Assembly: GCA_035084275.1 (NCBI GenBank)
Contig: CM068743.1
Location: 73,036,001-73,100,000, forward strand
DNA length: 64,000 bases
Source: Hydrolagus colliei
Lineage: Eukaryota
Direction of reading: 5' to 3'
Shown piece by piece: positions 1-64,000 of the stretch (position 1 is its first letter; every line of letters starts with the position of its first letter). A model generated the notes under the pieces. The model did no database searches. It was not told where the DNA came from and saw only the letters and a program-made list of their open reading frames with translations. The position numbers were made by a program, and so were the translations under genes.

Positions 1-675
1 GATAACCACTTCTCAAAATTGGAATGAGGTGACCTTGTAATATACAATAACAACTTGCATTTATATAGCGCCCTCCACATAGGGTAGTCTCTCACAGCAC
101 TGTATAGAGTGAAGATTTTCTTTCAAATGTAAAACTAAAATCCTATTCATCTTCTGTGTTCAGAAGAGATGGAGAGAGGAGGAGGGATGAGTGTGAGGGA
201 TAGGAGTACGAAAGTGAGAGGAAGTGGAGGGGTGAGACGGAGAGGATGAAGAGAGAAAGAGGAGAGAGAGATGGAGGGGGGGAAAGAGTGGATACAGAAT
301 GGATTGAGAATCAGTCACAATATTTCATGACAATAAAATTTTGACGGTTGATGAAACTTGGAAAATCCTTAAATTCAGGCCTTCCCTGGCAAACAATCTT
401 GCTGATAAAATTGGTCATTCACTTCTTGGCTGTTCGTGGGACATTGCTATGTATAAATTGGCTGCTGCATTAGCTTACAAAATACAATTACTATTTTTGA
501 TAGTGAAGTCCTGTGAATTGCTTTAAAACAACTTGATGTTGTGCAAGAATTCTTATCACTTCAAAGTTGTTAATTTCCTGCAGTTATTAAAAAGTTATGA
601 CAGGTTAAGACAAGCTAGGTAGAGCTTTGGGTCCCCCTCGACGTACTGCCTTCCCTGATTGCTCTGTGTCCACAG

Positions 676-838
676 TTCTTGTTGAAGCAGCGAATCACCT
701 GAACAAGACGCTGGGCAATGATGTAGCTCTGTCCAACAGCAGCCTGCGGAGGCTTCAGAGGGAAATCAATAACATGATGGACATGCTGCGGCAGAGGACG
801 TTCGACCAATCTAAGGCAACATCAGCGAACGAGCTCAA
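676..838 (+). CDS. LAMA1: LAMA1 exon (LVEAANHLNKTL...SANELK)
   Basis: cacag| ... |gtaagt; phase 1 to 2; coiled-coil peptide. Confidence 0.85.
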
Positions 839-3800
839 GTAAGTTCAAAACTGAGGACTTGCACTCAGCAGTTGCCTCTTATGCAGGACAGCGTCACAGG
901 GTCGGAGATTATGTGGACTGGGTGTAGCTTTTGGAAGAGACGGTTGGATTAAATCTATCGAACAGAAACTGTTGATTCTTTCAAATGTAAACCAAGTTTA
1001 TTATAGGAAATAATATCTTGGGATACAGTATATGAACAGTTCAGGACATGACACATGCATGGTCGAGTATTTCCTATGTTCCTATAAATCAAAACACCAA
1101 GGTTGTACCACAATCTCAATGAGTTGCAGTGAGCAGCTAGGGATGAGTTGCAGTATGGAGGCTAGGTATGATGGCAATAGTTTGGTTGACGTTTCAGATG
1201 AAGAAAGTTGAGGCTCAAAGTGGAGTCTGGTAGCTCAGTGGTTAGAGCACTCACCTTACAAACAAGAGACCAGGGTTCAATTCAGGGTGAAACCTTGGGT
1301 AAATTTTCTTAATCTACACACTTAACAATAATCCCTCAAAAAAAATAATGAATTGGTCACTCAATCCGCGATCTGTTTGTGGGACACTTCTGTGTGCAAT
1401 TGGCTGCCGTGCTTCACCCACAAATACACAGTCAATTAACTTTACAGTATATTCCATGAAACACGTTGAGACGCCTAGAAGATGTGAAAAGCGCTATATC
1501 AAATGCAAGGATTATTATTATTAAAGTGATTTGGGAGTCCCTGCACATCTGAAAATTGGATCAAACAAGGAAAACGCTTAACTCCATTTACGTGTATAAA
1601 CAGTTCACCCTTGTTGGTGCTTTTTGAGGGTGATTTGCCTTATAAATGTGGCAATTTTTGCACTATCATTCTCAACACCCTGTGTGCATCTTGAAAGCTG
1701 ACGAGACTATATTTGTGGGCGAAAAGCAGCATCAATTGCACACAACAGTGTCCCACAAACAGTGTGGATTGAGTGACCAAATAATTTTTTTTCACAGATT
1801 ATTATTAGATGTGTGGAGTAAGGAAACTTGCCCAAGGTTTTGCCCTGCCGGGAATCAAACCCAGGTCTCTCGCTTGCGAGACGAGTGCTCTAACTGGCAT
1901 CAGAGAACAGATTAGAGGGAAGAAAGAGAGAAATATGAATTGCGTTCTCAGGACTGGATAGTAGGCTATCCAGTCGAAGAAATAACGCTTTGAGATGTTA
2001 GTTTAAGTGAAGTTTCCTGTATAAATGGAAGTTATTTATCAGAGCATAGCATATCTTTCAGTGTCATTTTGTTGGTTAGCTAGGGGATTACAGCTCTACT
2101 GAAGGTGACTTCCATCACTAGGCTGAAGTACTGTTCGAGCGATGGGAGCAATTTTCAGGTGATTGAATTCAGAGCTTTGTGTTTGTGAGACTCATACTGG
2201 CACAACATGAAGCACATTGGCCTTAGGTGTGATTCAGCATCGGTGGCTGAGTAAACCCAGCAGCAATTACTGATCTCACTGAGCTCCAGAACAAGAGGCA
2301 AAATCTTAAACACCTCAAAGCTAAGCCAGTTAAAAGCGAGTCCAGAAATAACTTGCCAAGAAAGCAAGGTTATTTCTGCTCACAAACGCTTGTGAAAATG
2401 TAGGTGTAAAGCCTTAAGTGTGTGAGGAAGCTACAGATTGGAATTGATTGAGCTGTTTTAAGGTTATATTTGATGCCTGCATGGGAAGTAGGATTACAAT
2501 GCAATTGCAACACAAATGTGCATTTATATACAACATGTGATATGGTATTAGTTAAACACTCGGGTGAGGCGGAGTGAGGGATGATATTAAAGGGTGCGGG
2601 TAAAAAGCAGGAGAGTGGGATTAAAGTGGTCTAGACATTGAACTAACTCCAAGTGATTAGAGTTGGATGGGAAAGTGCTTGGGTGGTTGTCCAGTTAGGA
2701 TGAGATGAAATCATGAGGTGACAGCCTTGTTTATTCGAACCACTCTTGTGCCACGATGATCCCAATTGCCTCTTTCTTTGTCGCAAATCTGGTAGGTGCC
2801 TGTAGTTTTAGTGCAAGGTCCGAGGTAGGAAAATAGGATCAAGAGGAGGCCTTTCAGCCCCTCGAGCCTGCTGTGCCATTCTATTGACCAACAACAACAA
2901 CTTGCATATATATCGCACCCTTTACGTGGGGTAGCATCCTGCATCTGTACCTCAACTCCCATTTAACCACCTTTGCTCCACATTCCTTGCTACCTTTACC
3001 TAAAAAAAATCTATCCAACTCAGTCTTGAAAATTTGAATGGATCCCGCATCCACAGTCTATTGGAGGGTTGGGCAGGGACAGAGTTCCAGGTTTCCCCTA
3101 TGCTTTGTGTGAAAAAATGCTTCGTGATTTCAGTCCTAAAATGGTCTAACTCTAATTTTAAGATTGTTTGTATTCCTCCACCAGAGGGGGAGGGAGAGAG
3201 CTCCTGATTTCCACTACCGTTTAATGCGTTATGTTGTGTAGTTCAGAGACTTCCTTCACTGGAGGCCCACAAAGCTTTTCCTCTTAAATCCTATGCAACT
3301 GTTTGACATCCAGTATTGGTTGGTTGGTTGGTTGACTGACTGACTGATTGACTAATTTATTAATTCATTGACAGAATGATTGATTGACAGACTGATCAAC
3401 TGACAGACTGATTGATTCATTGATTCTTTGATTCATTCATTCATTTACGGACTGATTAATTGATGGACTGATTCATTAATTGATTGACGGACTGATTCAT
3501 TGATTGATTGATCGATCGATTCAGAGCGGCAGAGCAGCTCCTGGTACGGGTGCAGGCGGAGTTCCAGAAGCCTCAACGGGAGCTGGATGAACTGAAAGCC
3601 CAGATTGAGGAAATCCTAGCCCAGCGCAGCGTAGAGCTGCATGAGGCCCAGGACCTGATGAACGAGGCGCTCACAACAGCCAACGAGACCAGCCAGCTCA
3701 TCCGCAGCATCTCCAGCAGCCTGGCGGAGCTGAAGGTGAGAGGAAAGTGTATGACATAACCCCTAAAAGTATCATCTTGGCTCAATCAATAGCTGTCCAT

Positions 3801-6800
3801 CACCAAGTGGGTTTAAGGGTCCACATCAAGATTTTGCTGCAACTGCTATAATCCTCTACTCTGTATAATCCCAATGCTGGGGATGTGCTGTTTTGTTGGA
3901 AGTGCCATCCTTCAGATGAGGTGTTAAACCGAGGCGCCATCTGCTTGACCAGGTGAGAGTTAAAAATCTCGTGACACTATTTGAAAAGAGAAGGAAGATT
4001 CTCTCAGTGTCCTGGCCAATAATACCTCAAATAGTCCTTCAGGACTAAATGTAGCCCTTCACTTCATGGCTGTTGATGGGACATTACTATGCTCAAACTG
4101 ATTGTCTCGTTTGCCCGCAAATACACAGTCACTTCGCTTCACGATATATCCTGTGAAGTGCTTTGGGATGTCCTCCCGACATGAAAGGCACTATACCAAT
4201 GCAAAGGTTATTATTATTATCATTCAGGTGCACATCAACAATCCCATGTCACACTACTGGAAACAAGAAGGGAGTTTTTCCCGGAGTTTCTGGCCAATAC
4301 TCCTCCTTGAAAATTCTTGTGGATTTTCTCTTTAAATCCATCAATTTAAAATGTTTAAATCGTGCAGAATATTGTTACATCCTAATTTTGCAAACTGCCT
4401 TTCTACAGTTCTTTCCCACTGACTTCTAGACTAACACTGAATTTTAAGAATTATTGCACAATTCTGCACAAGGTGAAATGTTAATATCCTGGTAGTGAGG
4501 CAGTGGTATTGGTATGAGTCCATTTTGTTGGGCCTCTGATTGATAAAACAAGATGAGCCAGTCTTTGAGACGTCAGTCGGGGATGCTTTTGCTCTTGTGG
4601 TAACTCACGCGCCAGACTGTTCAATGCACAGGACAAGAGGCAGAATATTGAAGAAGACAGGGCACTAGCTTTAACTCTGGTCCAGGACGGAAGGGAAATA
4701 GTGGACAATGCAGCAAGAGTGGCAGAAGACGTAGTGAGCAAGACGGCTGTAAGTATCAACTTAGCATCTCCTTTTATTCCTTCAATTTTCCAACCAGAGA
4801 AGGTTCGGAAACTGATCAAAAGCAAGGATTGCTATTATGATTATTATTATTATTATTATTGTGTGTGTGACTGTAGGTTCTGGAACAGCACAAGGAAAGG
4901 CTCTACATGTGGAACACTAAGGTGAGGATGCATGTGGACAAGCTGGTAATGGAGATGAATCAGAAAGGGGTGCTCGATCTTGTCTACAGGGCAGAGGATC
5001 ACGCTGGTCACCTCAACAGCCTGGCCAGTCAACTGAACAGGTCAGTCTACATTTCAGATTGGTCCATCTATTCAACTCTAACACAGGGAAAGCTTCACAG
5101 TGAAAGCACTTCACTGTGCTAGAGTTCTCTCACCCATCATCATAAAAGGTCAAAAATGCAAAATACTGAAGAAGCTGGAAATCTGAAACAAAAACAGAGA
5201 TAGCTGGGAACACTCAGCAGGTCAGGCAGCATCTATGGAGTAAAGAAAGTGAGTCAGTGTTTCGGGTCTACGACCCTTCGTTGGAACTCAGAAACCCATT
5301 CTGACGAAGGGTCGTGGACCTGAAATGTTGACTCACTTTCCTTTCTCCATAGATGCTGCCTGACCTGCTGAGTGTTCCCAATGATTTCCGTTTTTGTATC
5401 ATAAAAGGTCAAACCACCCCACTCCACCACCACAAAGTGTTGGCCCACTATCCGAACGTGTCTGCTGACTCACATAGCAGGTCACACCCACCTCCTCAAT
5501 GTAACAAAGCACAACCGTTTAGTGTTAGGGAGTGAGATAACATTCTGACCCTCTTACCACGTGACAGAATTGTGTGTGAAAGCCCAGACTGGCAATCGCT
5601 GGAGTGAAACCTTCCCTGTGCTAGAGTTCTTTCAGGCATAAGGAACGTGTCGGTGAAATCCAGGGCAGTGGGGAGCGAGGAGCCGAGTGTGGAGGAGCTG
5701 CTTGAAGAAGCTGAAGCTGTTATATTAGAAGCCCAGAGCAAAGCGGATGCTGCATTGACATTGGTGAGTTATTGGCTGGTGGAGCCACAGTCTGGTCTAG
5801 AGCTCAGAAAGACCAGCTGATAAAATTAGTCGGGCTGAGAATGCAACTCTTACAAGCGTTAGTTACTTTGGTTTGTCGCTAACCAACCAGTTTAGAATGA
5901 AGATTGTGAAATTTGAAAGGAGCTTTGAGTTGGCTCAAATAATTGGCCACAAGCAGCTTTGAGCAAAACTGTTCGGACAAGGCTATAGATCCTCTGGGAA
6001 TAGAGGATTAACTCTGTTTGCTCCACTCTTGTGTTCAATGGCTCCACCTCTTCTGTGCTGAGTGTCATTGTGGATTGTCTTCACTAGGCCTCTGGCTCAC
6101 AACACTCACTTGAGAAGGCCGGGAAGGAGTCAGCTGAGCGCAGTACCAAGCTTCTGAATGACGCAAACAAATTAAGACAGAAAACCACTGGTGAGTTACT
6201 TATTTGGTTTAGGTGCGGAATAGAAAAACTCTTCATTCCTCACTGATGTGCGAGTTACAACACACTATTCCTCCTTAGTGCTGTGGTCAGTATCACTGCT
6301 TATCATGTGGGAGACCAGAGTTCAATAATTTCCTATATAGGATGGCAGCTAAGCAAAGAACCAATTGGCCTTTCTACCAAAAGCATTTCTCTATTAATGC
6401 AAAGGACCAGTTAAGGAAAACTTTGAAGTTCAATCCATTTTTAAAATCCTATCCTGTCCTTTCCAATAAAACCATACTTTTATTACTCTTATAATAAATT
6501 TAGGAGTATTGATTTTGTTTTACCCATAAATCCACAGTTAATCCACTTCCAGTATATCCTGTGAAGCACTTTGAGACATCTCAACAACAACAAAATTACA
6601 CTGGTATAGCGCCTTCATGTCAGGAGGACATCCCAAGGCGCTGGACAGTCACTGTGTCAGACAACATGATGAGGCACAAATCTTTGCTCAAATGCAAAGA
6701 TTATCATCGTTATTATTATCGATGGTGGGCTAGGAACAAAGACTGAAAGTAATGTTGCGTTCATTCTGTAGGTGTGTGTTTGTTTTAAACAAATCAAGTT

Positions 6801-9800
6801 AGAATTTATGGTATTTGAAAATACCCTGGATGATACTGAATGCCAAAGGATAATGCAGATTTGGGAAAGGCATTATGTGCCATCACAGAGCACAGGCAGA
6901 AAACTGGCAACCCATCAAACGAGGCTGGTGATCAGGGGAATTGTGTTTACCTAGCTGCGGGAATTGACTCCCATCCAATTACTTCCATATGCTAATATGT
7001 AAATCCGCTTTAAGGATTCAGCGAGACTAGTGTTTGATTTTCAAAGTCGCTGAAGATTATCCCATTAAGGACAAGATCAACAAAATGGGCTCCTCAGGGA
7101 AGCAGCCACTAATACGCTATGTCAGCTGAATACCTCTCAACAAAGAACTGCCTCAATCCGGTCAGGAACAGGCATGGAGTCCTGTAGCTCAGTGGTTAGA
7201 GCACTCGCCTTACAAGTGTGAGACCTGTGTTTCGAATCCAGGCAGGTCAGAGCGAAACCTTGGGCAAGTTTCCTTACTCCACACGCCTAATAATAATCCC
7301 TCCCAAAAAACCTACAATAAATACGTCATTTCAATCCACAACTGTTTGTGGGACACTGCTGTGCGCAATTGGCGGCCGCGTTTCGCCCACAAATATATAA
7401 TCAATTCACTTTACAGTATATTCCGTGAAGTGCTTTGAGACGTCTAGAAAATGTGAAAAGTGCTATATCAAATGCAAGGATTATTATTATTGTTATGGTT
7501 ATGAGGATATGGGCAAAAATGCAAAATATTGCAGATGCTGGAATCTGAAACAAAAACAGAAATCGCTGGAAACAAAAACAGAAATCGCAGCATCTATGGA
7601 GAAAGGAAAAGTGAGGCGAAGTGAAAGTGGCTCACTTTACCTTTCTCCATAGATGTGTACCTGACCTGCTAAGTGTTCCCAGCAATTTCTGTTTCTGTTT
7701 TATGAGGATATGGGCAGCTGGCTGTTGATGGCGTTGGAACCTGTTTCACTGGGATCACAGGAATATCATCAGGGAACGCAACCAATCTGGATAGGGTTAT
7801 AACATTAACAGTGATAAATAATAATAACCCTTACATTTGATATAGCACCTTTCACTTCAGGAGGAGGATAGTTCAAATACAGTGACTGTATTTAGGTATA
7901 TGAGCGTGGCATCCAATTGCACATAGCAATGTGCCACACGCAGCCAAGCAGTGACTGACCAATTTTATTTATCATAATAAACCTCACATTTGATATACCA
8001 CTTTTTCACATAATTGAAACTTCTCAAAACGCTTCATAGGATACTTTGGTTATTTGGGGTTCTGTTGGTGAGGAGAGGACATGGGGAGAAATTCCCATCT
8101 TGTTTCGAAAAGTGCCACGAAATCTGCAACATCCACATGAACATTGGCTTCTGAGTTGGAAGGTTGTGGGTTCAAACTCCTGGGTTGGAATTTGTCTTAT
8201 CGGAGCTACCATCTTTAAGATGAGATGACAAACCAAGGTCGCTCCTGCCTGGTCAGTGTTCAGTATCTCCTGGTGAATTTCCAACAATTCCCCCAGGGTG
8301 CTTGAAGTGGGAGGGGGACAAATGGGTTTCCGTGGCAAGAAACAGTCAATACACTTGACAGCAATGTCTGTGAAGCATTTTGAGAAGTTTCAGTGAGAAA
8401 GGAAACAATAACAAAGCCAAGTTCTTTTCTTCTTTCCCAACCGGACAGGTCTCGCAAACCAGGTGAACGGGCTGAAGGGGAAGATCGATGCAATTCGGAA
8501 GAGCACCCGGAACATGAGCAGACATCTGAACGGGCGCCTGCACACGATAGCTAACTTACCCAATGGTCAGTCCACGTCTTTTCACGGGCAAATTGAGGAG
8601 TTCCTTAGTGTAGTGGTTAGCAAGCGAGAGGACCTGGGTTTGATTCCCAGGAAGGGCGAAACCTTACGCAATTTCCTTGCCCCACATGCCTCTGCCAGTA
8701 GGAAGGAATCCGTTTGTTGGTCACTTGGCGGATCGCTTTCCTGGAGGTAAACTAATCCCTACGAAAAAAATTGGGGGTCTCGTAATACCCAACTGTTTGT
8801 GGGGCAATGCTGTGCGCAATTGGCTGCTATGTTTTGCCCACAAAATACAGTGTCAATCCACTTTACAATAAGTGGGTGCTCAGTACGCTAGGACACTGCT
8901 GTGGTATTGAAAAATATGGCCACTCAATGAACTGCTGCTGACTAACTCATCAGAAGGATTTGGATGGGCAGACCAGTCACTTAAGGCATGGATTCTTCCC
9001 TTTCAGCTCCCGATAGCCTAGCAAGTGAAAGCCCTATTCAGGCGGAGCAGCGGGTAGCTTGCCAGGCAGCGTGGGAGAAAGTACTATTTATATATAAGTT
9101 AGTTTAAGTGACTGCAATTGACGAGTTTGCAATGCAGCCATTTTTCTTGTGTCCGTACGGCACAGACACCACAGCGAGGGTGCAGCAGGCGAAGGAGAGC
9201 GTCGCCACAGCCAATTTAACAACTGCCATCACATTGGATGAAATCCAGGGGCTGAGCCTGAGGCTGCTGAACGCCTCAGGCACCTTGGCCCAGGTCAACG
9301 AGACCGTCAGGAAAACAAATGAACTCATCAACCAGTCGGCAGAGACAGGTGAGCGCGAGGGGACAGGCAAATTGAGGAGTTTCTTAGCATAGTGGTTAGC
9401 AAGCGAGTGGACCTGGGTTCGATTCCGCAAAGAAAAAGAAAGCAACCAAATCCCAACCCATTGCTTTTGGTAAAAAATGGTTTCAACGTTTTCACACCGG
9501 TGGTTACAGAAAGGTAGATATATTCAGCACAGGAATTTCTTCAGCTCATATGTGGAGTCCATAGCGTACGTAGTATGTAGTCCGCTCGCCTCGCAAGCAA
9601 AAGCATTCAGGTTCCCGGACAGTCAGAAACCTTGAGATTTCTTACCCCACACTCTCCTGTTTACCTAGTAGGAAAGTACTGTAGCAACATAATTGTTTTG
9701 TCAATTAGATCACTCTCCAGGAGTAATAATCCCTTAAAAATAAGTTGGTTGCTCAATCGATGACTGTTTGTGGGGACATTCCTGTGCGCAATTGGCTGCC

Positions 9801-12800
9801 ATGTTTCAGCCACAAAATACACGGTCGTTTTGCTTTACTGTATATTCTGCAAAGTGCTTAAGAGATGTCTCAACAGCAGGATAACACTCTTATCAAAAGC
9901 AAGGATTGGTATTATTTATTCCTGCCTGTGCTGTTGATACCTCTTGTGTTTTTAACAACAGCAACAAAATTGCACTTATAAAGCGCCTTTCACATCGGGA
10001 GGACGTCCCAAAGTGCTGACAGTCAGGTTGGGACCCAAGCGAAGGGGGAAGGTAGCAATTTAAGTAGCACTCTGAGAAGCCATCCCACGAAGGGTGCTGT
10101 ATAAATGCAAGTTGTTGCTTCTTTTAATTAACCCCATGTTCCTTTCCTGATTATTGGCATTCACGTGTCAAAATTAACTGCTGAGTTTGCCTGTAAATAC
10201 AGACTCCGTTCCATCAATGGTGATTACTGTGAAGAGTTTTGATATGTTTTGATGTAATAAGGAAAAAACAAGGATCACTAACACCTTCATCTCCATCCCC
10301 CTCCTGTGCCCTGTGTGTCATCCTGGCTCAGTTGGTAACACTGGTCTCTTCTGAGTCAGAAGGCTGTGGATTTAAATCCCACGTTAATTTTTGGAGCTCA
10401 TATCGTCGAGGCTGACACTTCAGTGCAGTGCTGCATTGTTGGAGATGCCATCCTTTAGATGAGATGTTAAACCAAGGCCCCATTTGGACTTTGTTCAGTT
10501 GAACTTTAAAGATCCCACGGAACAACGAGAAAAGAGAAAAGAGGAAGCTATATTAATTTTGAATCATCCCTCAAACAGCCGTAGAATCCAGACATGCTTT
10601 TGTGGTTAATTGATTTCTTGGTCTCTACAGCCTTCTTTCTTTTGCATTGGAGGGAACTCACAATGAACGTAATGTTTCTGATGACACCTTGGCTGTTTGG
10701 GAAGGAGCTTCATGTCCCAGCTCTTGTGTTGTGAAGATGTTTCCCACAGATTTAATTGCTGCTCTCCCTCCTCTCCATCCTCCACCACCACCACCACCAC
10801 CACTTCCTTCATTTGACTTCACAGCTCCCTTAAAACCTCTTCACCCCCCCCCCCCCCCCCCCCCCCTCCCGCAATGTCTTGAGCCCTCTTTCCACATCTT
10901 CAGGTCACACCTGAAGAGTTTTCTCCTCAACCGCATCTACGGTCACCTTCCCCCTCCCCCTGGCTCGGCCTCCGCCATTGTGAAGCACTCCGAGACACTG
11001 CCTGGCATGGAAAGCACTGTATAAATGCAAGCTGTTGTTGTTGTAGCTGCAGCGGCTGGAAATAGGGTGAAAGAGATCGAAACTCAGGCCAACTACTTGC
11101 TGGACAGACTGAAGCCTCTGAAGATTCTGGAGGACAACCTGAGTAGGAATCTATCGGAGATCAAGGAGCTGATCAGCCAAGCACGCAAGCAGGCAGCCTC
11201 GGTGAGTGTCCGATCATTGTAGAGTAGCTCTGGCGACCCACATTATCACCTCACCTCCTAATTTGAACCATGTTTCTGATGTTGCATTGAACCACAATCG
11301 AGCACACAGCCCCATTAAACCTCTTGATGTCAGTCAGGCTCTCTCTGTTGGTATCACTCTGGCCTCTGGCTGGGGTTTAAGCCCTGAGTCTGGCCTTGAG
11401 CACAGTCAACAGCTCCATTCAATGCACTAAACGGCCAAATTCATTTCACCCCAACAACAACAAAATTACATTTATAGAGCGCCTTTCGCGTCGGGAGGAC
11501 GGACCAAGGAGCTGAACAGTCAGGTTGGGACCCGAGCAAGGGAGAGGGGCAGGGTAGTGGGGAGGGTGGGGAGAGAGTTAGGAGGATTGGGAGAAAATTG
11601 GGAGGGCAGCAAACGGCATGATCGAAGTGGAGGGTCTTGACTCCATTACTGGTACAACAAGCCAGTGTTGGGTGTTGCACTCTGCACATTCTCCTAACTA
11701 GAGCCCAGCGCAGCGAGATTAATTGGGAGACGCTAAATATTAATCTGTTTCCTGCTCCAAGGTGAAGTCCGCTAAAGCCAGCGAAGACCGCTAAATAAAT
11801 CCAAGTTGTTGTTCCTGGACATGCCTCCAGCAGCTGTAAAACAGCTCCCGTGGTATTCCTCAACACTTCCCTTCTTGGTGTTGTTACTTGATCTAAATCA
11901 TTCAGACCAGAAAGATGTTTATTTGTCTTCACTCAGTTCCTAAAAGTAACCTTTTTTTGCCTCCCAGATTAAGGTGGCGGTGTCAGCAGACCGAGATTGT
12001 GTACGTGCGTACCAGCCAGCTCTGCACAGCAGCAACCACAACACTCTTACACTGAACGTCAAGACCTCAGAACCAGACAACCTGCTCTTTTACCTGGGCA
12101 GCAGCACCAGCGTGAGTAACCTTCTCCACCTGATCATATAAGAGAGACAACCAAGGGCCCAGTCATCGCGCAGTGCCGGAGTCGTAGAATCACCAGCCAG
12201 AGGCCATGCGGCCCATTGAGCTGCAGCAGGACATCTCCTCCACTGAAACTATGACCGTGGAGTCCTGTAGCTCAGTGATTAGAGTATTCGCATAACAAGC
12301 TTGAAACCTGTGTTCAAATCCAAGCAGGTCAGGGCCAAACCTTTGGCAAGTTTCCTTAGTACACACCTAATAATAATCCATCTAAAAAAAAATCATAAAA
12401 TTGGTCATTTCAATTTACGACTGTTTGTGGGATATCTAGAAGACATGAAAAGCCCTACATCAAATGCAAGGTTTCTTATTATATTATCATGGTAGATCTT
12501 CTAATCTCATGTCTTCTTCTTCATGGAATCCCATAGCATAGTGGTTAGAGCTCTTGCCTCGTGAGAGGACCCAGGTTTGATTCCCGAGCATGACATAACC
12601 TTAGGCAAGTTTCCTTACTCTCGGCCGGATGCCACTGATTACCTAGGAGTAACTAGGTTGTTAGTCGATTACTGGGTCATTTTTCAGGGGTAATAATCCC
12701 TCCAAGAAAAAATTTGGTCACTCAATCCATAACTGTTTGTCTGACACTGCTGTGTGTAATTTGGCTGCCATGTTTCGCCCACAAAATAAGACAGTCAATC

Positions 12801-15800
12801 CATTTTACAATATATTCTGTGAAGAGCTTTGAGACGTCTCAATGGCGTGATAAGATGCTACATCAAATGGCAGGGTTATTATTCCTATTTCTCTACATAC
12901 CCTGCCAGCCTGGATCAGTTGATAGCAGAACACCTGCCTCTGGGTCATAAAGCCCTGGGTTGAAGCTCCATGTCACACGGCTTTATAGGAACAGGATTAG
13001 GCCATTCAGCCATTTGATTCTGTTTCGCTATTCTATAATACCATGGTTGATCTGTAACTCAAATCACATTACCTGCCTTTGCCCCATATCACTCAATACC
13101 CTGACCTAACAAATATCTATTCACCTCAGTCTTGAAAATTCTAATGGATCCAGCATCCGCTGCCTTTTGGGGGGAGTGGATTCCAGATTTCCACTAACCT
13201 TTGGGTGATAAACTGCCTCCTGATTTCACTCCTAAATGGCCTATCTCTAATTTTATGATCACGACCCTGGATTCCCCAACCAGAAGAAATAGTTTCTCTG
13301 TGTCTACTCTATCGAATCTCATTATTATTTTAAAAAACGCAATTAGGTCACCCCTCAACCTTCAAAATTCATGGGAATACAGTTCAAGTTTATGCAATAT
13401 TCAAGAATGAAATTGACAGATTTCTAATGGAGAAAGGGATTAAAGGATATGAGGATAAAACGGGCAGGTGGAGCTAGATTAGAAGATCAGCCATGATCTT
13501 ATTGAATGGCGGGGCAAGCTTGAGGGGCCGAATGATCTACTGCTGCTCCTTATTCTTAGGTTCTTATGTAACCTGTCTTCATACTTTAACACTTCAAGCC
13601 CCGGTATCATTCTGGTGAACTCGCAATCTAGGCCACTGGTGTTCCAGTGCAGGGAACTGCAGAGCTAGCGGGTAGTGCTAAATTGTCGGAGGTGCCATCC
13701 ATTCGTTGGGATGTTAAATCACATGGCCATTCAGGGGACATTAGAGATCCCATGGGTGACAACATATAATAATAATCCTTGCACTTGATATAGCACGTTT
13801 CACATCTTCTAGATGTCTCAGCACCTCACAGAATAGACTGTAATGTGTGGTGATTATGTATTTCACGGGCGAAACACGGCAACCAATTTGCGCATAGCAG
13901 TGCCCCACAAACAGTCAAGGATTGAATGACCAAATTAGTATTGGTTTTTACTTCTCGGGGATTATTAACAAGCTTGTGGAGCAAGAATACTCGAGAATTT
14001 GCTCTGCTGAGAATCAAACCTAGGTCTCTTGCTTGCAAAGCGAGTGCTCCAACCACTAAGCTACAGGACTCCATTTATCAAAAGAGACGGTAGTTTCTTC
14101 CGCTCAGTGCACTAGTCAACGAGATCAAATTGGGTTGTTTACATCCTGCTTATTTTGAGGGACGTTGCTGTGCGTTGACTGGCTGCTCAGTGTTTCTGGT
14201 TGATGTAATCCCTGAACCTCCAGACACCAAGGACTTTTGCTGACCTTGTGTGTGTGAGAGTGAGTGTGCTGACATTGTGTGTGTGCTCATGCTGCATGTA
14301 TGTGCTGATGCTGTTTGTGTGCGCGTGTGTGTGTGCTGACACTTTGTGCGTGTGTGTGTGTGTGCTGAAGCTATGTGTGTGTGCTGATGGTGTGTGTGTG
14401 TGTGCGCGCTTGTGCTGACACTGTATGTGTGCCCACAGACTGAGTTCTTGGCTGTGGAGATGCGACGTGGCAGAGTAGCCTTTCTCTGGGATGTGGGCTC
14501 TGGCACCACAAGGCTGGAATATCCTGACCTTCAGATTAACAACAATAAGTGGCACAGAATCAAGGCAGCCAGGTATGTCTCTGTCCCTCATGTACCTGCT
14601 GAGGTGCGTGAGGTTCAATAGTAATAATGCAAGTTATTTTGATTTTAATTGGTTACCGAGTAACGTCACACGCGCCCACCACTGAAGGTCCTTTTGTGTT
14701 GACTATCATGGGGTGGGTTGGAATTCTATGGTGTAATTCTTGGGAGACCCCTTGTCCGCACCTCCTACAAGTCTTCATTGTGATGTCTTGAGATTGACTG
14801 CCCCTCTATTATCCTCCAGGTTTGGACGTTTGGGCACATTGTCGGTTCAGGATGTCAGTGCTTCCACCTTGGAAAAGCCAGCGATAAAAAAGACCACATC
14901 TCCTGGGAGCTCCACCGTGCTGGATGTGAATGACTCCACGCTAGTGTTTGTTGGTGGACTGTCCGGGCAGGTCAAGGTCAGTTGGGAGAGATGGCGTCTG
15001 TTGTTTCTCACTGAGCATTTAACTTTTTTGTTGTTGTGTGTTTTGTTTGTGTTAGAATTGACATGTTTCTCCCTTCCCTCTGACTCTTCCCCCTCCGTCC
15101 GTCCCTCCCTCCCTCCGTCCGTCCGTCCGTCCCTCCCTCCCTCCCTCCCCCCGCCTCCTCACCCCCTAACAACAATACTATTCACATGTATGCAGAAGGC
15201 ACCAGCTGTGAAAGTTACCCATTTCAAAGGCTGCATGGGCGAGACCTTCCTCAATGGAAAGCCCATTGGCTTGTGGAACTATCGAGAGAAAGAAGGGAAA
15301 TGTGGTGGATGCTTTTCAAGGTAATCTCTCTGCTCACTGCCACTTTGCTCTATTAAAGAACACTCTGGGAAAGAGTACTTTTAACCAGTACTGCTTTCAA
15401 ACAACATTTAAAGTTAGCTAAGTGGGCGGTTTAGTTCCACAATCAGCCACACTGTGTAGGTCAATGTAGATCATTAATAATAACAATAATACTCTTTGCA
15501 TTTGGTATAGCGCCTTATCATGTAATTGAAAAGTCTCAAAGTGCATCACAGAATATATTTTAGAGTGGATTGACTTGTGTATTTTGCGGAAGAAACGTGG
15601 CAGCAAATTGCACACATTAGTGTGTCCCGCAGACAGTTGAGATTCAATGACCAGGCATGATGGGCCAAATTGCCTCCGTCTAAGATTTTGTGACCTACAT
15701 TTTTCGCGCGCATCAGTCAGAGTGGGAGGCAGAGGAAGTGAAAGGCAGCCACTGTGCATCATCTCTGTGTATGTCGTACAGGCCACAGAACGAAGATCAC

Positions 15801-18800
15801 TCCTTCCACTACGACGGCAATGGTTACTCGGTGGTAGAGAAGACCCTACGCACCACAGCCACTCAGATCGTCATGCACTTCAGCACATTCTCACCAAATG
15901 GCCTCCTGCTGTACCTGGTGTCAAGTGGCATGGTGAGCACCATACGGTTTGGCACTTTCACCTGTAACGCGAAAACTGGGCGTAAGATGCTTCTGAAATG
16001 ATTTGATCTGTTTAGGTAGCCATGCCTTAAGACCTTCCTCTTCGACCATGCATATAGTCGTCTCGCGCCAGTTTGGTGTCAGCCTCGTGACTGTTAAGAT
16101 TTCCGAGACGCTTAGCCTCCGTTAAGGGCACTATATTACACACAAGTTGTTGTAGTTATTTATGTATTGCCTCAATCCTGTCTCTTGTGTCTGGGCAGAG
16201 AGATTTCTTAGCAGTGGAGTTGGTCGATGGGAAGGTTCGGGTGAGCTTTGACCTGGGATCTGGAATTCTTGCCCTCACCTCCAAGAGACGATACAACAAT
16301 GGAACATGGATTAAAGTCGCCTTCCAGCGGAACCGGAAGATAGGTAAGACACCTCCTGCACTGAATACTGATCATCACAGAGACCACCAGATGCTTGATT
16401 ACATTTTTTTAAAAATATATCTTTCAGCGACTATGCCCCAAGCCTCTGGGACTCCCTGCCACAATCCCTCTGCCTTGCTCTCTCTTTGCCCCTCTTTGTA
16501 TCTGAAGGCCTTTCTCTTTGACGATGCTTGTAGTCATCTCCCTTGCTCAGCTATATGGTCTCTCTTTATTGGTGAGGCTTCGTTGGGCACAACATAACTG
16601 TGACTTTGTGGGGTACAAAAAACAGTCACTGGGCGAAATAGAAATTACTGTTACTGTATTATAGGTGCTATAAAGGTACAAGTTCTATTTGTTTACAATG
16701 TGGTTTTAGGGGTTAAACTTTTTAACAATTATTTTCCAGGGTTTGGCAATGCTGCCAGGTATTTTGTTTTTACAGTAAAGAAGTTCTCATTCAAGTAAGG
16801 GACAGAACCAAATCTTGTGGAGTGCTTCCCAATCTCCTCTGTATACCAATAGTTTCCAGTTCCGTTTTGACCACAATTCAACTTGAAAAGGATTTTTCAC
16901 AGTCCAACACCTGACCTTCAGAGATAGATTTGATAATCAGGATACAAGCGCAAGCCAGAATAGTTCAACTATTGCTTCGCTTAAAAAGCTTAAAGCCATT
17001 TTATTTTAAAGCACGCCACATGTGTTTGCAGGTCTGTTGGCTGTTATGGATGCATTTAATTCAACCGACCAAGAAATCCAGAAAGCTGAGTCACCAGGAG
17101 GTTCCTCGGATCTCAACCGCGGGACCAAAGATCCAATCTACATTGGGGGGCTTCCTCGCTCCGGGAAATACAGGTACCTTCATATCCTGGTCACTGGGGA
17201 GGGGCAGGGATTCTTCCCCCTCGCCCCCGCCACACCCCCCATCAAGCCTGCAAGCCAAAGCCTTAACATATAGGGTATTGCTAGCTGGACGAGCAGTGTG
17301 CACCTTGCCGGACAGTGTCCTCAATGGTAAGCTACACAGTTTTAGCTGATTACACTGCAGCCCAATACAGGTATTCCTCACTTAACATCGTAGTTTGGTT
17401 CTTGAAAAGTGTGACTTTAAGCAAAATGACGTTAAGCGAACACGTTTTTCCCATAAGAATTAATGTAGAAACTAGAGTTAGGTTCTTTGGGCCTTTTTCC
17501 GTCAAAATATTATTTTTTTTAAAAAACATTATTCTCGCTCCCCGACTGCCTGCCCGGCTCATTCACTCGCTCCTTGACCGCCTGCCCAGCTCACTCACTC
17601 ACTGCCGGTCTCACTCGCTGCCAGCCTGCTGGTCTCACTCACTGCTGGCTGACGTTATATATTTCATATAAGGTTACAAATGCAACCCAGAATAGTTTGA
17701 TTGTCTATTGAAAAGTTTGTACTTGATGTGATACCCCAGTGTACATTCTGGGGTCCCTAAACCTTGGCACGTGGAAACTTAATTACTCTTTGAAATTGTG
17801 TAAGCAATATGCGTCCTTCCAGGGTGAGAGGGAGTGCGTTGTTTTCCAGATGCAGGGAGATTTCCATATGTAGGTGGTGTTCGTGTGTGGAGGTGTCAGT
17901 CTGGTTTGAATACTGTTTTGCAAACACTGTGGGCTATTTTGTTCTTACAGGAAAGAAGTTCTCAGCCAAACATTTATCGGCTGCTTGAAGAACGTTGAGA
18001 TCTCTCGCTCCACGTTTGACCTGCTTAGGAATTCCTTGGGGGTGAAGAAAGGCTGTCGTCTTCAGGTAATAAAAGTTTGTAAGACAATGAGAACTGTAGC
18101 TTGTAAGTGACTACTGAGGTCAAGGATCCACAATCTTCGCAAACTTTGTATGATTCGGGAAGTGGCTGATAAGTATCTGGAAAAATCTGTGGGGATTGGG
18201 GGGGGGGGGGAGGTGGGGAAGGGATCCATCAAACAGAACAGGATGTATCACTTTCTGATCTTTTCTCTGAACTTTGCTGGATTTCCCATCAGTTTTGCTA
18301 ATCTCGTACATTTGCAAAATTAGTCCCACTGGCTGTTTCTGGAACCAATGCTCTGTGCAAATTGTCTGCCTTATTTGCCTGGAAATCCACAGCCTCTGTA
18401 CCTAACAACAGTTATCTGAGAAGTGCTTTGAAATGTTTTAGGCACTACGCCAAAACCACAGCTTATAATATTTAGATGTCATCCTGGTTCGGTTGGTCGC
18501 ACCTTTGCCTCTCGAGTCGAAAGGTTGTGGATTTAAGTCCCACAAAGGAACTTTGAACTCATATAGTCTAGGCTGACATTTTAATACAGTGCTGGTGGTA
18601 TGCTAGATTCTCAGAGGTGCCATCCTCTGGGCGAGATGTTAACCTGAACTCCTGTCCGCCTGTACTGTAAACATCCCATGAGTGTATTCGCAAAGAGAAG
18701 GGAGTTTCTCCCAGGGAGGTCCTGGCCACCAAATAAAAATGTGATTGCTCTTTATAGTATATCCTGTGAAGTATTTTGCGACGTCCTCCCGACGTGAAAG

Positions 18801-21800
18801 GCATGAATTACTGTCAATGTTTACACATCTGAACCAAACTTTATTTTTAACCAGCCGATCCGAAGTGTGACCATCTTAAATGACGGTTACATTCAACTGC
18901 GACCCAAAGCCTTGCCAGCAGTAGCGGAGCTTATGGCAACCTTTGCCACGAAGAACAAGACTGGCATCATATTGGCCGGTTTTGGCAAGTCTGGCAGAAG
19001 CCGGAGCCGTCGGCAAACCAAGCTGGTGAGTGAAGAACATGAAACCCCGAGAGTTTGGCAACAAAGCATTAATGAGAACAGAAATTCCCTGAAGAGAAAA
19101 AATACTCCAGCAGTTACCCCAACATACACATTGGTGTCCTCAAGCCTTAGCTCTCGCCAGCCTGCACCTAATACTCTTCGGGATTAAGTAAGAAGGATAT
19201 GTCTCTCCAGGGATAGATTGTGTATTCCATTCCATCAAACAGGAATATCTAAAGGAAAGACAAAGATTCAATGAAAGCGGTGCAGGTTAGATTGACAACA
19301 CTGTTGCTAGGAGTGAGTGTTTCAGTTACAAAGAGGGGCTTGAGAAGTCAGGGCTTATTATCAGTGGAGCTGGGAAGGTCATGATGGGAGAGCTTTAAGA
19401 TTATGCAGATTTTTGATAGGGTAAACAGCAACAAATTGTTTCCACTGGTCAATGAGTCAGTAACACAAAGGCACAAATTTACAACAATCACAAACAAAGA
19501 GAATTAAAACATTTGTTTTTCCTTTCCCCCTCTCCCACTTCCCCCAACCCCAATAAATGGTCTTTAGCCATTCTTCGCTATCATGTTGGTTGATGGGCAC
19601 CTGGAGGTCCACATCAACACCGGGGACAGCGTCCACACCAGAAGGCTGGTTGCCAAAGGCACATTGGGAACTTTAAGTGATGGAGAGGAACATTCCATCA
19701 TCGTGAGCAGAAACAAGAGGTGTGTGCACTTCCTCGATGTTGATCGGTTTAGTGGAAACATGGGTCAGATTTCAGCCTATCTCTGCCACTCTCCCATTCT
19801 GGATTCCCTCCAACTCACATCCTCCCTCACTTCTTTCAAGGTCTGTTTCAAGACCTTATACATTCGATGACGTAATAAGGCGCTTTATCAAAATACAGTG
19901 ATCATTATTATTATTGTTATTATCGTTAGTACTGTTAATTAAAACACCATGTAGCTTTTCTCACATTAAAAATAAAATGACCTCTGGACTTATCAGGTTT
20001 GGCTAACGTCATTCCCTGTGAAATTTCCAGGGACACTCTTTATCCACTAGGATGAAAACGATGCCTCCATTTTTTCCACGTTGAACTCTTCTTCCTTATC
20101 TCTTGCAGAATAGTGACGTTGCAGGTGGATGAAGGGCCCCTCTCCGAAGTGAGACTTGGATCCTCAATAGAAAACAGCCCGTTAAACATCACCAGACTCT
20201 ACATTGGTGGGGTTCCAACGGGCGAAGGTGTTACAAGCCTGAAAGTAGCCAAATCATTCAATGGCTGCATCAGGAATTTGGTCTTAAACACTGAGTAAGT
20301 TTGATCCTCGCTAGATCACTGGATAGAAATTGCGTACAATAGAAACAGTGACTACACTAATTACTGTGAAGCATTTTTTTTTTAAAAAAGCATATTCTTC
20401 TTTCCAAGGTTTTGCGTACAGTCAATGGGCGTATGGGCCTGGCTCGGCTTCAAGCTCTGCCACTATCTAGCACTCTAGGTCACTACCCTGTATGAGGCAC
20501 ACTATACAAGTCCTGCAGCTTAGTAGTTAGAGCACTCACCTCACAAGCAAGAGACCTGAGTTCTATTCCCAGCGGGGCAAAACCTTGGGCAAGTTTCCTT
20601 ACTCCACACGCCTGATATTAATACCCTAATAATAAAATTGTTACTTCAATCTATGAACTGTTTGTGGGACACTGCTGTACACAATTGGCTGCCGTGTTTC
20701 ACCCACAAATATACAATCACTTCCCAGTTTATTCTGTGAAAACCTTTGAGACGTCAAGAAGACGTGAAAAGCACTATATCAAATGCAGATTATTTTTAAA
20801 AATATTTATGATATAAATGCAAGTTGTTCTAAATTACATTCTTACATATGTTTTGCATTGTATTTGCTTAACAAAAATGCAGTTCTATAAAAATTATTTG
20901 CTGCATTCAGATGTACTTTTATGAAACAACAGCTTCCATTTATATAGTGTCCCTCATATGAGCTCGGGTAGCGTCCCAGAGCACTTAAACTGATCTGGGC
21001 ACTGATTTCTGTGGTAATCGAGATCAGTGAGATCCTGATCTTCCAATCCCTCTTCCTGACGTGTGAGGTTTCTTCCAGCCCTATTCTCCCACACACAACA
21101 ACAACAAAAAAAATGACACTTGTATAATGCCTTTCGTGTCAGGAGGACGTCCCAAACCACTGGACAGACAATGTTTCAGACCCGAGCTGGGATCGAGAAC
21201 AGAGAGGGTGGAGGGAAAGGAGGGGATTTGGAGTGATAGTGGGTCCGTCGAAGAGGAGGGTCTTGAGACCAGACCTGAAGGAGGCCAGGGAGGGGAAGAG
21301 GTGGAGGGGAGGGACTTTCGATGGAATTCCAAAGGTTGGAGGCAGAGTGGCTGAAGGCTTGCCTGCTGATGGTGAGGCAGGTGGGTCGGGGGACATGGAG
21401 CAGGCCAAAGCCTGCTAAGCGGAATGGGTGGGGAGGTTGGTAGAAGGTTGGTAGAGTGGGGGGAGGCCAGGGAAGGCTTTGAATGTGAGGATCAGGATCT
21501 TGAATTGAATTCTCTGGGTGATGGGGAGCCAATGGAGTCAGGTGAGAATGCAGGAGATGGGATCGTGGAGCTTGGAGTGGTAGAAGGCACGGGCCGCAGA
21601 GTTCTGGATTATCTGCAGCCCATGAAGGGAGCAGCCTAACTACTCGCCAGCTGTGAACTACTGCTTATTTCTCACTTCCTCTACCCTACATAGTGACTCT
21701 CACCCACTGTGGCCCTGGTCTCTATAACTCTACCAAAATCCAATTGCCTAACCTTAAAGAAAATACTTTAATAGTCAATTGTCTCAAACTTTCCCCTCCT

Positions 21801-24800
21801 GCCCAGCGATTCCCCCATTGTCTTTGTAAAGTACTTTGCAAAGTTCAACCTGTCTGAAAGGCTCTGTGTAAATACAAGTTGTTGTGGTTGCTATTGTTGA
21901 TACATTGCGTATGATTTTTTAAAATCTAAACTATTTTTATTACTTCTCTGCAGGTTGCTGGATTTCACTGGTGCTCTGAAGTACAAGAACATCGGTCTGG
22001 ACAGCTGTGAGCTCTCTGAGATGCCCAAAGCTGAGCTGCACCCAGATGAGAGAGCATTGGATTCCTTACCTTCCTTTACCCCTACCCGAGCTGCAGGCAA
22101 AGCTCTGAAGGCAGTGCAACTCAGTCCTTCTCCTGTCAAAACTGTAAGCACAATAGGGTCAACGCCGTTGTTCCATGAAGAAAATGATCAACATTTGGTC
22201 AAGCTTCGCAGATCCCTCCATCCTTCTCCACCTGTCATTGGGTGTCAGCTTAGCTCAGTTGATAACACGGTTCTTGTCTTTCACTCTTGAAGTTTGTGAG
22301 TTCAAGCATTCTTGAGTTAGTCTTGACTAGATTTAAACCTAGGTTCCGTCTGTTCTTTATTTGAGTTTGATGAGGCGCTGGGCCTCATCTGAGGAACCAG
22401 ATTGTCTTATCATGTGGTTCATGTTTCCGTAGTCATAGTCAGGTGCCTCCCTACTGGGAAGAGAAGCTCAGAAGGGGAGGTTGCTGCAAAGGCTCACTCT
22501 CACATGCAGTATCCTGGCATTTCCTTACCTCTCCAACCTGCTTACTTCTGCACTCCACCACCTGCTGCCTCCGTTCGTCTGCCTCCAGCTGACTATATTT
22601 ATCCCTGTTCCCCTCCTCAACAGCAACAACAACTTCGATTTATATAGCGCCCTCCACGCAGACAGCGTCTTACAATAGCGGATCCCGGGACCGAGCCAGG
22701 GGCAGGGGCAGAAAAGTGACCAAAAGCACTGTTGAAAACAAAGGTCTTCAGCTGTGACCTGAAACTGGGAAGAGAGGGGGCGAGGCGAAGGTAGTGAGGA
22801 AGGGAGTTCCAGAGCCTTGGAGCGTAGTGGCTGAAGGCCCAGCCGCCAAGGGTGGAGCGGAGGATTCGGGGGACATGGAGGAGGCCAACCCAGTGGAGCG
22901 AAGGCAGCGCGTGCTGGATTGGGGGGAGAGGAGATCCGAAAGATAGGGGGGGTGCAGAGGAGTGGAGGGATTTGAAAACAAGGGTGAGGATCTTGAAGTC
23001 GATCCTCTCTGGATCTTGAAGTCGATCCTCTCCTCTCCACAATCAATGGCTGTGCTTTCGTCCACTATCCCCCGAAACTTTGGAATTCTCTTCCTCAATG
23101 CCTCCGCCTTGTCCCTTCATTTCCCCTGAAGACGTCACTTACTGTTACCTCCCCCTGGCTCAGGGTTGTGCTCCACCACTGTTCAGCACTTCGAGACCCG
23201 ACCCTGCAAGAAGGGAACTGTATAAATACAAGTTGTTTTTGTTGACTGACGTAATCTTAGATGTGGGCTTCCTGCCCATCGCCCGTGCTGGTGCTCAAGT
23301 GAGGGATGAGGAAGGGGAGGAATGATAGTGGAAGTAACACATTTTTATTCTCCATTATATGACTTCCCAGGGTTTTCTGAACATGTGTGTTTTTCTCCCA
23401 TTCTGGTCAACAGGCGCAGTGTGCGGTAGATGAATTGCCAGAGATTTATTCCAAATCCTACCAATTTGGACTTGCACAAGGCAGTCACATGATATTGTCT
23501 CTTGACGAGACCACAGTGAAGAGAAAGTAAGTGCAGGATGTTGTGCTATTCAGTGACTGTGAACGATGTGGGCTATTTGCCCTGGACCACAAGTCAGAGA
23601 TTCAATGATGCTGAAAGTCCCATTGGGTGTCTGTCTGGTTCAGTTGGTAGAACTTTGAGCTCATACCCTAAGACGACACTCCCAATGCAGGGAAGTTAAG
23701 TAGTAGGTGCCATTATTTAGTGTCTTGTCCAGCGATCCCCAAAATAAAATGGGTTATTCACTTCGTGGCTATTTGTGGGTCATTGCTGTGTGCACCCATT
23801 GGGAGCCACATTGACATATAAATACCCAATAACTACATTTTCACAACAAAATCCTCTGAAGCACTTTGAGATGTTTCACTGTTGTGATGAGGCACTGTAT
23901 CAAAGTTGTGTAAGATGGTGATTATTATCAATTGTCGTGTCGCTTTAAGAGTCCATATTTTGCCTATAGATCACTGGGGAGAACTTCCACCTGGATCTAG
24001 ATTTCACATAAAAAAGGATTATGAGAATGTGGAAGACTCCATCCCGGAAAATCTTACAGACATAATGTTTGAAATGTTCAATTGGGAGATAGTTAGTTTC
24101 TTGGAAATTAAGACTATTGTGGGAGCAGATGAAAAATTGGAATTAAATGATCCATCATGATCTAGTGATTTGGTTTTGCTTTTCAACCTTCCCCCTTCAC
24201 CGCTAGACAGTCACATGTCTTCCTTAATCTGTTACAGAAACCTTTACAGAAACCTTGGCTTTCCTGATCAGAGCTTTGACTGTTTGTTGCAATGACAAAG
24301 TTTATAGTTGCTGAGCATTAGGGCATCTGCTAAGCTCTGAGCTTCTTTGGCTCAGTGGTTAGAGCACTCACTTTACAAACATCGGACCTGTGTTTGAATC
24401 CAGGCAGGTCAGGGTGAAACCTTGGGCAAGTTTTCATACTCCAAACACCTAAAAACAATCCCTCCCAAAAAACAAACAATAATAAAATTGGTCATTTCAA
24501 TCCACGACTGTTAGTGGGACACTGCTGTGCGGAATTGGCTACCGCATTTCTCCCAAAAACATACAGTCAATTCACTTTACAGTATATTCTGTGAAGCGCT
24601 TTGACATGTCTAGAAGATGTGAAAAGTGCTAAATCAAATGCAAAGATTATTATTATTATTATAGAATAAACTGGTCTCTTCGTTCAAAATGTGAACCACC
24701 TTTCCCTCTTGTTTCCACCAGAGGGCTGCCTTATCCCTCCATGTGCAAAGCCACCGTGCAGGATTTGGCTTTCCTGATCAGAGCTTTGACTGTTTGTTGC

Positions 24801-27800
24801 AATGACAAAGTTTGTAATTGCTGAGCATTAGGACGTCTGCTAAATTGTTAAGCTCTGATTCATTAGTTTAGTCTAACGTCATTAACTGAAGAATGCTTGT
24901 GTTTGGAAACAGTGATAAATAATGAAAGCCGGGAGGTAAACAAATCATGTTTAGTTATTACAGCGGCATTTTCCACTCTTGGTTTCTAACTCAGATTTGT
25001 TAACCAATTTACCGGTTTTGTTTCCTGAATTTTGTTCCCTGAATGAATGTCCCAAGGCACTGATCACAAATGCAGCAGCTAACTTGCACACAGCAATGTC
25101 CTGCAAACAACTATGCAGTGAATGATCAATTTTATTTGAGGGCTTGAGGTGCTGGGGAGAGGTGCACTAGTCCAATTTCATGGTCAGCCGAGCTCCAATG
25201 GTAGCTTTCTGAGTTCAACCACCATATCTGGATTTTGAACTCAAGCAGTGTTTGAGTAGTGGTTGCCATGAGATATTAAACCCAGATAGATATTAGACGT
25301 TAAAGATCCCATGGGGTTATTTAAAAACAGAACTGAGTTTCTTCCGTTGTTCTGTCACTCAAATAAAAATTTTCATTCACTCCATGGTTGTTTGCTGGAT
25401 ATTGCTCTGCAGCAAATTAGCTGCTGCCGTGGGACGTCCTTCTGACGTGAAGGGCGCCAAGTTTAAATGTAATTTTCTTATTGTTGTTGTTGTTGCATTG
25501 GTCTACAAATCAACAGTCACTCCAGTTCACAATAATTCATGTGAAGTTCTTTGAAACATCCCCCTGACGTAAAAATCTCTTTATCAAATGAAAGAATTAT
25601 GCTTATTACATATTTTATTAATGACAATGATTGTGTGAAAAGTATTATAATTCAGCTCTTTCAGATCAGTGTGGCTTCAATGCAGAAGCTATATCAGCTC
25701 TGCCTGAAAAGCAACTCCCCCTCCTCTCCTCACCACTTGCTTGGTGATTCCCATTGTCTTTCTGAAGTGCTTCAGGACGTCATTCGTGTATCACATTTCT
25801 AGCACATCAGAGACATCAGCCACAAGGAAAGACTGGAACCCATCTGTGAGAGAAAGTTTATTCCCCACCTCCTTTCTCTCCCACTAATATAATGTTATAT
25901 TTATACACTTCACACATCCTCATAATACTCCTTATATTTTACCGAGTGCCTTTCACGTTGGGAGGACAAGTGCTTCACGGGATTTACTGTAAAGTGGAGT
26001 CACTGTGTTTTGTTGACTAACACCCATTGTTATGTACCATTGTGGCCTGTCATATTAATATAAATAAGTATCCTAGCATTTTAGATAGCGCTTTTCACAT
26101 CTTCTAGAGGCCTCAAAGTGCTTCAAAGAATATATTGTAAAGGGAATTGACTGTACATTTTTGGGTGAAACACAACACACACAGCAATGTTCCACAAACA
26201 GTGTGGATTCAAGTGACCAATTTTATTATTGTATATTCTTGGAGGGAAATTAGAACCAATTGACTTCATCTTAAACCAGGACAACAGAGGACTCGGTACC
26301 TCTAACCAGTAGTCGAAAGCCATGGACTGGAATTGCAACCCCCTGGGTTTGGCATCACAGAGGAAAGAATTGCAGATCATGTTTCCCTGTATTTTTCAGG
26401 TTTACTCTCCAGCTGAAGATCCGAACGTTTGCCTCCAGCGGCCTGGTGTATTACATGGCCAATCAAAACCAGGTGGACTTCGCTGCTCTGCAGCTGTGGG
26501 AGGGGCGGCTACGCTTCCTGTTCGATCTGGGCAAAGGTGCCGCCGTAGCAATGCTGCCCAGGCCTATCAATGATGGGAAATGGCACGAGGTGAGTCTCAC
26601 GTTCTTAAATCCTCTCTTCTCTGCTCAGCAATTCCCACCATCTTCGTAAAGTGCTTTAAGACGTCAATCCTACGTCAAAAGCGGTGCTCAACTTGTTGTC
26701 CAAGTGATTTCTGCGATCGCGTTTTTACTGTTAGAGGAATCGGTCATGCAGGGCTCTTCAGCTTTGAAAGAGAAGGTCTCAGGAGTGGCCCTCGCAGAGA
26801 TGTACAAGATAAATACAAGGGATTGAGAAGCTAAACCTGGAAACATAAGAATATAATAATAATTCTTACTTTGAATATAACGCCTTATCACCCCATTGAG
26901 ACATCTTAAAGCGCTCCACAAAATATACTGCAAAGTGGATTGACTAAATTTCGTGGGCAAAACCTATTTTCAGATATGCTTAGGCAGGAAGACAGGATCT
27001 TGGGTTCAAGGTTCAAGAGTACCTGAGCTTGAGTAACTTGGACCCGCTACACATCCGCATCAACATCATTAACTGAGCCATCAGTCACTATGATCCTAAT
27101 CTCTAGAACTTCCTCCATTTACCGCTCAGTTTGTCTTTAAATCCTGACTTAAAATCTATCTCCCGAAATGAAAGATGCTCTGTAAATGTCATTTTGTTGT
27201 TGTTATCTCTTCAACCGCAGCTGTAGTTGAAGAAATAGCTCCCTCTCCCTTGCTTGGCTTTCAGCCCCGCCACTATGAACTGCTCCGAGATGTTATCCTG
27301 GGCTTTGTATACTGCAAGTTATTGTTGTTTTTGTGAAGAGCTAGTTTAGAAAGTGAGACCAAATAAGCTAAAGGGCCTCCTTCACCCAAACCTCTCCTGT
27401 TATCTTGTGAATCATTTTCACTAAAGAAGTTGTGCGTAGCCAGTCTTGCTGCTGCGAAGAGCTTACCCTGCCTTGCTCTCCTCTCCTTGGCAGGTAACGA
27501 CAGAGTACACAAAGAAGAGGGGAACAATCAGTGTGGACGGGGAGGAATCCAGCCCCTCTCTGGCCGAGGGAAACCTTTTGGACGTGGAAGGAAAACTGTA
27601 CCTGGGAGGGCTGCCCCAGGACTACATCCCGAAGAAAATCAAGAATGTAAGAACCGCTGTGAAAAGCACACAAACGGGACACTTGCCCAACCAGTCAGTG
27701 CTTGTGTTTATACTGTCTCCATCTACTCCTTACTCTCTCTCCCAGCCTTCCATTCCCTTCTCCCTCATGTGTTCATCCCACTTCCTCTTAAATAAGTCTA

Positions 27801-30800
27801 TGTCACCTGCTTCAACCCTGGCTTCGGGCAGTGAATTCCACATTCAACAAAGGGGCCAACTTTACCCTGAGATCCTCACAGGTTCAGAATTCCCCCTAGG
27901 CCCAGGCTACAGCACCACTTTGTCTTAAAATTTAAGATCGAGAGATACAACACGGAAATGGGCCTTTCGACCCAACTGGTCTGTGCTGGTGTTTATGCTC
28001 CACATAAAACCGCAGCTCTCTTGTGTAACTCTATTCCCTTTTCCTTTATGTTGGCATCAAGTTCTCTCTCAATACATCGATGCCAATTTCTTCAACCACA
28101 GCCCCTGGCAGCGAGTTCCACATTGTCACTGCTCTCTGCTTGAAGAGGTTCCTCTGACTAAACTGCAGTGACCATATTTTGTAAACAAAATCTGACGACA
28201 CACGCCTATACACATATTTAATTTACCATATTCGCTGATGCTGGCAGTTCTGAAGAAATTTGTTGGGATGAACGGCTATATTTCACTGATGAGCGTATCT
28301 GGTTTAGAATATTGTTGTCTTTGCTCAGTTTGCTGCTGAACTTAAGACTGGACACAATACCTAATCTCCTTGTTAGATCTACCACTGCTTGCCTTATATT
28401 CATGTGCTCTAGTTACGACCTACCTCCTGGTGATTTATAGAGAAATAAATCTCCCAAGAAAATATGGAAAATCGCCTGTTATGCAGCCTTTTGATTTGAG
28501 TAAATCTCTATTGTAACAGGTTACCCACAGTGTCCCCGCCTGCATCAGCGGCGTGAGCTTGAATAACAAGCCGCTGGAAGTGGAGAGACCGCTCTCTATA
28601 CTGACTGTCGGTCGCTGTTACACGGTTGTGCAAGAGGGCACTTTCTTCGACGGTACTGGATTTGCTGCATTGGGTAAGACTGCGCTCGCCAGGTACTGGT
28701 CTGCCCCAGACGCGGTCTCTCCACAGAAGTGAAACAGAAATTAGAATTTTAAGATTGAACCAGTCTCTAATGAAACTCAATGAAGGTTGGAGGTGAGAGA
28801 GAGAGAGAGGAGAGGTTGTGGGGGAAAAAGGGTTTGTTACCCAGACTGGAATTTGGAAATTCACTGCCATAAACCTTAACGGAGGCCCAGTCCATCAATT
28901 CTTTTAATGAGGGAATTTACATGGGTGTTTGAACATGAGGAATGTTGAGTGTTTTGGGAGGGCGGGGGGAGAAATGGGATGGAGTTAGGTGGTTTGTGTG
29001 GTGAGAAACACCAGCAGAGGTAGCCTCGGGGTGGAAGCTTTGCTTCCATGCTGTGATGTTCCCTGACAATCAGCCATCATCACCCCAGTCCTTTCCAGAC
29101 CCCACTGTCTCCCTGTCGCCGGTTCCAAGATCTTCATCCTTGCATACAAACCGCTTCATGCCCTAGTATCTCCCAACCTGTCCGACTTGCTCATATCACA
29201 CTTCTCCGCCACACCATCGGTGGTCATGCCTTCAGCCATCATACCACAAACCTCCCGAACTCCCTCCCTCAAACCATCCGCCTCGCCTCCCTTTTTTTTG
29301 TTTAAAACCCACCTATGATCTACCTCTTCAACTGATCCCATGATGACCTCCCCTTTGTCTCTTACTCGTCGTCCCAACTAACGCTACTGTGCGTCGTTCC
29401 GGGACCCTATCGTGCGTGAAAGACACCATATAAATGCAAGTTGTTGTTGCTTGTTGCACTAATGCCTTTTTTTTTCAGTCAAAGGAGGCTATAGGGTGAG
29501 ATCTGACATGATCATTGAGTTTGAGTTCCGCACTACGGTCAGGAATGCCGTGCTGTTTGGTATCAGCAGCGCCAAAGTGGATGCTATTGGACTGGAGATG
29601 GTGAACAGCAAGGTGATGAAATCAGTAACTCCGGCCACAGCCTCAGGCAGCCAAAATTATTAACAATAGCAGTAGTAATAATCTTGCATAAGATAAAATA
29701 GTTTTAGGGCTTTGTCGAGATGTCTCGAAAGAGCTTCACAGTGTTTTACCATGAAGTATGTTTCATTACGGCCTTTGTAGGTAATTGACTGCCAAGCTGA
29801 CTAGTTGTGAAGTTCGGTGAGCTGTCGCTAATACACAGTAATTATAACACACTTTGTCACTTTTATTAGCGTGTGGGTTTCTGATATTTAATTACCCCAC
29901 CAAAAAACGCCAAAATGGGCCTGCCAACTCACAGCAAAAAGGAAGTGATGTTTGCGGTGAGCTGGTGACCAGGAAGTCAAACAACACTGGCGGGCAGTTT
30001 GAACCACCATTGGACCTGACTAGTGATTATGTCCACGATGTAACAGATCACACACCATGACACTACTGGCACAATTAGACACATATGGGTACAATTTAGT
30101 AGCCATCACTGAAACATGGCTACAGGGAGATCTAGAGTAGGAGTTAAAAATCCCATGGTTTTCAGTTTATAGGATGGATAGGCAATATGGGAAATGAGGT
30201 GGGGGTGAGTGGGGTGGGGGTAGCCCTGTTAATCAGGGATGAAATAAAAGCAGTAGAGAGGAAGGATCTGAAATCCGATAACCAGGAGGTAGAGTCAATA
30301 TGGGTGGAAATAAAAAACAATAAGGGGCAGAAAATATTAATGGGAGTGGTTTACAGACCCCCAAATAGTGATCACAATATAGCACAAGATATTAATCAAG
30401 AAATCAGAGGAGCATGTAGGAAAGGTAAAGCAATAATAGTGGGTGATTTCAATCTTCACATAGATTGGGAAAACCAAATTGGCAAAAGTAGGTTAGAGGA
30501 AGAGTTCATTAAGTGTATGAGAGACACTTTTCTAGAGCAGCACGCTGAGGAACCAACTAGGGGACGGGCCATCCTAGACTTTATTTTGCATAACAAAACA
30601 TGGCTAGTCGGCAATGTAGATATTAAAGCTCCTCTAGGGCAGCGTGATCACAACATGATTGAATTTTGTATTAGGTTAGAGGGGGATATAGTTAAATCTG
30701 AGGCAAGTATTTTGAATTTAAATAAGACTAATTTTGTAGGCATGAGGAAAGATCTGGGTAAAATAGACTGGAGAATCAAATTAGGAGGTAGAACGGTAGA

Positions 30801-33800
30801 CCAACAGTGGCAAATATTTAAGGATGTAGTACAGAATTCACAGAGGTTGCATATTCCCCTGCGGAATAAGAGTACCGCAGGGAAAGCAATTCATCCGTGG
30901 CTAACTAGAGCAGTTAGGGAAAGTAAAATTAAAAGAAAAAGTATAAAACTGCCAAGAAAAGCAGCAGATCTGAGGATTGGGAGAGTTTTAAGAACCAACA
31001 AAAAATAACTAAAAAGCTCATTAAGAGTGAAAAAATGGAGTATGAGAGCAAGTTAGCTAGGAACATTAAGTCAGATTGCAAAATTTTTAATAAATATATT
31101 AAGAGGAATAGGCTAGTGAGAGTAAATGTAGGTCCACTCCAGGCAAAGACGGGAGAAGTTGTAATGGGGGATAGTGATATGGGGAGTCCCTAAATGAATA
31201 CTTTGCGTGTCTTCACCCCAGAAAACACAACAAGTCTGCCAACAATAGGGATACACCATGGGGTAAATGACAGGGAGCAACTTAGGGAAATCTTCATTAG
31301 CAGAGAATTGGTTCTGGGGAAACTGTTAGCACTAAACATTGATAAATCCCCTGGTCCGGATGGCTTGCAACCCAGGGTCTTAAAAGAGGTAGTGTATGAG
31401 ATAGTGGGGGCCTTGTGTCTGATCTTCCAAAATTCCTTGGATTCTGGAACAGTCCCCATGGATTGGAAGATCGGAAATGTCACACCACTATTTAAAAAGG
31501 GTGAAAAGGAAACGATGGAGAACTATAGTTAGTCTGACATCGGTGATAGGAAAAATGTTAGAATCCTTGATTAAGGATGTTTTAGTGGGGTATCAGACAA
31601 AAGGGAAGTCAGACAAATCTCATAGAATTTTCTGAGGATATTTTGAGTAAACTAGATAGGGGTGAATCAGTGGATATAGTCTATTTGGACTTCCAGAAGG
31701 CATTTGATAAAGTGCCACATAATAGGTTGATCCAAAAGATAGGGGTTTATGGAATTGGGGGGAACATATTAACATGGATTAGGGAATGGTTAACGGGTAG
31801 GAAACAAAGAGTAGGGATAAACGGGTCTTTCTCAGATTGGCTGACAGGTTACTGCCAGACTCAATAGAAAAAATTTCTTCACTCAGAGGGTGATGAATGT
31901 ATGGAATTCTTTACCCCAAAGGGCTGTTGATGCTCAGTTCTTGAACCTATTCAAGACTTGAGTTAGATAGATTTCTCATTTATAAAGGGATTAAGGGGTA
32001 TGGGGATAAGGCAGGTAGCTGGAATTAGAGTAGAATATCAGCCATGCTTGAATGGAGGGGCCGGCTCGATGGGCCGAATAGCCTACTCCTGCTCCTATTT
32101 CTTATGTTCTTATGTAGCAGGACTTTACTGTATGTACCACAAGAGAAGGGAAGTTTCTCCCACCCAGAGTCCTGCTCAACACTCTCACAAATAAAACATT
32201 GGTTGTCCCCTTTCTGGTGGTTTGTGGGAGATTGCTGCATCCAAATTGGTTCACCCACAAAACTTACAGTCTCTCCACTTTACAGTAATAATAATAGTAA
32301 TCTTTGCATTTTGATGTAATGCTTTTCACGTCTTTTAGATGTCTCAAAACGCTTCACAAAATATGCTGTAAAGGGAATTGATTGCATATTGTGTTGGCGA
32401 AATAAGTAAGAAAACTTGCCCAAGGTTTTGCCCTGCCTGAATACAACCCAGGAGACTCGCTAACCGCTGAGCTACAGAACACCACAGTATATCCTGCTAC
32501 AATATAATCCCATAAAGCACTTTGGGACGTCCTCCTAATGTGAAATGCAAATGTAAGGATTATTAAGGAATGTTATTGTGTTCCTTGCTATTAATATTGC
32601 TGCTGAAATACTGACTCAAGAGAGAAGAGGAAACTCTTTTCAAGTGGACTTTCCCTTCCTCACGTTACTAGATTTTCAGGGTTTGCTAATGGATTTTGTG
32701 TTGAGTTCCTAATTGATTTCTTGCACACCATCCCGACTCAACATTGGGGCTGGGAGAAGAGGTCAGACATGTTTGAACCTCTTTCTGTAACCAGCACTAT
32801 CTCCTCCTTCCAGATCCTGTTCCACGTGAACAATGGGGCTGGGAGAATTACTGCCAGATATGAGCCCAGAGACACAAACGGCCTGTGTGACGGCAAGTGG
32901 CACAAGCTTCAAGCCTCCAAGGGTAAACACCACATTGAGCTGACTGTGGACGGCACCACCGTCCAGGCCAATAATCCCCATTTCCAATCAACCTCCGCAG
33001 ACACCAACGACCCGGTTTATGTGGGAGGCTATCCTGGTATGTGTTGCTCATGGAGGGGTGGGAATGGGAATTATCTAACGTGGGTGGGTTCTGGATGGTT
33101 GTGGTTATGGGGGAGGAAAGGTGACCGAAACGTGTGGTCGAAGGAGATTATGTTGAATCTAAACCTGCTTAAAGATTATTTGGGGCGTTTGTTTGTTTAA
33201 TTAAACTTGTTTCACAGAGTTGAATTTGAACATTTAATTGCACATTTGGAATACTGTGTCCAATCAGTCATCACACTGCAAGAAGGATGTAGCGGAGATA
33301 GGAAGAGTACAGCATTGGATTATGAGGATGATACCAGGTTGCCAGGTTACTGCCATCAAGTTAGACTGGATAGATTAGGCCTTTTTTTTTACTAGAAGAG
33401 ACGTTTAAGATGTTTATGTTTCCCAAATAGAGTTTTTTTTAAATTAGAGAAGGGTTTGATAAGGTCAGCATTAATAGGATGTTCCCACTAGCCCATAACC
33501 AGCTGACACAAATACAACTAGCAACCAGGAGGTTTGCTGGAAATACTTGATGCAGAGAATAGTGATTAAATCAGATAGTGTAGATACATTCAAGAGGAAG
33601 CCAGTCCTTCACATGAGGAAGACAGGAATAGAAAGGTGTTGGGGGAGTAAGGTGAGTGAGATGCATGAGCAGTATAATCACTGACACAGACTAGTTGGGC
33701 TGAATGGCTTGTTTCCGGGATGTGAATTCTCCAGTGGTTTAAAAGTTTTTTAATTGACTCCAGGTAGTTTGTTAGAGGTTTTAACCCAGCCAAAAGCATA

Positions 33801-33991
33801 CGTTAATCAATGGTTGTTTGTGATTCACAGCTAACGTGAAGCAGAATTGCCTGACCCTCCAGACACCTTTCCGAGGCTGCATGAGAAACCTCAAGCTGAC
33901 GAGAAACCAGCAGACTGAAGCCTTTGACTTCAGCAGAGCATTCAACCTCCACGGAGTCTTCCCTCACTCCTGCCCTGGGGCCGAGCAATAG
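676..33991 (+). CDS. LAMA1: Laminin subunit alpha-1, 3' half (28 exons, 5'-incomplete in window): coiled coil + LG1-LG5
   Basis: Manually chained GT-AG exons total 4292 nt with consistent phases and end CPGAEQ*. Peptides such as IKVAVSADRDC, FLAVEMRRGRVAFLWD, KVAFQRNRK and FHVNNGAGRITA match recalled LAMA1 better than LAMA2. Confidence 0.95.
1222..1523 (+). mobile_element. tRNA-headed SINE with L2-type tail (main family, short form)
   Basis: TAGCTCAGTGGTTAGAGC A-box head, TGTTTGTGGGACAC..CAATTGGCTGCC body, GCGCTATATCAAATGCAAGG(ATT)n tail. Confidence 0.9.
1705..1895 (-). mobile_element. SINE main family, 5' two-thirds
   Basis: Reverse complement of head and body. Confidence 0.8.
2826..3215 (-). 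mobile_element. CR1 3' fragment interrupted by an L2-type tail
   Basis: GGAGGCCTTTCAGCCCCTCGAGCCTG is the reverse complement of the CR1 3' end; CAACAACTTGCATATATATCGCACC inside. Confidence 0.6.
3316..3523 (+). repeat. Compound tetranucleotide microsatellite (TTGG/CTGA/TTGA/TTCA)
   Basis: Read directly. Confidence 0.9.
3525..3735 (+). CDS. LAMA1: LAMA1 exon (AAEQLLVRVQAEFQKP...LAELK)
   Basis: tcag| ... |gtgag; 211 nt; phase 2 to 0. Confidence 0.9.
3775..4222 (+). mobile_element. Older Deu-domain SINE (further copies at about 10311-10535, 18478-18805, 23626-23905, and on - at about 47590-47975 and 61160-61450)
   Basis: GTGCCATCCTTCAGATGAGGTGTTAAACCGAGG..GTGTCCTGGCCAAT resembles the recalled DeuSINE central domain; same L2-type tail. 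Confidence 0.65.
4632..4748 (+). CDS. LAMA1: LAMA1 exon (DKRQNIEEDR...VSKTA)
   Basis: cacag| ... |gtaagt; 117 nt. Confidence 0.88.
4877..5040 (+). CDS. LAMA1: LAMA1 exon (VLEQHKERLYMW...DLVYRAEDHA...)
   Basis: tgtag| ... |gtcagt; 164 nt; DLVYRAEDHA is conserved in LAMA1. Confidence 0.92.
5155..5397. mobile_element. Palindromic non-autonomous element with 16-bp TSD and hammerhead-like core (Penelope-like terminal repeat derivative)
   Basis: Inverted arms about 5187-5283 and 5299-5397; ATCATAAAAGGTCAAA at 5139-5154 and 5398-5413; CTGACGA..GAAA at 5301-5325. Confidence 0.75.
5625..5763 (+). CDS. LAMA1: LAMA1 exon (VLSGIRNVSV...AALTL)
   Basis: gctag| ... |gtgagt; 139 nt; IRNVS motif. Confidence 0.85.
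6088..6190 (+). CDS. LAMA1: LAMA1 exon (ASGSQHSLEKAGKESAERS...KTT)
   Basis: actag| ... |gtgagt; 103 nt; phase 0 to 1. Confidence 0.85.
7176..7491 (+). mobile_element. SINE main family, full length
   Basis: GGAGTCCTGTAGCTCAGTGG ... CAAGGATTATTATTATT. Confidence 0.92.
7516..7699. mobile_element. Second copy of the palindromic element, centre deleted, 17-bp TSD
   Basis: Same arms (GCAGCATCTATGGAGAAAGG / CCTTTCTCCATAGATG); TTATGAGGATATGGGCA at 7499-7515 and 7700-7716. Confidence 0.75.
8449..8565 (+). CDS. LAMA1: LAMA1 exon (LANQVNGLKGKI...NLPN)
   Basis: Pyrimidine tract + gacag| ... |gtcagt; 117 nt. Confidence 0.85.
8597..8868 (+). mobile_element. SINE long-form variant, tail missing
   Basis: Head with a deletion, extra internal segment, conserved body. 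Confidence 0.7.
9166..9348 (+). CDS. LAMA1: LAMA1 exon (TTARVQQAKES...QSAET)
   Basis: cacag| ... |gtgagc; 183 nt. Confidence 0.88.
9554..9919 (+). mobile_element. SINE long-form variant
   Basis: Head + CTGTTTACCTAGTAG insert + body + tail. Confidence 0.75.
10790..11044 (+). mobile_element. L2-clade LINE 3' end abutting a LAMA1 acceptor
   Basis: FRSHLKSFLL remnant; TGTGAAGCACTCCGAGAC..TATAAATGCAAGC(TGT)n tail. Confidence 0.7.
11047..11201 (+). CDS. LAMA1: LAMA1 exon (AAGNRVKEIETQAN...ISQARKQAAS)
   Basis: tgtag| ... |gtgagt; 155 nt; NLSRNLSEIKELISQARKQAAS. Confidence 0.93.
11968..12111 (+). CDS. LAMA1: LAMA1 exon, IKVAV + start of LG1
   Basis: cccag|ATT AAG GTG GCG GTG (IKVAV) ... DNLLFYLGSSTS|gtgagt. 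Confidence 0.96.
12259..12882 (+). mobile_element. Two adjacent SINEs (12259-12488 internally deleted; 12525-12882 long form)
   Basis: Two heads and two tails. Confidence 0.8.
12985..13620. mobile_element. CR1 3' fragment (-) with a second CR1 3' end (+, about 13398-13570) nested in it
   Basis: Both match the 3' end seen at 31880-32115, in opposite orientations. Confidence 0.7.
13766..14072 (-). mobile_element. SINE main family, full length
   Basis: AATAATCCTTGCACTTGATATAGC ... GCTACAGGACTCC. Confidence 0.85.
14238..14431 (+). repeat. TGCTGAN-(TG)n compound minisatellite, about 8 units
   Basis: Read directly. Confidence 0.88.
14439..14572 (+). CDS. LAMA1: LAMA1 exon LG1 (TEFLAVEMRRGRVAFLWD...)
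   Basis: cacag| ... |gtatgt; 134 nt. Confidence 0.95.
14820..14976 (+). CDS. LAMA1: LAMA1 exon LG1 (FGRLGTLSV...FVGGLSGQVK)
   Basis: tccag| ... |gtcagt; 157 nt. Confidence 0.93.
15070..15165 (+). repeat. (CCCT/CCGT)n pyrimidine-rich repeat
   Basis: Read directly. Confidence 0.85.
15196..15320 (+). CDS. LAMA1: LAMA1 exon LG1 end (KAPAVKVTHFKGC...CGGCFS)
   Basis: tgcag| ... |gtaatc; 125 nt. Confidence 0.95.
15782..15932 (+). CDS. LAMA1: LAMA1 exon LG2 (PQNEDHSFHYDGNGYSVVEK...)
   Basis: tacag| ... |gtgagc; 151 nt. Confidence 0.94.
16199..16343 (+). CDS. LAMA1: LAMA1 exon LG2 (RDFLAVEL...KVAFQRNRKI)
   Basis: ggcag| ... |gtaaga; 145 nt. Confidence 0.95.
17032..17173 (+). CDS. LAMA1: LAMA1 exon LG2 (LLAVMDAFN...KDPIYIGGLPRS)
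   Basis: tgcag| ... |gtacct; 142 nt. Confidence 0.94.
17366..17530 (+). mobile_element. Possible Tc1/mariner (Tigger/pogo-type) transposon end
   Basis: TA-CAGGTATTCCTCACTTAAC start and TTTCCCATAAGAATTAATGTA subterminal motif; no second TIR found. Confidence 0.45.
17951..18065 (+). CDS. LAMA1: LAMA1 exon LG2 end (FIGCLKNVEISRSTFDLLRNSLGVKKGC)
   Basis: tacag| ... |gtaata; 115 nt; absent from the ORF track. Confidence 0.95.
18855..19025 (+). CDS. LAMA1: LAMA1 exon LG3 (PIRSVTIL...GRSRSRRQTKL)
   Basis: accag| ... |gtgagt; 171 nt. Confidence 0.93.
19568..19719 (+). CDS. LAMA1: LAMA1 exon LG3 (PFFAIMLVDGHLEVH...RNK)
   Basis: tttag| ... |gtgtgt; 152 nt. Confidence 0.93.
20109..20294 (+). CDS. 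LAMA1: LAMA1 exon LG3 (IVTLQVDE...LYIGGVP...GCIRNL)
   Basis: tgcag| ... |gtaagt; 186 nt. Confidence 0.94.
20509..20795 (+). mobile_element. SINE main family
   Basis: Head, body and tail present. Confidence 0.85.
21096..21625 (-). mobile_element. L2-clade LINE 3' fragment
   Basis: AFSHSASNLWNSI and SFRSGLKTLLF on the - strand; (CAA)n tail on +. Confidence 0.75.
21954..22143 (+). CDS. LAMA1: LAMA1 exon, LG3 end + LG3-LG4 hinge
   Basis: tgcag|G TTG CTG GAT TTC (LLDF...LDSC...SPVKT)|gtaagc; 190 nt. Confidence 0.88.
22620..23240. mobile_element. Back-to-back L2 3' fragments (- 22620-23035; + about 23040-23240)
   Basis: ERIDFKILTLVFKSLHSSAP..AFSHYAPRLWNSLP on -; both tails point outward; about 20-nt tandem duplication near the junction. 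Confidence 0.75.
23414..23526 (+). CDS. LAMA1: LAMA1 exon LG4 start (AQCAVDE...YQFGLAQGSH...)
   Basis: aacag| ... |gtaagt; 113 nt. Confidence 0.93.
24339..24662 (+). mobile_element. SINE main family, full length
   Basis: Head, body and (ATT)n tail. Confidence 0.88.
26400..26589 (+). CDS. LAMA1: LAMA1 exon LG4 (FTLQLKIRTFASSGLVYYMA...DGKWHE)
   Basis: ttcag| ... |gtgagt; 190 nt. Confidence 0.95.
27494..27646 (+). CDS. LAMA1: LAMA1 exon LG4 (VTTEYTKKRG...LDVEGKLYLGGLP)
   Basis: ggcag| ... |gtaaga; 153 nt. Confidence 0.94.
28520..28673 (+). CDS. LAMA1: LAMA1 exon LG4/LG5 (VTHSVPACI...QEGTFFDGTGFAAL)
   Basis: aacag| ... |gtaaga; 154 nt. Confidence 0.95.
29085..29456 (+). mobile_element. L2-clade LINE 3' fragment
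   Basis: Decayed LHWLPV/FKI region and TATAAATGCAAGTTGTTGTT tail. Confidence 0.65.
29479..29612 (+). CDS. LAMA1: LAMA1 exon LG5 (KGGYRVRSD...SSAKVDAIGLEMVNSK)
   Basis: ttcag| ... |gtgatg; 134 nt. Confidence 0.95.
30070..32115 (+). mobile_element. CR1 LINE, 5'-truncated and decayed (APE endonuclease + RT, internal deletions)
   Basis: AITETW, GVVYRPP, IVGDFN, KSPGPDG, VYLDFQKAFDKVPH; stops and frameshifts; 3' end CCTACTCCTGCTCCTATTTCTTATGTTCTTATGT. Confidence 0.92.
32286..32483 (-). mobile_element. SINE, internally deleted
   Basis: Tail and head joined, body missing. Confidence 0.7.
32814..33036 (+). CDS. LAMA1: LAMA1 exon LG5 (ILFHVNNGAGRITARYEP...VYVGGYP)
   Basis: tccag| ... |gtatgt; 223 nt. 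Confidence 0.96.
33230..33740 (+). mobile_element. Old CR1 3' fragment
   Basis: HLEYCVQ and RLDRLGLF remnants, plus a 3' UTR-like end. Confidence 0.6.
33831..33991 (+). CDS. LAMA1: LAMA1 terminal coding exon (NVKQNCL...FDFSRAFNLHGVFPHSCPGAEQ*)
   Basis: cacag|; TAG at 33989-33991; matches recalled LAMA1 C-terminus FDFSRAFELHGVFLHSCPG. Confidence 0.96.
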
Positions 33992-34149
33992 TCTCGAGGG
34001 ATCAAACTCCCCAGGAATCATTAACAAAGAAACTGGAGTTGGCAATTTCCCCCATTCACCCACAATATTAATTGCAAACACTCCCACTCCCCAACCCCAA
34101 CTCAGGATAAATGTGCGTTTCAAGCCAATATCACGTTCACATACACTTC

Positions 34150-34155
34150 AATAAA
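34150..34155 (+). terminator. Probable LAMA1 poly(A) signal AATAAA
   Basis: First AATAAA, about 160 nt after the stop, followed by a T/TG-rich stretch; further AATAAA at 35192 and 35276. Confidence 0.6.
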
Positions 34156-34482
34156 CCTGTAAAAGATTTTGTACTGTACACAACGGGTACCTCTGCTTCC
34201 AATAGCAAAACATCACAATGACTCTTATTGTTCTCGCCTTCTCTCAATCCATGTTTACAATCAGTGTATCAGTATAAATGTATATTTCTCCCCCCACACA
34301 CATGATATTTACTGAAGTGTTAAATCTTTCGTTCGTGACTTTTAACATCTTTGCAATTAAAATGTAAACATGATTGAATCGTGTCCCTGTGCAGTGTTTT
34401 CTGTCTTGTGTAATTAAGCTTTTTGTGGCAGCCGAACTTAAGGACAAGAGGAGACCAATGAGGCCTGCTCCACTAGTTCATT

Positions 34483-34851
34483 GAATCAAGGTGGCTTAGT
34501 GGTTAGAGCATTCACTTCCCAAGTGAGAGGAAACAGGGTTTGATTCCCGGACAGGGCAAATCTGGGCAAGTTTCCTTATTCCACTCTTCTGTTTTCCCAG
34601 GAATAAGTAGCAACCTGGTCGTTAGTCAATTGGCAGATCGCGTTTGCAGGGGTAATATTCCCTTAAAAATGTATAATAATATCAATTTTGTCACTCCATC
34701 TACTCTTTGTGAGACACTGCTGTGAACAATTGCTGTGCTTAGCCCACAAAATACAGCCAATTCGCTCTACAGTATATTTTGTGAAGTACTTTGAGACGTC
34801 TAAAAATACATGATAAGGCGCTCTTATCAAATGCAAGGATTATTATTATTT
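34483..34851 (+). mobile_element. SINE long-form variant downstream of LAMA1
   Basis: Head, insert, body and tail. Confidence 0.8.
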
Positions 34852-35951
34852 TAATGCCATTTACCTGCCTTTTCTCCACACACATTAACATGTAGTTTAT
34901 CTTGCTTTCTTTCAAAATGCTCATTTCGTTCTGGCTGTATACTGCCCTATAGGGCAGCACTTTTTTACATCCTCACAATACTCCCTCCATGTGATAAAAT
35001 GTTTCCTTATCTCCAATCTCACTAGTTTAGCACTGATGTTTGAAATCGTTCCCCCACCTCGTTTTATATTCCTGCACCACAGGGAAGAGGGGCTACCCAC
35101 TGAGAAGCCAGTGCAACTACCTAATCCAATGTACCATCAGCAGTTTACATCCTAATGCATCCTAAATGTATTATACACTCATTTCGCTCATAATAAAATC
35201 TTTGGAAACATTTTACAGATTGATATGGTTCCATATCAACTGCAAACAAGGAATATTTGTACATTGTATTCACTCAATAAAATCAGTCAAGTTGATTTTA
35301 TCTAGTGATCCTATGTAATAGAATGCCTTGGTTTCCTCTCGATATGCAGAGTGCTGAAGTGGAGAATAAGCACAATAAAAAAATCCAATCCCCTCGCCTT
35401 GCCCTCTTTCCCCCTTTCTCTCCTAACCCCACTTCCACAACTGTTTGTGGAACACTGCTGTGTGCAATTTGGCTGCCGCGTTTCGCCCACAAATATACAG
35501 TCAATTCTCCTACTCTCCTTCATCCTGCCCCAAACCCTCCCCATTGCTCTTGTCCCTGCCTGACTGTACAGTGCCTTGGGACGTCCTCTCGACGTGAAAG
35601 GCGCTATATAAATGTAATTTTTGATTGATTGATTGATTGATTAGTGCTGCACCTCCACTCTATTCCAGTGAAGGTGAACCCACTTTTTTTAAAATCGCAC
35701 GCATACAGTAGTACTAGCATAAATACTCTCCTGGTCTATTGTATGTTCTCTATACACGCTCCGTGTTCTTGACATACTATAATAGTGGGATACCCAGAGC
35801 TTTACACAACAATGACGATCTACATTTATCCCGTGTCTTTCACTGCAGGAAAAAAGCATCACAGAGCTTGTTGGGAGCCTGAGAATGGGAGTTGTGTTGG
35901 GGAGCTGAGGAAAGCAAGGGGACAGGTGTCTGAAAGCACAGTTGACCAGAT

Positions 35952-36265
35952 ATAATAATAATCCTTGCATTTGATATAGTGCTTTTTCACGTCTTCTGGA
36001 CGTCTCAAAGCACTTCACAGAGTATACTGTAAAGTGAATTGACTGTATATCTGTGAGTGAAATGTGGCAGCCAATTGCCCACAGCTGTGTCCCACAAACA
36101 GTCGTGGATTGAAATTACCAATTTTAGTATTGTTTTTTTTGAGGGATTATTATTAGGGGTGTGGAGTAAGGAAACTGCCCAAGGTTTCGCCCTGACCTAC
36201 CCGGATTCGAACACAGGTCTCACACTTGTAAGGCAAGCGCTCTAACCATTGAGCTACAGGACTCC
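35952..36265 (-). mobile_element. SINE main family, full length
   Basis: Reverse complement of the 7176-7491 type. Confidence 0.9.
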
Positions 36266-38207
36266 ACAAAGATAGGTACAGTATTAAGGTGGGTTTTGGA
36301 AGCAAATGGAAGGGAGATTGAGAGATTCGCATGATGAAGCACCAGAGAGTGAGGGTAAAGTGACTAAATACTGGCTCAACGATGGCTTCTTGCAATTGTC
36401 CACAAAATACAGTCAGTACAGTGGGCCTTTACTGTAAAGTGTTGTGTCTGTGTATTTGTTGCCTGAAGCGACAGCCAATTTGCATATAGCAAATGTATCT
36501 TTACTAATACTGTAGCAAGTGCAACAATTTCCATTAATTCTTTTCGACTATCCACTTACTTACCAGAGTTGTGTATGGAGGGGAATGTTGGGGGGTGGGT
36601 GGGGGGAACACAAGAGGAAGAGAGAACCATTTCTCTTTTTCAGTCTCTTTTATTGCAGCTTTTAAATAAGAAAGGCACTTGTAACACACTTTGTTAAACA
36701 TTCCAGCACCAAAGTAGTTTGCATCTGTTTGTATTGGGTGATCAGATCAGCTTGACTGCAACCAGTGCCAGTCTGGCGCCTGGGACCCTAATCATGCCCA
36801 CAGTTGACTGCTCTGCAGGCAAATAAGATGGAACAAAGCCCACGCCTGTTCTTCCCTGTGTTGCAATGTCGTAGTGTGTTCTCTCTCGATTAAACCTGCA
36901 CTGTATAATATCAATAAAAGCTAAAACCGCCATGATACTAAGGGGTATCAATCAGATGCTGGAGATCATTGCATTGCGTGCTTGTGCGTGTGAAATCCCA
37001 TTGTAGAGGCTTTTTCAAAAGGATTCTCATTCTGGGTATTACATTTCGATCGTGTTTGGAACTGCCACTGAACTCCTGAGCCGTTGTGACCGACATCTGC
37101 ACCTGATCAAGGCAGCCACACCACCGAAGTTTCTGCTTGTAGGACACAAGACAGAATTTAGAAAGACATTTTCCTTCTACTGTTTCCTCTCTCCATGAGT
37201 TGGAAGAGTTAAATGCCAGTTAATGACACAAGAGAAACCTAATACTGTATGTGGTGGTTTCTAACAGGATTCCTTGAGAAACGAAACCGCAATTAAGTCA
37301 CACTTCCAAAATAGATTAGTGCAGCGTTCCCACCAGTCGGGAGTAACAGTTTCAACTCCCAGAAGGAATTCCGCATTATAATAATAATAATCCTTGCATT
37401 TGATATAGCGCTTTTCACATCTTATTGATATTTGGTGGTCTTACAAAGGATTTTTTTTGTTAATAATAATCTTTGCATTTGACCTAGCGCCTTATCACAT
37501 CTTTGAGATCAATCATCATAGAATTTTCAGGACAAAAGGCCATTTGGTCCATCGAGTCTGAGCCAGCTATTTGAAAAGAGCAGATTCCCCAATATCCCCA
37601 ATATCTCAAAGCAATACATTAGATATGAATATAAGAAAAAACATATTTTATAGTACCAATACTGATAACACTGGAGGAATCTAATATGTGGTGATTTCTA
37701 ACAGGATTACTTAATAAACATCACAAGCCTTTACTGTCAAGTGTAGTGACTGTTTACTGTGGACAAAACCAGTGTTTGTGCACAATGAGGCCTTGCAAAT
37801 AGCCATGAGCTAAATGATCTTATCTGGAGGATCGTCAGCCAGAGCATGAGGAAAAATGTCCTTCTTTTGAATCCCAGGATTGCTAAAGCCAACCTGAAGA
37901 TGATCTCCCACCCCCCACCAACCCATTCATTGTCCTATAAAGATTGCTGTGAATTGCCAGATGAGGAGTTCTCCTGTCTGCCAAACCCATTGAGGAAGTG
38001 GTGATTCCGACTGCCAAGAGAAAGGAAATCGCATTAAATTGGGGTCTAGGTCAAGCAGAGAAATCTGAGGGAAGCAGTCACGAAAATTATACTGTGCGTG
38101 CATTAAACACTAGATTTGCTGTTCTAAGGTTTCAAGATACTGTATTTTGATTCTCCAGAGCAGAGAAATGCATCTTAAAAAATACAAAGAGTGTTTTTTT
38201 TAATAAG

Positions 38208-38213
38208 TTTATT
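38208..38213 (-). terminator. Probable ARHGAP28 poly(A) signal (about 4.5 kb 3' UTR)
   Basis: AATAAA on the - strand with upstream TGTA motifs and a downstream T-rich tract. Confidence 0.5.
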
Positions 38214-41089
38214 GGTTTTAACAGTCATGATATGTAGTAAATTACAATATACAACTGTACACATCCATAACCTTTTCTGCGCGTGGTCAGTAGCAATGGA
38301 GTATTTGAAGGCGGTTTAATAGCCCTTCTTGGAACTATTATGATACTATACACCTGGTTTGAGAACACTATTAAGCAGCATGGATGTCTCAAATATACAC
38401 ATATAATGTACATGAATGCACCCACGGAGACGGTCGCTCTGTTTATTTGGCTATAAAATGGACCAAGTAAGGATGACAAGAGATTCTACTCTGAACTCCA
38501 CCGCTACGGTAGAGATTCATCCTTTGACAATCAACTTTCAATCTTCCACACACATGCACTCATTACATACTAGGAACAAGCAGAAAAACAGACTTCATGT
38601 TGCACAGCGTTAAAGGGCAAGAGCGATTACAGATACCTTTGGTCACAAAACACAAGTCATTAACGCTGGCCACCCCCACCTCCCACCCCCAAGAATATTG
38701 CTAACCCAAAATGGCGTCGGGAAGGAATTTTGGCTTACAATCCCCATTCACTCTCAAACAAATCACAACCCATTTGCAGCAATAAAGAAACCAGCAGATG
38801 TGGTACTGTGAATCTTTTTCTCAATCTTTCAGCTTTGCATACATTGAAAATCTTTTCCTTCATATTCTGAGAGCCAGTTATTGATACTATTTCCGATTGG
38901 GCTCTAGGTTTGAGTAGTGCACATAAACCAGAATGATTTTTTACAGGATCGGGAAAGATCCAGTTATACTGTCAAACACTCATAAATCAGGACTGGCTGA
39001 GTGTAGAAGATTTCGGTTTGGGAAGAGAGTCAAAGCACAAGCAAAGTTTTGTCTTCAAAAATGTCTTTAATGGTTGCTCTCATCCAGATGATGTAGGTCT
39101 GCAACGGTGAATGAAAATGTTTCCCACTTCAGGCACTTTAGTTGTGGAATTTCTGCTGATCTCGGTCTAAAGAGGTACGCCTGAAATGTTTAAGTTGCGA
39201 CCAAAAAAATGACACTGTGCTTTTATTTGGAAGACATGAGTTTTTCACAGTTCTCGAAAAGAAACCAAATTTCCAAATTTGGCATGATCTCCAATTTTAA
39301 GACACTGGAGATCAAAACTCCACCTAAATCTAGATTTACTCAATTTTCGTAGCATTTCAGATTGTCTAGCATTTAGCAAATTCTTCAATAAACTCTTACT
39401 TTTTCATTTGTTTTCCGCGAGTTCCTTCAAGTATGTCTGATTTAAGACAGAATTTAAAAAATTGCCAAATCCTGGATTCCAAAACGCAAAGAAAATTTAA
39501 TAGATCTAGGTGCAGGCAGAATTTAAGATCATGGCATTTCTTCCTCTATGTGTTAAAGTTAAGAAGATAGGAGCATTTCAGACCTCTCATCTCAGATCAG
39601 ATTTTTGTTGTCTTTTTACAGTTATTAATGAAAGAATGACAGTGCGCTCAAAAATACAGAAACTGCAGCAAATTTGGGAAATCCCGCAAGTCAGTGGCTA
39701 GTCATTTCAACCCCTAAAGAGTGTGCTCCGATTCACCAAGTAGGAGAGGCACTTCCATGGATCGGAGTGGTTTGTGTCAGTTACCGGCAAGATTCAATGT
39801 TTAAAAAACCATAAACTAAGATTGTGATCACCCCATTTTAAACACCAAATAAGACAAAATCTGACTTTAAACTGGATTGGGAAGGGTGTGAGCATTTAGA
39901 TATACAGTAAAATATTTTGTAATTCTAACTTTCATGTGAAATCTGCTCATGCAGTGAACTTGTGGCAGCTAGGGCTTCCCAAGCAGTGAAAAAGCAGTAA
40001 CTCAGCGGGGTTGAAAATGAAATATTCACAAACATCGTGCTCATATTAATTCCTGGTTTATAATAAGCTTTGCATATGATATCACACCTACAGTGCCTAG
40101 CAACATAATTACTGTAAAGTGTATTGACTGTTTATTTGTGAATCTGCGCACAGCAACATCCCAGAACCAGTCATGAAGTGAGTGCCCAATTATACCTGTG
40201 GGATTGTTAGCCAGGAAACAGGTGGGAGAAACTCCTGTCTCAATGTTTCTGCTGCCAATATCATTGATCTTTCAGACTGGCTGGCAGTCAGCAGCATTTG
40301 CTGGTTTGCCAGCCATAAGTTCCCTGTAACTAATTGTCTAGACTCTAGAGGAATCACTTGGATTGTGTACTGGCCAACGCCTAAATACCCTCTCCTCCAG
40401 CAAATTCCAGCTGTGATCGTGAGATCGGTTACATTATCCCCATATATGTCCAACAGAGGTAGCTTTTACCGAACAGATCTTAGGAAAACACAACATTAAA
40501 AAAGTATCAACAAATAAACATATAAAAAAGTGGCTTTTGCTCCTAAACACACAGCATGCACAAACAGCGTTACAGTCTACACAGGATGGCTGGCAGGCAG
40601 CCCAGTGGGCACTGTGAAGGAAGAAAATGTTCACTAAGCAACAAGTATTAGAAACAACTGCAGCCACACAGTTACCGAATACTGTCCAAGGGTATCTTAA
40701 ATGGTATCAAAAGTAATCCACTGCAAATCTCATTCATCCATCCACATCTATCAGTGATTATTATGTCACTTGAAGATGGTACAAATTGGCAAAGTAGCAG
40801 AGATCACAGCCTCGTCCCAGTACACATAGAAACAAAGACATTTCATAGTGGTTACTTATTAAGAGTAAGAAGAGAAAGCATTTGTCTCTTCTCTCCTCCC
40901 CACCTCCCCCCAAGTCTTTAGAAACATGGTCAGTTTTCATGAAAGAACCCAGTTTTCCTACTTTTATTAAACTGTTGTTCACCCAACATTGCAGAACTGG
41001 TTATTTTCCAAACAAATACATTAAACACATCTGGGATAACCAGAGAAATCAGATATGTATATGTGCGTATATGTTCCCACCAGCACATT

Positions 41090-41210
41090 GAAACATACAC
41101 ACCCACATACATTCACACACTTACATTCACATGCTCACATACATATACACACACACACAATCATACACACATCCACAATATCACACATGTACATACACAC
41201 AATCGTGCAC
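41090..41210 (+). repeat. CA-rich low-complexity tract
   Basis: Read directly. Confidence 0.8.
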
Positions 41211-42697
41211 ACAAGGTCTAAATGCAGAGTGTCCCAGAGTGACCGATGGCACCTGCAGAACTGGGAAAGGCAAGCGATGTCTAGGAACAAACACTTGCCT
41301 CACTTTCCATTATCGTAACAGAACAAAAACAAGAAAAATATTAACCATTATACACAGAGATAAACTATTCACAATAAAAAAAAATGCTGCCCACTCCCAG
41401 ACAGGAGTCCAGCTCGTTCCTTCATTTTGTCATCATTTTGCACCATTTTTTTCACCCTCTTTTATCCTCAAAGAGTATCTAGGAGGAGGAATTGTTTGGA
41501 GGAGGAAGGCACGATACGTCCTTTCCATTTGAGCGCTGTGCAAACGCCTGGTTTGGGAGAAAGGTTGGGGTCCGAGTTTGAGTCACAAACCCATTGTGAA
41601 TTGTGTACCAGTCAGTGAGGGCATGGGCTGGGCACGGGTAACCACTCATCCCTTCCTGTAACAGCATCAATCCCATTTCATCAGAGGGAGGAATTTTGGC
41701 ACCTTCTCATTAAAAACTGTTTTTTAAATGTATATACTGTATTGATTTTTTTTTAAATCACTCCTGTTTATTCCTTTGGCCCCTGCCTTGTACTTTCTCA
41801 GACTCAAGTCTGAATGCCTTCCCTGTTTTTTTCATACACAAACAGGGGGTGGGGGAAAACACAAGAATCCCAGTTTTTGAGTCAAGTTCTCAACTGAGTG
41901 GTTCACTCAAAAGGCAGTGTTGTTTAGAATACACACACTATGATAATAATAAAAATCCTTGCCTTTTATGTGGGGAGTCTATCTCAAAAGAACTTCACAG
42001 GGTATATTGTAAAGAGTCATGACTGTGTATTTGTGGGCCAATGAAGCAAATTTGTACATAGCACAATGTACAGAGCACAATGTCCCACAAACAGCCATGA
42101 AGTGAATGAACAATTGAATTGGGCAATTAGTGGTTAGGATGTTGGGAGAAACTCCCATTGTTCCAACATTGCTGTCACACGCACCTATCTACTATATCTC
42201 CTGCATTCTACTGCACTGAGTCTTGGATTCGATGTCTGAAAATCAGGAATGGCCCCTTTTGCACTGTAGCTTTCGATTTGCAGGAGCCACTGGCTATGTT
42301 TATTCCGAGTGGCTGATCCAGGATGAAGGAAAACCTTTGTCGCTGCCTGGTGCATCATGTGGCACATTTTGTAGGTTGTGGGAGAGGCAATGTCTTCAAT
42401 AAAGCACAGAGGACATAGTTTGTTCGCCATCAAATGATAATGTAAGTTTGGGAGTCTCTCTCCTTCTGTGCCTCTCTCTCGCTTGCCATTCTTGGAGAAT
42501 TGGCCAGTAGGAAAATTCAGCAACTGCAGGTGTATGTTTTTAAAAAATCAACGTGTTGTGAACCTCAATCACAGCTTCCCACAAAGGCTCGGAAACACAG
42601 ACAAGACTGTCCCAGGCTCAGTCGCTTTCCGTAAGATTGAATTTCCTAACTCTTGTTCGTGGAATCTCACAGAACACACAGCACCCAGCCTGCAGTC

Positions 42698-42789
42698 TCA
42701 GGGTGTCCTGGGTTTAATAACCCAGGTTGCGTGGGGGTTTATCCGGTACAAGTCCAGCATGCAAGTGTTAAGATCCAGACAGCGTTCTC
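42698..42789 (-). CDS. ARHGAP28: ARHGAP28 last coding exon (ERCLDLNTCMLDLYRINPHATWVIKPRTP*)
   Basis: tgcag|; TGA at 42700-42698; matches the family C-terminus. Confidence 0.94.
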
Positions 42790-45700
42790 CTGCAGAGAAA
42801 CCAAATATTATCACATAAACAAAATTATAACTCAGATGTATATTCATGAGTGCGCATGTGTATGTGTGCCTGGCCAGGGGGAAGATGTAAAGGGAAGTAA
42901 TCTATGAATCTAACAAATTAACTTGTAAATAGCAGCTACTTCAAATAGCCAGACACATCTCAGGTCGACCCTCCAAACGCTTGCTTGGTTACTGATCTCT
43001 GTCTGACTAGGAATCTCCTTTGGTCCCATCAAGCTTCACAATGTCAGGAATAATAATAATAATAATCCTTACATTCAAAATAGGCATACGGGAGGATGTT
43101 TCAAAGCACTTCACATATTTTGTAGTGACTCCGTATTTTGTAGGTGAACATGGCAGCCAAATTGGGCACAGCCAACGTTCTTCAAACAGCCACGAAGTGA
43201 ATGGTCAATTGCCAATCAAAGTCCACCTGACCAGACATGTGTTGGCTTACAATCATGCTCCAAACTTCTCATCACATTGTCCAGGAGCAGCTCAACAACT
43301 CACAAGTATCCGGGTAGAACTGAACCGGACTGTTCCCCAGCCTCTCTTTATTTACACAAATCAAATCAGTTATTTAATTAGCCAATGGCTGAATTAATAA
43401 CAAAAAAAATCAGATGTAAATTCACCAAAAGTAAGACCTAGGAGAGCATCTCATGGGATAGGATTTTGTCTGTGTGTGTAATAATAATAATAATCCTTGC
43501 ATTTGATATAGCGCCTTATCACATTGTTGAGATGTCCCAAAGCGCTTCACTGTTAAAACGTACTTGAAACGCGGCAGCCAGTTGTACACAGCAGTATCCC
43601 ATAAACAGCAATGGTGTGAGTAAGCATTTTTTTTAATTTGAGAGATTATTGGCCAGGAGAAACTCCCTTCTGTATGCAAATAATGCTATGAGATATCTAA
43701 TGAGGCAGACAGGACTTCGGTTTAACGTCATATTTGATAAATAAGATGTTTGTGTGTGAAAATTCCTACCTATATTTCCACCAATCTCAAATAGTGAATG
43801 GATCTGTCCATGTGGGGGCTCCGTAGTGCCAGAGCTGCGGAGGGAGAAACAACAAAACATGCTTCATTCAGAGAGGTGCGCATTACTAAAGAATCCACCA
43901 CTGCCGACCCACTCAACACCCCTCACCCCACCACATTACATTATAGTTGTGAAATTCCAACTGGTCATAGCCTGTGAGAACCATATTTAAGATGGGACAG
44001 AACTGTGGAGAATTCTTGAATACAGTCATAATTTGGAAGCAGGTGTGTTTCACACTTTCTTCAAACGTTTTCCAACAGTTGGCAAATTAGGACTGAGTTT
44101 AAGAATTTTCCACAATTTCCATCTGAAATCAATTAATAGACAAAAAGAATAAAATATAAAAGGATAGGGTGGGTGGTAATGGAGGAAGGGCAGAGGACTG
44201 AGGCCAAACAGACAAGACAGAAAGCCAACACAGGCTCGAGCAGCCAAATGGACTCTTTCTGGGGCTGTACAATTCAATGGTTCTAAAGCACGTTGTACAT
44301 TGACATTGTTTAGTAGGTAAAACGTATGCAAAAAGATTTCTTATGCAAACTCTTATTCGATATGAGGAGGAACCAGAACAGGTGGATAGAGTTTTGAGGA
44401 TCGGAGGGGGTTGTGGGAGATAATAAGGAGGTTGTGTCGGAATTAGCTCAATAGCGATGGCGAATGGCCTCCCCCTCTTATAACAAGTGTTGTAAATACT
44501 CTTTAATACTTTCCGTTCACTCTCTGTCTCTGTGCAATGCTTGTTGGTGTGACAGGAAACAATCTCTCTCCCTCTTCCTCCCCCACCACCCTAGCTATTT
44601 GCAATTTCCAAGGTCGCTCACACAATAATATTGATTTCTCACTAACTCACCTGTTTTCGCATTGAAACCGAGACAGGATGTCACTGGCCTTTGTTTCGCT
44701 GTCCAGCTGGATTGCCATGGAGACCTTTGATAATTGAGTGGCATAGACACGAATAACTCCCTCTGGTATGTCCAACTGCAGACAGAGAGAGAGAGAAAGT
44801 ATCGTTTTTAAAACCATATGGCATGTTTTCTGAATGCTGTGACCTCCTAATTTAAGTTTGTGTGTGTGTGTGTAAATAGTGACTTTCAACTGCTGTTAAC
44901 CCTGCAAGACAACACCGTAATAGATATTGCAGTCTAGATGGGCATTGAATAGAGTAAAGTACAGAGCCAGGATGAACTGGATGGCCTTCTTCTCTGCTGA
45001 AAATTTATATGGTTTTATGGCTGTACATGTAGCTGGAAAATTGTCCCAACAGACACTAAGCATCTATATTTTGGCTCTTCACAACCTGCGCATAATACTT
45101 TCTGGGTTTACGTGAGTGGGGTGCGTTCCTCAGCGGAGTCTTCAGTTGGAAACAGGTTCTTCCCCAGTTCTTAAAAAGAACCAGATTCCAAATTAAGAAT
45201 GAATGTCAATTTTTTAAAATACAATTCTGTGCAATCTTTACGCCCACAAAAAACAGTCAGTCCAGATTACAGTATATCCGGTGAGCGCTTTGAGTTGTCT
45301 TCCTGACCCTACCAATTTTTATTATTATCTTAAACTTCAGATGGTCTTAAGAGTAGGTAGAGCCTCAGGCCTCTGACCTACCTCTGCCCGCTCTGGTCTT
45401 TCCCACTCCATGTTGATCATTCGCAGTATCTTTTTCACACTTTTATCCAAGCCCAGATGTTTGCGGTTGCCACTGTTCTCACTCTCATTCATCTTCCGCA
45501 CTTGAGAGATCATGAAGGACGGGATCTGTGTGGGGTGGGAAAAATAAGGGGAAGAAATCAAGTAATGAAATAATCAATAATCAAAAATAACTCCAGAAAA
45601 AGTCTTTGTAATAGTTATTTGAAAGCATCCCTTTTAACATCTCCAAACATCTGTTTAATATCTTGCAACCTGCTCCTAATACCCTCCAGAATTAGGTTAG

Positions 45701-48700
45701 CAGGGTGTGTCCCTCGAGGGAGAGCACACATATTCCGTTCCAGACACGGAACAAATTTCCACAAATAGGTGTTCATTCTTATATGGAATTTGCAGTTTGG
45801 ATACTCTTACAAACATGGTGTTGGGTTTCTGCTGGTATCAGACCTCCTGATGCGCCCCCCACCAACCCCCCAAAAAAAGATTGTTGGTTCCCTCACCGTC
45901 CACAAGATGTCCTGGTATTTGATGAGCTGTTGCACAATGTTGGCAGCATTGGTTGCAGCCTCTGCTTCCTGTTGATTTCCACTCTTCCCTTTGCACATAA
46001 AGAGGTTCGGAGCCACGATCATGGAGACATTCCACAAGCTCATTCTGTTCTTTCTCTCATTTGCTACGATTTTACTGAGAAACTCCAGGAAAGCCTGTGG
46101 TGTGGAATAACAAACAACTTCTTGTTTTATCCTTAACAGTTCAGGTGGATTGTCGCCAGGTTATAGGGTCCGAAGGCTCTCATAGCCCAGCTCAATCCTG
46201 TCCACATTATATTGGCTTAAAATTTAAGATAGTGCAGAAATGTGGAAAATTATTACATCCAGGCCTAATTTGGATATCTAGCTCCTTGTAAGAACTGGCT
46301 TGAAAATTTTAAATTGATTCCACAGTTTTGAGGGAAAATGGGTTAGGGATCGGCTAAGACTGGGTGGTATTCCAGGCCCCTGGAGGCATTCATCTACCTT
46401 TCCACCACCACCCCACATACCTTAATAGTGTCTCTATTGGGTTCAGGCAGCAACATAATCAGGAGGTGTAGAGCTTGTAACCGCAACTTAGGCTGAGAGA
46501 TATCTGAAACACAAAGAGGCACGTAAGGAAACCGCCTGCCATACATCAGTGTATTCTAACCAGTCAGAACTGCACATATACAGGCCACCTACCAGTGGAA
46601 ATTTCCCATTTGTTTGGAATGGAATATGCAAGCCTGCTCAAGATTTTTGTGGACAATTGATTACAGGCATGAGGGCAAACTCAAAATATTGGGTCCAATA
46701 GAAGATTAAGTGGGGATATAATAAAGGTCTTCAAAATTCAGGAAGATTTTGAGAGGATAACATTATTCCTGCTGGTTGGTGAATTGGTAATAGGTGGCAT
46801 AAACTCAGCATTGNNNNNNNNNNNNNNNNNNNNNNNNNNNNNNNNNNNNNNNNNNNNNNNNNNNNNNNNNNNNNNNNNNNNNNNNNNNNNNNNNNNNNNN
46901 NNNNNNNNNNNNNNNNNNNNNNNNNNNNNNNNNNNNNNNNNNNNNNNNNNNNNNNNNNNNNNNNNNNNGGTCGTACTTTGCACAGCTGAGAATGCAGGCA
47001 GGTACTCCGTGGTCAGGAGGGAGTTTGGCAGCTCACGGATGAACATCTTTAGCAGGCAGGCAGCGTCGTTCTGTCGTACTTGGTCCCAGTCGAAGGTCTC
47101 ATAAAATTTCACTTCCAGCTCCTGTCGCAGGCTCTGTGTGGAGGATAAATAATAGCCCTGTTCAGCCCAAACCCTCAAAACCATCTCAGTGATCTAACAA
47201 ACATAGTCTTCGACATTCTAAAACAATCTCACTCACTTAGAACCATAGAAATCTGATGCGGTTGAAAGCTTTTCGACACATTGTGATAGTGTTGGTCATT
47301 TGCTCTTCCAAATAAAGCAATCTCTCCGAACCCCGAATTCTCTGCTCTCTCCCAGTACACTCCAATACATTCTGGCAACTATGCAATGTGTGAGTTTTGC
47401 GTTCCCACACATTGCAACTTGTTTATCCCTTTTCCATCCATATTCTCTTTCTTCTGTGGGTTTGTTTGTCCTTCTCACTTTTTTCCTCTCTCTGCTTCTC
47501 TCTTTCTCCTTTAACCAACAGCGTTAAACCCTGAGAAATAACTATAAGGAAGCTGATTCACATGTGGGCACTGGAGAGACTAATTTATAAGTTATTGATA
47601 ATCCTTAAATTTGATATCATGCTTCAACGCTTTGTTGAGAAGTCTCAAAGCTCTTCACAGCATTTTACTGGATTTACATTTTATTTGTAAGCTAATGTGG
47701 CTGCCAATTTTCCTACAACAATATGCCGCACACATAAAGTGTATGATCAATCTTATCTGGAGAATTTTCTAGGACAGTGGGAGAAACTCTATTCTCTTTT
47801 TGAGTAGTACCATGGAATCTTCAACATCCACCTCAACAGGTAAGCAAGGACCTCATTTTGGCACCTTGGATAATGGAAGCAACCTGGACTGTGAGTTCAA
47901 AATCCTGACATGGTATTTGAACCCACAATCTTCTAACTCAGTGATGAGAGTGAACCAAAAAACTGAGCCAGGCTGATGTCCTTATTGGTCATTCGTATCC
48001 CATCCTATGGCAACACAGACAGGATGTATTGCAACATCCTGAGAATGTTAAGGCATTTTATCAAATGCAAGGATTATTATTATTTATTATTAACAACAGC
48101 CTCTCATGGAGAGGTTAACCTCTGCACACAGCCTTCAGATGCTCTTAAGAGATACGTTAACTTGTGCTTCCTGCTTTCCTTTTCTCCTCACAGGAATAAA
48201 AGCTGCTGTGTTCTATTCCCAGTCCAAAGCAAGACTGAGAACGGTGTCACGGAGGCACAGGTCCACTAGGGGTAATTTTTTTAACAATTTGTTCCAACAA
48301 ATTGGCAAGTGTTAGATTCAATTTTCTTTTCAACATTCAGCTAGTTCTTAATCCTTTCAGCCTGGGTCTGTCTCTTTTGGAAGGGTACCCACGCAGAGAA
48401 GAAAGCCTGTGTACTTATAAGGCAGCTTGAGAGCAGCCAAAAAAATACTTGGAGGATGAGTCATTTAACAGTATCTGAAGGGCCTCATGTGTCACAAATC
48501 AACACAGAAGAAGAGTAAAATAGTGACTGATTTGCTACCTACAGTAATCAAAACCTGGTTGATTCAAAAGATTGCCACGTGACATCTCTACCGCATACGC
48601 ATTGAGAATCCAAACACAATGAAACACAACCACTGAATGAGGAGAGTCTACACATTTAGAAGCTTTCAAATACACGTGAAATACAAAGGCAAGCCAACAA

Positions 48701-51700
48701 CTGCTTTGCAGGAAAATGACCGCAACAACCCCAAACTGCACTGATATACTGCCTTTCACATCGGGAGCACCTCCCACGTTTAGGACAGCCGAGAGTTTGC
48801 ACCTGAAGAGGTATTGATATACTCAGCTCAGACAGTTCAGTATAGAATAATACCCGTGGCCGATATGATGTACCATCACCCCCAAAATGTCTCAAAAGCT
48901 TTACAGATTCCGCCATGTTGAAGTGCATTGGTCCTCATTTGGTTGGGCAAACTTCAGATGAGAACTCAAACCAAATTTCACTTCAGACCGGCTGTTTGCC
49001 GGTCTTGATTTGCCTACCCAACACTCGGTCACTACATTTGACAGCAATTAGCTAGCTATACAGCTCTTTGGGGGTATTTCAGTATTACAGGAGCATTATC
49101 AAATGTAGGAATCATTATTATTTATTATTTACTGTTACAAGCACAGCAATCTGCATTAGAAACGTCCCACAAACCACAGTGAGATGATGGGCTAATTCAT
49201 AATTTGTTGGGAAATTTGCATGAGAGGAAAGCACATGAACAACAAACAACAACAACAAAATTACATTTATAGAGTGCCTTTCCCGTCGGGAGGATGTCCC
49301 AGACACCTGGAAAAATTATCTACGCTTCAAAATAGTGCTATGAGTCCTTTAGCATTTGGAAACAATTTCCAATTATACATTGCCTTTCATGTGAAAGAGA
49401 TGAAAAAGTCGGTTTGATGAGAAATGAATGTTACCTTCACCCGTGAGGCAGACCCAGAAACACGTAAGATTCCCTCAGTCTCCAAACCACTTTGCTCCAG
49501 TTTCATTAAAAGCTGGGGGTGAAGAGAATCATTGCACATTTTAATTAAAAGCAATGGCTTTTCAAAGCAACAAACAAGCTTAAGTTATTTGTATTTAAAG
49601 GACTTTGCCCACAAAATACACACTCAATTCACTTTACAGCATATTTGGTGAAGTGTCTCGAAGATGTGATAAGGTGCTATATCAATGCTTTGTAGATGCT
49701 CAGTCCTTGAACATATTCAAGACTGAGATTGATATATTTCTTCTCGATAAAGGGATTAAGGGATATGGGGATAAGACGAGTGGGTGGAGTTAGATTAGAA
49801 GATCAGCCACAAGCTTATTGAATGGCGGGGCAGGCTCGAGGGGCCGAATGGTCTATTCCTGCTCCTAATTCTTATGTTCTTATCAAATGCAAGGATTATT
49901 ATTATAAATGAGATTAAACACTATAGACCAGAGCAATACATTCACCAAGGCTCCAGGAGAAGATGACATAGGTTCAAGGTTGTGAAAGGCAATTTCAGGA
50001 CAGACACCAGAAAGTATTTATTTAAAAAGAGAGTAATTAACTCTAAAACAGGTTGCCTGGAAGGGTGATTGAAGCCAACAGCTACAGGGGCTTGTGTGAG
50101 GGTTTAGAGTGGGTTGTCTAATCGGATGAGATCAAATGGCCAAAGTGCCTTCTTCATCAGAACCTCTCTTTATGATTTGAGAGAATACAGAAGAGTGCAG
50201 GAGAAGAAAAGCAGCGTACAGCAGATCCTCTCAAACAGGAAAACAAAGACAACATCGGGAATAATGATCAGAGCAGCAGTAAATACTTCAGATGAAAGAG
50301 AAGATAGGAAACCCTTCTTTTTACTCACAGTCTTATTTACTGTTTATTCTGCTATCTGGTCTCTCTACATGTTGACTGGTTAAATTAATGCAAATATTTA
50401 TTTCTTACATTAAAAAAATTGTCATTGCTCTTCTCTTCCTGCTCTCATTACTCATTGCTTCCTGCTCCAACTGCCTGCCGGTTGTTTATGTAGCATTGTT
50501 CCCTGCAGAAACTTTCCAAAACCCAAGGTGAGAACTGGCTGAAGGTCGTCTGTAGGCAGCTCAGCATTAACTTACTGAGAGGAAATACGCAATGCAGTAA
50601 CATTTGCGTTGTTTTAAAATATATCGCTTATGTTCATTTACACAAGGATCGTTTAATCAAACAATGTCAACTAATTGGAAGGGAGGTTGATGCCAATATA
50701 AATCAAGAGCTGTAATCTACAACATTTGATGACTTGTTCATTGTCTTTCTTAGAATAAGATCACAAAATAGAGTCAGATGAAGAAGTCTCATCTGTCCTA
50801 ATACCAATACCCACCCTACCATCTTCCCATTGGAGCAACGAGCTAATCCTTAAATGACCCCTTACTACCCTGCCTGCTAACACATACCAAATACTCTCAA
50901 GGGTATTAGGGTACTGTTCCAAATTTGCCTTTAGTAACTCTTAACTACTACCTTCTTGTGAATCTGAAACTATTGCTTTAGGTTTCATTCCTCATTCCCA
51001 TTTCAAACCATATATACTTCTATAAGGTCCCCTCCCACTGGGGCGTCTGTTTTCAAGGATATAAACCTCAAGCTCACAAAACTGTTTTGGATGAAGAAGG
51101 CCCTTCAGCCCATTTGATATCACCGTGCACAATTGGCTGCCACATTTCACCCACATGTATACAGTCAATTCACTTTACAGTAGATTTAGTGAAGCACTTT
51201 GAGACGTCTAGAAGACGTGAGAAGCGCTATATCAAACGTGAGGATTATTATCTGTCTAGACCACCCACTCTCCCCTCTGCTCATCACAGAAGTGAACCAT
51301 ATTTTAAATTAGTCTAGTGTGCTGGCCTCAATCACCTATGCTCTAGTTTGTCCAACTGTTCCCATGGCTCATTCTTCTAAGATCGGAGGATCAAGAAAGT
51401 TGACTTATCGTCTTTTCAACAGGCATGAGTTGGAGCCAGTGCTGCCGGCAGTGCTATGAAAAAATGAAATTCCCTCACTAGTCATATTAAGGTTGATCCC
51501 TTTCCCGTGTACCTTACAGCAGTATACGTACCTTTTGAAAGATAAGAGGAACCTTTGTGCCGGGAACCTTCTTCTGATCGTTTTCAAGTAATGTTGTGAG
51601 AGGAACACCAAAGAGGCCACTTTCTGCAACAAATAGGTAATGTCACCTCGTCAACAAATACACAGAACTGGAGGAGAGGGTAGAGGAAATGAATAGGATA

Positions 51701-54700
51701 AGTATAAACAGAGAGGAAGTACTAAAAAGATTGATGGCACTCAAGGTAGATAAGTCACTCGGTCCGGATGGGATGCATCCTAGGTTACTAAGGGAAGTAC
51801 GGGTGCAAAGAGGCTTTGGCCACAATCTTTCAATCTTCCTTGAACACAGGGTTGGTGCCAGAGGACTGGAAGGTTGCTAATCTTACTCCCCTGTACAAAA
51901 AGGGGCAGAAGGACAAACCTGGGAACTACAGGCCAGTCAGTCTAACATCAGTAGTGGGGAAACTTCTAGAGACTATAATCAGGGACATGATAGATCTTCA
52001 CTTAGAAAGATATCGGTTAATAAAGGACAGCCAGCATGGATTTGTTAAAGGCTGTTTTAAGGGGTCTGAAGGAACAGAGAGCCCTGGGGGCTTGCCTGAC
52101 AAATCTGATAAAGAGTTTTTTGATGAGGTATCAGAATGGGTGGATGAGGGTAGTGCAGTTGATGTAGTTTATATGGACTTTCAAAAGGCATTTGACAAAG
52201 TGCCACATAAAAGGCTTATAAGGAAAATAGCCCATGGCGTTAAAGGGACAGTGGCAGCACGGATCTAGAACTAGCTGGGAGACAGAAAGCACAGAGTTGT
52301 GGTGAACGGCTGTTTTTCTGACTGGAGGGAAGTGTACAGCAGCGTCCCCCAGTGATCAGTATTGAGGGGAGGCAATATAGGATACCCTGTTTTAAGGGGT
52401 CTGAAGGAACAGAGAGCCCTGGGGGTTTGTGTAAGTGATTCTTTGAAGGTGGCAGGACAGGTAGACAAGGCTGTTAAAAAAGCATATGGGATACTAGGCT
52501 TCATAAATAGGGATATAGAGTACAAAAGTCAGGAAGTTCTGACTAACCTCTATAAAACTTTGATTAGGCCTCAGCTAGAGTACTGTGTTCAATTCTGGTC
52601 ACCACACTTTAGGAAAGATGTTAAGGCATTGGAAAGGATGCCGAAGAGATTTACCAGGATGGTACCAAGAATGAGGGACTTCAGTTATGAGGAAAGGCTA
52701 GAGAGGTTAAGCTTATTTTCATTGGAGCAGAGGTTACGAGGAGACCTAATAGAGTTTTTCAAGATCATGGGGGGATTCGACAGGGTAAACAGAGAAAACT
52801 GTTTCCACTGGTGGGTGTATCAGTGACTCGAGGTCACAGATTTAAAATAGTTTCTAAAAGAAGCAGAGGGGAGGTGAGGAGAAATGTTTTCACTCAGCGA
52901 GTTGTTCAAACATGGAATACATTGCCTGAAAAGATGACAATGCATTCCACATTTGAACAACTCACTGAGTGGAAAGCGGCCAATTCGATTACAACTTTTT
53001 AAAGAGAGGTAGACACTTATTTGGGGAGGACGGTTTGCACGGTTATGGGGAAAGAGCTGGGGAGTGGGATTGAATTGCTCTTTTGTGCCGTAAGATTCTA
53101 TGATAAAAAAACAACAACAACTTGCACTTATTTATCATCTCCACACAGGGTAGCATCTCAGACAGTGGTGGAGCCTGACTCAATGAAAACACAGATCCAA
53201 ATCAATGACACCATGGATGCATCTTTAGTCTCAATACACAAAAGAGTCCAGTCGATTGCAACCCTTACCTCTTGCTTTCACTCGCAGAATCCTATTTTTC
53301 TTCAGCTCTATTCCCAATGCATCGAAGAATGTGGTTATCTCGATCAGAGTGAGGTTGTGAATTTTTTTCATGTCGTGGTGGGAGAGATCTCCAATTCGCG
53401 TTAACCCCAGTTTGTCTTCACGGGTGGTAAATTTCTGAGATTGGGAACAGGGTCAGAGAATTGCAAAGTTATTCTTTCGTTGATAGCATATCCTGGGTTC
53501 TTTCTCAGTTTCTGAGTTTGTACTCCAACCTACTGTAACGTTACTGAAACGTCCATCAATCAAGTAAGGTACACATTCGTCACCTCCCTGTTATACACAC
53601 CAGTTGCCTCCCTATTAAACACAGGAGTACTCCCCTGCTATAGATAGCTGTTATATACCTGCTACAAAGAGCAGTACCTCCCTGCTATACACATTCATTC
53701 AGAGTGTGGGAAACATTGAGTAGAATAACATTGGTAAGGGTTACCGGTAGTGCAGTGCTGATGTGCCGCTTGGTAAAGCTGTGCCTGTGCCTCTGTTCTC
53801 TGTGACTCCCTGGCAGTGACTCAGAGTAGGGGATATCCCAGTTCAGCTCCTCAATTATTTCAGCGTTGCCTTGTTGTGCTTCCATTAGGGAATTTTGATT
53901 ATTCCCTAAAGGGAAAAATTAAGAGATCATATCAAGTGCCTGATAGTGTATATGGTCGCAAAGTTCATCACCCCCACAATTAGCCAATTCAACATTTTTG
54001 TTCTGATTCAGCTTTTTTTTGAATAGAATACTGTCACATTTCCGCTTTGTGGTCGATGTTGCCACAACCTTAAGTCCTTTCAGTTCATTTTTGGTCAGCC
54101 ACTTCCCTCTGGACATTGATGTGGTCCAGTCTAGGGTATATAATGCATGAAATCCATGACCCGAAATACCCTTCACTTAATCATTTCAGCTTGCATATCT
54201 CAACAATATATTTGCGTAAGCTTTCATCCTTGCTTCTTTCTAAGTTTCTGAGATTGTTCTCAAAGTCACCATAACATCTATTAGTCAAGTGAGGTTCAGT
54301 TATTTCCCTATTGTATGCACACGTTATGCTCAAATACCTTAGTATATTTAACTAGATTGTACAAAAATCGTAAATCCTTGGGAAACTTAACAAGTAGCAC
54401 AAGGGTTAAAAGTATAACCATCTCACCGGCCCAGACTTTCTCTTCCTTCATCAAAACAGGTGTCAGGAAATCCTGGCCAGAACGACTGTGAGACCATTAA
54501 TATTTATGGAGACTGACAGCTATTTGAGAGCTGTCTGGGCTAAACACATAGATTGGCAACTAAGAGTAACAATCAATCAACGCAACGGAACAGTGGGTCA
54601 AATCCACCGATAAGGATTAAAATCCGATCATTTTTAAACTGACGCACAACAGACAATTTATGGTTGGGGTCCAGTGAGAGTTGCAGCCAGTGCTTCCTGC

Positions 54701-57700
54701 AGGTATCCGGACAAGTCGGGAGGCTTGCCTCCCTCTGGAACTCCACTCCTAACCCCCGTTCCCACTTCCCTGATGCAAGATTATGCCCAAAAGAAGCGTA
54801 GAGATGGCCTCACAGACGACTGGGTATAACTGCATACCTGACACCCGTCTGATTACCTGGATCTGCTGAATCTTGCTACAAGCCGCGTAATCTGTCATCA
54901 AATCTATAAGGTTGTGTGCTTTGTTCCAGCACCGTTCAGGTCAGAATCAGCACTGACTGACGTACTGGTTGTCGATGCACTGTTCAAGCTAGAGGTATCC
55001 AAACTCCTCAATGGTAGTATACAGCCCGGAACCGTATCAAACTGAGGTTAAACTGTATGCGAGGTTCGATGTTACAGCTATTATGGATGATACTTTTCCC
55101 AAACTATTTTCACAAAGAGAGGAGGGGGGTGAAGTTGGTGGGAGTGTTCACCACTCATTTAGTGGGACATCACCAGGAGAGGAAATTCCAATGATATGAT
55201 CAAGCCAAATGTCGCATTGTTTGCATTCATTGCATTTTTCACCCCTTTAACTCTGAAAGCTGCGTTTTATTATCACACTCCTGGTGATCATGCCAACTAT
55301 CACACAATTATCATGGCAAGAGGAAACTTACTGTAGTGTATAAGATTCGGCGGAACCTCATATTGTGGGCATCTCAGTAAAGGGAACAATTTCTTGTCTG
55401 TGTCACTTATTTTTATTTGAAACTGAAGGTGATATGTAATTGATAAGGGCAAAACAGACCAGTCTTCATTTCAAATTTTCATTGTACTTCATTGTGTATC
55501 TATAATAAGAATAATTCTTGCACTTGATATAGCATTTTGCACGTCTTCTAGATGCCTCAAAGCACTTCACAGAATATACTATAAGGTGAATTGACTGTAT
55601 ATGTGTGTGGGCGAAACACAGCAGCCAATTGTGCACAGCAGTGTCCCACAAACAGTTGTAGAAACAAATGACACACAACAGGAAATTTACACAGAGGGCA
55701 ATGAACAACTTGAACAGGATACCAACAAGAATGTTTCAGACCATAACATTGAATTTAAGTAGAGTGACAATAATAATAATCCTTGAATTTGATATTGTAC
55801 CTTATCATATCATTGAGAAGGCTCAAAGTGCTATTATATATTTTGTAAGTATAGGGTAAGTATAATTTGTCAGCAAAAGGCAGCAGCCAATTGTGTCCCC
55901 AAAACAGTTGTTGACTGAGCGACCAAATTATTATTATTTTTTAAAGGGATTTTTACTCCCAAAAGCGATCTCGCTAATGACTAACATCCAGGTTTCCTAC
56001 TTACTACTTGGTAAACCGAAGCATATGGAGTAGGGAATTTGCCTAACGTTTCACCCTGCAAGGGAAATGAGCCCAGGTCCTCTCACTTGTGAGGCAGGTG
56101 GTGTAACCAATATATAACAAGTTCCACATACTGTAGCACATTCACCGTGATGCTGTAATTACAAGAATGTTTTAAATTTCACTGTCTCTCTTGTAATTTC
56201 ATGTACTGTATATGTTAAATAAATTAGCTTTGCTTTAGCACAAAGTGTGCCCTGCCAAGTTTGTAATGTCTGAAGCAAGGTTAAGAATTAATTGATGGCT
56301 TTTAGCTATGTTGCACTGCACTGGCTGTGATCTTCTCTCATTTATATTCAGAGACAGCTGAAGTGGCAGAAATACAATTCAGAAGCACAAAATATAATTA
56401 ACGCAAGACAGAATTTCCAAATCAATCTTCTCTACACACGACAAGATGTAATGAAACAGGAAAAACAGTAAGATTCTCAATGACCTGAACAGAGCCTCAC
56501 TAATGACTAAGTTGTCAACTTGGTTCACTTGATAGCACTTCTGTCTCTGATTGTTGTGTGTTCGAGCCAACTAAGTGCAGTCTAGGCTGACACCAGGGCA
56601 ATAATATGGGATTGTTGGAGGTACTGTTATTTGGATCAATCACTTTAAAACCAAATAGCTGCCTTAGTTGTTCCCCTTGGGTTAGGAAAATCTAAATGTA
56701 GATTTAAAGTGAAATAACGTATGTACCAAACAAGACTGGAAACACCACTTTTCATGTCCAGCTTTGACTGGGCGATAGGCAGGAGCAGAAATGCAAACAA
56801 GGCGATAGTTTTCACATCGAGTGTTGATTTTTCACTCCATTCTTACAATACAAAATTACAATAACAACAAATTTGATTTATATAGCACCCTCCACACCAG
56901 ACAGCATCTCAGAGCGCTTCACAATAATGGATTTCGGGCACGAGCCAGGGGGAGGGAGAAAAATGTGACCGAAGGCGAGGTCAAAAAGCTGAGACCTGAA
57001 ACTAGGAAGAGAGGGGGTGAGGCAAAGGGAGTGAGGAAGGGAGTTCCAGAGGTTTGGGGCATAGTGGCTAAAGGCACAGCCGCCGATGGTGGAATGGAGG
57101 ATTCGGGCAACAAGGAGGAGACCAGAACTGGAGGAGCTGTGTTGGGGAAAGAGGAGGTCAGAGAGGTAGGGGGGTGCAGAGGAATGGAGAGATTTGAAAA
57201 CAGGAATAAGGATCTTGAAATCGATCCTCTCCAGTACAGGGAGCCAGTGAAGTCTGGCAAGGACTGGGTAATCGGGGAGCAAAGTTTGGTACGGGTGAGA
57301 ACACAGGCGGCAGAGTTCTGAAACAAAATTACATTTGTATAGTGCCTTTTGCGTCAGGAGGACGTCCCAAGGCTCCCAACAATCAGGGATTTGGACCTGG
57401 GCGGGGGGTCAGTATCAGGGAGGGTGAAAGGCAGGCAGGACGGGCATGAGGATGCCCAAAGCCTCGGTTAAGAGGAGGGTTTTGAATTGCATCTTGAAGG
57501 AGGCAAGGGAAGGAAGCAGATGAAGGAAATGTGGGATGGAGTTCCATAGAGTGGGGGCAGAAAGGCTGAAGCCCCATTGCGGATGGTGGGGTGGATATGA
57601 GATATGAGCAGGTCACAGCCTGCTGAGTGGAGGGACCAGATAAATTCATATGGGGCTAGCAGGTCATGGAGGTATCCCCCCCACACCCCCTGGAGGGCCT

Positions 57701-58303
57701 TGAAGGTGAGAATTATTTTTCCTGGATCCAAAATACTGTCTTGTCCCAGTGCCTTGGGACATCCTCCCAACGTTAAAGATGCTATACAAATGTAATTTTG
57801 TTGTTGTTGTTGTAGTTTGCCCACAAAGCACACAGTCACTGCATTGACAGTAAATTCTGAAGTATTTTGAGATGTCCTTTTGATGTGAATGGTCATTATG
57901 ACAGATGTAAAAATTATTACCAAATGTTAGAACTAAATCTGAAGGTTATCTAGTTACAATCCACAGGAACTTCAGGTGACAGGAACATCAGTTTACAGCA
58001 TATCCTCTGACCTTTTAAACGCCTCCCTCATTTGAATGGCGCTATATCAAATGTAAGGATTATTATTGACTGAGACATTGCTAGGAGTGAAATATCAAAG
58101 GATTTGATAACCAGCAATGATTGTGACAATGTATATTGTACTTTCTATTACTGTACTTTCTTACACTATTAACAAGAACACGACAGCCGTTTGGAATCTA
58201 GGAGACACTTACCTCTCGTCTGTTTCCATTGAATCTGTTCCTTTGGCTGCTGGACTCCGTTTGAAGTGGGTGACGTGTCTGGGACCGTGAAGCCAATTCT
58301 AGC
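42698..58303 (-). CDS. ARHGAP28: Rho GTPase-activating protein 28 (ARHGAP18/28/40 family), 3' part, 12 exons, 5'-incomplete
   Basis: Phase-consistent exons total 1452 nt. RhoGAP motifs LFGVPL, EGILRVSG (Arg finger), LKMFIRELP and NRMSLWNVSMIVAPNLF; C-terminal GVIRV..LSKVSMAIQL, LFEIGGNIGERCLD. Tail-to-tail with LAMA1. Confidence 0.85.
43770..43834 (-). CDS. ARHGAP28: ARHGAP28 exon (SGTTEPPHGQIHSLFEIGGNI)
   Basis: cgcag| ... |gtagga; 65 nt. Confidence 0.92.
44651..44775 (-). CDS. ARHGAP28: ARHGAP28 exon (LDIPEGVIRVYATQLSKVSMAIQL...FQCEN)
   Basis: tgcag| ... |gtgagt; 125 nt. Confidence 0.94.
45382..45525 (-). CDS. ARHGAP28: ARHGAP28 exon (IPSFMISQVRKMNE...ERAE)
   Basis: cacag| ... |gtaggt; 144 nt. 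Confidence 0.9.
45897..46094 (-). CDS. ARHGAP28: ARHGAP28 exon (AFLEFLSKIVANERKNRMSLWN...KYQDILWT)
   Basis: cacag| ... |gtgagg; 198 nt. Confidence 0.95.
46421..46503 (-). CDS. ARHGAP28: ARHGAP28 exon (ISQPKLRLQALHLLIMLLPEPNRDTIK)
   Basis: ttcag| ... |gtatgt; 83 nt. Confidence 0.93.
46814..46968. other. Assembly gap (155 N)
   Basis: Run of N. Confidence 1.
46977..47133 (-). CDS. ARHGAP28: ARHGAP28 exon (SLRQELEVKFY...LKMFIRELP...AVQ)
   Basis: cacag| ... |gtacga; 157 nt; donor lies next to the N gap. Confidence 0.92.
49435..49512 (-). CDS. ARHGAP28: ARHGAP28 exon with arginine finger (LLMKLEQSGLETEGILRVSGSASRVK)
   Basis: cccag| ... |gtaaca; 78 nt. Confidence 0.94.
51532..51623 (-). CDS. ARHGAP28: ARHGAP28 exon (SGLFGVPLTTLLENDQKKVPGTKVPLIFQK)
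   Basis: tgcag| ... |gtacgt; 92 nt; start of the RhoGAP domain. Confidence 0.94.
51660..53102 (+). mobile_element. CR1 LINE RT fragment, decayed, antisense in an ARHGAP28 intron
   Basis: PGNYRPVSLTSVVGKLLE, YMDFQKAFDKVPH, RPQLEYCVQFWSP; the YADD region is deleted. Confidence 0.92.
53269..53434 (-). CDS. ARHGAP28: ARHGAP28 exon (KFTTREDKLGLTRIGDLS..DMKKI...)
   Basis: ctcag| ... |gtaagg; 166 nt; family motif GLTxxGDLSxxDMKKI. Confidence 0.93.
53745..53905 (-). CDS. ARHGAP28: ARHGAP28 exon (NNQNSLME...EELNWDIPYSE...TALP)
   Basis: ccctttag| ... |gtaacc; EELNWDIPYSE resembles EELSFEVSYSE. Confidence 0.82.
55503..56125 (-). mobile_element. SINE 3' part (55503-55660) and long-form SINE (55770-56125)
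   Basis: Family tail, body and head motifs on the - strand. Confidence 0.7.
56858..57720 (-). mobile_element. Two tandem L2 3' fragments
   Basis: QNSAACVLTRT, LARLHWLPVLERIDFKIL, AFSHYAPNLWNSLP. Confidence 0.82.
58213..58303 (-). CDS. ARHGAP28: ARHGAP28 exon (ARIGFTVPDTSPTSNGVQQPKEQIQWKQTR)
   Basis: Strong ttcttcttctcacag| and |gtaagt sites; phase 0 to 1; weak similarity to recalled human TIPVLPVHSNGSPEP. Confidence 0.7.
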
Positions 58304-59341
58304 CTGTGAGAAGAAGAAACATGAACAAAACTGCTAGTTTCCAAGTATAGTTTCCATGTAAGATGAATTCCCACACTATAATCTCACCTTGTGTTTAAAG
58401 TATTATTATTATTAGTGTGTTTAAAGTGCCTCGAAATCTTATTTCAGAAAAAAAATGCTTTGAAAATTTAGAAGAAAAAATGTCAATGTCCTCGGAATAA
58501 AATGGATACAAAAGTCTTCAGATTAAAATGGGTAATGTCACGGAGCCTCATATTTGATTCCCAATACTTCAATGATTACATTTGGGGTTTCTCGAGTTGG
58601 GAGAACAAAACCAGTATCCCGATTATATTAACTAATTGAAATACACAAATATATATTGTTACAACACCCCAAAGCCTTAAATTTAGTCTGAGTGGTAACA
58701 CATAAAATGCAAGGTACTATACTACTCTTTATTGTAATCTAGCAACACTAAGCCACCTTGCAAATAAAGAACACAAAAATTCAAGACAAACAGCAGGAGC
58801 AAACATAACAATCCAACATATCTATAACAATTTGCAGAACAGTATGCATTAGTAACTAACACAAATTTGCTGGCCCCTGATCCATATATTGTTGGAATCC
58901 CATCTAGGCTGCTTGCTTGAATCCTACACAACCCATTGAAAGGGGCAAGCCTCCCTGATCATGACATCATCAACGCCACAGTAACTCATCAAACCACTAT
59001 ATAGCCTTTCCTATCAAGTGCTTTGAAACATCTTGACGATGTGATATGGTGCAAGATCAAAATGTAAGGATTATTATTGATATTATGATTGGGAATGTGA
59101 TTGGTAAGGAATTTTGACGAAAAGGAACTTGGATTGGCCTGGGGTCAAGATAAGGTGCATGGGAACAAATTACAATTGGGACCAGGACTGGGATTGGGAA
59201 TGGAGTTGGGATTGGGCAACTGCTCATGGGCTTGAACAGTGATTGTAAAGGGTCTAGGATCTGAGCTTCAGAAATGACGGTCAAGCCTTCAACGACTCGA
59301 GCTGGGCTGCCAATAATTTTGAAATGAGATGTACTGTAGTT

Positions 59342-59682
59342 ATAATAATAATAATAATCCTTGCATTTGATATAGCACTTTTCACATCTTATCAACGTCC
59401 CAAAGCGCTTCACAGAATATACTGTAAAGTGAATTGACTGTATATTTGTGGGCGAATCGCAGCAGCCAATTGCGCACAGTAGTGTCCCACAAACAGTCAT
59501 GGATTGAAATGACCAATTTCATTACTGTGGTTTTTTTTGGAGGGATTATTATTAGGCGTATGGAGTAAGGAAACTTGCCCAAGGTTTCACCCTGACCTGC
59601 CTGGATTCCATCACAGGCCTCCCCAGCTTGGTCTCCCCAGCTTGCAAGACAAGTGCTCTAACCACTGAGCCACAGGAGCTCC
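59342..59682 (-). mobile_element. SINE with 14-nt head duplication, copy A
   Basis: Full length; GG(C/T)CTCCCCAGCTT twice. Confidence 0.9.
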
Positions 59683-59903
59683 AAGTTTTAAACATTCGGA
59701 AGAGTTTATGCAAATATTCATAGAAAGTAGACTTCAAAACATCCAACTATCCAAAATGCAGAAGGAACTCTGTAGCAAAAATGATACGGTTGTAAGGTGT
59801 GCAGTTGTGCTGTTGGTTAAACACATGCAGTACTTAAACACACACTCTCGAGTCCCAGTGCCTTAGTTATTTCCAACCTGTGCCTACATTTCCCAGGATT
59901 GGG

Positions 59904-60246
59904 TAATAATAATAATAATAATCCTTGCATTTGATATAGCGCTTTCCACATCTTATCAACGTCCCAAAGCGCTTCACAGAATATACTGTAAAGTGAATTG
60001 ACTGTATATATTTGTGGGCGAATCGCGGCAGCCAATTGCGCACAGCAGTGTCCCACACACAGTCGTGGAATGAAATGACCAATTTTATTATAGTGATTTT
60101 TTTTGGAGGGATTATTATTAGGCGTGTGGAGTAAGGAAACTTGCCCAAGGTTTTGCCCTGACCTGCCTGGATTCGAACACAGGTCTCCCCAGCTTGGTTT
60201 CCCCAGCTTGCAAGACAAGTGCTCTAACCACTAAGCCACAGGAGCT
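59904..60246 (-). mobile_element. SINE with 14-nt head duplication, copy B
   Basis: Near-identical to copy A. Confidence 0.9.
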
Positions 60247-60644
60247 AAGCAGGGTATGTCCCTCTGTGGAGAAGTGCACATTCCATACCAGACAAACGGA
60301 AACCATACATACATAATTGGAACTCTTTAACATGGTGATGCATTTCTGTATGAGTCAGACACACATACAAAGAATAGGTTATGAGCTTCTATAATTTCAA
60401 CACACATTTCCTCCCAGATTCCAACTCAACACAAGTCTCTTGCAGCAACCATGAGCAGTGACACAGAGCTCTGCTGGCACTACCATTGTGCACCGTGATG
60501 TGTGCACTTACACTGTAATTTCTAAAAGTACAATTGCTCATTAGAGAGAGATTGGGAACTTAACCAATCAGCTGAATCCCACCCTCCCCCATCTAGAATG
60601 CTCTAAAAGTTGCAAATCAGATTTTCTCAGAAAACAATTATATG

Positions 60645-60981
60645 AATAATAATAACAATCCTTGCATTTGATATAGTGCTTTTCACATCTTATTGATGTC
60701 CCAAAGTGCTTTACAGAATATAACGCAAAGTGAATTGACTGTATATTTTGTGGGCAAAACACTGTAGCCAACTGCACACAGCAGTGTCCCATAAACAGTC
60801 GTGGATTGAAGTGACCAATTTTTAAAAGGAATTTTTATTCAGAAATTGGGCAATAGACTAACAACTGGGTTCCTACTTACTGCTAGGTAAACAGAGGTGT
60901 GTGGAGTAAGGAAACTTGCCCAGTATTTATCCCTGCCTGGAATTGAACTCAGGTCTCTCTAACCACTGAGTTACAGGACTC
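60645..60981 (-). mobile_element. SINE long-form variant
   Basis: Contains the GGTTCCTACTTACTGCTAGGTAAACAGAGG insert. Confidence 0.82.
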
Positions 60982-63399
60982 TAAATAGCAGAAAAGTTTC
61001 CTGCAGGAAAGGAATGTGCCTGATCACCCTTCACTGTCCTCCTCCACCACCACCAATGCTTTCACTTAATTTCCTTCTCTGCCCCAACTTTGGAAGAATG
61101 CCTTAAAATGCTTCACAGAGATAGCGGGAGATGAGGATTTTCTTTTTGCAAAGAGAGTAATAATATAATAATCCATGCATTTCATAAAGCAGTTTACACA
61201 TCAGAGGCCATCTCAATGTGCTTTGCAGCGTAAACTATAAAATGTCATCATGGTGTTTTTGTAAACAAATGTGTAGCCAATGTGCGCACAGCAATGTCCC
61301 ACAAATGGCCAATTTTAGCTGGGGGATTGTTGGCCAGGATAGTAGGAGAAACTCCCTTCTCTTTTCAAATAGTGCCATGGGGTCTTTAATATTCACCTGA
61401 ACAGACAGGTAGGATCTAGGTTTAACGTTTCATCCAAGTCTTGATCTAATGTATCACCCTCACGCCTGACAATACAATGCTTCCCCCAGCATTGCTTTGG
61501 TTGTGTTAGCATGTGGGATAATAATAATAATCCTTGCATTTGATATAGCATTCTATCACATCTTCGAGACCGCTCAAAGTGCTTCACAGAATATCCTGTA
61601 AAGTGAATTGACTGTACATTGTGTGGACAAAACACAGCAGCCAGTCAATTGCACACAGCAGTGCCACACAAACAGTGGTGGATTGAGTGACCAGATTATT
61701 TATTTATTTATTATTATTATTATTTTCTCCGGAAAGGCAATCCGTCAATCAAAAATGCCCTGCCACATCAAGGTCGAAGTAGAATCCATGTTAGCTTTCA
61801 CAAAGCAACTGCGTGAATACCGTATCTGGCAAAGTAATTTCCAGAGCTTTGCAGGAAACGGCCGGTGAATGGAACTGAATGGATTAGAGCAATTATAGAT
61901 ACAATGTGCAAATGGCCTTTTTCTGTGCTGTAAGTATCTATTGGTTCCAAGAGTATTCAAATCAGACTGAGGGTTACACACATTTACGCCACTATACATA
62001 GAAATGTCCTGGAATGCACACTCTCCACTAGGTAGAGACACACCCTGCTTCCTTAATTCACAAAACCTTAGTCAAATAGATATTCAAGAATATTGTTTTA
62101 GGATTTAATTTAAAATGTTTAAATTTTAAATTTTTTAAAGACAAAATGAACAACAACAAAAATGATTTTTCTTTAACAGCAAATATTAGAAGACATCAAT
62201 AGTAATCAGGACTGGCAACAAGAAGAAATTCCATATCCTCTAAAGCAGGCTGCAAGAAATTCTCCTCCAAGCACTGGTCTTTCCCCAGTAAACACCAGGA
62301 ATGAATCAGGGTCAGCAATTGATTGTAAAAAGACCCCCTCAAAACCATTGGAAGCATTGCAAAGCCTTCCTGAGTGTGGCAAGACTATAATTGGAAACCC
62401 CCATTCACTAATGGAATCGGTTTTAATAGCAATTTTAATTCCCTGCTCTTTCAATACAGTCAATTCACTTTAAAGTATATTCTGTGAAGCGCTTTGAGAT
62501 GTCTAGAAGTGAAAAGCGCTATATCAAATGCAAGGATTATTATTATTTCCTCCATAGCCTTTTAGATTCTTTCTCTCCAAATGTTTAGGGAGGGAGGGAA
62601 ATAGCGAAGGGAAACATGACAACAGTCCAAAGGAGGAAGAAATAAACTTATTTGAAAAACAAAGTAAAAAAAACGTTTTCAAGAGTTATATGCGCAATAC
62701 ATTTTCAGATAACAAATCAAAGTAAACGTATAAGTTCCCACAATAGCAATTCCATAGCATCCCAACCCAAGCATTTGAAGGAAGAAATAAAATGCAATTT
62801 ACGATACAAATTCATTTAAACAGCCCCATTCATCTCGGGAGAACATCTCAAAGATATTAGAATGAAATGCAGAGCATAAAAGAATTCGGTGAAATTTCAT
62901 AGGAAAGGTTCCTCATGATAAACTTTTCTGAAATGCCACAAATTTCACGTCAACAATGGTAAGTGGTTGAAACTGAGGTTTTTGCAGTTTTAGTGCAATT
63001 CCCAAAGGATTACTCACAGCTTGTTCTCTGTTGTGGTAGCATAATATATGCACCAGAGGTTCAGTATCGCTTTCATACGAACACTCCAAGAAAGATCCAT
63101 CGTTACCAGATACATGCCAAGGCATTCTGGCACTTCAAAGCCTGTACAACGCACGACAGCATTAAACACTGAGTTAGCTCTCGCAGGTGACCTGCTCACT
63201 TTATAAAGCTCCTATTCTTTTCTTATTTGGTTGTTCCAAGAATAGTAATTGAGATTTGCATGTTGGGCAGGTTCACAAAAGCTCACTTTTATCCAGCGAG
63301 CATCACTACTGGGAAATGTAATATAATAATAATAATAATCCTTCCATTTGTTTTCATGTGTTTACAGGTTGTCAAGGACAGTGACTGTTTCACAACTTT

Positions 63400-63669
63400 T
63401 TGATGCCTCAAAGCGCTTCACAGAATGTACTGTAAAGTGAATTGACGGTATATTTGTGGGCGAAATGCGGCAGCTAATTGCACACAGCAGTGTCCCGCAA
63501 ACAGTTGTCGATTGAAATGATCAATTTATTATTATAGTACTGTAGTATTTTTTTTTAGGGATTATTATCAGGCTTGTGGAGTAAGGAAACTTGCCCAAGG
63601 TTTCGCCCTGCCTGGAATTGAACCCAGGTTTCTCACTTGGAAGGCTCAATCATTGAACTACAGGACGCC
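63400..63669 (-). mobile_element. SINE main family, tail disrupted
   Basis: Body and head motifs. Confidence 0.82.
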
Positions 63670-64000
63670 ACTAGGGCTGCAACTCACAGGGAGATCCTTG
63701 TTTCAGGATGACAAATACGACACTTCATGAGATGATAATTATTGCATCAAAGTGGTTCAGAGGCAGTGGAATTTCAGTTAAGTTTTATACATTGGTTCCA
63801 GGTCTGAACATCTCATTCGTCACTTTGGTTCACCTCATAAGAGGTTTCAAGAAGTGGTCGGCCGCTAAAATCCAGTGGGTTGTGGCCAAAACTCCAATAA
63901 AAATTATTTCTGAGTGAAATTCCATTGTTGTCTGTTTTGAGGCCCATGTGACGACTTGAGCTCACAGTCTAGCCTGACACACGAGCACTGTGCTGGGGGA

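Follow-up and report, generated by a model that had tools for sequence, protein, structure and literature searches.

A hairpin insertion of about 243 bases, bounded by positions 5139-5413 of the window (the whole stretch analysed, 64,000 nucleotides of Hydrolagus colliei contig CM068743.1) and lying in an intron of a laminin alpha-type gene, very probably consists of two short hammerhead-bearing pLTR ends of an RT + GIY-YIG Penelope-like element (PLE), set head to head between a 16-bp TSD and produced in what is likely one insertion event with both cut strands priming reverse transcription. The priming from two strands is suggested by the anatomy of the DNA together with in vitro results on an anole PLE protein, for which cleavage and extension of both strands were seen, with synthesis beginning at two internal sites that bound the tail (PMC11167929). 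Positions in the pLTR are counted from the ribozyme base C3 (= 0), the cleavage site being between +28 and +29, and the features are as follows.

5139-5154 (+): left copy of the TSD, 16 bp, the last 4 nt of which also match the element end (direct-repeat comparison).
5155-5187 (-): tail, a 3' extension of the pLTR of about 33 nt on the left arm only, about +101 to +133 from C3 (arm alignment; tail as described in PMC8557442 and PMC11167929).
5188-5288 (-): left arm, a pLTR piece from A(-4) to about +100 (arm alignment).
5251-5288 (-): minimal type I hammerhead of the left arm, damaged by changes at U4, G5, G16.2 and U16.1; pairing is possible in helices I and II.
5289-5294 (no strand): copy-specific spacer, whose first base is the extra G seen before A(-4) in 23/57 arms.
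5295-5397 (+): right arm, a pLTR piece from about -7 to +97/+101, without tail (arm alignment).
5297-5334 (+): minimal type I hammerhead of the right arm, damaged, with C11.1 and C15.2 as U (CpG decay) and helix I down to 2 pairs.
5398-5413 (+): right copy of the TSD (direct-repeat comparison).
7514-7700 (no strand): second family insertion in the window, an inverted pair cut further, whose arms begin at +31 and +28, with a left-arm tail and its own TSD.

The two copies of the direct repeat (5139-5154 and 5398-5413) are identical at 16/16 positions, and a matching 16-mer would flank the element by chance with a probability of about 2e-7. The inverted arms (5184-5286 and 5299-5401) are 103 nt long and 85% complementary, and the element folds as RNA at -161.9 kcal/mol (z = -18), none of 200 shuffles folding equally well. 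Counted from C3, the left arm extends to +133 and the right arm to about +97 to +101, which leaves a one-sided extension of 32-36 nt. A direct recomputation of the repeats, the fold and the strings upheld what the preliminary description had seen, namely a 16-bp TSD, long inverted arms, a one-sided extension of about 35 nt and a hammerhead in each arm, and the hammerhead strings it quoted were found at 5301-5334 (+) and 5289-5250 (-). Helix I of the left arm, which had been called intact, can pair, but its fifth pair, with the G of GAGTT, does not belong to the element, long copies having C there. The right arm is defective, as was also said, but in more than its loss of helix I, given that C11.1 and C15.2 both read T; its hammerhead retains CUGACGA and GAAA. 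Compared with the subfamily majority, the left arm with its tail has 11 differences over 137 nt, and the right arm has 6 substitutions and lacks the G at -3. The copy had been judged probably inactive, and both ribozymes are indeed damaged; the different losses noted in the two arms are ordinary decay, mostly at CpG, and no complementary loss of parts. The window copy itself is ordinary decayed repeat DNA.

The laminin alpha-type gene around the element (window 609-9392, +) shows Laminin_I at 609-839 and 3508-3756 and Laminin_II at 9108-9389, and the likely exons flanking the element's intron lie at about 4877-5040 and from about 5625; a PDB search with the neighbouring exon gave no match. Just left of the TSD, 5074-5090 and 5110-5126 form a short palindrome, whose arm recurs at 5604-5628 across the likely splice acceptor that follows (the arm matches 3 times in the window vs 0.02 expected); these arms could pair across the intron. 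The window also holds more than 20 copies of an interspersed repeat of about 320 bp (e.g. 1218-1523 and 7174-7496).

In regards to the origin of the arm, a search of the genome with a PLE RT query yielded two groups, an intact one near contig ends and a dispersed one. At 13 of 20 RT loci from the dispersed group the arm lies on the same strand, 341-759 nt downstream of the RT/GIY-YIG match, and it is absent in the other 7; the Penelope origin proposed in the preliminary description, which had suggested looking for adjacent RT/GIY-YIG ORFs, was borne out by these loci. Alignments continue unbroken past the ORF stop, across a pyrimidine-rich UTR and on to the ribozyme and arm, the window's subfamily included, and long copies of that subfamily extend into the GIY-YIG coding part (4/20 by same-strand tblastn, more by DNA match). 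Upstream of the ORF, arm and tail continue into a shared ORF start in four of the five copies examined (L100, L108, L109 and L111, not L110). Since the same repeat stands behind the ORF and runs into the ORF start, the window arm is, on these alignments, identified as the pLTR of an RT + GIY-YIG PLE of the same genome. No RT coding sequence was seen inside the window, nor an intact ORF of the pLTR-donor family among the loci examined. Longer homologs of the partner RT piece bear RVT_1 and GIY-YIG, Pfam left four single frames of broken partner copies unmatched, and among named homologs ray proteins come closest to the partner RT (60-64%). The RT-EN linker of L099 carries the C-x4-C-x2-C motif common to Neptune and Nematis (PMC8557442), and by this motif the partner would be a PLE of Neptune or Nematis type.

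Intact 783-aa GIY-YIG/RT elements were also considered as the partner and were rejected, the arm matching in 0/30 of their loci and in none of four 10-kb stretches. They make up a young PLE family of their own, whose intact RT + GIY-YIG ORFs are arrayed in tandem with a period of about 5.5-6.6 kb (e.g. L031-L064, at C38:25-66 kb and C21:18.68-18.71 Mb), and most of 40 GIY-YIG matches lie near contig ends. The 3' region of this family is CCCTAA-rich (55 in 10 kb), and no hammerhead core was found by regex in the four 10-kb stretches; it may be a PLE that bears an endonuclease, is associated with telomeres and lacks a plain hammerhead.

When the window element was used as query against its own 1.0-Gb genome, 4289 first-look candidates were obtained, of which 40 were scored. 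Sixty 10-kb stretches taken at round positions held 18 insertions, or 30 per Mb (95% range 18-47), which extrapolates to a family total of roughly 30,000 insertions; about half of the 18 are inverted pairs and the remainder single arms. Besides subfamily A, there is a younger subfamily B, with 40/40 scored matches identical over 66 nt and the cleanest junctions (L226-L255), and an older subfamily C (L285-L303), which has a different helix II loop and a first helix II pair A-U and whose arms likewise stop 5' at the edge of the ribozyme. A metagenome motif scan gave one unrelated-looking match, which was set aside.

Loci L001-L255 and the window provided 297 arms (275 unique) and, from these, 74 unique inverted pairs in which both arms reach +80 and start before +60 with a gap of -30 to 120. 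The tail is on one arm in 69/74 pairs, on both arms in 3 and on neither in 2, a ratio biased by the many loci chosen with tail-bearing queries; the partner arm, which was unselected, is nearly always tail-less. One tail per pair is also seen in 29/31 pairs from loci not chosen with a window query, and in all 4 pairs that passed the strict filter in the unbiased 600 kb. Arm ends cluster at +132 and +99, with a median offset of 32 nt, and spacers of at least 6 nt are all distinct (37/37). A TSD score of at least 8 was reached by 47/74 pairs, vs 2% of 400 mismatched flank pairs, the lengths being 9-17 bp with a mode of 14 and 71% A+T; no clear TSD is present in the other 27 pairs, and a clear one in only 6/21 single arms. 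The family had been described as retro-mobilised with long TSDs, and the lengths agree with this, being neither short nor fixed as in DNA MITEs. We rejected a DNA-transposon MITE, as the TSD is variable, the ends are asymmetric (one tail) and there is no common internal sequence. In 71/74 pairs the two arms are of one subfamily. The tail arm reaches 5' up to -242 and the short arm up to -135, and because each can extend further 5' than its partner, neither arm is simply a copy of the other. Taken together, the one-tail rule, the distinct spacers and the 9-17-bp TSDs point to a palindrome that is likely made anew at each insertion.

A plausible course of events would be that the PLE protein cuts the target with a stagger of about 14-16 nt, and that its two 3' ends prime at different sites, one at +132 (the outer start, which leaves the tail) and one at +99 (the inner start). 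Each cDNA would be about 100-135 nt long and stop where the ribozyme begins on its 5' side, a point that is likely the RNA's 5' end, and repair would join the two via a short filler. The product would be a dead end, since a transcript of either strand should fold into a long hairpin in which the ribozyme is hidden, and the palindrome is likely not mobile by itself. Among the points that weigh against this course are the 27/74 pairs without a clear TSD, the 5/74 pairs that depart from the one-tail rule, the upstream pLTRs of near-full-length copies that begin elsewhere than at -4, and the greater likeness of arms within one insertion, which also fits fold-back copying or conversion. The mirror arm could in that case have come from self-primed fold-back copying of a single cDNA or an antisense template, with the same pLTR origin, as proposed for Adineta elements (PMC3846280), an explanation that we consider improbable but that has some evidence in its favour. 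Arm divergence is lower within than between pairs (0.088 vs 0.111 in subfamily A and 0.025 vs 0.052 in B, equalled in 0/2000 permutations), TG precedes A(-4) in 16 arms, as helix I fold-back would add in subfamily A, and arm L079 matches the prediction for several further bases. However, the next predicted base is present in only 4/16 TG arms, spacers are up to 46 nt long, the short-arm end at +99 is also an end of single arms, and the tail-less arm may hold 5' sequence that is missing from the tail arm, and vice versa.

The 5' ends of the arms form a wall at the edge of the ribozyme. Among 100 arms from loci not chosen for their 5' end, 44 end at -7..0, 32 at +1..+26, 5 at +27..+33 and 19 past -7, and loose ends pile at the same site in an independent contig set and in the reads of a related organism. 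Ribozyme-cleaved RNA was rejected as the main template, there being no 5' peak at +29, and this absence agrees with the uncleaved RNA reported as template in PMC11167929. A spliced exon 1 ahead of the ribozyme was likewise rejected, since upstream of -6 nothing is common to 81 arms. At -5, a position that is C in the element, 23 of the 57 arms having A(-4)G(-3) carry an additional G. The bases around A(-4) fit the initiator consensus. An untemplated G is a mark of capped RNA in L1 and SVA copies (PMC4859970), the Penelope of D. virilis has an internal promoter within its pLTR (PMC2377424), and the place where the 5' ends of the arms pile up may be the start of the RNA. It is even conceivable, though we hold it as a tentative reading that falls a little short of an even chance, that the stubs are strong-stop products of a capped PLE RNA starting at A(-4), the first base of helix I, the enzyme starting inside the 5' pLTR at two sites, one per cut strand, running off the cap and often copying it as the extra G. 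Against this stand the upstream pLTRs of four near-full-length copies, which begin at +56, +84, +38 and -128 and in no case at -4, and the fact that fold-back on helix I predicts the same extra G.

As for the ribozyme, the majority base is canonical at every core position, CUGANGA / GAAA / UH, in 131 subfamily A arms and 57 B arms, so that the core conservation expected in the preliminary description is present in the family. The core is intact in 32/92 A arms and 25/37 B arms, and the ribozyme as a whole in only 3/92 and 8/37, respectively. Changes cluster at CpG sites, the catalytic G8 and G12 among them, and outside CpG the core changes at about the rate of the downstream sequence (0.055 vs 0.042 in A; 0.021 vs 0.032 in B), which indicates neutral decay of the genomic ribozyme copies. 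The helix II covariation that had been looked for was also recovered, the first pair being A-U in 64/69 subfamily C matches (both bases left free) vs G-C in A and B. In helix I, U-G becomes U-A in subfamily C (17/19), subfamily B has U-G in place of C-G, and 97% of the helix I and II cells are paired in a hand-picked set (n=20). The covariation in the helices thus appears thin but real, with one true double change only. Helix III of the family is a palindrome, ACGU, and minimal hammerheads with a palindromic helix III cleave weakly as dimers (PMC4209133; review PMC6765202). In the fold of the whole window element the helix pair probabilities of the ribozymes are 0.0 on both strands; they are also about 0 for the isolated window arms and for one intact copy in wider context, which makes the folding test a weak one. 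The modelled hairpin transcript of either strand would hide the window ribozymes. RNA reads of a related organism come from both strands and are without a start or end peak, and so speak neither for nor against cleavage.

The view, put forward earlier, of a non-coding family that moves as a palindrome is not supported. A non-autonomous mobile unit (retrozyme- or MITE-like), spreading whole by ribozymes or a transposase, could account for the high copy number, the intact majority core and the similar length and ends among the best matches, but we regard it as very unlikely and already largely refuted. The 37 spacers compared are all different, the window junction occurs once in the genome at <=2 mismatches, the TSD varies in length, and single arms and ORF-bearing long copies have the same ends. 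Moreover, the ribozymes of the two arms stand on opposite strands and base-pair with one another, so that the predicted hairpin would mask both. Retrozymes, for their part, are direct tandem repeats (bioRxiv 10.64898/2026.07.22.740005), and a non-LTR retrozyme was rejected as the window copy and the tabulated pairs are inverted. That the host uses the window copy as a hairpin, either as a miRNA precursor or as an intronic regulatory RNA of the laminin gene, is hardly credible despite its very stable fold, its place in an intron and its weak miRNA-model matches, given that both arms differ by 6-8% from the majority like other copies and that these matches fall far below the gathering thresholds. 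The latter come from an Rfam scan of 4600-6000 at E <= 10, which gave only such sub-threshold miRNA hairpins; the hammerhead models, recommended earlier as a check, were unmatched.

Inverted pLTRs with a one-sided tail and TSD are already published, and so are minimal PLE ribozymes. The scheme of Adineta Pen2a and the EN+ PLEs (PMC3846280, PMC8557442) shares with our pairs the head-to-head 5'-truncated pLTRs, the tail of 30-40 nt on one end, the TSD and an RT with C-terminal GIY-YIG. The TSDs are 8-10 bp in Adineta (PMC3846280), in contrast to 9-17 bp here, and unlike the EN+ PLE insertions as far as these accounts describe them, the ORF-less two-pLTR stub is a main product here (about half of the 18 random insertions) and the 5' ends pile at the ribozyme 5' edge. 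The hammerheads resemble the minimal ones of PLEs (Cervera and De la Pena 2014, PMC4209133) in the CUGANGA + GAAA core, the extra base ahead of helix II, G10.1-C11.1, the 4-bp helix I and the palindromic ACGU instead of helix III, and the same paper noted motifs on opposite strands 100-700 bp apart. The candidate ribozymes here differ from them in the 5-bp helix II, the cleavage triplet GUU and the older subfamily with its A-U first helix II pair. Poseidon PAc of Anolis (Frangieh et al. 2024, PMC11167929) is alike in its two RT start sites delimiting the tail, the extension of both strands, the AT-rich targets and the uncleaved RNA as template. Its ORF starts in stem II, whereas here the ORF starts after the tail, and neither ORF-less inverted stubs nor a 5' wall are described for PAc in the available parts of that paper. 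Non-LTR retrozymes (bioRxiv 10.64898/2026.07.22.740005) are likewise non-coding, hammerhead-bearing and PLE-derived, but the stubs differ from their direct repeats as inverted pairs with unique junctions and TSDs. In the papers searched, no specific account of ORF-less pLTR stubs in cartilaginous fish was found.

How PLEs form inverted ends and tails, and what the hammerhead does, are still open questions in the accounts of PMC8557442 and PMC11167929. The roughly 30,000 insertions are a natural record of this process, with one tail per pair, a 32-nt offset, a stagger of about 14 bp, a 5' wall at the ribozyme and a cleavage site without a peak, and the features of the stubs are direct predictions for the existing in vitro PLE system. 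Such stubs are also liable to be mis-annotated as MITEs or miRNA hairpins. If the strong-stop reading is true, tens of thousands of stubs would map the start of the PLE RNA and would provide evidence, in vivo, that priming by both strands on uncleaved RNA is obligatory.
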